This document shows, piece after piece, positions 1-47,816 of a stretch of 47,816 nt of DNA. Positions within the stretch are counted from its first letter, which is position 1; the number at the start of each line of letters is the position of its first letter. The notes below the pieces were generated by a model. The model was not told the origin of the DNA and ran no database searches. It saw only the letters and a list, made by a program, of their open reading frames with translations. This DNA comes from Candidatus Woesearchaeota archaeon (GTDB taxonomy: Archaea > Nanobdellota > Nanobdellia > SCGC-AAA011-G17 > GW2011-AR18): positions 1 to 47,816 of the forward strand of contig JAGVZG010000007.1 of assembly GCA_018302765.1 (NCBI GenBank), in the 5' to 3' direction. The translations under genes were made by a program, and so were the position numbers.

Positions 1-74
1 CGGGGTCTATTCTGACGGGGTCTACTTGGGCTGTGACGGGGTTCCTCAGGGCTCGGGCTCGGGGTTGTGGGTAC
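1..74 (+). repeat. DGR variable repeat (VR), 5'-truncated by window edge
   Basis: Aligns to 380-436 and 458-474 with 18 mismatches, all at TR adenines (14 A>G, 3 A>T, 1 A>C). Confidence 0.92.
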
Positions 75-94
75 GTCGCGCAAAAATTTTTAAG
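1..94 (+). CDS. 3' end of DGR target gene (partial; probable C-type-lectin-fold variable protein)
   Basis: Frame from nt 2 reads GVYSDGVYLGCDGVPQGSGSGLWVRRAKIF* (TAA 92-94) and contains the VR. The CLec fold is inferred from known DGR targets. Confidence 0.85.
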
Positions 95-379
95 TGATTT
101 TTCTAATTTTTTTATAAATAGAAATTTATTAAAATTGATTATTTATCAGTAAATTAGTCTTAGGGAGTAATTTCTTGAGGTTTCATTATCCTAGTGGAAT
201 CAATGACAGAATGAAAGCGAAAGGCTACACGCAGATGCATAGTGCATGGACGGTTTAAGTCTAAATGCCATGAAATACAATGATGATAGCTAGTAATAAT
301 GACAAACCTTGGGAAAGTTTTGAATAAATGCTAAAATTATGGTGAAACTTGATGAATCTGCTAATACTGTCGTTAGGTT

Positions 380-474
380 CAGGGTCAATTCTGACAGGGT
401 CAACTTGAACTGTAACAGGAATCCTCAGAACTCGAAATCAAAAACATAAGACGAGACCTCGAGGTTGTGAATAA
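380..474 (+). repeat. DGR template repeat (TR), alignable part; probably extends upstream
   Basis: AAC/AAT-rich copy of the VR (reads RVNSDRVNLNCNRNPQNS in the VR frame), lying 52 nt upstream of the RT ATG. Carries a 21-nt segment absent from the VR. Confidence 0.92.
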
Positions 475-526
475 CCTTAGTTTTTTAAAACTCTCTAAGA
501 CAATTAATATTTTGGTAGGTACTATA

Positions 527-1594
527 ATGAAAACTTATACAAATTTATATAAGAATATTTTTACTTTAGAGAATCTAAAATTAGCTTTTGAAAAGGCAAA
601 GAAAGGCAAGGCAAAAAAATATTATGTTATTAAATTTGAAGAGAATCTGGATGAAGAATTAAAACAATTATGAAATGAATTAAAAACATTAACTTACAAG
701 CCAAGAGAATTAAAAAGATTTATTGTAAGAGATCCAAAAACTAGGGTAATTCATGCTTCTGCTTTTAGAGACAGGGTAATTTATCATGCGCTAATAAATA
801 TAATAGAGCCAATATTTGAAAAAGTATTTATCTATGATTCTTATGCAAGTAGGCTAAAAAAAGGAACATTAAATGCAGTTTTAAGATTTGATAAATTTAA
901 AAGAAAAATTACTAAAAACTGTCAGCTCGTTAAAAATGCATTTGACAACAATTTAGTGATTGGCTATGTCCTAAAAGCAGACATAAAGCACTATTTTGAT
1001 ACTGTAAATCATGAAATATTAATTAAAATATTAAAAAGAAAAGTCAAGGACGAGAAAGTTATCTGGCTGATTAATAAGATACTAAACAATTATGAAATGA
1101 AAATAAAAGGCATTGGAATGCCTCTAGGAAACCTGACATCGCAGTTCTTTGCTAATGTCTACTTAAATGAATTAGATTATTTCATAAAGCAGGAGCTAAA
1201 GATAAAGTTTTACATACGTTATGTGGATGATTTTGTTATATTGCACAATGACAAGAATTTACTTGAAGAATATAAGAATAAAATAAATAATTTTCTGATA
1301 AACAGTCTGAAATTAGAACTTCACCCAGATAAGTCTAAAATAATACCTTTAAGAAATGGAATCAATTTATTAGGCTATAGGAACTTTTACCATTATAAAC
1401 TTTTAAGAAAAGTCAATAAAAGAAAATTTAAAAGAAATTTTAATTGGAAAATAGAATTATACGAAGATGGTTTCTTAAGCTATGAGGATTTTATTTCAAA
1501 CTTAAAAGGTTGGTTTGGTTATGCAATCTGGGCAGACACATATAATTTTAGAAAGAATATTATTAAAAGATTAGAGAGTATTAAGAATCTATAA
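527..1594 (+). pseudogene. DGR reverse transcriptase interrupted by one in-frame TGA (671-673)
   Basis: ORFs 467..673 and 956..1594 share a frame and the gap is open (RDRVIYHAL). Motifs KADIKHYF, GMPLGNLTSQFFANVYL, RYVDD. ATG 527 follows an SD-like GGTAGGT. Confidence 0.9.
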
Positions 1595-1710
1595 TTTTTA
1601 GGAAGATATTGAAATACTATAGCACTAGATTAAAACATAATTAAACAAGTCATTAAGTCTTAATTGAACAAAAAAGAAAATTAATAAACAGTAGAAATTC
1701 GTAATTTTCT

Positions 1711-2022
1711 ATGCTTGAATTAAATAAAGATAATTTTGAAAAAGAACTGAAAGAGAATAAAATTTTAATTTTAGATGCATGGGCAATTTGGTGTAGCCCC
1801 TGCAAAGCAACGTCTCCAATATTTGAAGAACTAAGCAAAGAAATAAAAAATGTTAAATTTGCAAAATTAAATGTTGATGATAATACAGAGATAGCTTCTA
1901 AATTAGGTATTATGAGCATACCTACATTTATTGTATTTAAAAATGGTAAAGAAGTAGAAAGAATAATTGGAGCTAATCCAAAATCAGTAATGAAAGCAAA
2001 ATTTGAAGCTGGAATAAAATAA
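1711..2022 (+). CDS. trxA: thioredoxin
   Basis: WAIWCSPC active site, SIPTF cis-Pro motif, 103 aa. Confidence 0.9.
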   Translation: MLELNKDNFEKELKENKILILDAWAIWCSPCKATSPIFEELSKEIKNVKFAKLNVDDNTEIASKLGIMSIPTFIVFKNGKEVERIIGANPKSVMKAKFEAGIK

Positions 2023-2029
2023 TTTTATT

Positions 2030-2512
2030 ATGAAAATAGTAAAGGCAACAAGAAAAAATATTAAAGAAATTGCTGAAATACTGTTTGAAGAGTTTAAAAA
2101 ACCTCCATTCAATGAGAAAGTTTCTTTCAATGCAGTTCTAAAAAGTCTTGATTTTTACTTCAAAATAGGAAATGTTTACACCGCAATAAATGAAAGTGAA
2201 ATAGCCGGAGTTGTAATTTTTAAGATTGAGCAGTATTGGGAAGGCCAGGTAATTATAATTGAAGATTTGGCAGTAAAAGAAATATTCAAAAACTACAACG
2301 TTAACAAAATACTAATTAATAAAGTAGAATCCTATGCAAAAAATAAACACATTAGATCTATATATTTTAGTACAAACAAAAAATCTTCTGCATTAAAAAT
2401 TTATAAAAAACAAGGCTACAAACTTGAAAAAAAATACAATATTTATGAAAAAGAAAATAGAGTAATATTTTCTAAACAAAAGCCTTGGCAACTATTAAAG
2501 GAAATAATATAG
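2030..2512 (+). CDS. GNAT-family N-acetyltransferase
   Basis: IEDLAVK...[14 protein letters not shown] motifs A/B. The C-terminus may be extended by a slip in the A8 run at 2427-2434. Confidence 0.75.
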
Positions 2513-3452
2513 TTGCATCTCCAAATACTTTAACCATATTGGCTTCAGGTAATATCTTACCCCAAGAAACAGCTTCATCAGGTCTAGCTCCTGCATCACT
2601 TCCATCAAATTCCTGTGCATTATTTACATAAACTGCATATTCAGCTCCATTCCTGAACATATTTGCATTGCATATATGGTGTTTTACAATACCTGATCCT
2701 AAAATAATCAATCCTGTTTTATTTGCAGTTATTGCTATATCATTTATTTTTTTTATATCATCAGCTATATCTATATTGAATCTGTCATTTTGATATTTGT
2801 AAAAATAAATCATATCGCCCACAGAACCATCTGTTATAGCAGGACAGAAAACAGGAATACTATTTTTATAGCACCAATAATATATACTTTCTTCATTATT
2901 TATCTCTTTTCCAAGAATGTTTATCAATTCGCTAGGCGAATAACTCTCTTTTATTTTAGAAAGTTTATCAATTAAAGGTACAAAAAACCTCTCAAATTTT
3001 ACATATCTGTCATTAGGCACAAATATATTTCCGATTCTGTTTATTCCTGCCTCTCTTAGTTCTTTGCCTGCAGTTGTAAATTCACCCAATAAAAAAGGTT
3101 CGATGCATTTGATTATATCTTCCTCAATGCCTCCACCAGTAGTTACTATAACATCAACAAGTTTATGTTCAGCTAGATATCTAAAAATATCTCTTAAACC
3201 AGAACTGACCATATTAGAAGTATAGCCTAAAAATATTGTGCACTTTTCTTCTCTCATTTTTTTTATTATGCTTATGGCTTTAGTTAAATTTGTTGCTTGA
3301 AAGCCTGTAGTATAAAAACTATCAATTATTTTTTCATAGTTTACCCCATTATTAAAGTCATAGCCTTTAATAATAGTACTATTGTCAAAGTTTTTTTCAG
3401 GCAGTCTCAATATATTTTTCTTTGCAATTTCAAGTTTTTTTGATTCTTCCAT
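2472..3452 (-). CDS. dys: deoxyhypusine synthase
   Basis: [41 protein letters not shown]. Confidence 0.95.
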
Positions 3453-3504
3453 TTTAAAATATGTTAAAATACTAGAAAAAGCTTATATAATTATCCATTA
3501 AATA

Positions 3505-3777
3505 TTACCTATTATATTTTTCTGGGTTATAAATACATCCCTTGATGTCTTTATCATAAAAAGGACAAGGACAGTCTTCCCTCCATAGTTCAGGAACTAA
3601 GCATCTTTCGCCTAAATCTCCTTGTTCGTCATAAGGTTTACCCATAAAACAACATTTAGAATTTCTTTCACTTATATTAAGAACATGAACAAACAAATTT
3701 CTTCTTCTCTCATCTTTTTCTATAGATATTAAACCAAACAGAAAATAACCGCCAAAACTATATCCAAACTGTTGCAT
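3505..3777 (-). CDS. hypothetical protein, Cys-rich C-terminus
   Basis: 90-aa ORF; no family recognised. Confidence 0.5.
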   Translation of the reverse strand: MQQFGYSFGGYFLFGLISIEKDERRRNLFVHVLNISERNSKCCFMGKPYDEQGDLGERCLVPELWREDCPCPFYDKDIKGCIYNPEKYNR

Positions 3778-3848
3778 ATTAAATAATGTTAAATGTAATT
3801 TAAATATATTTCCAAGAATATGAATATATTTTCAGAAAGCCATTTTTA

Positions 3849-4310
3849 TCAGCCTGTAATAAAAGACCAATTTTCTACATCATTGTTTCTCATAATAACA
3901 ACACCATACTTGCAGTTTAATGCTATCTTAAGTTTTCTTGCAATGCCAAGTGCAAAACTTCCATCTATAATGCTTTGAGGTTCAAGATCTGTTGTTGTTA
4001 AAATCCCAATTGCATATTCAGGTTCAAATCCTAGCTTATTTCTAATATTTTTAGAATTTGGACTATACACAATACTAATATTATGTAAAAAGCCATTATT
4101 TTCACCAGCTAGTCTTCTTTCTAAGCTAGACCTTGCTTCTCTATGCTCATCATTAAACAAAACAAACCCGCCAGAAACGTCAGATTCATCAGCAAATTCT
4201 TTAGGAAGTTTATAGCCCCCACAAAAAGGCCTTAAGAAAAACATTAATGCTGAATAAATGTCAGAAAGCCTATTTTCACCAAATTCTCCAACATATATTC
4301 CATTTGTCAT
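3849..4310 (-). CDS. hypothetical protein
   Basis: 153-aa ORF; no family recognised. Confidence 0.6.
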   Translation of the reverse strand: MTNGIYVGEFGENRLSDIYSALMFFLRPFCGGYKLPKEFADESDVSGGFVLFNDEHREARSSLERRLAGENNGFLHNISIVYSPNSKNIRNKLGFEPEYAIGILTTTDLEPQSIIDGSFALGIARKLKIALNCKYGVVIMRNNDVENWSFITG

Positions 4311-4427
4311 TAATAAAAAACCACAGATTAACTATAAAAATTTATCTTGGCTAAATCATATACAAAATAACTACTTTTAAAACAAATATAACACTAATTT
4401 TATTAATATTTCTTTTATTGTAATTTT

Positions 4428-5207
4428 ATGTACATTGCATCAATAGGAGAAATATTCCTAAAAGGAAAAAATAGAATAAACTTTGAAAGAAAGTTAATGA
4501 GAAATATAAGATCTATATTAAATATAAATCCAAATGACTTGCTTAAATTTAGAAACAGGTATATTATAAAATCAGAAATAGAGCCAAAAAATATAAAAAA
4601 AGTATTTGGTCTTATATTCTATACAAAAGTTATAGAATCTAAATTGGAAAATATCAATAATTCAGCATTATCTTTAATATTGAATGAAAAAACATTTAGG
4701 ATAACAACAAAAAAATCAGTAAATATTAAAAAAAGTTCTCAGACAATTAACGAGGAACTTGGTGCTTACATAATATCAAAAATACCAAACATAAAAGTTG
4801 ATTTAGATAATTCAGATATAGACATAAGGCTGGAAGAAATAAACAATAGGTTTTATTTATATAAGGCTTCTGACATTGTTAGATGTCTTGGAGGATTACC
4901 TGTAGGAACAGGAGGCTTTGTACATTTAAGAGTTAAAAATGAAGTAAATTCAACAGTTACAGGATTTCTTCTTATGAAAAGAGGCTGCATGATTTCACTA
5001 TCCAAAGACCTTTCATTATTGCATAAGTTTGAATCTGGATTTAATATAAGAATTAGAGAAGAAAAAACTACAGATATTTTAGCAACAGACGAAACATATG
5101 AAAATTTCGAGTTTAACCAAAGTGATAAGTTTATACTAAAGCCTTTAATAGGTTACACAAAAAAAGAAATTGAAGAAATTTATAATTTAGTAAAAGAAAT
5201 AATATAA
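4428..5207 (+). CDS. ThiI-like THUMP-domain protein with degenerate PP-loop domain
   Basis: GEIFLKGKNR N-terminus, THUMP (TFRIT...VDLDN), GGLPVGTGG, MKRG, KPLIG. SGGxDS is absent. Confidence 0.8.
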   Translation: MYIASIGEIFLKGKNRINFERKLMRNIRSILNINPNDLLKFRNRYIIKSEIEPKNIKKVFGLIFYTKVIESKLENINNSALSLILNEKTFRITTKKSVNIKKSSQTINEELGAYIISKIPNIKVDLDNSDIDIRLEEINNRFYLYKASDIVRCLGGLPVGTGGFVHLRVKNEVNSTVTGFLLMKRGCMISLSKDLSLLHKFESGFNIRIREEKTTDILATDETYENFEFNQSDKFILKPLIGYTKKEIEEIYNLVKEII

Positions 5208-5260
5208 AATAAATTTCACAGAAAACAAATTCTTATAAATGTATAATAAAAACCAGAAAG

Positions 5261-5611
5261 ATGACACATTCAGAGCCTTTGGAAAATTTAATTGATTCTA
5301 ATTTTAAATTGTTACTTGATGGGATGCATAGTAATTCTTCAATTCTTATTGGAGAAACTGAACTTGGTTGGCAAATAGGCCCTAGTGAATCAGGAAGTTT
5401 TCTAAATTGGCAGTACAGCTCTCAAAGAAAAGGGGGCTTTAAAGTATTACATATGCGCCCAAGGCCAGATAGCTCTTTGCATGTTGAACTTTCTGATGGT
5501 ACAAAATATGTAGTATACTGTGATCATGAAACTCTTCCAAAAAATATAGAATATGAAGATGTTAAAGTAGCTGATTATAAAATAAGATATAGTGTAATTA
5601 GAAGAGAATAA
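5261..5611 (+). CDS. hypothetical protein
   Basis: 116-aa ORF. Confidence 0.55.
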   Translation: MTHSEPLENLIDSNFKLLLDGMHSNSSILIGETELGWQIGPSESGSFLNWQYSSQRKGGFKVLHMRPRPDSSLHVELSDGTKYVVYCDHETLPKNIEYEDVKVADYKIRYSVIRRE

Positions 5612-5642
5612 GCTTAAGTTTTTCAATTTTAAGATAAAAATT

Positions 5643-5855
5643 TTATTTAGTTTTTTTAGGTTCAGGGCAATACAAAGGAAATTCTATGCACCCAAAGTCA
5701 TCAACTGTATGATTATTACAATATTGTTGTACAGGAAGGTCTTTTCTTGCGAAATCAAGCAATGGATAACAGTTATTTGTTGTTGCGCATCCATAAGAAA
5801 ACATAATTCCAGTTAATAAAATAATTTTTGTTTTAGTTAATAGATCTTCAAGCAT
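5643..5855 (-). CDS. small putative lipoprotein
   Basis: Basic/hydrophobic leader ending SYGC, four more Cys, SD-like GAGGTGA upstream. Confidence 0.5.
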   Translation of the reverse strand: MLEDLLTKTKIILLTGIMFSYGCATTNNCYPLLDFARKDLPVQQYCNNHTVDDFGCIEFPLYCPEPKKTK

Positions 5856-5962
5856 TTTAAATCACCTCAAAGAAGAAAAAGAGAAAACAATTCATAAACT
5901 TAATTGTAAAATTTCTGAAAAATTTTCAATTTTGTAAGTTATTTAGCAATGCTTATAACCTT

Positions 5963-6646
5963 TTGTATAAAAGATTATTTATGGAGCCGTTTGATAATTT
6001 TGAAAGATGGAAAAAACTAAAAGAAATTATTCCTAAAGATAGAGATTTAGTTTCTATAATTCAGAATATTTTAAGATATGGTACAACTAAAAGTCATTTA
6101 AATAAGTTAGATTATAATCTTAGTAATTGTGAATTAATTGCTTCTGGTAGATCTAGAGAGGTTTATAGATTAGGTAAAAAAACTATTGAAATAGATAGTC
6201 AAAGAATGATTCTTGCTATTAAGTTAACAACAGGTCATGTAGATTATAAATTTATTTATAATGATGAAAAAGAACTAAATGATCCCGAAATACTTGAAAA
6301 AAAATTTGAGGTAATTGCATTAAATTATGAAGTCCAAAAATTTGAATATCTTGCAAAATTAGGAAGAGAAATACCAAGAGTTACTGGAATTGTTGCAGGT
6401 TATGGTATAATTGCTACACTTACTGAAGACTTATCAGAAGGTGGTTTATATGAATTAGAAGTAAATACCTCTGGTGCTTCTGGAATAGTTAAAAGTTCTC
6501 GTGATGGAAAGCAGCATCAAGTAGTCTGTGCAGATCTTAAATGTGAGTTTCCACCAGATATTCAAATAAGAATGCTTACATCAAAACAAGAGATGAATAT
6601 AGAAAGTAATTATTTCTTAGAAAGATTGCAAATAGATAAATCATAA
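5963..6646 (+). CDS. hypothetical protein with protein-kinase-like N-lobe
   Basis: LIASGRSREVY (Gly-loop-like), LAIK, downstream helix Glu. No clear HRD/DFG. Confidence 0.45.
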   Translation: MYKRLFMEPFDNFERWKKLKEIIPKDRDLVSIIQNILRYGTTKSHLNKLDYNLSNCELIASGRSREVYRLGKKTIEIDSQRMILAIKLTTGHVDYKFIYNDEKELNDPEILEKKFEVIALNYEVQKFEYLAKLGREIPRVTGIVAGYGIIATLTEDLSEGGLYELEVNTSGASGIVKSSRDGKQHQVVCADLKCEFPPDIQIRMLTSKQEMNIESNYFLERLQIDKS

Positions 6647-6659
6647 AATTAAGAAAAAT

Positions 6660-7052
6660 CTACTGTTCAGGACTTGGCTGTAGGTCTTCGCCACCCATTC
6701 CCCTGTAAATCTGTGCAAAGCTTGGCGTAACAACAATCCAGTCTTCTCCAAAACCAGCTATGTCTCCCTCAATAGCTTCACAAGTTTTCTTTAGTTTACT
6801 TACAGCCCTCTTTAGTTCCACTAAGTCTTTGTCTTTAAGTGGTTTAATGTTTATTAAGGCAACTGTATAACCCTCTCTTAAGGCATCAAGCGCTGGTTTA
6901 ATATCAGCAAAATCTTCAACAATAAAAGGCCTAACAACAACCTTTGCTTTTCCAGATTTATCAATAGGTCTGGCGCTTATCTCAACATAGTCGTCTGTAA
7001 ACTCGTCTGATTGTTGTTTTCCAGAAAATAATTTTTCAAGGACACCTGCCAT
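6660..7052 (-). CDS. sepF: cell division protein SepF (archaeal)
   Basis: ALDALREG...INIKPL...AIEGDIAGFGEDWIVVTP. ATG 7052 is preferred to the track start. Confidence 0.85.
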   Translation of the reverse strand: MAGVLEKLFSGKQQSDEFTDDYVEISARPIDKSGKAKVVVRPFIVEDFADIKPALDALREGYTVALINIKPLKDKDLVELKRAVSKLKKTCEAIEGDIAGFGEDWIVVTPSFAQIYRGMGGEDLQPSPEQ

Positions 7053-7152
7053 TTTATAGTAATAATATAACACCAATATATAAATATTTCCCTTCTCTCT
7101 TTTACTATTAGGGAATTAATAAGTTGATTTATAACTATTTTAGAATATATTT

Positions 7153-7404
7153 CTATTTGCTCTCTAATCTGGAAACAACACTCCAAATTTGCATTCTTGC
7201 ATGCTGAGGTATATTTGGATCTTCTACAACGTCTCCTAATTCCTGAAGTGACCTATCTATTTTTATGTCAATGTTCAATTCTTGTACATCTGTAAGTATT
7301 GAAATGGCATTTTTTATTTTAATTCTGACATTTTTAGGTATACTTGTGTCTTTTTCTATAGATATTAAGCCTTCCATAATATCTTCAAAACTACCCTCGA
7401 ACAT
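7153..7404 (-). CDS. UPF0147 family protein
   Basis: DTSIPKNVR...DPNIPQHARMQIWSVVSRLE. Confidence 0.8.
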   Translation of the reverse strand: MFEGSFEDIMEGLISIEKDTSIPKNVRIKIKNAISILTDVQELNIDIKIDRSLQELGDVVEDPNIPQHARMQIWSVVSRLESK

Positions 7405-7405
7405 T

Positions 7406-7750
7406 TTAATTGTCCTCTTTATTCTTTATTTGTTTTAAAACTTCAGATTGTAAATTTGATGCCTTTTCTTTTAATTGGTTTTCCTGTTTTTCTATATTTT
7501 TTATTCTTAAGCCCAAGACTTCTTTCCTGCCTTGTAATTCCATATTTAAAGTTTCTTTATCAGTTGCAATCATAATACCCCCAACAATTTTATAAGTATT
7601 GCCTGTTGTTTTATCAAGTTCTTCTAAGGCATTATCAACTTCAATTAGCTGTGTCTGAAAAGTTTGCTTTTGCATAAGAAAATTTTGTATATTTTGTTCT
7701 AGCATTTGCAACTGTGCTATTTTACTTTCAGTTTCTTTATTAACTTCCAT
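7406..7750 (-). CDS. pfdB: prefoldin beta subunit
   Basis: Coiled coil - YKIVGGIMI hairpin - coiled coil, in the rpl37ae-rpoP neighbourhood. Confidence 0.9.
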   Translation of the reverse strand: MEVNKETESKIAQLQMLEQNIQNFLMQKQTFQTQLIEVDNALEELDKTTGNTYKIVGGIMIATDKETLNMELQGRKEVLGLRIKNIEKQENQLKEKASNLQSEVLKQIKNKEDN

Positions 7751-7752
7751 TT

Positions 7753-7890
7753 TTACATTGATTCTACTACTGCGCTTGTAACTCTAGGTTTATATAGAAT
7801 TTTAGATCCGCAATAAGGGCATCTTACTCTTTTTTTCACTAGCTCAAATTTAATTTCTTTTTGGCAATCTAAACACATATAGTCTGTCAT
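7753..7890 (-). CDS. rpoP: RNA polymerase subunit P (Rpo12); not in ORF track
   Basis: MTDYMCLDCQKEIKFELVKKRVRCPYCGSKILYKPRVTSAVVESM*: zinc ribbon directly after rpl37ae. Confidence 0.85.
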   Translation of the reverse strand: MTDYMCLDCQKEIKFELVKKRVRCPYCGSKILYKPRVTSAVVESM

Positions 7891-7893
7891 ATT

Positions 7894-8112
7894 TTATTCT
7901 CCTAAGTAAAATGCCTTGCCAGCAAATTTATGACTGCATTTAGCACAAGACCATATACCTTTTGCAATTCTTTTAACAGCAATCTTCGCACAAGAAGGGC
8001 ACTCATATTTGGCTTTCTGCTTTTTTTCCACAGCCAATACTTTTTGTCTTATTGTTAGACCATAACGGACTCCAAAACGTCCTGTTGAACCAACTTTCTT
8101 TGTGGATGTCAT
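7894..8112 (-). CDS. rpl37ae: 50S ribosomal protein L37Ae (eL43)
   Basis: TGRFGVRYG, CPSC...GIWSCAKC. Confidence 0.95.
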   Translation of the reverse strand: MTSTKKVGSTGRFGVRYGLTIRQKVLAVEKKQKAKYECPSCAKIAVKRIAKGIWSCAKCSHKFAGKAFYLGE

Positions 8113-8188
8113 TTTATTTGAAATTATGTTTGTATGGTGATTTTGTAAGATTTATAAAGATATTGGTGCATTATATGATTTAAAGACT

Positions 8189-8678
8189 ATGAGTATAAAA
8201 TTTAAAGATTATAAGGATTCTAACTTTAAAGATATAGCTTTGTGTATAGAAGGATTAATCGGTCGTGTTATAAAAATTGATCCTCTTAAAAGACAGAGAA
8301 GAATGCCTGCTTATTCTAAAAATTATACTAAAACTTTAGTTTCAAAAGTTAAGAAGAATGATGGATAATTTTAATTGCTTATGAAGGTAAAATATAGTTG
8401 GTTTTATTGCAAGATTTATAGAAAAGCAAACTAAAGAAAGTTTATTGGAATGTGTTCCAACAAAAGCAGGAAGAGTTGATGATTTATTTGTTTATCCTGA
8501 GTATCGTTCTAAAAATATTGGTAGATTATTAATGAATAAAATTGAAGATTATTTCAAAAGCAAAAATTGTGATGTCATAAAATTAAATGTTTTTGCTCCA
8601 AATATAAGGGCACATGAATTTTACAAAAAGTTAAATTATCAAGATAGACTTATTGGAATGCTTAAAATAATAAAATAG
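8189..8678 (+). pseudogene. GNAT acetyltransferase pseudogene
   Basis: ATG 8189, in-frame TAA 8366-8368, frameshift near 8391-8398, then DDLFVYPEYRSKNIGRLLM...HEFYKKLNY. Confidence 0.7.
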
Positions 8679-8683
8679 TTGGA

Positions 8684-8778
8684 TGGGGCTACTGGGATTT
8701 GAACCCAGACCTCAACCTCCCAAGGGTCGTATCCTAATTACTCATAACTTTCGTTATTCCAAGTTAGATTATAGCCCC
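8684..8778 (-). tRNA. tRNA-Pro(UGG) with 21-nt D-loop intron at 19/20 (8738-8758)
   Basis: Acceptor GGGGCTA/TAGCCCC, anticodon loop CTTGGGA, T-loop TTCAAAT. The intron forms a strict BHB; mature length 74 nt. Confidence 0.9.
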
Positions 8779-8871
8779 TAAAGGTTAATTTAACATATAA
8801 CCCATCCAGAATTGAAAAACATAAATTGTTTTATAAAGTTGTCGAATCATTTTTTATCAATTATTCCCATT

Positions 8872-9894
8872 TTAATTTTCATAAAAACTGCCAACTAATA
8901 AATTATATAATTTTTTATCGTCCAATTCTGAAATTTCCTTTGGAATGCCATCTGATTCTGAAGCTAAGATATTGTAATAAGGCTGTAAAAATCCTCTTAA
9001 TTTTTTTGCATCACTAAAATAACTCTTATCCAAAGTTTGAAAATGATATCCTGTGTCAAAGATGTCTTGCATAAAACCCGTAGCCACAGAATGAGAACGT
9101 CCACAACCAAAGCAGTGAAATCCATTTTTCTTATAAATTAAAAAACTCTCATGATCTGTAGCATGAAAAAAACAAGGTAATGCATAATATCCATCTCCAA
9201 ATAATTGTGGTAATATTCTATTTTTATTTCCAAAAATCCTATTAAAAATATTTACAAAACTTATATTATTTAATTTTCGATGAATAATATCTATCTCTTT
9301 AACAAAAGTATTATCATAGAAATACTTTGTATCTCCTGAATATGTAGAATTTGGGATTAACCCATTATCAGTAGGATTTGGAGATTTTATTTCTTTATTT
9401 TCATAAAAATAACCATTTTCTAAATAATATTCAATTTCTTTTCTTGAAGTGCCTTCCCTACTTTTTAGTTCATAAGGCGTTATTGATAAAATTTCACCTA
9501 CAGGTTCAGTAAGTCTTGCAATATGTTTATTTCTAATATAATTATTATGGCAGTTAGGAAAACCATTAAACTCGCGTGGATTTTCTCTAACATATTTTCC
9601 TCTTTGTGAAAAAGCCCTAGAAGCAATTTGATATTTTCTTTTTAGTTCTTGCTTTTCATCAGGTTTTAATAAATTTATTAGTTCGCTAGATCCTACACAC
9701 ATTTTCATTTCTAAATCCCACATTAATTGATCATCACCGATTAATAATTTATTAAAAAATCTTTTTTCATCAATATAGAAATTTCCATTACTTAAATGAT
9801 AAACATTTTCAGACCCATAAATATCAGTAGCTACTCTTTTTAGATTAAACTTACTATTCTCAACAAAAGTTATATTTTCTAATTCTGAATCCAT
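8872..9894 (-). CDS. hypothetical protein with C-terminal CHC2-type zinc finger
   Basis: LPCFFHATDHESFLIYKKNGFHCFGCG matches the DnaG-type CPFH...CFGCG pattern. Confidence 0.6.
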   Translation of the reverse strand: MDSELENITFVENSKFNLKRVATDIYGSENVYHLSNGNFYIDEKRFFNKLLIGDDQLMWDLEMKMCVGSSELINLLKPDEKQELKRKYQIASRAFSQRGKYVRENPREFNGFPNCHNNYIRNKHIARLTEPVGEILSITPYELKSREGTSRKEIEYYLENGYFYENKEIKSPNPTDNGLIPNSTYSGDTKYFYDNTFVKEIDIIHRKLNNISFVNIFNRIFGNKNRILPQLFGDGYYALPCFFHATDHESFLIYKKNGFHCFGCGRSHSVATGFMQDIFDTGYHFQTLDKSYFSDAKKLRGFLQPYYNILASESDGIPKEISELDDKKLYNLLVGSFYEN

Positions 9895-9957
9895 CAGAAG
9901 TAAAATTCTAACTATTTTATAAAAATATATTAAAGAATAATATAAAGATTAACAAAC

Positions 9958-10656
9958 CTATTTCTTAGCTGGTTCTTTCTTTGCAGGCGCTGCTCCTGCT
10001 CCAGCTGGTGCAACTGCTGTCGGAGCTCCAGCTGCAGGTGATGCTGCTTTTGCTGCTTCTGCTGCAGCTTTGGCTTCAGCTTTCTGTTTCTCTAATTGTT
10101 TTCTTTTAACGTCCAACTCTTTTGCCAGCTCATCAAGCTTTTTCTTCTTTTCAGCATCAGGTTCTGTTTTGCCAGAATTAATTAAAGAATCATATTTGCC
10201 TTCATCAATTTCTTTTAAAATTTCAATAGCATCTTTTCCATCAATTAATATTCCTGCTGATTGGCAACTTCCAACAATTGTCTTTACAGCAGATTTAATA
10301 TTGTTAACAATTAAAGAAGAAGACTTCATTTTAGCTACTTTAATTACTTGCTCAAAAGAAATAACTCCTGCTTTGTTAATATTTGGTTCTCCAGATCCCT
10401 TTTCGAGACCAATCTCTTTCATTATCAATTGAGTAGCAGGAGGAGTTCCAATTTTAATCTCAAATTCTTTAGTTTCTGTATCAACAATAATTTTAACAGG
10501 AACTTTCATTCCTTTGAAGTCTTTAGTCATATCATTGATTTGAGTAACAACTTGTCCGATGTTTACTTTTAGAGGACCAAGCGAGCTTCCTATTGGAGGA
10601 CCAGCACTAGCCTTTCCCCCTTCAACCAATGCATCAACAGTTTGTTTTTTTCCCAT
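9958..10656 (-). CDS. rpl11: 50S ribosomal protein L11 (uL11) with Lys/Ala-rich C-terminal extension
   Basis: GGKASAGPPIGSSLGP, GMKVPVKI, KTIVGSCQSAG. Confidence 0.93.
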   Translation of the reverse strand: MGKKQTVDALVEGGKASAGPPIGSSLGPLKVNIGQVVTQINDMTKDFKGMKVPVKIIVDTETKEFEIKIGTPPATQLIMKEIGLEKGSGEPNINKAGVISFEQVIKVAKMKSSSLIVNNIKSAVKTIVGSCQSAGILIDGKDAIEILKEIDEGKYDSLINSGKTEPDAEKKKKLDELAKELDVKRKQLEKQKAEAKAAAEAAKAASPAAGAPTAVAPAGAGAAPAKKEPAKK

Positions 10657-10801
10657 TTTAGTATAATTATTTGGGAATCAGAAAACAATTTATAAGGCTT
10701 TCGTAGGATAAAGCTTTGCACGAGAATATAAATCTATACAGTAATTAATCCATTCTGCACGAAAATACATATTTTAAACATTTGTTAGACTTTTCTTAAT
10801 T

Positions 10802-10903
10802 ATGGCAGATAGGCATACAAAAGAGCAGAGAAGCTATAATATATCCATAATCAGAAGTTCAAAGACAAGGAAAGTTTTATTACTGGTTTATAAGAGTCAA
10901 TAA
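10802..10903 (+). pseudogene. Vsr (very short patch repair) endonuclease N-terminal remnant
   Basis: MADRHTKEQRSYNISIIRSSKT resembles the Vsr N-terminal consensus; stops after 33 codons. Confidence 0.6.
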
Positions 10904-10946
10904 AATTATTGCCATATTTATATTTGAAGATTTTTTGGAATTGAAT

Positions 10947-11174
10947 TTATAAATTACTTTTTTTAGTTATTATTATTTTTGCATCAAAAAGATCTTTCAA
11001 CAAACCAAAGTCTCCATTCGCAGCCCATGTATCCATTAAATGAACTTCAAGTTCGTTTGCAGGAGCCAATGGATCTCTATTAATTATAATTTCTTTACTA
11101 ACATCACAAATAGGACAATAATAATTTTCAGTCAGAATAATACCTGATCTTCTAGTATCACCTGTATATTCCAT
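10947..11174 (-). CDS. small hypothetical protein, possible zinc finger
   Basis: 75 aa containing YCPIC. Confidence 0.45.
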   Translation of the reverse strand: MEYTGDTRRSGIILTENYYCPICDVSKEIIINRDPLAPANELEVHLMDTWAANGDFGLLKDLFDAKIIITKKSNL

Positions 11175-11205
11175 AAAATAATGACAAGTATTACAGTTAG
11201 GAATT

Positions 11206-11688
11206 TTAATCTTCCTCTTTCTTTTCTTCAGGTCCTTCTTCAGATTCTCTTCTGATAACTTTTACCCAATCCATTTTTACTGTAATTGGAATAGGTATTG
11301 CAGCTTCCAATAATTCTACAACAACTTCTTCTTTAGTTTCATCTATACGTTTTACTTTAGCTTTCTCTTTCTTAAATGGACCATGAATAATCTCTACAAT
11401 ATCTTTTTCCTGAATATTCATAGGAGCTTTAATCTGCTCTAACATTGGTTCTATTTCTGAAAAATTAACCAACTTAGGCAATAACCCTCTTGAATAAGGA
11501 ATTCCAAAACAAGCTTGCTCAGCATCTTCTCTTGTCTTTGCCTCTACAAAAATATAGCCACGCATACCATGAGCATTAATTATACTATAAACTTCAAGTT
11601 TTTTCTTCTTTATGTTTGTATCCATAAATTCCATAACTTGTTCTTCTCTATTTGCTGTTGTTCTTACTGCGAAAATCTGATTTTCCAT
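11206..11688 (-). CDS. spt5: transcription elongation factor Spt5/NusG
   Basis: NGN domain (RGYIFVEA) and KOW (VEIIHGPFK); secE-spt5-rpl11 synteny. Confidence 0.95.
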   Translation of the reverse strand: MENQIFAVRTTANREEQVMEFMDTNIKKKKLEVYSIINAHGMRGYIFVEAKTREDAEQACFGIPYSRGLLPKLVNFSEIEPMLEQIKAPMNIQEKDIVEIIHGPFKKEKAKVKRIDETKEEVVVELLEAAIPIPITVKMDWVKVIRRESEEGPEEKKEED

Positions 11689-11733
11689 GTTAAAAAGCCT
11701 CTCCTGTATTTTTTGAAATTTTTTTCATTGTCT

Positions 11734-11931
11734 TTATTGAAGGAATAACTGCCATAAAATATTAATAGTAAAACCAATAAATCCTATTATTAATATTCCT
11801 ATGCCAGTTACTTTAACTATAACCTTTAATTCTTCTCTTGTTGGTTTTTTTGTTACCTGCCATACTCTTCTGCATTCTACAATAAACGACTTAAAACGTT
11901 GCGTTAAAGAAGGCTTAGTAACTTCTTCCAT
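11734..11931 (-). CDS. secE: protein translocase SecE/Sec61-gamma
   Basis: RRVWQVTKKPTREE followed by a TM helix. Confidence 0.92.
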   Translation of the reverse strand: MEEVTKPSLTQRFKSFIVECRRVWQVTKKPTREELKVIVKVTGIGILIIGFIGFTINILWQLFLQ

Positions 11932-12015
11932 TTAATTCTGATGATAGAAAAGGTATTTAAATCTTATTATGAAGAATGAGTTAATTTTATATTTGTTTTG
12001 CAACCTATGTTATAA

Positions 12016-12252
12016 ATGACAGAATTACCATTGGAATGCAGACTAATAAAGAACGATTTTAGACCAATTTCTGGCGCATTAAAGTATCTAGAAAGAACAG
12101 AACCATTTGTAAATAAGCCTTATTCTGATTCAGATAGGCCTTTAGTTAGCGCTGTTACAGACAGAACATTTATATTAACATTGTACAATATAGCAACACT
12201 TGCATCGCCAATAACGGGCCTTGGAGTATTAAGTTATTATTTGACAAAATAG
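12016..12252 (+). CDS. hypothetical protein with C-terminal TM, between ftsZ and secE
   Basis: 78-aa ORF on the opposite strand. Confidence 0.45.
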   Translation: MTELPLECRLIKNDFRPISGALKYLERTEPFVNKPYSDSDRPLVSAVTDRTFILTLYNIATLASPITGLGVLSYYLTK

Positions 12253-12255
12253 AAA

Positions 12256-13380
12256 TTAATTAACAAAATCTATACCGAGCTCTTCTTCTATGTCTTTCTT
12301 TTTCTTAACTTCTCCCTTAACATTTTTCTTTGAGCCAAATATTTGAGGACTATGAACTCCAGTAACTATTAGCAAAGTTCTTATAGTATTATCTAGATCT
12401 TCAGATATTTGTGCTCCCCAAATAGTTCTTGCATCTTCATCAAGTCTTTCAGTAATGGTCTCAACAATTTTTCTTGCTTCGTCTAGTGTCATATTTGGAC
12501 CACCAGAAATATTAATTAGAGCACCATTAGCTCCTGTTATGTCAACGTCAAGTAAAGGATTTTGAACTGCTTTTTCTACAGATTCAATTGCTCTGTTATC
12601 AGAATCACTTTCACCAACACCAATCATTGCAACTCCGCCTTTACCCATAACAGTTTTTATGTCTGCAAAATCTAAATTGACTAAGCCAGGTTTTGTAACA
12701 AGTTCTGCAATACCCTTCACAGAATTTGTTAATATTTCATCAGCTACTTTAAAAGCAGTATGTAAAGGCAGGCCAGGACAAAGCTCTAATAATTTATCGT
12801 TTGGTATAACTATTAAAGTGTCAACAGTACTCTCAAGTCTTTCCAAACCTGAAATAGCATTTGCATATCTGCGCTGCCCTTCCATTGCAAAAGGCAAAGT
12901 AACAATTGCAATTGTTAAAATCCCTAATTTCTTTGCAACCTCTGCAACAACAGGTGCAGCGCCAGTGCCAGTACCACCGCCAAGCCCACACGTAATAAAT
13001 ACTATGTCAGAACCCTGAATTGTATCCCTAATTTCTTTTTCGCTTTCTTTTGCAGAATCTTCACCAACTTTAGGAATAGAACCTGCACCTAAACCGCCAG
13101 TTAATTCTTTTCCAATTAAAATTTTTATATTTGCATTTGTATAAAGCAAATCTTGAGCATCAGTATTAATAGCTACAGTTTCAGTGCCGCTAATTCCTAC
13201 TTCAGACATACGGTTAATTGTATTGTTTCCGCCACCACCGCAGCCAATAACTTTGATTTTTGCCTTTTGTTTAGCAACAAGTGCTTCTAGTTCTTCATCA
13301 ATAGCAGTAACTTTTTTAGGAGTTTGTTTTAAGCCAGCAATAACAACTCTTTGGTTAACTTGCCTAAGTAAACTATCCAT
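12256..13380 (-). CDS. ftsZ: cell division protein FtsZ
   Basis: [24 protein letters not shown]-terminal GIDFV. Confidence 0.97.
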
Positions 13381-13448
13381 AAAAGCTCAACTGTAAAACT
13401 AATATTTAATATTATCGGCGAAAAGTCGCATATTTTTCAATAGAAGTA

Positions 13449-14099
13449 TTAGCTAAAAGACAATTCAAAACCAGGAATTAATTTATTTACTTTATTTTTT
13501 ACTTCTTCTTTAGCATTATTAGGAATAGTAACTTTTAGTTTAACATTGGCTTTGCTGCCCTGCAGCTCTAATTCATATTCATTATAAGATAAGTTCAGCA
13601 TATTTTCTACCAAAGATCTAATTTTTTCATCATCTTTTTCTACTATCCTATTAATATTTAATTCATAAACTAAATTTTTACCTGATAAAGGATGATTGAA
13701 ATCTATTGTCACTCTTCCTCCACTAACAGATCTTATCGTACCAATCAATCCGCCAGCATGAATCTGCAAGCCCGGAAAAGGATTTATTTTTTGTTTTCTA
13801 AGAATTTCTGAAGGCATTATCTTGATTAAATTAGAATCTTTCTTTCCAAAGCTTTCTTCTGGTTTTAATTCTAAGGTATAAGTTTTACCAACTTCTTTAT
13901 CAACAAGAAATTTATCTATAGAAGGAAGAATTTGCTTTTCACCTAAGCATAAAATTTTCGGGCCATACATGGTATTTTCATCATAAATACCATTTTTCTT
14001 AGCTAATTCTTTGTCTGTTAAATCAAATATCTGATTGTTTTCTTTGATTCTTCCAACATAATTAATTTCAACAAAATCTTTTTCTTTTGTTTTTGTCAT
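13449..14099 (-). CDS. FKBP-type peptidyl-prolyl isomerase (SlyD-like)
   Basis: INYVGRI...IFD, LKPEESFG, IDFNHPLSGK. Confidence 0.9.
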   Translation of the reverse strand: MTKTKEKDFVEINYVGRIKENNQIFDLTDKELAKKNGIYDENTMYGPKILCLGEKQILPSIDKFLVDKEVGKTYTLELKPEESFGKKDSNLIKIMPSEILRKQKINPFPGLQIHAGGLIGTIRSVSGGRVTIDFNHPLSGKNLVYELNINRIVEKDDEKIRSLVENMLNLSYNEYELELQGSKANVKLKVTIPNNAKEEVKNKVNKLIPGFELSFS

Positions 14100-14186
14100 A
14101 GAGAACTGACTTTTAAGAATATATTTAAAGTTTGTTGTTGTAACGCAATAAAAACATTTTTATATTAATTAGATAGTAAAGGATTT

Positions 14187-14668
14187 ATGTTAATATGCAA
14201 AAAAGATGTTAATAAAAAAATTACTGAAATTCTAGGACTTAATAAAGAAGGTAAAGATTACAAAGTTCAATTTTCTATGTCTATAAATACAGATTATTGG
14301 AATAATAGTTTCAAAATGGAAAACTATCCATTTTTTAACATAGAAACAACAATAACAAACGTGCCTTCTTTAGAAAATATATATTTATTAGCCATTAATA
14401 ATTTAGGTGGAATAACTAAGGTATTTAGATGTGATATTACTAAATCAACTTTGATGAAATTAAGGAAGTTATTTACACAACAATTATAGATTTAAAAAGA
14501 ACTTCAGAATTTATAGAATTTAAATCTGGTGGGGGTTGGGTTAGAAAGAAAGTTGTCAAATTCAGATTTCCCATTAAGATAACTGGAGATGCACGTAAAA
14601 GAAATATCTATAAGTCTTTTTCATCTAAGCAAGTAGAAATTATAATTTATATTGTAATAAGGTACTAA
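14187..14668 (+). pseudogene. hypothetical protein, probably frameshifted near 14450-14485
   Basis: ORF 14187..14489 overlaps a second open frame (INFDEIKEVIY...FKSGGGWVRKKVVKFRFP...IVIRY*, TAA 14666-14668) sharing a motif with ORF 20672..21067. Confidence 0.55.
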
Positions 14669-14719
14669 TTCTTTCAATTCAACAAAAACCTTTATAAATC
14701 TCACATTTTCTCTACTGTT

Positions 14720-15112
14720 ATGGCAGAAACAAAACTAGTCCAGGCAGGAGATCTAAAAGTAGGTAGTTATGTTATATTTGATGGCATTGCCTGCGTTGTT
14801 AAAGATATTCAAACATCTAAAACAGGAAAGCATGGCTCTTCTAAATGCAGAATTGAAGCAGTAGGTCTAATAAACAGTCAAAAGAAAATCCAGTTATGTC
14901 CTTCAAGCGATAACATCCAAGTTCCAATAATAGAAAAGAAAAATGCCCAGGTTCTATCAGTTCATGGAGATACTGCTACAGTAATGGATAATGAAACTTT
15001 TGAAACTTTTGAAATAAAAATTTCAGAAGAACATAAAGAAGCTGTAAAAGAAGGCTCAGTAGTAAACTATTGGGTAATTATGGATGAAAAAGTAATTATG
15101 CAGGTAAAATAA
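14720..15112 (+). CDS. eif5a: translation factor aIF-5A
   Basis: SKTGKHGSSK hypusination motif. Confidence 0.95.
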   Translation: MAETKLVQAGDLKVGSYVIFDGIACVVKDIQTSKTGKHGSSKCRIEAVGLINSQKKIQLCPSSDNIQVPIIEKKNAQVLSVHGDTATVMDNETFETFEIKISEEHKEAVKEGSVVNYWVIMDEKVIMQVK

Positions 15113-15274
15113 ATGGTAAAATTTCCTGAAGCAACAAAAAGATTATTTGGTAATGTTTTTGTTTGTAGGAAGTGCAAGACAAAGATGAAAGCTGATTCTG
15201 CAAAAGTCAGAAAAGGCAAAATTCTTTGTAAAAAATGCAACTCAAAAGCTCTTAGACCAGTAAGGAAGAAATAA
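15113..15274 (+). CDS. rpl40e: 50S ribosomal protein L40e-like; not in ORF track
   Basis: MVKFPEATKRLFGNVFVCRKC...CKKCNSKALRPVRKK*. Confidence 0.8.
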   Translation: MVKFPEATKRLFGNVFVCRKCKTKMKADSAKVRKGKILCKKCNSKALRPVRKK

Positions 15275-15276
15275 TC

Positions 15277-16461
15277 ATGAATTATGATCTATTATTTTTA
15301 GTTCTATTTTATTTATTTCTGCTTCTAATATTTAAAATTTACAGAAATAAGTTTGAAGTTCAATGGAAGATTTTTGCACTGTATAAAACTAAAATTGGAA
15401 TAAACCTAATGGATAAAATAGCAAAGAGATTCCCCAAGTTATTAAATATAATTGGATACTTAAGTGTAACGTTAGGCTTTATTGGAATGATAATAACATT
15501 GATATTTATTATTTATGAAACTTTCAAATTTTTATTTGTGCCAAAAGCAGAAGTGGCTTTAGTGCCATTAATTCCAGGAGTTGCCATTAGTGACAAATTA
15601 CCAATGCTTTCTTTTTGGCATTGGATACTAGCAATACTGGTAGTTGCAGTAATACATGAATTTTCTCATGGTGTTTATGCACGATTAAGAAATATAAAAA
15701 TAAAATCTTCTGGTTTTGCATTTCTAGGGCCAATACTTGCTGCATTTGTTGAGCCTGATGAGAAAGAATTAAAAAAAAGAGGTACAAAGGACAAATTATT
15801 TGTATTTTCTGCAGGGCCTTTTTCCAATATTTTATTAGCATTAGTTGTAATTTTATTTTTATCATTTGTATTTGTTCCGATAGGAAATAGCGTCACTGAA
15901 ATAAATGGAATAATGATATCAGAAATCAACGATACTCTTCCAATAAAAGAAAGCGGTTTAGAATCAGGACATGTGCTACAAGAGGTAGATGGAATAAAAA
16001 TAACCAATCTTAGCGTACTAACAGATATATTAGAAAAAAAATCTCCTGGAGATATAGTTTTAGTAAAAGCAAATAATAGTTTTTACAATGTTGAATTATC
16101 ACAAAATCCAAAAGATAATACAAAGGCAATTTTGGGAATTTCATTCAGTAGTTATAAAGTTGATTTAAAGGAAAGATTTAAACCATTCTCATGGATGTAC
16201 AAAGTATTTGCTTGGTTTGGAATGTTGCTGTTTTGGATATTTAACATAAGTTTGGGTGTTGGATTATTTAATTTATTGCCATTAGGGCCTGTTGATGGAG
16301 GAAGAATGTTTCATGCAGTTGCACTTAAGATTACAAAGAATGAAAAAAAAGCAATTAAGGCACTGTCTATTATATCATTAATAATTCTGGCAATGATATT
16401 AATAAATTTAACTCCTTTTATTGTAAGATTATTAAAATTTGTTGTAAGCCCTTTATTTTAA
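15277..16461 (+). CDS. site-2 protease (M50) with PDZ-like insert
   Basis: HEFSH, AGPFSN, NLLPLGPVDGG, multiple TM segments. Confidence 0.92.
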   Translation: MNYDLLFLVLFYLFLLLIFKIYRNKFEVQWKIFALYKTKIGINLMDKIAKRFPKLLNIIGYLSVTLGFIGMIITLIFIIYETFKFLFVPKAEVALVPLIPGVAISDKLPMLSFWHWILAILVVAVIHEFSHGVYARLRNIKIKSSGFAFLGPILAAFVEPDEKELKKRGTKDKLFVFSAGPFSNILLALVVILFLSFVFVPIGNSVTEINGIMISEINDTLPIKESGLESGHVLQEVDGIKITNLSVLTDILEKKSPGDIVLVKANNSFYNVELSQNPKDNTKAILGISFSSYKVDLKERFKPFSWMYKVFAWFGMLLFWIFNISLGVGLFNLLPLGPVDGGRMFHAVALKITKNEKKAIKALSIISLIILAMILINLTPFIVRLLKFVVSPLF

Positions 16462-17166
16462 TATATTTAATTGGTTTACTAAATCAAGAACTTTAGCTCT
16501 GATGCTTTTCGCAGTGTATATTTCTTCTCCAATTATTGCATGTAATTTGTTGTCAGTTGATTTCAAAGCATTTAAAATTGAGCCACCTTGTTTTCCGCCA
16601 AAACCAGGAGCATAGAAATTTGGCTTGATACCATTTGATTCAATAATATTTTTTATTTCTTTTATCCTGTCTGGTTTATTACCTGGAACAACAAAGTCAG
16701 TAATTCCCATTTTTGCAGCAATACTATAGATTTCAGCTACAGACATATCATCAATATAGCCTCCTTCACTCTTTCTGTATTTGTAATGACTCATATCTCC
16801 TCCAATAATAATAGGTAAATTAAATTTAAAGGCTGCTTTGATCCAAGCTAACTCAGTTTCCGGTCCAGTTAAAGGAAAAAATATTGCTGCATCTATGCCT
16901 GCTTCCACTAAAGTCTTTACAAACTTTTCACCTTTATATGGAGTATCAGTACATCCTTTTTGGTGATCATAGATGATTAGTTTGTCTGTATATCTTCTTG
17001 TTAAATTAATAATTTTAGGCAAACCATGAACCAAAGCAAGTTCAAAACCGATTTTATAAGCGCTTACTTCAGGAATATCTGATGTATATTTAATTATTGT
17101 TTCATATAAATCTATATTAACATCGCAGGCGGGAATTATGCTTCTCTCACTTTTTATAAGACCCAT
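16453..17166 (-). CDS. pyrF: orotidine 5'-phosphate decarboxylase
   Basis: IIPACD, AYKIG, YDHQKGCTD, APGFGGKQGG. Confidence 0.85.
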   Translation of the reverse strand: MGLIKSERSIIPACDVNIDLYETIIKYTSDIPEVSAYKIGFELALVHGLPKIINLTRRYTDKLIIYDHQKGCTDTPYKGEKFVKTLVEAGIDAAIFFPLTGPETELAWIKAAFKFNLPIIIGGDMSHYKYRKSEGGYIDDMSVAEIYSIAAKMGITDFVVPGNKPDRIKEIKNIIESNGIKPNFYAPGFGGKQGGSILNALKSTDNKLHAIIGEEIYTAKSIRAKVLDLVNQLNILK

Positions 17167-17244
17167 AATAAAAAATAGATAATGAACTTTATAAAATTAC
17201 TGTAATTAATTAACTTTAAAAATAAAATAAAACTATTATTTGTT

Positions 17245-18033
17245 ATGTTGGTGGATGTACATGCTCATTTAACATTTGAACAGTTTAGTAAAGATTTAGA
17301 GCAAGTAATTGAAAGAGCAAGAAAAACAGGAGTTGTTAGTATTCTTTGTTCTGGTGTTGATCATGAAAGCAATGTTAAGGTTCTTGAGTTAAGCAAAAAA
17401 TATAATATAATAAAAGCATCATTAGGAATATATCCGTTAGATGCAGTTGGTCTTGGTCATTATGATGACGTTCCAAGAGAAGCAAGAGAAATAGATGTTG
17501 ATGCAGAAATAGAATTTATAAGAAAGAATAAAGAAAATATATTGGCAATAGGAGAAATAGGTCTTGATAAATCACCTGAGGGAGATTGTAAATTAGAAGA
17601 GCAAAAGGATGTATTTTGGAAGTCAATTAAACTGGCTGAAGAAATAAGAAAGCCAATAGTAGTTCATACAAGAAAAGCAGAAGTTGAATGTATAGAAATT
17701 CTAGAAAGTTCAAAAACAAAAAATGTTGTTCTACACTGCTTCACTGGAAATCTAAAATTAGTAAAGAAAGCAGAAGACTTAGGATTTTATTTGTCAATAC
17801 CAGCAATTGTTACAAGATTAAAACATTTTCAAGAAGTAATACAGAAGGTTTCTATGAAAAATTTACTAACAGAAACAGATGCTCCTTACTTAAGTCCTTT
17901 CAAAGGTGAAAGAAACGAACCAAGTTACATCAAAGAAACAATAAAAATCATTGCAAAAATAAAAAATCTAACTGAAGAAGAAGTTGAAAATATAATTTTT
18001 TCAAATTATCAAAAAGTTTTTATGAGAAAATAA
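17245..18033 (+). CDS. tatD: TatD family nuclease
   Basis: DVHAH, AIGEIGLD, VHTR, LHCF, LTETDAPY. Confidence 0.93.
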   Translation: MLVDVHAHLTFEQFSKDLEQVIERARKTGVVSILCSGVDHESNVKVLELSKKYNIIKASLGIYPLDAVGLGHYDDVPREAREIDVDAEIEFIRKNKENILAIGEIGLDKSPEGDCKLEEQKDVFWKSIKLAEEIRKPIVVHTRKAEVECIEILESSKTKNVVLHCFTGNLKLVKKAEDLGFYLSIPAIVTRLKHFQEVIQKVSMKNLLTETDAPYLSPFKGERNEPSYIKETIKIIAKIKNLTEEEVENIIFSNYQKVFMRK

Positions 18034-18115
18034 AAAATAGTAAAGTATTTAAGTATAAATAACGCAAGAATAAGTATAATTTTCCTGTCTTCAACCGGGA
18101 AAAAGAGGTGATAAA

Positions 18116-18154
18116 ATGGCAAAGAAAAAGGCAGCAAAAAAGAAGAAGAGATAA
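18116..18154 (+). CDS. putative 12-aa basic micropeptide MAKKKAAKKKKR
   Basis: SD GAGGTGA at 18105-18111, then ATG 18116 and TAA 18152-18154, in an otherwise empty intergenic region. Confidence 0.55.
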   Translation: MAKKKAAKKKKR

Positions 18155-18181
18155 ATTCTCTTCTTTAATTTTTAAACTTAA

Positions 18182-18790
18182 TTATTTTTTTTGTTTTAAT
18201 TCTATTATTGTTCCATCATTTCCAGGATTTATTATTAAAGTCTTTTTAATCTTGTCTTGTCTTTTAAAATTTTCATGAAAATGTCCGCATAGTGTTAATA
18301 TTGGCTGGACTTCTTCTATAAATTTTCTAGTACTTTTACAACCACGATGACCAAAAGACAAATCATCTAATTTTGTATTGTATATTGGGGCATGAGTTAC
18401 AAATATAAGTTTCTTTTTTCTGTCATAATGTTTCTTAAATTGTTTTGCCATTGCTTCAAATTCTTCCTCAATAAAAGAAAAACCTCCAGTTCCCCACCCA
18501 AAAAAAATATAGTTTTGAAACTCAAATACCCCTTTGTGAATATTTATTAAATTTTTATTCTTGCTACATATACTTTTTATGTCTTCAGTTGATTCATGAT
18601 TGCCAGGAATGACCAATGTTTTAATGCCAATGCTATTTATGAATTTTGCAGTTTTATCTAAACCTGACCCAAAAATAGAAATATCCCCACAACAAATCAA
18701 AAGATCAGGTTTATGTTTCAATGCCTTTTCCTTTATTCTCTTATATGCGCTACTATTTAAATGCGTATCTGTAAAAGCGAGTAGTTTCAT
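18182..18790 (-). CDS. calcineurin-like metallophosphoesterase
   Basis: FTDTH, CGDIS, PGNHE, THAP, CGHFHE. Confidence 0.9.
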   Translation of the reverse strand: MKLLAFTDTHLNSSAYKRIKEKALKHKPDLLICCGDISIFGSGLDKTAKFINSIGIKTLVIPGNHESTEDIKSICSKNKNLINIHKGVFEFQNYIFFGWGTGGFSFIEEEFEAMAKQFKKHYDRKKKLIFVTHAPIYNTKLDDLSFGHRGCKSTRKFIEEVQPILTLCGHFHENFKRQDKIKKTLIINPGNDGTIIELKQKK

Positions 18791-18827
18791 AAAAATATAA
18801 CAAATTAAAGAAGTTTAAATCTTTTGT

Positions 18828-18932
18828 TTATTCATCAAAGTAGCCAACCATAAAGGCAGCTTCTTCAGGGCTTATTTCATCATTATCTAATAAATCTATA
18901 ACACCATTTTTAATTTCTTTTATTAAATTCAT
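18828..18932 (-). CDS. 34-aa acidic small protein; not in ORF track
   Basis: MNLIKEIKNGVIDLLDNDEISPEEAAFMVGYFDE*, SD GAGGTGG upstream. Confidence 0.65.
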   Translation of the reverse strand: MNLIKEIKNGVIDLLDNDEISPEEAAFMVGYFDE

Positions 18933-19035
18933 TTTTACCACCTCTTTTAGCTGATTGTTCTTCTAAAGGCAACCTTCTAAGTTGCACACCAAATAAATAA
19001 GATATGTTGTCAATATCAAGGTCTATTGGCAGCAT
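18910..19035 (-). CDS. 41-aa small protein; not in ORF track
   Basis: MLPIDLDIDNISYLFGVQLRRLPLEEQSAKRGGKNEFNKRN*, SD GGAGGTG upstream; overlaps the next ORF. Confidence 0.55.
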   Translation of the reverse strand: MLPIDLDIDNISYLFGVQLRRLPLEEQSAKRGGKNEFNKRN

Positions 19036-19064
19036 TTTTGCACCTCCATTATCTAATATAGAAA

Positions 19065-19109
19065 TTAGTTATCTCTTTTAAAAAGCCTTACGCGCGTACT
19101 TCTTGTCAT
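19065..19109 (-). CDS. possible 14-aa leader peptide MTRSTRVRLFKRDN
   Basis: GGGGTG upstream and a TATA-like element at about 19130-19144. Confidence 0.3.
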   Translation of the reverse strand: MTRSTRVRLFKRDN

Positions 19110-19193
19110 GTCGTCCACACCCCTAAAGAAAGATATATATTAAAGAATTCAATTAATAAATAAAATATAATTGATCAACAAAAGTTAAAAGAT

Positions 19194-20231
19194 TTAATCT
19201 AAATATTCAAGAATTTCTTGCCTTCCAAAATTATTTATATCTTCTTTAACTTTAATTTTGCCTTTAGATTCTAGTTCTTTAATCTTCCTCTGAAAAGTTC
19301 TATAGCTCTTTCCGCCATTTTCTTCATAAATCTTAAAGATTTCAGATTTACTCTTTCCAGGATTTAACTTTATTATATCAATAATAGAAGATAAATCAGA
19401 ATTATCCTCAAAATCAATATCTACTAATGAATTAATCGCAATGTCAACATGATCTATTGTGATTTTTTTTGAACTTTTATTTTCAGCTATTTCTCCAGAT
19501 TGTTTAAGTAAGAATAATCCAGCCCTAATATCACGCATATCAAAAGTTTTCTTAACTATGTGTTCAAAAGAATTTTTTTCCAATGTTCCAGGTACAAAAG
19601 AATATTCAACTCTTTGTTTTAATATTTCTTCTGTCTCATAGTAATTATATGGTTTAAACTCAAGCAAGTCAGCTAATAATCTTGATTTTATTCTATTATC
19701 TAATTTAGCAACAAAACTATTTTCATTAGTTATTAATATTATACATCTTCTATGGAATTCTTCCAGAATATTATATATTATATTCTGGTCTTGGAGTTTA
19801 TCTGCTTCGTCTAATACAATTACTGCAGATTTTTCATTTACTATCTCTGCAGCAGCGCCCATTAATTCATCAAAATTCTTGTTATGCGTCCATTTATAAT
19901 TTAACTGCTGGCATATTTCTGAAATAATCTTAAAGGAACTGTCTCTTTTCCAACAGTTTACATAGAAACAATAAACATCATTACCATAGTCATCTTTTAA
20001 CTCATTTAATACTTGTTTAAGTGATACAGTTTTTCCAACCCCAGGTTTGCCAAATACAACAATATTTTTTCCATTTCTTCTTTGGAGCAATGGTTTGATG
20101 CATAGAGCTATGTGCTGCTGCTGTGTCTCTCTGAATGGAACCAACTTTGGCTGGTAATCATAATCTAAAAATTGAGAATTAAGAAAAAGTGATTCATCAG
20201 ATTTTAAAACCTTGTCAAACAATTCTCCCAT
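19194..20231 (-). CDS. cdc6: Orc1/Cdc6 replication initiator
   Basis: YQPKLVPFRE, Walker A GKPGVGKT, Walker B LDEAD, C-terminal winged helix. Confidence 0.92.
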   Translation of the reverse strand: MGELFDKVLKSDESLFLNSQFLDYDYQPKLVPFRETQQQHIALCIKPLLQRRNGKNIVVFGKPGVGKTVSLKQVLNELKDDYGNDVYCFYVNCWKRDSSFKIISEICQQLNYKWTHNKNFDELMGAAAEIVNEKSAVIVLDEADKLQDQNIIYNILEEFHRRCIILITNENSFVAKLDNRIKSRLLADLLEFKPYNYYETEEILKQRVEYSFVPGTLEKNSFEHIVKKTFDMRDIRAGLFLLKQSGEIAENKSSKKITIDHVDIAINSLVDIDFEDNSDLSSIIDIIKLNPGKSKSEIFKIYEENGGKSYRTFQRKIKELESKGKIKVKEDINNFGRQEILEYLD

Positions 20232-20268
20232 ACGTTAATAAAAATTTACTTAATTTTAACTCTTTCGA

Positions 20269-20625
20269 TTATATTTCTTTTACCCCGTCTTTAGTTAAAG
20301 CAACAAATCTTATTCCGAAACCCAGTTGTAATATTGCAGAAATCAAAGCCATATGTTCTTTACCTTCGCCTGAGACTATATTAATAGCTACTTCAGTTCC
20401 AGATAATTTTCCATTTAATTGAAATTTAATATTTTCTCTCAGTTCCTCTAGACCAATTCTGGAATCAATAATGGACATCTCACAATTTTTTTCATTATTG
20501 AAATTTTCTTTTCCAAATTCATTGGTTATTAAAAGAACTTTTTCCCATTGGCCATCATTAATAAGTCTAGAAACATGTCCCCATGTTCCTTTTCCAGTAC
20601 TTAAACAAGCAACTAAACAAACCAT
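20269..20625 (-). CDS. small Rossmann-like (CARF-like?) protein
   Basis: LVACLSTGKG ... VAINIVSGEGKEHMAL beta/alpha pattern. Confidence 0.55.
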   Translation of the reverse strand: MVCLVACLSTGKGTWGHVSRLINDGQWEKVLLITNEFGKENFNNEKNCEMSIIDSRIGLEELRENIKFQLNGKLSGTEVAINIVSGEGKEHMALISAILQLGFGIRFVALTKDGVKEI

Positions 20626-20671
20626 GAAATAGGAGAAATTAATTTCTTTTTAAAGTTTTGTATGATTTATA

Positions 20672-21067
20672 TTATCTCTTCTCTGTTATTTGATAATAAA
20701 AAATACCTTTTAAGTAAAATTTTCCACTTTTTTCTAATAAAAATGGTATGCAAAAAGAAATTTCTTTTTTCCTTATCCATCCACCCCTAGATTTGTAATT
20801 TGAAACTAATTGTCGTCTATTTCTCATAGATGAAAAGAAAGACTTCAATTCTAATTTATATTTTGAAAATTTAGGAATACGTTCTATCATTGATAAACTG
20901 CATTCTTCTAAAACTTTAATAATATCTTCCTGAGGTTCAACTGTATAAACTAAATATCTAAATATTTCTTTATTCAGGTCAACTGAGATCTGGATTTTAA
21001 GTGTTTTATCTCCACCAAAGAACATCCAAACCCAATTACATGCATCATCAATATGTAAATTATTCAT
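20672..21067 (-). CDS. hypothetical protein with KSxGGWIRKK motif
   Basis: 131-aa ORF; motif shared with the 14187-14668 locus. Confidence 0.55.
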   Translation of the reverse strand: MNNLHIDDACNWVWMFFGGDKTLKIQISVDLNKEIFRYLVYTVEPQEDIIKVLEECSLSMIERIPKFSKYKLELKSFFSSMRNRRQLVSNYKSRGGWIRKKEISFCIPFLLEKSGKFYLKGIFYYQITEKR

Positions 21068-21152
21068 AGAAACTCACAGAAATTATAACTTATAAAGTTT
21101 TGTATGATTTAATTTAGAATGATTTATATATAAGATCTATAATAATTTTTTT

Positions 21153-21662
21153 ATGGTAAATAAAAAGATTGATATTGAAGTTAAATCAATTGCTTTCTTT
21201 AAACTATATAAAAAAATTATTGATGATCTGGATTCTAATTATGAAGAATGCAATTTCAAACCGCATGAAAAAATTTTAAATCATAGGTATTTAAATTTTG
21301 TTTTTTATCTTGATGGTTATATAAAATGTGATTTAGGAGTTATTCCAGTAAGTATAGGCATTTATTTAAATAATAGAAATATACTTAATCGAAATAATAT
21401 AATTAATTCTAAAGATAAAAAAGACAATTTTGTTTTTATATTCTGTATATTTGACAATGGTAAAGATGTCGAGGCTATTAAATTCAAAGATGAAGATTCC
21501 AGATTTAAATTCCTTAGAGATTATAAAATAAAAGATTTTATAAAAGAGAAAAAAATCAAAGCTAATTTAGCAAATGACCAAGATCTAGAAAGAATGGGAA
21601 ATGAATTCTTAACTTTTATAATTGAAAGAATAGAGGACATGAAAAATAAATTATCTAATTAG
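21153..21662 (+). CDS. hypothetical protein
   Basis: 169-aa ORF. Confidence 0.55.
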   Translation: MVNKKIDIEVKSIAFFKLYKKIIDDLDSNYEECNFKPHEKILNHRYLNFVFYLDGYIKCDLGVIPVSIGIYLNNRNILNRNNIINSKDKKDNFVFIFCIFDNGKDVEAIKFKDEDSRFKFLRDYKIKDFIKEKKIKANLANDQDLERMGNEFLTFIIERIEDMKNKLSN

Positions 21663-21665
21663 AAT

Positions 21666-22607
21666 TTATTCTTCTTCCCCTTCAGCTTCTTTCAGTAATT
21701 TCTTCTTGACTTTATCTTTAAGGTCTAATTCTTTGAGTAATTCTTTATATCTATTTCTTATAGTAACTTCTGTAACGCCTGCTACATCAGCAACTTCTCT
21801 TTGTGTTCTTTTTTCATTGTTCATTAATGCTGCAACATACAATGAAGCTGCCGCAATGCCTGTAGGACCTCTTCCAGAAGTCAGTTCAGCGTCTCTTGCT
21901 TTATTTAAAATATCAACAGCTTTGCTTTGTGTCTCAGCGCTTAATTTCAATGCAGAAACAAATCTTGGCAAATAATCAACAGGATTGCTTGGCAAAATTC
22001 TAATTCCTAATTCTCTTGTAATAAATCTATAAGTTCTTCCAACTTCTTTTTTGTCTATGCCAGAAGCTTCACTTAGTTCGTCTAACGTTCTAGGAACCTC
22101 ATGCCTTCTGCAAGAAGCGTACAACGAACCAGCAACAACACTTTCCATTGATCTTCCTCTAACTAACCCACGTTGAACAGCCATTGTATAAATCCTAGCA
22201 GCCTCTTCTTCAACAGATTTTGGAAGTTTCAGGTAAGAGCTTACTCTTTTTAATTCAGCCAAAGCTAATTTTAAGTTCCTTTCTATAGCAGTAGAAATTC
22301 TGTGCTGCCATTTTCTTAGTCTAAAGAATTTGTTTTTTCCTTTTGCACTTAACTGGTATATGTCTCCTTTTTGTCCAATATCTGTTCCTAGGCCCCTGTC
22401 AAACTTAGTCCAAGACATAGGAGCGCCAGTTCTTCTTCTTTTAGAAGCTTGTTCGTCACTAAATTCTCTCCATTCCTGACCAAAATCAATCATCTTCTCT
22501 TCTATAACTAGGCCACAGTCTCTGCAGATTGCTTCTCCTTTATCTTTTTGTATTAGAAGATTACTACCGCCGCATTCTGGGCATTTTTTAATGTATTCTG
22601 CTGGCAT
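21666..22607 (-). CDS. tfb: transcription initiation factor IIB
   Basis: CPECG...CRDCG zinc ribbon, EWR, two cyclin repeats, TEVTIRNRYKEL. Confidence 0.97.
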   Translation of the reverse strand: MPAEYIKKCPECGGSNLLIQKDKGEAICRDCGLVIEEKMIDFGQEWREFSDEQASKRRRTGAPMSWTKFDRGLGTDIGQKGDIYQLSAKGKNKFFRLRKWQHRISTAIERNLKLALAELKRVSSYLKLPKSVEEEAARIYTMAVQRGLVRGRSMESVVAGSLYASCRRHEVPRTLDELSEASGIDKKEVGRTYRFITRELGIRILPSNPVDYLPRFVSALKLSAETQSKAVDILNKARDAELTSGRGPTGIAAASLYVAALMNNEKRTQREVADVAGVTEVTIRNRYKELLKELDLKDKVKKKLLKEAEGEEE

Positions 22608-22775
22608 TTGCTAATATATTTCCCCTAATGTTTGTACCCCTCTTAAATTTATAAAAATCTTTATATATATGTGACTTAATTAGTATATAAAACTTTCTAT
22701 TTTAATTTACTTCAGCAAAGTAACTCTGAGCGCTCTTTAGCAATGCTTATATATTTAGCAAATTCCGCACAATAA

Positions 22776-23432
22776 ATGAAGCAAAAACTAATTATAATAT
22801 CAATTTTAGTTATGTTTGTGCTGCCGATTGTATTTGCACAGCACCAAAGCACAACTTCAAAGCTAGACATTACTAGAGACATAGATCAAACTAGTAACGA
22901 AATAGAAATTCCCAAAGGGCAAAATGCAACAGCATCGCTACCTTTGTTTTCTAGGACGTATATTAGGCTATATGAAAGTTCAAGATTGGATTTTAATGTT
23001 GTAGATCCAGACACTAATGTAGTACTAATAAAAAATATTCTTATTATAAAAGAAATTAACCAAGACTCAACTAAAGTGCTTCTTTCTTTGGACAACAAAC
23101 CTTATGAAGAAACAACACTTTACTTGGGAAAAGAGCAGCAACTTAATTATACTTATAAATTCATGCCGTTCTTAACATTAAAACAAATTATAACACATTA
23201 TGAACAAAACAACAAAAATGTAGTTTTGTATTTTAATTTGCCATTTCTAAAAGCAAGCAAAAAAACAGATCTTAGTTCAGAAATACCTTCAGGTTCAGTG
23301 GTGTTAGATTCAAGTACAATTAAGCCTAAAAATGAAGACAATAAAAATTTAGATCCGCTTCTAATATTCTTAATAGTTTTAGTAGGTTTATTGGCAGTTG
23401 TTTTAATATATATAAAAAAAATTAGGAAATAA
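22776..23432 (+). CDS. secreted protein with C-terminal membrane anchor
   Basis: Signal peptide ending VFA; C-terminal TM followed by KKIRK. Confidence 0.7.
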   Translation: MKQKLIIISILVMFVLPIVFAQHQSTTSKLDITRDIDQTSNEIEIPKGQNATASLPLFSRTYIRLYESSRLDFNVVDPDTNVVLIKNILIIKEINQDSTKVLLSLDNKPYEETTLYLGKEQQLNYTYKFMPFLTLKQIITHYEQNNKNVVLYFNLPFLKASKKTDLSSEIPSGSVVLDSSTIKPKNEDNKNLDPLLIFLIVLVGLLAVVLIYIKKIRK

Positions 23433-23802
23433 GCACACCATTAAGCATGCCTTCTTGTCCAGGTCTTGAAGTAACTTTCACTTTTCCTAATTTAGTTTCT
23501 AGTATAGAACCTTTTGTAATTATGTTCCTTCTTATAAAATTTCTATTGGCAGGACTGTCAACTACAGTAAGTACTTCAGTTTTTTGAATTTTCTTTGTTT
23601 TAGTATTTAGTACATTAATTTGACTAGCGCTTAATAAAGATCGCTTAAATGAGCCGCCATACTCCCTTTTAAATTTGACTTTTGTATTTCCAACTTTTGT
23701 AAAAGTAGGCAAAGAACCAGTATTAGCTAGTTTTTTTTTCTCTGAACTTATGTACCTTCCGCTAGAAGGTTTCCTTTTTGATCTTTTTTGGTATATTACC
23801 AT
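23422..23802 (-). CDS. rps8e: 30S ribosomal protein S8e
   Basis: RKPSSGR, RRNIITKG, VTSRPGQEG. Confidence 0.95.
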   Translation of the reverse strand: MVIYQKRSKRKPSSGRYISSEKKKLANTGSLPTFTKVGNTKVKFKREYGGSFKRSLLSASQINVLNTKTKKIQKTEVLTVVDSPANRNFIRRNIITKGSILETKLGKVKVTSRPGQEGMLNGVLIS

Positions 23803-23912
23803 AAAGCCTTTGAGACTATGGTGTCTTTAAATAATTTTTGATTTTAATTTGGTTCAAAAATCTCAATTTTCTATAGGAAAGTTTATATATATATGCGAGA
23901 AACTAAAAACTT

Positions 23913-24134
23913 ATGGAATTAAGACCTTTTGATACTCTAAATGAAGCCAAAGGCAAGGGAGTAATAGTAGAATTAAAAAGTGGAAAACAACTTTTTGGAA
24001 AACTAAAGTCCTTTGACCAGCATGTAAATATGGTTGTTGAAAATTGCGAGGAAAAAGTAAACAATGAAACAACCAGAAAATTAGGTACTGTGTTCATTAG
24101 AGGAGATACAATTATTTTTATTTCCACAGCTTAG
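23913..24134 (+). CDS. Sm-like (Lsm) protein
   Basis: RPFDTL, GKLKSFDQHVNMV, VFIRGDTI; adjacent to rpl37e. Confidence 0.92.
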   Translation: MELRPFDTLNEAKGKGVIVELKSGKQLFGKLKSFDQHVNMVVENCEEKVNNETTRKLGTVFIRGDTIIFISTA

Positions 24135-24145
24135 GGTGTTTTTGA

Positions 24146-24346
24146 ATGACTAAAGGAACTGCTTCTATGGGCAAAAAGAGTGGAAGAAGAAACTTAGTCC
24201 AAAGATGCAGAAGATGCGGCAAGCGTTCTTATCACGTAAGGAATAAAAAATGTGCTTCTTGTGGCTATGGTGCTACAGCTAAATTAAGAAAATATAACTG
24301 GCAAACAAGAAGAAATGGTAAAACAAGAATAAGATATAGATTATAA
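24146..24346 (+). CDS. rpl37e: 50S ribosomal protein L37e
   Basis: [15 protein letters not shown]...CASCGYG. Confidence 0.95.
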
Positions 24347-24400
24347 TTCTAAAAACAACAAGTTTTTATATTATTGATAGCTTTTTAAATTTTAATTTTT

Positions 24401-24561
24401 GCGGGGGTGCCGGAGTGGCCAAACGGGCCAGATTCTAGATTCACTTCATAATGAACTAGAAGGTTTAGCTTAGGTAAGTTAAGGTGTTATAAATAATAAT
24501 GCTGAGACTTAAAGATACCTGGTGGCTCAGGCCTACGCAGGTTCGAATCCTGTCCCCCGCA
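24401..24561 (+). tRNA. tRNA-Leu(UAG) with introns at 30/31 (24432-24467, 36 nt) and 37/38 (24475-24516, 42 nt)
   Basis: Leu-type acceptor GCGGGGG, long variable arm, TTCGAAT. Removing two BHB introns gives CCAGG-CTTAGGA-CCTGG; mature length 83 nt. Confidence 0.85.
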
Positions 24562-24666
24562 CTATATTCTCAGTAACATGCGTTGACAAAATTTAATATT
24601 TTTTAGAAATCTGCTTTTCTGAAATCGAAAAGATAGCTTTTTATAATAGAAATTTACGAGTATTTT

Positions 24667-25161
24667 ATGTGGTTAAAAAAGTGGTTGGGAATTTTAGGAC
24701 TTGCAACTGTTACTGTTACTAGCCCTAATATTTCAGAAGCTAAAAAAACCAAAGGAGTTCAAACTTCTAATTTTGATTACCATAATAATTTTCCCAAAGT
24801 AAAATCAGCATACGCACTATTAATAAATGCTAAAGATGATAAAACTATAAGAAATGCTGCTAGGTCTTTTGTAAAAGAATTGTATTTACTTATTAAAAGT
24901 TTGCCACAGAAAGCAGATATTATGGTAAAAGACGGAAACATCAGAAAAGATAAAAAAAGGAAAGCACAGGCATTAAGAAATTTAAAGAAACTAGAAGATG
25001 AAATTTTTGGTATGCTGGACGTAATAAAAAATAAATTTGGTAATGATTTCAAATTGACTGAAGACGAAACACTTTTTGACTTATCTATAGGTGTAGGTAG
25101 GTATTTTGTAATTGCAGAAAACATTCTTGAAGGTGTAGAGAATCCTACAAGTGTAGAGTAA
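24667..25161 (+). CDS. secreted helical hypothetical protein
   Basis: Signal-peptide-like N-terminus, 164 aa. Confidence 0.6.
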   Translation: MWLKKWLGILGLATVTVTSPNISEAKKTKGVQTSNFDYHNNFPKVKSAYALLINAKDDKTIRNAARSFVKELYLLIKSLPQKADIMVKDGNIRKDKKRKAQALRNLKKLEDEIFGMLDVIKNKFGNDFKLTEDETLFDLSIGVGRYFVIAENILEGVENPTSVE

Positions 25162-25248
25162 CTCTTTAGAATATTTTAAATGTAAAAACTCATGACTGAA
25201 AGTTAAACGCATGTTTTTCTATGGAAGGCGTATACTCATGCAAATAAA

Positions 25249-26007
25249 TTAATATTTAGAAATTTTATTGAACAAATGCATTCTCTGTAAATTTATTAAA
25301 AATATAATCATTAAAAGCAGCACTGACGGCCAAATAATTGGTGCGTCTACATAAGTCAAGAAAAATATCCAAAAAACCAAAACAAAATAAATCAAACTAG
25401 TAACTAGATTTAATAGAAAATAAATCAAAACGTCTTTAATTCTATTTTTTGCAATAATTAAACTATCCATAAACGACTTTTTATTTGATAAAAAGAATAA
25501 AGAAATATAATAACTAATAATTAAAAAAATTAGAGAAACAACAAACCAGATTAATGAAGATTCTGAAGAAAAATAAAATCTATATGCAATATAATTCAAG
25601 ACAAAGTAACAAAAAAATAAAAATGAAATTAATGGTATAATTGTAGAGTAAAAAAATCTAAGGAATTTAACACCAGAAGTAGTTTTCCATATTATAAAAT
25701 AAAAAAGAAAGCTTAACAAAAATAATGAAATAGGAAGTACTACCTTAATAAGAATCATTCCCTTGGTTAATAAAGAATCCATATTATTTATTGTATTTTG
25801 TACTTGCTGTTTATCATAAGACGTTAGATTTTCAGTTGCTAAATCTTTTTCCAAGCTACTAACCTGATAAGAGATGGTTTGAACATCATATAAATATCCT
25901 ATTGATTTTTCCCTTACAAAAACAAGCAATAACACTAGAATAAAAGTAAAAATAACTTCTATTATAATATTAAGAACCAATTTCTTTGTATTTTTTTGTC
26001 TTAACAT
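25249..26007 (-). CDS. multi-pass membrane protein, last gene of the giant-protein operon
   Basis: About 7 hydrophobic segments; TAATG overlap with the upstream gene. Confidence 0.75.
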   Translation of the reverse strand: MLRQKNTKKLVLNIIIEVIFTFILVLLLVFVREKSIGYLYDVQTISYQVSSLEKDLATENLTSYDKQQVQNTINNMDSLLTKGMILIKVVLPISLFLLSFLFYFIIWKTTSGVKFLRFFYSTIIPLISFLFFCYFVLNYIAYRFYFSSESSLIWFVVSLIFLIISYYISLFFLSNKKSFMDSLIIAKNRIKDVLIYFLLNLVTSLIYFVLVFWIFFLTYVDAPIIWPSVLLLMIIFLINLQRMHLFNKISKY

Positions 26008-27254
26008 TACTTGTATAAACCTTCTTTTTTTATTTTATCTAAAACTTCATTAAATACATCATTGTTTAGTTCTATAGTATAAGGATGAAATACGTCAGAA
26101 CTGCCAACATAAGAGCCTAAAGCAATATCACCAACAACATCTTTACCGATTTTTATCCTTGCAATTTTTTGTAAAGGATATCTTGGTTCTCTGGCTATTT
26201 CAATTGACACAATTAAATCATTCCCTTTTTCATCTCTAATAATTAATTTTGGTATATATTTTTCATTTACGCTTAACTCAACAAATTGATAAAGAGTATA
26301 ATTAATTCCATCTTTATAAGTTTTACTGGCTAAATCTCTTAATATTTTAAGATAGTAGTCTGATTTTACTTCATCATCAGGTGGACTATTGGATGCAATT
26401 TTAACATAATTTTTGCAACTAAACGTACCTTTACACCAACCCCATCCACTTTCTCCAGCAGAAGCCCAAGAAGGAACAAAAATTAATTGTATATAGTCTC
26501 CTGCCAAGGCTTTTTTTAAAATTATATTTTTTGAAGTTGTTTTGTCTGCAACTTTTGTTTTTGCAGCTTCTAATTTATTGCAGCAAAGAAAATTAGGATC
26601 TTCACAGTTTTTAGAGCATGTGTAAGTTTCTTTGTCAGGGTCTTCTAGTTTAATGCATAAATAACCAGCTTCACCGCAGGGTTTGTCAGTTAAATCTCGG
26701 AATACTGCTGGCGCTTCTTTTAGTTCTATCTTACCTTCACTTTTCTCTACTAAAATATTGACAGGCAAGCCTATGTATTCTCTGCGCAGCTGTGCTATTT
26801 GTTTATAGCCTAAAGCCTCAGCATATAACGCTTGTGCTCTAATGCTTGAGCTGTCAGTCATTGTTTGCAAATTAAAATAACTAGTGCCTCCAGGATCGTT
26901 CATCGGAATGCTTAATTGTTGGTATTTAGATATTAGCTCTTTTAATTCAGGTAAGGTTGAAAATTCAAGGGATTCAGCACTTGCAGTCTTTGATTTTTCA
27001 GGAGAAACGCAACAAAAAAGATCTTTTGCATCACCACAGCAATTTTTTCCATTGCAATCTTCTGTACTTTTGCACCTATAATTTTTATTTTCCACAAGGT
27101 CTTTTTTTGTACCTTTTATACAACTATAGCCTTCTTTTCCAAAGCTTTGTTCACATAGCGAAGTGGTATTTGTAGTTTCAGAATAAGCAAAATTTATAGT
27201 TAATAGTAATAAAACTATTACAAAAATTATTATAGTAATATTTTTTGTTTTCAT
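26007..27254 (-). CDS. secreted protein with two Cys-rich modules
   Basis: Signal peptide; GY(S/L)CIK...C...C...(F/L)CC occurs twice; ATGA overlap with the upstream gene. Confidence 0.75.
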   Translation of the reverse strand: MKTKNITIIIFVIVLLLLTINFAYSETTNTTSLCEQSFGKEGYSCIKGTKKDLVENKNYRCKSTEDCNGKNCCGDAKDLFCCVSPEKSKTASAESLEFSTLPELKELISKYQQLSIPMNDPGGTSYFNLQTMTDSSSIRAQALYAEALGYKQIAQLRREYIGLPVNILVEKSEGKIELKEAPAVFRDLTDKPCGEAGYLCIKLEDPDKETYTCSKNCEDPNFLCCNKLEAAKTKVADKTTSKNIILKKALAGDYIQLIFVPSWASAGESGWGWCKGTFSCKNYVKIASNSPPDDEVKSDYYLKILRDLASKTYKDGINYTLYQFVELSVNEKYIPKLIIRDEKGNDLIVSIEIAREPRYPLQKIARIKIGKDVVGDIALGSYVGSSDVFHPYTIELNNDVFNEVLDKIKKEGLYK

Positions 27255-30200
27255 GCTACTGGAATTATATTAACTCCTGAACTTTTTAGAGCTGAGATTG
27301 TAGGTGATATGCCACAGCTGCTGCTTGCGCCAGTCCAAATTTGATATTGTGGAAGTGAAGGCAAATAATTAAACGGGTCTCTTCTATAGCTTGGTTTTTC
27401 TACATCAGGACTAAAGTTGGAGTTATAGTATATCTTTAAGTCGAGATGCGGTTGTCCTAATGCTACGCCTGTATCTCCACTTTTTCCAATAATATATCCC
27501 TGTGTTACGCTATCGCCTTTTTTGACATTTAACTTGGACAAATGGCTGTATCTTGTATAAGTGCCATCACTATGTTTTGTAATTACATTATTTCCATAGC
27601 TTCCACAGCACTTTGGATCTGTAGTGCATCCACTACAAAGAAATTGAACAACTCCGTCATTGATAACTTTGACATCTGTACCTACAGTTGCCCTAAGGTC
27701 CATTCCGTCATGCCAGTCACTAGTTCCTCTCTTACCATAACAAGAAGTAATTACAATGCTTCCATCTAAAGGCCATATTCTAGATGACATAGCGCTAATA
27801 GTTGAAGTAGCCGTAGATTGCTTTTCTAGGTTGTCATAAAAGTTTCTTACGTCTTTAGAATAAATATGAGCATTGGTTGTTACAGGTATACTGCCTGCTG
27901 TTTTTATTTGAGTTATAATGCCTCTTCCAGCTTGGTAAGTTGCTGCAAGATTTTCAACAGTTACAGCTACTTTATCTGACTCCAGCCTTTTTTTAGATTC
28001 TTCAAGATACTTGGCTAAAGTTTCTATGGCTTTTGCATCATTAAATCTCTCATCTTCATTAGCAAGCTGAGCGTCATTAGTAATGCTATTCATGTAGTTT
28101 TTTAATGCAATAGTATAACTTGAATCAATTGTTTTTCCAGATGGATCTTTTTTGCATGCATTTGGCTCTTGGTTGTAAGAATTAATTGTGCAATTTGGAG
28201 ATCTACAGAAAGTTACAGCTATGCCTTTAGTAGGATCAGTTACAGGATCTTTTATATTTGTAAGGCCTGTTTCTTTTGCAGTATCAGGCCTTAATTGGAC
28301 AATTCCAGCAGCCCCAGCACAAGAAACATCTCTTGTCTTCCAGTCTGTTTCTCTTTTTATAATTGATTTTAATAAGAAATAATTATTAAGCCCAGATCCA
28401 AGTCCAAAGTCATATTTATTTGCTATGTTGTATATTATTGGAGATAAGTCAATTTCTTTCTTTTTTGGACTGCTTGACGTGTATACTGCTGTTGTCGCAG
28501 TAATGGTTGTTGCCCCTCCACCAGGAACTGTTGAGGGTACAGTAATTCTTACAACTCTTGTAAGTCTTGGCTGAACTTTTTTTGCTTTTTGAACTAGGCT
28601 TCTTATTGAATTTATTATATTATTTCTTTCTTCATTTAATGCTCTTAACAGTGACTGTCCATTGCTCGCGCTTATTATTCCAGCAGTTCCAGCTTTATCT
28701 TCTAGTTCTGCCTTTAATTCATTGCTTATTTTTAGATCATCAATCTTTACAGAAGACATATCAAGCCAGCATTCACCTCTTGATTTTCCCTTTTCATCAT
28801 TTCCGCAACTTCCAACATTATTCCATCTTCCAAGTTCTTGTGTAGGTTGGCCAGCACTGCAAACACGTATAATACCTCTGCTATACAAATTAGATTCTAT
28901 TATATTAGAAGTTAATATGCCACTAGTAATTGCTCCTGCTTGCGGCGTCAGTATTTCTAAAGGACCTCCTGCCCCTGATGCTGTTTGGCTAATACCTAAA
29001 GCTCCAACCTTAAGAGCAGAGTAACCTTTGGTTTTTGGAGTATCTGGAACGCATTCTTCTGCTGAATTTATTTCCTTCTTTGTTGCTTGGCTATTTATTA
29101 CATCTTTTAATTCACTTAATCCAAAAGAAGTACTTACTCTTCCAAATCCACACTGTTCAATTCCATTGATATTAACACATACTTGGTTGTAGCCTTTTTT
29201 TCCTATTTTCTGAACAGATTGCTGTGCATACTTTCCTTGTTCTATTCTGCCTTGAAGCTGAGCAAAATCTCCAGGGAAAGTTACGTAAATAGGAGGATAT
29301 CCTGCTTCTCTGTTTACCAAATACACAGAATAAGAAACTGGTTGTGGTCCTTGAGATTGAGTTCCAGGTGCAAACAAACTCTGCGGTTGCGAATAACTTC
29401 CCTGATAAAAGCCAGTACCTGCATATATATGATAAAAAACATTGTATAATGATAAATCTTGAGTTCCTATTGGAACACCAACCACGCCACTAGACTCTCC
29501 AGGAGCTGCGTATCCTGTTTCATCAAAGAAAGCTGTAAATTGTGGAGGATTTTCTGGTTCTGTAAGCTGGTCCAGTATCTTACCTATAGAAGGTAATTTT
29601 CCATTAACACTTAGTCTGCAAATTTGAGATCCTATTTCTTCTGTAGATTGTGACAAAAATTGCGCTGTGTATGTTGTCTTGTACTCTTCTGTAAATACTT
29701 TTACACTGCTTCCAACGTTTTCTAAGCTACTCTGGAATCTAAGATATTCACCGCCTCCTTGTGGCTCTCCAGTTAATTTTCCAGCAGCCCAGTCTATTAC
29801 CCCACCGCTGATGCTTAGTAAATTATATGCTTCCTTCCACATCATTTCACATATTCCAACAGATCTTATATAATCACATATTCCAACATTCTTTCCTTGT
29901 TTTAGATTAATTTCTAGACAGTTTGCATATCCTTCTAAAATACTTTTAATATTTTTTAGACCAGCATCTACTCCTGTTAAGCATATAGGAACTGCTATTC
30001 CTTCCTTAATATTAGGAGCGCATAGCAATAAAGAACCTATAATTCCAGATTGTATAACATTTCTTTCTGGAACTCTTCCTCCAAGATCGCACCTAGAACT
30101 GGGACACATTACAGGATCACAGAAATTAAATAACCATTTGCAATCCTGAGGATCCATAACGTCAATACATTTAGGATTTGCTAATGTATTAAGTTTTTCA

Positions 30201-33200
30201 CCTGAAGATAAATCACAAATAACTTGACGGTTGTCAACAGTTCCTACTCTTTCTTTATCCCTTGCAGTTCCAGGAAGATTTTTTGTACATCTTTTTAAAT
30301 TTTCACCAATTTGTATAGCCCTATTTTTCTTTTCTATATTAACTTTGTCAAGTGATGTTTGATCTCCGCCAGGAGCAATAAGGTCATCTCCACCGCCGCA
30401 TTCCATAAGGCTATTACTACCAACGTTCATAATTCTTATTGTTTTAATAAGATCGTTGCCGTATCTAGGATCTAATACCATTGCGTATTCTCCTTTTCCA
30501 ATAGGGTAACAGTAAACTAGCCCATCATTGTTGTATCTGGCAGTTAAATCACCATAAGCATAAGCTGTATTCAAGAATCCTGTTGAAATATCGGTAACTG
30601 TAGAATAATATTCTTTAGGAGTACATTTGCTTCCAAAAGTAAAGGTGCTCCACTCGCCGTCATATCTCTGGCACATAATAGGATCTTTGTTTAGCGTATC
30701 AAGTCCGCCAGCACCTGAATTCATCTGTGTGTAAAAACTTTCGTCTATAAATATTTGTAAGCCTGATTTGTAAGCAGGCACTTGTTTCATTTGTTGTACT
30801 GTATTTGTAAGTAATTGATTGCTTGTTGCAGTTGTTGTGCCTTTAACAGTACATATTTTAAGTCCGTCATTCCATTCGCCATTTTCTATTTTTTTCTCAC
30901 ATATATTCTTGTTTATAGCATCAGGAAGTACATAGTCTATTACAAATAAATCATATTCACTTAATCCTCTGACTTTGATACCTTGCAATGCGCTTGTAGA
31001 TATTGATGGAGCAGGCACAAGTACCTCTCCAGCCCAGCTGCCTGGATTTTTGTTTGTAATTTCAAGACTTTGTACCAAGTTAAGGTTTTTGTTGTCTTTT
31101 GACTTAACACTTTTAAGTGCCAGCATAATTTTTTTTATATGTTCTGAGTTATTTTCATCGTAAGCATCTCCGGTTCTTTTTGCATATTCTTTTGATTTAT
31201 TGTACAGGTCTACTTTCTCAAGTACTCCAATTTGTGTTGATTTGTCTTTTGCATATTCAACATATTTAGAGCTTAAAGTAGTGTCTGCTTGTATCTTGGC
31301 ATATAATAAGCAGTCACGATATTCTTTCACTATATCTTGTTGGTTTTCTCCCATGCTGGCTTCTTTAAATTCTTTAAAGCTGCCGCATACAGTTTCCTCG
31401 CTTGGTGATGCAATAGTTGTGGCTGCAAGATCATCTGCATTTTTTCCCTTTATTTTGTTGTTTATCTCATCCATGTATTTTTCAACTTTATCTGTAGATG
31501 ATTTTATTTCATTGGAATAATGATTAAGGCACGAATCTACAGTATTGAATTCTGGATGTAATGAATTGCTGCCTTCTGTCATCTCTTTTTGGCATCTTGA
31601 CTTAAAGAATTCTGATATACTTCTTCTAGCTATATTTCTGGTTCCTGTAAATGAATTCTTTATTGTTAGAAAAGCAAAAACTCCCAGGCACACTTTCTTA
31701 AGTAAAGATATATATTCATCTAATTTTTTTATTATTTTGTCTAGATCATTAATTAGATCTTTGGTTGTTTTTATTTGTGATTCTAGCTGTTCAGGAGTCC
31801 ATTTAAATGGTCTTGGGTCAATAGGTATATGTACTCTGAAACTGGAAGTTGTAAATGCTTTTCCAGCACCAGGCGTTATTGTAATATAAGCTTCGTACTT
31901 AGATTCTATTCTATTGACTACTATATGTTTTGTTAGTGCTGGTCTAATTGGCTGGTTTAAATTATTTAAGGGAGGAAAATCCATCTCTATAGATGACAGC
32001 TCTTCCAGTTTTAGCGTTCTTGATGTTTCTCCAATTGCTTGATACTTTCCATTTCTAAGGTCTTTGTATAAACTAATAGAAACAACACTTGGATTAACGC
32101 TATCTATACGCCAGACATAATTTGCGCCTGTAAGGTCTCTGTATTTTACACTTTTAAGTTCGCCTAAATCTATTACTTCGCCTTGTCTAAAAGTTTTTTC
32201 AATAAAAGATCCAGATACAGAATCATCCAGTAATCTTATGTTTACAGAAGGTTTTTCTTCAGACAGCGTTATTGTTCTTATTAATTTTAAAGATACACCT
32301 TCATCATCCAAATAATCATCTCCTCCAATAGAACCAAACCTTCCTATGATTTCATCTCTTTCACCTAGCTGGTCTGCATAATAAAGTGCCAAATCTTGCA
32401 TCTCAAACTCAAATTCCTTGCAAGCCTGAATTTCATCAGGAGTTGCTGAGCCAGCTAATTCTTTAGTGCATGCTTTAAATTCAATAAGCTGATCCCTATA
32501 AATTTCCTTTAAATCACTAGTGGCATCTTTAGCTTCTTTTGATCCAGGATATTTTTTAATTAATTCCTTATATTTTTTTACAGCTAAGCATGCAGCATCA
32601 TTTGGATCTATATAAGGATTAGTGCCACCGCAGTATTTGTTTGTTTCATAAAATTCTACAAGATTTGCGCCTATTGATTTGTAGTCATATTTTAAAGCCT
32701 TGCCATCGCTTGTTGCTATAATTTTTCTGCTTATTGTTTTGCGTTCACCGCTAAGCTGGTTCTCTAGTATCATTGTATGAGTAAACACAGTAGGATTAAG
32801 CCCGTTATTGATGAATGCAGCAATATTGCTCTTCTGCTGTGGGCTTAATTTAAAGTCAAACGTAATTTTATCTAAATTATTTGTTGCTATCTGCTCTGTT
32901 ATAGTATTGCTTATTGACGTAAGTATCCAATTAGATCCAGGATACAATCTTCCTTTGACAGGAACATTTCTAAGAATATTTTTTCCATTTATTCTAAATT
33001 CTATTTCAGCCTTGTCTCCAGGTACTGAAACATCATTAAGCCTTATCTGAAATAAGTCTGTTAGTGGATTTCCGCTATACATAAAAGATAATGGTCCAGA
33101 TGTTTCGCCTTTATTTAATCTTATTATTGTGTTTGGAGTTACTCCTGTAGTACTTGGAGAAGGTGTTGGAGTATATAATGATAAAGGAAATAAATTTCTA

Positions 33201-34024
33201 TTGTAAACCTGTAAAGTTACGCTGTCTGGAGTTATCCTTGTTGCTCTTATAAAACCTTTTCCTGTGAAGAAAGAATAGCCTTCTTTGTTTTTTATAAATT
33301 CTTGTTCATTATCAAATTGTTTTAAAGTTAAGTCCTGTTCTGATATTCCAGACAAGCCGCTATCTTCTAATCTTAAGTATATTTTAGAACTAAGATCAAG
33401 ATCTACAGAATTATCTGAAGGCGTCTGGTTTTCATTCTCAATCTTCTTAAGATAAACAACAAGATAGCCAAGATTGTTTAATGAGTATTTATCCTTTCTT
33501 GGAGTAATATAAAGAGGATTTCCTCTTATGTATTTGGAATCTTGTGAAGTAGCATTAGGAAAAACAGAAATATAATCAATAGGTGGAATATTATCTACTC
33601 CAGACAAAGGATCAGTAGCTATATCTTCTCCTGTAACAAAACTCAATAAATTTCCTGCAGTTATGCCTCTTAAATATATAAAAACAGGAATGTCTTGTTG
33701 TTCTAAAAGAGATTGTCTGACTTGCTTTGGTTCATAGTCAGCAACTTCCATAATTATTGCTTCCCCTAAATACTGTTCAGGGCCAAGACCAAAGCCGCCT
33801 GTAGAACGTTTTATAGCATCTTGCAGTGGATTATTATAAACAAACCCGCCAAAATTTCCCCCAAGATAAGGATCTGTTTGTCTGCTTGCAGGAACTGCAT
33901 AAGGTGTAGCAAATAAAGATTGATCTTGAACAACGCCAGAGTCGCTTGTAACTGCAAATACAATTGGCATACTGACTATTAAGAACGTACAAAAAACTGT
34001 TATAAATAATTTGTTCATATTCAT
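27251..34024 (-). CDS. 2257-aa secreted protein with C-terminal lytic transglycosylase (SLT) and M23 peptidase domains
   Basis: Signal peptide. SLT: IIKRET...AGAAGIVQL...ATYQAG. M23: HDGMD, YSHL, PHLD. Central Cys-rich CDPVMCPSSRC region. Confidence 0.85.
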   Translation of the reverse strand: MNMNKLFITVFCTFLIVSMPIVFAVTSDSGVVQDQSLFATPYAVPASRQTDPYLGGNFGGFVYNNPLQDAIKRSTGGFGLGPEQYLGEAIIMEVADYEPKQVRQSLLEQQDIPVFIYLRGITAGNLLSFVTGEDIATDPLSGVDNIPPIDYISVFPNATSQDSKYIRGNPLYITPRKDKYSLNNLGYLVVYLKKIENENQTPSDNSVDLDLSSKIYLRLEDSGLSGISEQDLTLKQFDNEQEFIKNKEGYSFFTGKGFIRATRITPDSVTLQVYNRNLFPLSLYTPTPSPSTTGVTPNTIIRLNKGETSGPLSFMYSGNPLTDLFQIRLNDVSVPGDKAEIEFRINGKNILRNVPVKGRLYPGSNWILTSISNTITEQIATNNLDKITFDFKLSPQQKSNIAAFINNGLNPTVFTHTMILENQLSGERKTISRKIIATSDGKALKYDYKSIGANLVEFYETNKYCGGTNPYIDPNDAACLAVKKYKELIKKYPGSKEAKDATSDLKEIYRDQLIEFKACTKELAGSATPDEIQACKEFEFEMQDLALYYADQLGERDEIIGRFGSIGGDDYLDDEGVSLKLIRTITLSEEKPSVNIRLLDDSVSGSFIEKTFRQGEVIDLGELKSVKYRDLTGANYVWRIDSVNPSVVSISLYKDLRNGKYQAIGETSRTLKLEELSSIEMDFPPLNNLNQPIRPALTKHIVVNRIESKYEAYITITPGAGKAFTTSSFRVHIPIDPRPFKWTPEQLESQIKTTKDLINDLDKIIKKLDEYISLLKKVCLGVFAFLTIKNSFTGTRNIARRSISEFFKSRCQKEMTEGSNSLHPEFNTVDSCLNHYSNEIKSSTDKVEKYMDEINNKIKGKNADDLAATTIASPSEETVCGSFKEFKEASMGENQQDIVKEYRDCLLYAKIQADTTLSSKYVEYAKDKSTQIGVLEKVDLYNKSKEYAKRTGDAYDENNSEHIKKIMLALKSVKSKDNKNLNLVQSLEITNKNPGSWAGEVLVPAPSISTSALQGIKVRGLSEYDLFVIDYVLPDAINKNICEKKIENGEWNDGLKICTVKGTTTATSNQLLTNTVQQMKQVPAYKSGLQIFIDESFYTQMNSGAGGLDTLNKDPIMCQRYDGEWSTFTFGSKCTPKEYYSTVTDISTGFLNTAYAYGDLTARYNNDGLVYCYPIGKGEYAMVLDPRYGNDLIKTIRIMNVGSNSLMECGGGDDLIAPGGDQTSLDKVNIEKKNRAIQIGENLKRCTKNLPGTARDKERVGTVDNRQVICDLSSGEKLNTLANPKCIDVMDPQDCKWLFNFCDPVMCPSSRCDLGGRVPERNVIQSGIIGSLLLCAPNIKEGIAVPICLTGVDAGLKNIKSILEGYANCLEINLKQGKNVGICDYIRSVGICEMMWKEAYNLLSISGGVIDWAAGKLTGEPQGGGEYLRFQSSLENVGSSVKVFTEEYKTTYTAQFLSQSTEEIGSQICRLSVNGKLPSIGKILDQLTEPENPPQFTAFFDETGYAAPGESSGVVGVPIGTQDLSLYNVFYHIYAGTGFYQGSYSQPQSLFAPGTQSQGPQPVSYSVYLVNREAGYPPIYVTFPGDFAQLQGRIEQGKYAQQSVQKIGKKGYNQVCVNINGIEQCGFGRVSTSFGLSELKDVINSQATKKEINSAEECVPDTPKTKGYSALKVGALGISQTASGAGGPLEILTPQAGAITSGILTSNIIESNLYSRGIIRVCSAGQPTQELGRWNNVGSCGNDEKGKSRGECWLDMSSVKIDDLKISNELKAELEDKAGTAGIISASNGQSLLRALNEERNNIINSIRSLVQKAKKVQPRLTRVVRITVPSTVPGGGATTITATTAVYTSSSPKKKEIDLSPIIYNIANKYDFGLGSGLNNYFLLKSIIKRETDWKTRDVSCAGAAGIVQLRPDTAKETGLTNIKDPVTDPTKGIAVTFCRSPNCTINSYNQEPNACKKDPSGKTIDSSYTIALKNYMNSITNDAQLANEDERFNDAKAIETLAKYLEESKKRLESDKVAVTVENLAATYQAGRGIITQIKTAGSIPVTTNAHIYSKDVRNFYDNLEKQSTATSTISAMSSRIWPLDGSIVITSCYGKRGTSDWHDGMDLRATVGTDVKVINDGVVQFLCSGCTTDPKCCGSYGNNVITKHSDGTYTRYSHLSKLNVKKGDSVTQGYIIGKSGDTGVALGQPHLDLKIYYNSNFSPDVEKPSYRRDPFNYLPSLPQYQIWTGASSSCGISPTISALKSSGVNIIPVA

Positions 34025-36057
34025 GCTATTTCTGGTTCTCTAAATAATGGATTATCTTTATTACTGTCAATTTCAATCTGTATTCTTTGCAATTCATCTA
34101 AATTTGAAGGTATGTTTGAAGATAAAACATACAAGTTTAATGGTTTATCATTAGACAATTCTTCTCTTTTAAACTCATGCTCAAAGTTTGTTGCTCCTCC
34201 TGTCAATATAGTATCAAATTCCATTTCATCAGTCTCAGTAGTTTGACAGACTTGTTTTTTATTGAAAAATCCAAATAGGCCAAAGTCTCTTGAGTCTATG
34301 CAAGTCTCTATTTTCTCTTTAGGTATACTAATTTTATAAGTGCTGCTATTCCTTAATATGTAAGAGTTCATTGAATATGTTCCAGCTAATAATTGTATTT
34401 GATTATCTTCACTAGGATAAATATATGTTGTCTGGTAGTTAGCTTCTTTATGTGCAAATTGGAAGTTAATCTGTTCTGTACTATAAGGCTCCCTAATTTT
34501 GCCAGTGTTCTTTTCTACTACAAACACATTTACTTTTTTATTATGCAATGGTTCAAGTTCAACTATTGCCACATCTGGAGTATTCTTATCGTTTGAAGAG
34601 TATATTGTTTTTTGCACCTGCTTGTAACCTTCTTTAAAGCCTTCTATAATACCATTAAAACATAAAGGAACTTTTGCATCAGTCACTGCACTTCCATCTT
34701 TATTCAGTTTTGATGACTCTAAAGAACAGCTGGCAGGGAAGCACTTGAAATTTAAACTAACATTTTCTAACTGTATAAAAGTGCCTTCTTGATTTACAAA
34801 ACCAGTGACTATTTTAACATCTTTTTGAGGATATCTGCATATAGGAGATTCAGAATCTGGCAAATCTAAAATTTCTTTTCTATTTTCTCTTGGTCTGTTA
34901 TTGTCTATAATAACCTCAGTCGCAAATTGAAATATAAAGCCATTGTTATCTATTAAGCTAATTAAAACAGGATATTTTATATCATAAACAAATCTATGTT
35001 GATTAAGGCAAAAGAAGGATGACATTATAGTTGATATAGGACCACCAGCATTTTTAGAAATTAAGTCACTTCTTAGTATATTTCCTTCAGAAGGTGTTAT
35101 CTCAACTACTGTAGGCCAGTTTGGTATGTACATTAAATTTACAGTCACACTGCTATCTTTATTTTCTAAAGCATCAAACTCAAGATATTTTAATTTTTCA
35201 TCATTTAGTTTGTAATTTGTGCCTTTAATGTGCATGGCAGCCACATTTTCAAATAAGATATTTTTTAGTTTTCTTTCAACATCACTTTTTAGCCATACAT
35301 TTTCTCTGCAAGATAAATCTGTGCCGCTAAAAGGCACTTCTGGATCATAAGCTACAAGTGTATCTATTGTTTTGCTTTCGAGGAAATAATTTTCATTTTC
35401 TTTTGTTAATATCTGCTTTGCCATGTTATAGAGCTTTCCTAAACCAGAGTCTATGTCTGCTCTATGTTGCGACAATGTAAAATTAGTGTCACTTATTTTT
35501 ACATTAATTGGAAAATTTACTATAGCTGATATTTTTCCATCCCCAAATTCTACACTTGGCTTGGGAATTCCACTGGCACTAATCAAGTAACCTTTTTCTT
35601 CATAATTTGTTAAATTAAATACACAAGAGCCAAAATTTTCTAATAGATAGTTCTCTATCTCATTTTCAATATCTGTTTTAGTTGGCACATTTAATTCTTG
35701 TATACCATTGCCTCTTTCCCTAAACCAGACAGCAGTTTTAAAATCAGAACCAGGAATTATTTCCAAATTATTTCCAAGAGGAGTAAATTCTGTATTTGGA
35801 ATACTATCTTCTTTTAAATTTATATAGCCCCCCTGCAATCCTATAGTAATAACTGCATCTTTTGTAATTTGTGTAACACAGCTATCTAAAGAATCTTGTA
35901 GTGGTCTTACTTGCTGTGGTATTGTTGTACGCTCAGTTGATATTCTTTCAAATAAATCAGTAAGAACGTCTCTCTTAATGATTATGAGACTTATAGCAAC
36001 AATAAGAACTATTAGTCCTATAATTATAAAAACAGCTGCCTGACCTCTTTTTCTCAT
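34021..36057 (-). CDS. class III signal-peptide (pilin-like N-terminus) protein, 678 aa
   Basis: MRKRG/QAAVFIIIGLIVLIV prepilin-type cleavage site and hydrophobic helix. Confidence 0.75.
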   Translation of the reverse strand: MRKRGQAAVFIIIGLIVLIVAISLIIIKRDVLTDLFERISTERTTIPQQVRPLQDSLDSCVTQITKDAVITIGLQGGYINLKEDSIPNTEFTPLGNNLEIIPGSDFKTAVWFRERGNGIQELNVPTKTDIENEIENYLLENFGSCVFNLTNYEEKGYLISASGIPKPSVEFGDGKISAIVNFPINVKISDTNFTLSQHRADIDSGLGKLYNMAKQILTKENENYFLESKTIDTLVAYDPEVPFSGTDLSCRENVWLKSDVERKLKNILFENVAAMHIKGTNYKLNDEKLKYLEFDALENKDSSVTVNLMYIPNWPTVVEITPSEGNILRSDLISKNAGGPISTIMSSFFCLNQHRFVYDIKYPVLISLIDNNGFIFQFATEVIIDNNRPRENRKEILDLPDSESPICRYPQKDVKIVTGFVNQEGTFIQLENVSLNFKCFPASCSLESSKLNKDGSAVTDAKVPLCFNGIIEGFKEGYKQVQKTIYSSNDKNTPDVAIVELEPLHNKKVNVFVVEKNTGKIREPYSTEQINFQFAHKEANYQTTYIYPSEDNQIQLLAGTYSMNSYILRNSSTYKISIPKEKIETCIDSRDFGLFGFFNKKQVCQTTETDEMEFDTILTGGATNFEHEFKREELSNDKPLNLYVLSSNIPSNLDELQRIQIEIDSNKDNPLFREPEIA

Positions 36058-36183
36058 ATTTTTAAGTTGTTTTATTGAATATATAAAAGTACCGCAACAT
36101 AACTAAAAATACAAAAATTAACACAAAAATATCCATTTTATTGATTAGGAAACTTTTTAAAAGCATTATTTTATCCAAACTGT

Positions 36184-36378
36184 ATGGCTAAGAGAATTCA
36201 TACAAGAAGATTGCGTTACATTCCTAAAGGTTCTGAAAGAAATAGAGCTAAAAGGCTAAAAACATTTAGTACAGAAGAAGCAGCAAAAATATATGCTGAA
36301 CGTTTAAGCTTAAAAAACTATAAAATACAAAGAACTAATTTCGGCCTAGGGAAAAAATTTAAGATTGTTCTAGAATGA
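36184..36378 (+). CDS. small basic hypothetical protein
   Basis: 64 aa, KTFSTEEAAK; ATGA overlap with the Nudix gene. Confidence 0.6.
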   Translation: MAKRIHTRRLRYIPKGSERNRAKRLKTFSTEEAAKIYAERLSLKNYKIQRTNFGLGKKFKIVLE

Positions 36379-36896
36379 AAATAATTTCTCAATATGAAGA
36401 AGATGAGTTTCTTGATTTAGTTAATGATAATGATGAAGTCATAGGTAAAGAAAAGCGTTCAATAGTTTATTCTTCAGGTTTAAACAATTACAGAGTTATA
36501 AATGGTTTTGTAGTTAATTCAAAAGGGCAATTATGGATCCCTAGAAGGACAGCAACAAAGAAAATATTTCCTCTAGGATTAGATATGAGTTTTGGCGGTC
36601 ATGTAGGAGCTGGAGAAACTTATGATAAATCTTTCAAAAGAGAAGTAGAAGAAGAATTGAATATAAATACAGATTCAATAAAATGGATTTCTAAAGGCAA
36701 ATTAACTCCTAATGATGGAGTTTCTTCATTTATGAAAATCTATGAAATTAAGTTAGAAGAAATAAAAAATTACAATAAAGAAGATTTTATTGGTTACGAA
36801 TGGCTCCATCCTGCAGAAGTTATAGCAAAAATAGAAAACGGAGATAAAGCAAAAGATGACCTTCCTAAAATTATTAAAATATTTTATTTAGAATGA
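36375..36896 (+). CDS. Nudix hydrolase (IPP-isomerase-like/YfcD subgroup)
   Basis: GGHVGAGETYDKSFKREVEEELNI Nudix box. Confidence 0.88.
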   Translation: MKIISQYEEDEFLDLVNDNDEVIGKEKRSIVYSSGLNNYRVINGFVVNSKGQLWIPRRTATKKIFPLGLDMSFGGHVGAGETYDKSFKREVEEELNINTDSIKWISKGKLTPNDGVSSFMKIYEIKLEEIKNYNKEDFIGYEWLHPAEVIAKIENGDKAKDDLPKIIKIFYLE

Positions 36897-36951
36897 AAAA
36901 TTTTTCATATTTTTCTTAGAAGTCTTATAAATCTAAAAATAAAAATTACTT

Positions 36952-37248
36952 ATGAGAAAAATACAAATAAATATGGATTGGAGTGTTGTATTTTGGTTGG
37001 GTGTATTAACAGTTTTTCTTTGGTTGATAGCTAAAGCTGTTGGTTTAATACACACGCCACAGTATATTGAAGCCATTCTATATATTGGTGGTTTAGTTGC
37101 TATAGGTGCGATAGTTAAGTCATTTGGTAAATATGCACAAAAAATAGATACTTTGCTTTTTGATGTAAAAGAAATAAAATTAGATCTGAAAGAATTAAGA
37201 TCAAGAAGCGAAAATCATGAGATAAGATTGGTAAGATTAGAAACATAA
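36952..37248 (+). CDS. small membrane protein with C-terminal coiled coil
   Basis: Two TM segments followed by a leucine heptad tail. Confidence 0.6.
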   Translation: MRKIQINMDWSVVFWLGVLTVFLWLIAKAVGLIHTPQYIEAILYIGGLVAIGAIVKSFGKYAQKIDTLLFDVKEIKLDLKELRSRSENHEIRLVRLET

Positions 37249-37290
37249 TATCCTTTAAACTTAAATATACCTGTAATTTCCTAGAATTTT

Positions 37291-37785
37291 ATGAAACAAG
37301 ATTTCTTAAAAATAAGGGAATTTTTAGACAGCAATAAAGTTCAGTATGAAATAATAGAGCACGAACCTGTATACACAAGTGAAGATGCTGCTCGTGTAAG
37401 AAATGCAGACTTAAAGATAGGGGCAAAATCCATGGTTATTAGAAGTGAAGGTAAATTCTACAACTTCGTATTAAGTGCAGCCAAGAAAATAGACTGGTTA
37501 AAAGTGAAATCAATTTTACATACCAAAAGCGCCAGTCTAGCATCTCCAGAAGAAGTTCTAAATGCAATTAATTGTGAGATTGGAAGTGTTCCCCCTTTTG
37601 GAAATTTATATAACATAAAACTATATTGCGATCCTTCGTTATTGGAAAATGAAGAAATAGAATTTAATGCTGGTTTGCACACAATATCTATAAGGATGAA
37701 GTCTAAAGACTGGAAAAATCTAGTTAACCCTGAAATTATTGACTTCACAAAAAAAATAAAAATTATTTCTCTACATCATCCATAA
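37291..37785 (+). CDS. YbaK/ProX aminoacyl-tRNA deacylase
   Basis: HEPVYTSEDAA, GAKSM, GSVPPFG, FNAG. Confidence 0.9.
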   Translation: MKQDFLKIREFLDSNKVQYEIIEHEPVYTSEDAARVRNADLKIGAKSMVIRSEGKFYNFVLSAAKKIDWLKVKSILHTKSASLASPEEVLNAINCEIGSVPPFGNLYNIKLYCDPSLLENEEIEFNAGLHTISIRMKSKDWKNLVNPEIIDFTKKIKIISLHHP

Positions 37786-37981
37786 AATAGATTCTACCAT
37801 CTACTTCAACTGGGCTACCCAAAACACCAGAATATACTAAGTCTTCTAAACTAACTGTTGGTCTTACTGTTCCTAAATCTATTTGTACTGGTCTAACTTC
37901 AGAACCGTAATATGCACCTTCAGCTCTAATTCCGTCTTCATAATTGAAAGACGATACTCTTTTATTATATCCATTATCCAT
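37763..37981 (-). CDS. small hypothetical protein
   Basis: 72 aa, GGAGGT SD upstream. Confidence 0.55.
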   Translation of the reverse strand: MDNGYNKRVSSFNYEDGIRAEGAYYGSEVRPVQIDLGTVRPTVSLEDLVYSGVLGSPVEVDGRIYFMDDVEK

Positions 37982-38274
37982 TTTCTTACCTCCGAAACAA
38001 CATAATATAGATTAATAACAAATATTTAAATGTTTCTATTTAATAATTACTAGAAAGTGGTAAATTTAAGATACATTTCTTCTTTCCAAATATATCCATG
38101 ATTGTTGTACCAAATTTTTCAGTTAAATACTATACACGAGGAAGTATTTTATCTAATTTGGGATTATGCTTTGTAACTCTAAATATTTTAGCAATATTTT
38201 GATTGAATATATTTTATGTTAAAATTCATATAGAAATAAATATTTACTATCTTATACATAATTTTTACAGAAAA

Positions 38275-38532
38275 TTAATCTTTTTCCATAAAATACTTAA
38301 GAATAAAAGAGTATTCTTTTAATTTTATTTCAAGTTTATCTTTCTCAGAAGTTAATCTAAACCTATCTATGCTAAGATAATTAAAAGGATTTTTTTTAGT
38401 GTCATATTCAGATAATTTTCGATCAACTTCTCTTAATCCAGAATAAATAAAATAATCATGTAAAAAAACAGTTGCAGAAGTACCAATAACAGTTCCAAAT
38501 AAAAAAATACGTAAGTCTTTGCCAAAGCTCAT
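38275..38532 (-). CDS. small membrane-anchored hypothetical protein
   Basis: N-terminal TM, 85 aa. Confidence 0.5.
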   Translation of the reverse strand: MSFGKDLRIFLFGTVIGTSATVFLHDYFIYSGLREVDRKLSEYDTKKNPFNYLSIDRFRLTSEKDKLEIKLKEYSFILKYFMEKD

Positions 38533-38594
38533 AATATAAAAAAATTAGAAAAATTTTATAAAGCTATCCATAAGGCTACAAAAAAGATTTTTAG

Positions 38595-38666
38595 TGGGCT
38601 CGGCCTGATTCGAACAGGCGACCTTTTCGACGTCAACGAAATGTCATACCGCTAGACCACGAGCCC
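38595..38666 (-). tRNA. tRNA-Val(GAC), intronless
   Basis: GGGCTCG...TTTCG TTGACGT CGAAA...TTCGAAT...CGAGCCCA; 72 nt. Confidence 0.93.
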
Positions 38667-38704
38667 AGTAAATAGCTGGAAATTTAATCATAATAAAAGC
38701 TTTG

Positions 38705-39259
38705 CTAAGCACTATCTAAAAAATAATTAATTATAGTAATACAGTCGGCAGCCAAATAAACTTTTTTTCCTAAAGATACCTTCTTTCCATATCTTAAGGC
38801 AAAGCCTTCATCTTTTTTAGGCAAACCGACTTGGTCACCAATAACAAAAACAGAATTTTCTTTAAAACCCAATTTTTTTATATTTTCGCCTTTTTCTTCT
38901 AAAATATAGATATCATTTTCATTGGCCAATTCTTTAATTAATTCTTGTAGGCTTTTATTATAAATTTCAAATCCAGGATGTTTTTTTCCATTTAAGATAG
39001 TTCTTAAAATTTCTCCCCAAGTTGATTCATCACACCTAACATCATGTAAAATATTTCCATTTACTTTAATATATTTTGGAGGGTTTGGCGGACCAGTTAG
39101 GATTATATGCAAAACAACATCCTTTCTCAAAGCATGAGACAAAAAGAATGAAGAAGTTAAACAATGTGCAACTATGTCTAATCTTCCAGCATCTCTTAAA
39201 TTATTAAAATTTCCAGAAGTAAATCCGCCTCTTGAATACAATAAGAAATTTCTTGCCAT
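38705..39259 (-). CDS. trmY: tRNA pseudouridine-54 N1-methyltransferase (SPOUT)
   Basis: AGRLDIVAHC...FFLSH, FVIGDQVG, VSLG. Confidence 0.85.
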   Translation of the reverse strand: MARNFLLYSRGGFTSGNFNNLRDAGRLDIVAHCLTSSFFLSHALRKDVVLHIILTGPPNPPKYIKVNGNILHDVRCDESTWGEILRTILNGKKHPGFEIYNKSLQELIKELANENDIYILEEKGENIKKLGFKENSVFVIGDQVGLPKKDEGFALRYGKKVSLGKKVYLAADCITIINYFLDSA

Positions 39260-39345
39260 ATTTTAAGTTTATTTAAATTATATAATAAATCTTCTGTTTT
39301 GTTATTAGTAAGATTTTAGATAGAATAATTATATAATGTGTCTTG

Positions 39346-39747
39346 CTATGGTTTCTTTTTCTTCATAAAAATATTTGATATGCCAACTAAAACGATAATT
39401 CCACCCATAATCCAAAACATTTTTACATAATCTTGCAGAAAGTTAAATGGAATACTTGCAATTATTATACCCAAATTAATTATTATCATATTGCTTGATA
39501 TGCACTTTTTCTTAAAATAGAAAAATAAAGTTATGCCTAAAAGTAATGCTGCAGCTATCCAGAAAGGTATAGCAAATTTTTGCAGAAACAGCAAAGGCAT
39601 ACCAACAACAGTTATACCTATTATAGACAATAAAGCTATTATTCCAAGGCACACATTATGGCATACTTGATATCCACCTAAAAAACTAATTATGCCGGAA
39701 AATATGCTTGTTCCTGTTGATATCTTTTCTTTGGAATTTATTTCCAT
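39346..39747 (-). CDS. 4-TM membrane protein with CxxxC in TM1 (MerC/MerT-like architecture)
   Basis: YQVCHNVCL followed by four hydrophobic segments. Confidence 0.55.
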   Translation of the reverse strand: MEINSKEKISTGTSIFSGIISFLGGYQVCHNVCLGIIALLSIIGITVVGMPLLFLQKFAIPFWIAAALLLGITLFFYFKKKCISSNMIIINLGIIIASIPFNFLQDYVKMFWIMGGIIVLVGISNIFMKKKKP

Positions 39748-40139
39748 TCAAATAGCCTCTCATTTACATCCAGTATTCCAATAATTTTTATAGTAAATTT
39801 CTTGGGTTCTTTATCCAAATTAAAAACTAAAGTCCCTGAATTATGATGACCTTCTAGATGAGGTACCATTACCGGTTTGGCAATTTTGTCATCATAATTT
39901 AGAGTAGTAATTTCTTTTAAGTCATAGCTTTCCATGTTTACAGTATGTGTATTTAATTTAATGTCAATATAAAATTCACCATTTTTAAATTCCTTAGGAG
40001 TAATATCTATTGTTACTGCTCCAGTGCTTGTTTTAGTATCATAAGTTTTATTATTATAATTTGAAATGTAGAATGATAAAAAGAAAATCGCTAGAATTAT
40101 AATCACAACACAAGTAATAATTAAATTTTCTTTTCTCAT
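39738..40139 (-). CDS. membrane-anchored protein with His/Met motifs
   Basis: N-terminal TM, NTHTVNM, GHHNSG. Confidence 0.6.
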   Translation of the reverse strand: MRKENLIITCVVIIILAIFFLSFYISNYNNKTYDTKTSTGAVTIDITPKEFKNGEFYIDIKLNTHTVNMESYDLKEITTLNYDDKIAKPVMVPHLEGHHNSGTLVFNLDKEPKKFTIKIIGILDVNERLFEWK

Positions 40140-40140
40140 T

Positions 40141-40644
40141 TTACTCCTTACAGCAGTCTACTATTTTTTTTATAACTAAAGAAAATTTACTCAGCATGCT
40201 TGACTTATTTTTTTCTTCTTTGTCTAAATTAGATAATTCTTTAGCTTCAACCATGTTTGTATTTATTGCAAAAAATAACGAATATAAGTCAAATGCCTTT
40301 TGGAAAAACATATTTGATTCATCAATGTTCTTTTTTGATAATTCTTTTGTACCTACTTCCATTAGGCGCATACTTGATGCAAGCAGATGTTTGCTAATGC
40401 ACCATTCTTCGCCTTTTGGATTTTTTACTATTCTTCCAAGAAGATTTTTTCTCAGTTCTCTTACAGAATTTAACATTTCTAGATAGTTTTGGTTATTTGT
40501 TTTCATGGCTGTGAAATAAAAATGTTCTTCCAAGCTAACTAAATTCATTAATGCAATACTAAGGTCTTCATCTCTTGATAGATCTATATTTCCTTTTTTT
40601 ACAGCTTCTAACTTCTCAATCCATTTTTTGACTTCTTTTTCCAT
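40141..40644 (-). CDS. helical hypothetical protein with WCISKH and C-terminal CCKE
   Basis: 167-aa ORF inside the cluster. Confidence 0.65.
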   Translation of the reverse strand: MEKEVKKWIEKLEAVKKGNIDLSRDEDLSIALMNLVSLEEHFYFTAMKTNNQNYLEMLNSVRELRKNLLGRIVKNPKGEEWCISKHLLASSMRLMEVGTKELSKKNIDESNMFFQKAFDLYSLFFAINTNMVEAKELSNLDKEEKNKSSMLSKFSLVIKKIVDCCKE

Positions 40645-40645
40645 T

Positions 40646-41173
40646 TTATATTGAAATATAAATTATTAAGCTTGTTAATGCCAATAAAACCAAAGTTATA
40701 GCTATGCCCTGAAAAGGAAAAAGCACTTTCCCTTTGACTTTCTTTATATAAATATGTAACCAAAAACTAAATACAGTTACAACACCACCAATTAAAGAGC
40801 CTAATAATAATTTATTTATCCAATATACTTTATTTAATAATGACCCAGCAGCACCATAAATAAGCAAAGGCAGATAAAAACTATCGCTTGATATGCTGTA
40901 AATAATAGGAACTACACTTATAATAAAAGATAAAATAACAATTATTGGCAGTTGGTATCTAATATATTGTTTTTTTATTTTTAAACCAATCCACAATCCA
41001 ATTGATATTGCAAGTGCTCCTGCAAAAATTCCTATTATTGAAGTATCTACACCATAATATTTTGCAGTTACAGCAGCAGCCCCAACAGCCATTGTACACA
41101 AAAGGCAATGGGCATAAGCAAGCGGTACAGAAAAAATTAAAAAAGAAATTAAAAGTAAAAACAATTTTTTCAT
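40646..41173 (-). CDS. membrane protein with N-terminal HCxxC
   Basis: Signal peptide, then HCLLC; 4-5 TM segments. Confidence 0.65.
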   Translation of the reverse strand: MKKLFLLLISFLIFSVPLAYAHCLLCTMAVGAAAVTAKYYGVDTSIIGIFAGALAISIGLWIGLKIKKQYIRYQLPIIVILSFIISVVPIIYSISSDSFYLPLLIYGAAGSLLNKVYWINKLLLGSLIGGVVTVFSFWLHIYIKKVKGKVLFPFQGIAITLVLLALTSLIIYISI

Positions 41174-41190
41174 AGTGTATCTACTGTTAT

Positions 41191-41475
41191 TTAACAGCCT
41201 CCAACCATTCCTGTAGAAGAAGGTTGATTATTACCACTTTGTAATTTAGCTGGTAATGTGCCATGGTGCTCATACATCATCTTTTCATCTTCTGTCCAGC
41301 TACTCATATCAAGAGCCCCATTGGGTTTTTCAACTGAATTTGAAGTTTCTTTCATAGATCTTATCTGAAATGACTGAAAAATAACAAGCACAAGTATTAT
41401 CGCAGTCATTCCAAAGAAAATATATTCTTTATATTCATTCATTGTTTTGCCTCCTATTATTTTATTCATTAGCAT
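41191..41475 (-). CDS. membrane-anchored protein ending MVGGC
   Basis: TM, MMYEHHG, C-terminal GMVGGC. Confidence 0.65.
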   Translation of the reverse strand: MLMNKIIGGKTMNEYKEYIFFGMTAIILVLVIFQSFQIRSMKETSNSVEKPNGALDMSSWTEDEKMMYEHHGTLPAKLQSGNNQPSSTGMVGGC

Positions 41476-42158
41476 CCTCCAACCATTCCGCTGGAAGTAC
41501 TGGTTGCTCCTTTTTCTATATCTCTGTATTTATTTGAAGCTAAATTTATGTAAGTCAATTCTATGCCTTTAGATTTGAGCACTCCAGCTTTTTTTGTTAT
41601 TTGACTGGGGAAGAATAAAGTCTTCCATTTTCCAAGTTCTTCTAATATCTGATCATCTGTGAATTCATTTTCATGATTTTTTATCAGGTATTTTGCTAGT
41701 CCCCTCATTGCAAAACTATGAGCACAACCGCACGCAGGCTGGCCATCATTAAATATTATTGATTCAGTACCGCAGCAATATTCACAACTCATTTTGCTTA
41801 CAATAGAAATATATCTTGATAGTTGTTTTCCTGACAAGCTTATTTGCTGATCTAAAACTCCAAGCCTTCTTATTGTATTGTCTGCTTGTTGAGGATTAGA
41901 ACCTGAAACGTCATCAAATTTTACATTCAATTCTTTTCCATATATTTGAGGAGCTCCCTTTGGAATAACATCTAAATTAGAATACTTTACTTCAGATACA
42001 GTATTACCTGCAATATTCAAATTTCCTGTGTCATTTACCTTCATGTTCCTGGTTTGGTATAAATTAAAAGCAACTATAAACAATATCGCAATTAATAGAC
42101 CGAAGCTCAGTTTTTGAATAACGCTTTTGTAATTTTTTCTCCCTTTCATTTTTTCCAT
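41469..42158 (-). CDS. membrane-anchored Cys-rich protein ending MVGGC (CcmH-like pattern)
   Basis: CEYCC...CGCAHSFAMR...TDDQIL; C-terminal GMVGGC. Confidence 0.65.
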   Translation of the reverse strand: MEKMKGRKNYKSVIQKLSFGLLIAILFIVAFNLYQTRNMKVNDTGNLNIAGNTVSEVKYSNLDVIPKGAPQIYGKELNVKFDDVSGSNPQQADNTIRRLGVLDQQISLSGKQLSRYISIVSKMSCEYCCGTESIIFNDGQPACGCAHSFAMRGLAKYLIKNHENEFTDDQILEELGKWKTLFFPSQITKKAGVLKSKGIELTYINLASNKYRDIEKGATSTSSGMVGGC

Positions 42159-42231
42159 GCAGAAATGAAAGTAGAAACACCATTTATAATTAGTTGTGAA
42201 ACTAGTTTCAGCTATTTTACTAAGAATTAAT

Positions 42232-42720
42232 TCACTTTAATACAATAATATTAGTCATGCCCCTTCTTTTTCTTTCTAATATGCCTCTTAGTTCCATTTT
42301 ATCCAATATTCTTGTTGTTTTTACTTTGCTAAATCCTGTTTCTTTTATTAAATCTATCTGGTACGAAGAACCGCCTTTGTTTCTTATAATATCATAAAAG
42401 TTTCTTTCTTCATCATTTAGTTTTGAAATGTCAATAGGTTTAAAGTCTTTTTTAGTATCTGCACTTCCATTTGAAACAAATATAATATAAACTCCAACCA
42501 GTAGTATTAAAAAGCCAATACCATATGCTATGATTATCATCCAGGAAAAATTGCTTTGGTGTGCAGGACAGTCTTTCATATCAAGCTTGTTTGCGCTAAA
42601 TTTCTCGCATAAAACTTCTGACTTTTTATCATTGTCTATTTTTACAAAAGTTAATACAAACAACAATATTATTGCAAATCCAAGCAATAAAGGACCTAAT
42701 AATTTTGTGTTAATATTCAT
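42232..42720 (-). CDS. membrane-bound winged-HTH transcriptional regulator
   Basis: Two TM segments, then QIDLIKETGFSKVKTTRILDKMELRG...RRGMTN. Confidence 0.8.
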   Translation of the reverse strand: MNINTKLLGPLLLGFAIILLFVLTFVKIDNDKKSEVLCEKFSANKLDMKDCPAHQSNFSWMIIIAYGIGFLILLVGVYIIFVSNGSADTKKDFKPIDISKLNDEERNFYDIIRNKGGSSYQIDLIKETGFSKVKTTRILDKMELRGILERKRRGMTNIIVLK

Positions 42721-42794
42721 AAATTAATAAACTACATTAAATTTATAAACGTTAGTAAAGATAATTCACCTAAATTTTTTATAATTAATAATAA

Positions 42795-42937
42795 AGCCAC
42801 CGAGGGGAATTGAACCCCCAACCTGCTGATCACTTTAAGATCATTTGCATAAAGCATCAGATGATCAGCATACAAGTCAGCTGCTCTGCCAATGCTCTTA
42901 TTTGAAACTTTATTCAAACAATTTGAGCCACGGTGGC
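42795..42937 (-). tRNA. tRNA-Thr(UGU) with introns at 15/16 (42892-42922, 31 nt) and 37/38 (42831-42870, 40 nt)
   Basis: Spliced form GCCACCG TG GCTC AATGGCA GAGC A GCTGA CTTGTAA TCAGC AGGTT GGGGG TTCAATT CCCCT CGGTGGC T; 72 nt. Confidence 0.87.
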
Positions 42938-42979
42938 TTAGAATTAAGGTATTGAGATAATTTAAAAAGATTACTAGTT

Positions 42980-43555
42980 TTAATCATTTAAAATAGCACT
43001 TTTAATAGTGCAATTAACAACAGGAGTAATTTTCTTTACCGCATTTTTTATTTCTTTCTGTAAAACATTGTCAATTATGTCTTTCATAGCTTGCGATCCT
43101 GTTAATTTTTTAATATGTTCTTTCAGGAAATCCCTACAGACTTTCCTTATTAATTTAAGGGTTGTTTTATACGTTAAAGTTTTTGTAATTAGTATTGGTT
43201 TTATGGTTATTTTTTTCCCGTCTTTGGTTTCATAAACAAAAGAGTCATCTATCTTATTTTTGCTTTTCTTAGTTATTCTTTTTAATTGCGCCACTTGTAT
43301 ATTATAAGCATAAAGCCTTGTCTGTGCCTGATTATTTGTTATAGATATAATTTTAAAATAAACATTGAAATTCTGTCTCTTTGGATCCTTAGAAAGCATC
43401 ATTAAGTTTGTTTCTACAGTACGGCCAACAGCCTTTTCTGGTTCTTCTACATAAGTCTCTCCAATTTCCTGATTATTAAATTCAGTGCTGGCTAAAATAG
43501 AAATCCATTTTTTCTTTTTCTTTGCTTCCTGTGAAGTTGTTGTTTTTGTGACCAT
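42980..43555 (-). CDS. rps3ae: 30S ribosomal protein S3Ae (eS1)
   Basis: KKKKW...IGET...GRTVE...IKPILIT. Confidence 0.88.
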   Translation of the reverse strand: MVTKTTTSQEAKKKKKWISILASTEFNNQEIGETYVEEPEKAVGRTVETNLMMLSKDPKRQNFNVYFKIISITNNQAQTRLYAYNIQVAQLKRITKKSKNKIDDSFVYETKDGKKITIKPILITKTLTYKTTLKLIRKVCRDFLKEHIKKLTGSQAMKDIIDNVLQKEIKNAVKKITPVVNCTIKSAILND

Positions 43556-43564
43556 TTTAAGAAC

Positions 43565-44017
43565 TTAAATTGTTATCTTTGCCTGTTCCCTGCTATATTT
43601 CCAGTCAGTAGGCAGAACCCCATTTCTTTTGTAATATTTAGTTAGTCTCTTTATCTTAGACCCTGTTAGTAATAAACCCCTTCTTGATGGCATATCTTTT
43701 TTGTTGCCTTCCAAGTGCTTAATTATATTAATTTCTTTTTTTATTAAAGCAACCAGATCTTCAGGTATTTTTTGGGTTAATTTATGTTCTTTTAGTACTT
43801 GATTTATTTTTTTCTTCGATAATTTATGAACGTCAGGAATACCATAGTTGTCTCTTAGAACAAGACCTATTTGTGCTGAGGTCTTGCCTGTTTTAGCTAT
43901 TTTTACAATTAGCTGCTCTACTTCTTCAGGAGTATAAGTTATCCAGGGCTGTGGTTTAGTCACGGTTGGCTTTTTGCTGCCAGCCCTTCCCTTCTTTCGT
44001 GAATACATTCTTGCCAT
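43565..44017 (-). CDS. rps15: 30S ribosomal protein S15 (uS15)
   Basis: MARMYSRKKGRAGS, LRDNYGIP, IPEDL. Confidence 0.95.
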   Translation of the reverse strand: MARMYSRKKGRAGSKKPTVTKPQPWITYTPEEVEQLIVKIAKTGKTSAQIGLVLRDNYGIPDVHKLSKKKINQVLKEHKLTQKIPEDLVALIKKEINIIKHLEGNKKDMPSRRGLLLTGSKIKRLTKYYKRNGVLPTDWKYSREQAKITI

Positions 44018-44053
44018 ATTTAAGAATTGGAAAAATTAAAGGTTTATAAATGT

Positions 44054-44386
44054 TTATTTCCTTCTTCCTTGAAATAAATCTCCTATAATCTCGCCTACAA
44101 GAGTGTCTATTCCTTCTTGTGTTATAGGTAAAAGAGGCATTGGCGATTTATGTTTTCCCAATATAAGATTTACTTCAGATATTTTGGCTTCTAAATCTCT
44201 ATATCTACCAGCAACATCAGTTTCAAATTGCAGGATACGTGGATCCTCTCTTGTCCTCGCATCACCCAATCTAGCTTTAGCAGTAAAATATTCTACAGAT
44301 CTTTCAACTAAAGCATCATATAACTCACTTTCTGGACACGCTGCAACTAAATTAGCAACTAAATTTGGATAGGAACTTACAGCCAT
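44054..44386 (-). CDS. hypothetical protein
   Basis: 110-aa ORF. Confidence 0.55.
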   Translation of the reverse strand: MAVSSYPNLVANLVAACPESELYDALVERSVEYFTAKARLGDARTREDPRILQFETDVAGRYRDLEAKISEVNLILGKHKSPMPLLPITQEGIDTLVGEIIGDLFQGRRK

Positions 44387-44438
44387 ATATTTATATTAAA
44401 GAAAATATCTTATAAATATTACTATTTTATAGTAATTA

Positions 44439-44879
44439 TTAAATTTTTTTTAAAATGCCTCTTCTTTGTAGCGCATCTACTAAACAATAAGCCCATTCAC
44501 CTATTGCGCTTCTGTCTTCATCAGCCAACGTCATTGGATAAAAGGAATATATTCCGCCTATGGAAATTTCATCACCATATTTTCTAAAAAGATATCTATT
44601 GACAAGTTTTAGTTGAGAAATAAGAGCATTGTGAGTTATTTTTCTTAACTGGTCTAGATTTCTAAATTTTTCTATTTCTTGTTCATCAGTCTGAGTTCTA
44701 AATCTATGTATTATTCCTATTCTTTCTACATTAGCAACGACCACTACATATCTTTCGCATATTTCTAATAATTGCTGGACGTGCTTTAGTCCAGCTTGGT
44801 CATTGTTTAAATTCAATAAATCTATTATTTTCTTATATCTGCTGTACGCTTTTGCTGATTCTCTTTTCTCATTTTCCAT
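44439..44879 (-). CDS. hypothetical helical protein
   Basis: ATG 44879 chosen because the track start (44915) lies inside tRNA-Gln. Confidence 0.6.
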   Translation of the reverse strand: MENEKRESAKAYSRYKKIIDLLNLNNDQAGLKHVQQLLEICERYVVVVANVERIGIIHRFRTQTDEQEIEKFRNLDQLRKITHNALISQLKLVNRYLFRKYGDEISIGGIYSFYPMTLADEDRSAIGEWAYCLVDALQRRGILKKI

Positions 44880-44888
44880 GATTATAAA

Positions 44889-45016
44889 TAGCCCCGCCAG
44901 GATTTGAATTCCCAAACATTTTATGTTCCTGGGTCAATGGCTTTCTCCATCGAATACCAAAGGCCACTTTAAGGATACTTTTTAAGTATTATCCTTGGCC
45001 GCTAGACGACGGGGCT
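44889..45016 (-). tRNA. tRNA-Gln(UUG) with introns at 25/26 (44969-44990), 37/38 (44943-44956) and 53/54 (44909-44927)
   Basis: A1-U72 acceptor typical of archaeal Gln; three BHB motifs; spliced length 73 nt with GTGGC-CTTTGGA-GCCAT. Confidence 0.88.
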
Positions 45017-45043
45017 ATAAAATAAACAGTATAGATTTTAGTT

Positions 45044-45670
45044 TTAAAAGTTTGCTATTTTATTATTTTTAGTTTTATACCTACCACGACCTTCAACTTT
45101 ATTAAGTCTCTCAATTATTAACTTATAATTATTAGAGTTTTCTTTATAGCCGTCCAAAACAGCTTTAAAACTAGAATTATAGTGTTTGTAGTGTTTACTC
45201 TCCAAGGCTTGTTTTAGTAAATGCAAATCAACTGCTTTATGCTCTTCTTTTTGATCTATAAAGCTCAGTCCAAAATCTATAAAATAAACATCGTTGCCCT
45301 TTAAGATCATATTTGATGTTGTTAGATCACCATGAATTATATTGTTGTTATGTAATAAAGCAATATTATTTCCAACCAGTTTGCAAATCCAAAACCTTTT
45401 TTTATTATCAAAAGAATCCAAATAATCAGCTAATTTTTTTCCATCGATAAATTCCACCACTATCTTAAAATCATTAAAAGAAATTAATTTAGGAACATTA
45501 ATTATTTTTGAAGCTTTTTCTAAAATTGAAATTTCCCTTCTTGTCCTGTATTTTCTTATTTTTTCATCCAATTCTTTAATTCTGTAATTTTTAGGAACCC
45601 TTTCTTTTATTATTAGTTTTTTATCTAAATATATTTTAGCTTCTGCTCCTTGGGAAATTAAAGTTTTCAT
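45044..45670 (-). CDS. bud32: KEOPS kinase Bud32
   Basis: QGAEAKI, IIHGDLTTSNM, IDFGLS, AVDLHLL. Confidence 0.93.
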   Translation of the reverse strand: MKTLISQGAEAKIYLDKKLIIKERVPKNYRIKELDEKIRKYRTRREISILEKASKIINVPKLISFNDFKIVVEFIDGKKLADYLDSFDNKKRFWICKLVGNNIALLHNNNIIHGDLTTSNMILKGNDVYFIDFGLSFIDQKEEHKAVDLHLLKQALESKHYKHYNSSFKAVLDGYKENSNNYKLIIERLNKVEGRGRYKTKNNKIANF

Positions 45671-45692
45671 ATTATTTTTAACAAAATAAAAT

Positions 45693-45890
45693 TTAACTAC
45701 TTAACGCTTTGTCAATAGATTTTAATTCAGAAGAAACATCACTTATTTTTTCACTAACATTATTTACAACTTCCTGTACTTGCTCCTCACTTTTTATTTC
45801 TAGATTAGAATTATCTTTTTCTTTACCAGTGCAGGATACAAATAAAACTAAAACCATAATTACTAGAATTAATTTATATACTGTCTTCAT
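45693..45890 (-). CDS. small putative lipoprotein
   Basis: MKTVYKLILVIMVLVLFVSC lipobox-like leader (ATG 45890). Confidence 0.6.
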   Translation of the reverse strand: MKTVYKLILVIMVLVLFVSCTGKEKDNSNLEIKSEEQVQEVVNNVSEKISDVSSELKSIDKALSS

Positions 45891-45912
45891 AATCCTTAAA
45901 CTCCATTTCATA

Positions 45913-47598
45913 TTATTTTTTTGAATAATTATTTTTATCCCATTCATAATCTTTAAATTTATTCATCATACTTCCGGTGCATGATTTTTCCCTGTTCTCT
46001 CTCAGATTTCTATCAAACCCAAATGCATAATTCTCAAACCTGCAAATCATATTTCCAGTTTCAGTCGATTTGAAATTAACTAAACACTTATTATCATCTA
46101 AGCCTTCTATTTTTATCTCAAAATGTTCTTCAGGACTATAAATAACTTTATTGCACACTCTGAAGTTCTCTTCAAAACATCTATGATCTTTTAAGTCACA
46201 ATTCTTTTCTTCTACAACACTTCTTGATTCTTCGCCACCAAGCAAAATATATAGAACATCTTTAAGTATAACTTTATCTATATATACCAAATCATGTTTT
46301 ACTTCTATAACTGCTTTTTCATTTATATCTCTAGATTTTAATTTTGATTTTATTTCCTCAAGCTTATCATTGGCTGAATTGATTAAGTTTGCAGCTTTTA
46401 AGAATTTATCAGCATCTAATTTTTTGTCCTCAACTTTATAATAATCTGATAATATTTTCAATTGTTTGTATATTTTATTCAAATTAACTTTTAAATTTTC
46501 TATTTTTAAAGCAATAGATATTAATTCTGAAGTCTCAGGCAATTTTGAAACTTCCTCAAATTCTATTTCCTCTTTATTGCCCCTATAAATACAATCCATA
46601 TAAATAATACAGCCATTTTCATCCTTTTTTACAAATAAATTACCACCATAATTGATCTTGCACTTTTCTTTCATACCATTGGGAATTTCCTTAGTACAAA
46701 TAGACTTATACCCCTCTTTAGGTATGCATTTAATATTCTTACAGCCATTTTCATCCAAAACTTCTACAAGATAAGAATTCATTCTATCACATCTTTCTGC
46801 CACCTCTGCGCTCCACACAGGACATTTATTAACGCTCTCATATTTGCAGCTTGCTACTTCACAATTGTTTTTAAATTCAATTTTAAGAGAGGCATTTGAA
46901 GAAGCACACACTCTATTTATCTCTTGATAATTTATTGGCGGACAGTTGAACATTGAAAAACTCTGAGATTGCTCAAATTTTAAATCACAAAATGAATATT
47001 CACAACCATTTTCATTCTTCTTAACAGCAAATGTTCCATTTCTTGTCTCACAACTTTTCTTTTCTTCAGTTAAATCATAATTATAACAATTATTGGTTTT
47101 CTCTTGAGCTGAACACCTTGAATATTTACAGCCATTTACTATATAAGTTTCGAACTTTCCATTATATTCTTTTTCACATCTTATTTTTTCAAGCTCAAAA
47201 TTAGTTATCGTGCATTTATATAAACAGTCAGGAATTTCGCAATTATTAGAGTTATTTCTCATAACAAATTCTCCATGAACTTTTTCGCATTCTGATTTAT
47301 GAAAATCGATCTGTTCTTCACTATATTTTTGGCATTGATATGTTATTTTTACTGGTTCTGTTTGATTTGGAGTATAGTCAGCAGGTGGAGGAGGTGGATA
47401 ATCACATACTGGATAAGAACAACCATTGCTTTCAATCAATGAAAATTTACCGTTCTTGTCAGAACAATCTTTTTTTAGAGCCTCTATACCATCTTGAGTA
47501 TAAGGACATTCAATACTTGATTCATTGCTATCAGCTATAGAATAAGGTACAATTAATAAAATAAATACAACAAAACAAACAATAAAACCTCTTTTCAT
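45913..47598 (-). CDS. secreted Cys-repeat surface protein
   Basis: Signal peptide, seven ~33-38-aa four-Cys repeats ending N(G/N)C-x4-5-C, coiled coil, C-terminal Cys domain. Confidence 0.75.
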   Translation of the reverse strand: MKRGFIVCFVVFILLIVPYSIADSNESSIECPYTQDGIEALKKDCSDKNGKFSLIESNGCSYPVCDYPPPPPADYTPNQTEPVKITYQCQKYSEEQIDFHKSECEKVHGEFVMRNNSNNCEIPDCLYKCTITNFELEKIRCEKEYNGKFETYIVNGCKYSRCSAQEKTNNCYNYDLTEEKKSCETRNGTFAVKKNENGCEYSFCDLKFEQSQSFSMFNCPPINYQEINRVCASSNASLKIEFKNNCEVASCKYESVNKCPVWSAEVAERCDRMNSYLVEVLDENGCKNIKCIPKEGYKSICTKEIPNGMKEKCKINYGGNLFVKKDENGCIIYMDCIYRGNKEEIEFEEVSKLPETSELISIALKIENLKVNLNKIYKQLKILSDYYKVEDKKLDADKFLKAANLINSANDKLEEIKSKLKSRDINEKAVIEVKHDLVYIDKVILKDVLYILLGGEESRSVVEEKNCDLKDHRCFEENFRVCNKVIYSPEEHFEIKIEGLDDNKCLVNFKSTETGNMICRFENYAFGFDRNLRENREKSCTGSMMNKFKDYEWDKNNYSKK

Positions 47599-47685
47599 AT
47601 AAAAAATTTAGATTGGTTTATTTATATAACTTTTGATAAATACTTTTTTAAATTATGATATTTTTTCTATGCTTATTTTAATAGT

Positions 47686-47816
47686 TTACAAAGTGTTATT
47701 CCTATATATTATTCTTTCGGCTCTGTCCTGAGTCTCTAGAACAATACCTAACAAGTTATGGCAGATTAGTCTGCCATATATTTCAGCCTTTATTGTTTTA
47801 GCACTTTTAGAGCTTA
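47686..47816 (-). mobile_element. 3' end of a probable DDE (IS5/IS4-like) transposase with candidate terminal inverted repeat at 47719
   Basis: Partial frame SSKSAKTIKAEIYGRLICHNLL...; GC-rich GGCTCTGTCCTGAGTCTC at 47719-47736 resembles GGC-starting IS5-group ends. The other end is outside the window. Confidence 0.5.

Follow-up and report, generated by a model that had tools for sequence, protein, structure and literature searches.

The window analyzed here, i.e., the whole stretch of 47,816 nucleotides, carries on its minus strand a tRNA-Gln(UUG) gene of 128 nt (44889..45016), which consists of four exons and three introns and does not encode the CCA end. Exon 1 (44991..45016; 26 nt) covers the 5' strand of the acceptor stem and the D-arm to position 25 and is followed by intron 1 (44969..44990; 22 nt) at position 25/26. 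Exon 2 (44957..44968; 12 nt) covers position 26, the 5' strand of the anticodon stem and the loop with the anticodon TTG (44960..44958), and is followed by intron 2 (44943..44956; 14 nt) at the canonical position 37/38. Exon 3 (44928..44942; 15 nt) comprises position 38, the 3' strand of the anticodon stem, the variable loop and the 5' strand of the T-stem; intron 3 (44909..44927; 19 nt), at position 53/54, separates it from exon 4 (44889..44908; 20 nt), which supplies the T-loop, the 3' strands of the T-stem and acceptor stem and the discriminator A73. The GC content of the exons is about 60%, as compared to 30% for the genome. Intron lengths, intron sites and tRNA identity are exactly those described in an earlier note on this DNA, and the observation that a genuine tRNA-Gln(UUG) gene is cut in four by three short introns was confirmed.

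When joined in silico, the four exons form a product of 73 nt with fully paired stems, identified by ARAGORN as tRNA-Gln(ttg). Its acceptor stem has 7 bp, the D-stem includes two G-U pairs, the D-loop has 9 nt and contains GG, the anticodon stem has 5 bp, the variable loop has 4 nt and the T-arm is perfect; on our own cloverleaf check, the product scored 25 out of 25. Together, ARAGORN and the cloverleaf check found anticodon UUG, U33, a purine at position 37, G18G19 and a T-loop starting with TTC. The first cut was placed at the canonical 25/26 because the D-loop has 9 nt. The unspliced gene received no call from either ARAGORN or the Rfam tRNA model, just as the earlier note had expected in stating that annotation could easily miss it. 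A split or permuted tRNA gene was ruled out, as the four exons follow one another in order within 128 nt, and self-splicing group I or group II introns were ruled out by the intron lengths (14-22 nt) and by the absence of an Rfam intron match at the locus.

Each of the three introns forms all four pairs of the central helix, flanked by a 3-nt bulge on either strand, i.e., the arrangement that characterizes the archaeal bulge-helix-bulge (BHB) motif. Intron 1 has the central helix AAGG/CCTT, bulges ATA and AAA and a 6-bp inner helix (ATACTT/AAGTAT); intron 2 has the central helix CTTT/GGAG (with two G-U pairs), bulges GGT and AAA, a 2-bp inner helix and an outer helix that corresponds to the anticodon stem; and intron 3 has the central helix CCCA/TGGG, the outer helix TTGA/TCAA and bulges GGA and AAT. 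The outer and inner flanking helices measure 1 and 6, 6 and 2, and 4 and 1 bp for introns 1, 2 and 3, respectively, where the outer helix of intron 1 is only 1 bp in strict register and the inner helix or hairpin of intron 3 requires a 1-nt bulge or, otherwise, 2-nt bulges. The handedness of the motif is correct in all three cases, with the 4-nt strand on the exon side followed by a 3-nt bulge and the inner helix and, on the return strand, the partner followed by a 3-nt bulge and the outer helix. The mature product results if each 3-nt bulge is cut behind its second nucleotide, and the earlier claim that these cuts rebuild an exact 73-nt cloverleaf was borne out both by ARAGORN on the joined exons and by the orthologues described below. 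The cut at 25/26 may slide by one base (to 26/27), which leaves the product unchanged. With the exons held fixed, 20,000 shuffles of each intron attained the observed helix geometry at frequencies of 0, 1.4% and 0.055% for introns 1, 2 and 3, respectively. Moreover, among the 2,914 possible pairs of start and end positions within the gene (lengths of 10 - 40 nt), 6 reached a comparable BHB score. The BHB geometry is thus unlikely to have arisen by chance.

As ARAGORN accepts 14 BHB-like excision combinations, this program alone does not give a unique answer, and it is conceivable that the gene is spliced differently to give a tRNA of another identity or length; products accepted by ARAGORN also include Lys(UUU), Thr(AGU), Ala(GGC) and Phe(AAA). 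These alternative products show weaker BHB scores, lengths of 77-91 nt or 71 nt, or anticodons with A34, whereas the solution given above has the best BHB scores among the 14 combinations and is the only one that combines the standard 73-nt product with a sensible anticodon. In addition, Gln genes of relatives, intron-less ones among them, agree with the gene in the A1-U72 acceptor pair, in A73 and in the D-arm, and orthologues without individual introns read the exact Gln(UUG) product. We thus consider a different splicing pattern or identity extremely improbable and retain tRNA-Gln(UUG) as the product. RNAfold, applied to the precursor and to all partly spliced intermediates, predicted the helices of introns 1 and 3 as probable (0.5-0.95). 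It never predicted the BHB of intron 2, nor the anticodon stem even of the mature tRNA, and is therefore uninformative for intron 2; failure to predict the anticodon stem is due to a self-complementary GGCC present in both the D-loop and the anticodon stem. The order of splicing could not be deduced from the RNAfold results.

Orthologues were obtained by a BLAST search of the gene against 60 relatives, followed by extraction and in silico splicing. In nearly all of them, a gene for a RIO-like kinase is located directly upstream, i.e., the orthologues are syntenic. Exon 1 is 96-100% identical in the relatives (BLAST), and the mature tRNA is identical at 73 of 73 positions in the host genome (G000) and in G001, G012, G015 and G023, despite different sets of introns in these genomes; differences among the other orthologues are limited to compensatory changes in the T-stem. 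The combination of 25/26, 37/38 and 53/54 found in G000 was also present in G003 and G016, which belong to other genera. Two members of the same genus as G000 carry different sets, i.e., 15/16, 37/38 and 53/54 in G001 and 10/11, 25/26 and 37/38 in G002; the latter set was also found in G024, while G023 has introns at 15/16, 25/26 and 53/54. Two introns each were found in G015 (10/11 and 25/26), G014 and G008 (25/26 and 37/38), G012 (15/16 and 37/38), and G005 and G026 (37/38 and 53/54). G004, as well as G053 and G048 from other families, have an intron at 37/38 only, and G058 and G049, also from other families, have none.

These comparisons bear directly on the junctions. Intron 1 is absent from the orthologues in G001 and G012, both of which read the predicted joined sequence, intron 2 is absent from those in G015 and G023, and intron 3 is absent from those in G002, G015, G012 and G014. 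As each junction is thus matched by at least one natural intron-less allele that reads the exact predicted spliced sequence, the junctions can be regarded as confirmed by comparison with relatives, and intron-less alleles in syntenic orthologues represent the strongest evidence available for them at the DNA level.

Overall, seven of the 15 orthologues of tRNA-Gln(UUG) in the family carry three introns, and five intron sites (10/11, 15/16, 25/26, 37/38 and 53/54) are used in changing combinations across the family. The inner helices at 25/26 vary in sequence between genera and keep a length of 4-8 bp, and in G023 and G008 the motif lies one base further 3' (at 26/27) and yields the same product. 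Using a tree of the flanking RIO-like kinase, a minimum of 16 intron gains and losses was counted, which is to be read as a rough estimate rather than a firm number because 8 of the 11 inner branches of this tree are unresolved. Likewise, the presence of three different triplets of introns in one genus depends on the kinship labels of the search tool, from which genus placement was taken. A blastn-short search of the genome for further copies of the three introns returned AT-rich noise only.

Between G000 and G015, which are labelled as different genera, the 22-nt intron at 25/26 is 100% identical (locus L004 of G015 compared with window positions 44957-45006), while the proteins encoded by the flanking kinase gene share only about 66% identity. 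The identity of the intron points to either constraint on it or recent exchange. A 5' exon nearly identical to that of Gln(UUG) is found in the Gln(CUG) gene of the host, and the Gln(CUG) genes of relatives also carry introns at 25/26 or 10/11, which suggests that introns may be exchanged between the two isoacceptor genes.

Upstream of the gene, the motif TTTTAAAA (45042..45049, minus strand) is located 26-33 nt from the mature 5' end, where it overlaps the stop codon of the RIO-like kinase gene. As this motif recurs with unchanged spacing in 10 of 17 orthologous loci, we consider it a putative archaeal TATA box that may serve as the promoter of the tRNA gene. On the other side, a mechanically predicted ORF with a TTG start (44439..44915, minus strand) reaches 27 nt into the tRNA gene, as the earlier note had correctly remarked of the ORF track. 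The real start of this ORF is probably the ATG at 44879, because the match to DUF3232 begins at residue 5 of the shorter form.

At the other end of the window, the start of the contig holds a diversity-generating retroelement (1-1594, plus strand). It includes a match to the Rfam RT-16 RNA (173-369; 79 bits), a template-like repeat (about 380-440) that differs from a variable-like repeat (1-60) only at template adenines, and a reverse-transcriptase ORF (527-1594; PF00078) in which one in-frame TGA is present, at codon 49. The end of the contig truncates the target gene of the retroelement.

Because the sequence comes from a metagenome bin, we also considered that the gene might be an assembly artefact, i.e., a chimera of the tRNA-Gln genes of several organisms. 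Exons 1 and 4 are indeed common to many co-occurring organisms and assembly graphs break there; joints seen in the contigs of individual runs belong to Gln genes of other organisms that share these two exons. However, the identical 128-nt gene was present in contigs of independent metagenome runs from at least three studies. Two unitigs are identical from end to end (X6, covering 44888-45015, and X8, covering 44888-45017), and a 490-nt contig (X10) covers the whole gene and its flanks with zero differences. DNA contigs from four runs were examined, and these served for the assembly check only. As the gene is identical in independent runs, and synteny with the flanking genes is kept in relatives, it is not an assembly chimera, and the probability of such an artefact is next to nil.

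The host, a tiny uncultivated groundwater archaeon, has a genome of 1.02 Mb (28 contigs, 30% GC, estimated 100% complete); judged by ribosomal protein S15, the closest relatives that carry a name are groundwater MAGs labelled 'Candidatus Woesearchaeota archaeon'. The locus was present in metagenome runs from groundwater and soil, none of which is on record as RNA. The earlier note had raised the question of another Gln(UUG) gene in this genome; five search routes, i.e., ARAGORN with introns allowed, the Rfam tRNA model, self-genome BLAST, a search for Gln-type acceptor pairs and a partial intron-aware census, did not reveal one, so that among detectable genes the one described here is unique. 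The only other Gln gene is a Gln(CUG) gene (C24:30232-30343, plus strand) with a 26-nt intron at 25/26 and a 13-nt intron at 37/38; ARAGORN miscalls this gene as tRNA-Leu(gag). In long open frames, CAA accounts for 3196 of 4762 Gln codons (67%), and as CAA is thus the majority Gln codon, a UUG anticodon is needed.

The same genome-wide data indicate that interruption of tRNA genes is widespread in the host. ARAGORN called 23 tRNA genes, of which 21 contain an intron, and 18 were called by Rfam; several of the ARAGORN calls are clearly wrong, with introns of 369 and 2823 nt or anticodons starting with A. About half of the tRNA set is hidden from these standard tools. Our census, which followed a SPLITS-like approach (acceptor-pair seeds, BHB enumeration and ARAGORN) and is partial, with some loci ambiguous, resolved 19 loci, of which two have no intron, 10 have one, three have two and four have three. 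A 179-nt gene (C24 26269-26447) was scored as Phe(GAA) in this census, and its assignment is ambiguous. Within the window itself, ARAGORN called a tRNA-Arg(tct) with an 80-nt intron (24401-24562, plus strand). Three introns are thus not exceptional in the host genome, where tRNA genes are broadly interrupted and at least four genes carry three introns according to the partial census.

The data on orthologues, uniqueness and codon usage also allow an assessment of whether the gene is a decaying tRNA pseudogene with insertions that are never removed and CAA read by another tRNA. While such a pseudogene would explain why the standard finders give no call at the locus, the exons are identical or nearly so across genera, and the introns diverge, or come and go precisely at the junctions defined by the BHB motifs. 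Changes in the T-stem are compensatory, the upstream promoter motif is conserved, and an alternative Gln(UUG) gene was not found in a genome estimated to be 100% complete in which CAA represents 67% of the Gln codons. A pseudogene is hence highly unlikely. Very probably, the locus represents a functional and apparently the only tRNA-Gln(UUG) gene of this Woesearchaeota (DPANN) archaeon, with three protein-spliced BHB introns at 25/26, 37/38 and 53/54.

The genome contains the enzymes that such a gene would need. A single-copy gene for the splicing endonuclease EndA (contig C12 of G000, locus L021, 1474-2112, minus strand; PF02778 and PF01974) specifies a two-domain alpha unit of 212 aa, whose catalytic Tyr, His and Lys align with the corresponding residues of M. 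jannaschii EndA. The protein aligns to this alpha4 enzyme without insertions and has neither the 9-residue Crenarchaea-specific loop (CSL) of the A. pernix alpha subunit nor the 6-residue insert of the N. equitans alpha subunit; if the TTG start is real, the N-terminus is extended by about 44 poorly conserved aa. As a gene for a second EndA subunit was not found in the genome, this single alpha unit presumably forms a homotetramer of the plain alpha4 type. RtcB is present (565 bits). GatD and GatE, by which archaea convert Glu-tRNA-Gln, both score above their NCBIfam cut-offs, which indicates that the transamidation pathway is encoded. The A1-U72 pair may serve as an identity element for GatDE. 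In GatE (C16:42815-44239, plus strand), profile positions 1-268 and 400-619 are matched in one open frame of 493 aa, and about 130 residues of the usual insertion domain seem to be missing.

We infer from the gene and these enzymes that the tRNA is made by standard archaeal tRNA splicing, most likely carried out three times on one precursor. The gene would be transcribed from its own TATA promoter into a precursor of about 130 nt, in which the single alpha-type EndA would recognize each BHB and cut after the second nucleotide of each 3-nt bulge, i.e., at six positions. RtcB would then ligate the four exons, the ends would be trimmed and CCA added, and a non-discriminating GluRS together with GatDE would produce the Gln-tRNA that reads CAA. 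The central helix of intron 1 takes up G22-G23 (3' strand of the D-stem) and that of intron 3 takes up C49-A51 (5' strand of the T-stem); as the BHBs of these two introns occupy D-stem and T-stem nucleotides, the cloverleaf would form only after both are removed. The three motifs overlap at single nucleotides only (G27 and U43) and can coexist, so that no fixed order of removal would be required.

Alternatively, the introns may be real while excision of the two non-canonical ones, at least, is inefficient or conditional, in which case the intron load would throttle or regulate the supply of tRNA-Gln(UUG) and would not be neutral. EndA with loops is the type associated with broad specificity, and the host EndA is without them; two of the motifs are slightly relaxed (the outer helix of intron 1 and the inner helix of intron 3), and the D- and T-stems have to form in competition with the BHBs of introns 1 and 3. 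On the other hand, strong inefficiency would be costly for what is apparently the sole decoder of the majority Gln codon, and other genera (G003 and G016) have kept this arrangement of three introns. We consider inefficient removal very unlikely and favor routine splicing of all three introns; as the three motifs are nearly canonical, a strict EndA without loops could plausibly handle them.

The closest precedents are the multiple-intron tRNA genes of Thermoproteales (Pyrobaculum, Thermofilum and Caldivirga), where a single gene can hold as many as three BHB introns (Sugahara et al. 2008, as cited in PMC4033280, PMC4090602 and PMC8450103); positions 25/26 and 53/54 are both listed among the known non-canonical intron sites (PMC4090602). 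As in the family studied here, the canonical 37/38 site is combined with non-canonical sites in Thermoproteales, and introns turn over quickly between related species. In contrast to the (alpha-beta)2 EndA of Thermoproteales, the enzyme found here is a single alpha-type EndA without the Crenarchaea-specific loop, and the host is a DPANN archaeon (Woesearchaeota) from a mesophilic habitat with a genome of roughly 1 Mb and 30% GC. Multiple tRNA introns, with non-canonical ones among them, also occur in ARMAN-2 (Ca. Micrarchaeum; PMC3239211, PMC3488258), another ultrasmall DPANN archaeon, whose EndA, however, is a three-unit epsilon2 enzyme with a specific loop, as compared to the single two-domain alpha unit of 212 aa in the host.

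Kaneta et al. 2018 (PMC5829648) report a marked rise of disrupted tRNA genes in DPANN genomes with alpha4-type EndA, including a Woesearchaeota and a Pacearchaeota MAG, and note that incomplete tRNA sets in DPANN imply undetected disrupted genes; the host genome likewise yields an incomplete tRNA set by standard tools. An individual three-intron Gln gene is not described in the text consulted. The paper ties disruption to the L3 loop insert of EndA, whereas the EndA found here lacks the 6-residue insert of N. equitans, which may correspond to L3. The description of three-intron tRNAs in the earlier note as rare and chiefly found in Thermoproteales holds for their occurrence in that order (PMC8450103, PMC4033280, PMC4090602), while their rarity was overstated for the host lineage, given at least four such genes in the genome, seven of 15 orthologues, and the data in PMC5829648. 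In Asgard archaea, a 2026 preprint (bioRxiv 10.64898/2026.10.13.758758) describes most tRNA genes as interrupted, with up to five intervening sequences per gene, repeated gains, and many introns missed by standard annotation; Asgard archaea represent a different superphylum, and the preprint does not mention Woesearchaeota or Nanoarchaeota. Multiple BHB introns at these positions, with up to three per gene, are thus of a kind already described, and three introns per gene equals the long-published archaeal maximum (Thermoproteales), which is exceeded by the five in the Asgard preprint.

With regard to annotation, the apparent only decoder of the majority Gln codon goes unseen by ARAGORN and the Rfam tRNA model. 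As the genome yields only 18-23 tRNA calls with these tools, quality metrics for DPANN MAGs and inferences of 'missing tRNAs' will be wrong unless multi-intron searches are used. The gene also provides a well-documented case, with intron-less alleles for every junction, that heavy disruption of tRNA genes extends beyond thermophilic Crenarchaeota, and the family-wide comparison represents a compact data set on rapid intron turnover. The plain EndA of the host does not fit the view that heavy disruption of tRNA genes goes together with specific loops. One may speculate, as a tentative proposal that we regard as rather unlikely at present, that in this family an otherwise frozen tRNA gene swaps BHB introns among five sites fast enough to give three different triplets in three species of one genus, all of them handled by a single plain alpha4-type EndA without the L1, L2 or L3 inserts held responsible for non-canonical introns. 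If this were true, the lineage would offer a natural system in which to catch the gain of BHB introns in progress, and it would represent a counter-example to the model in which a specific loop enables tRNA disruption.
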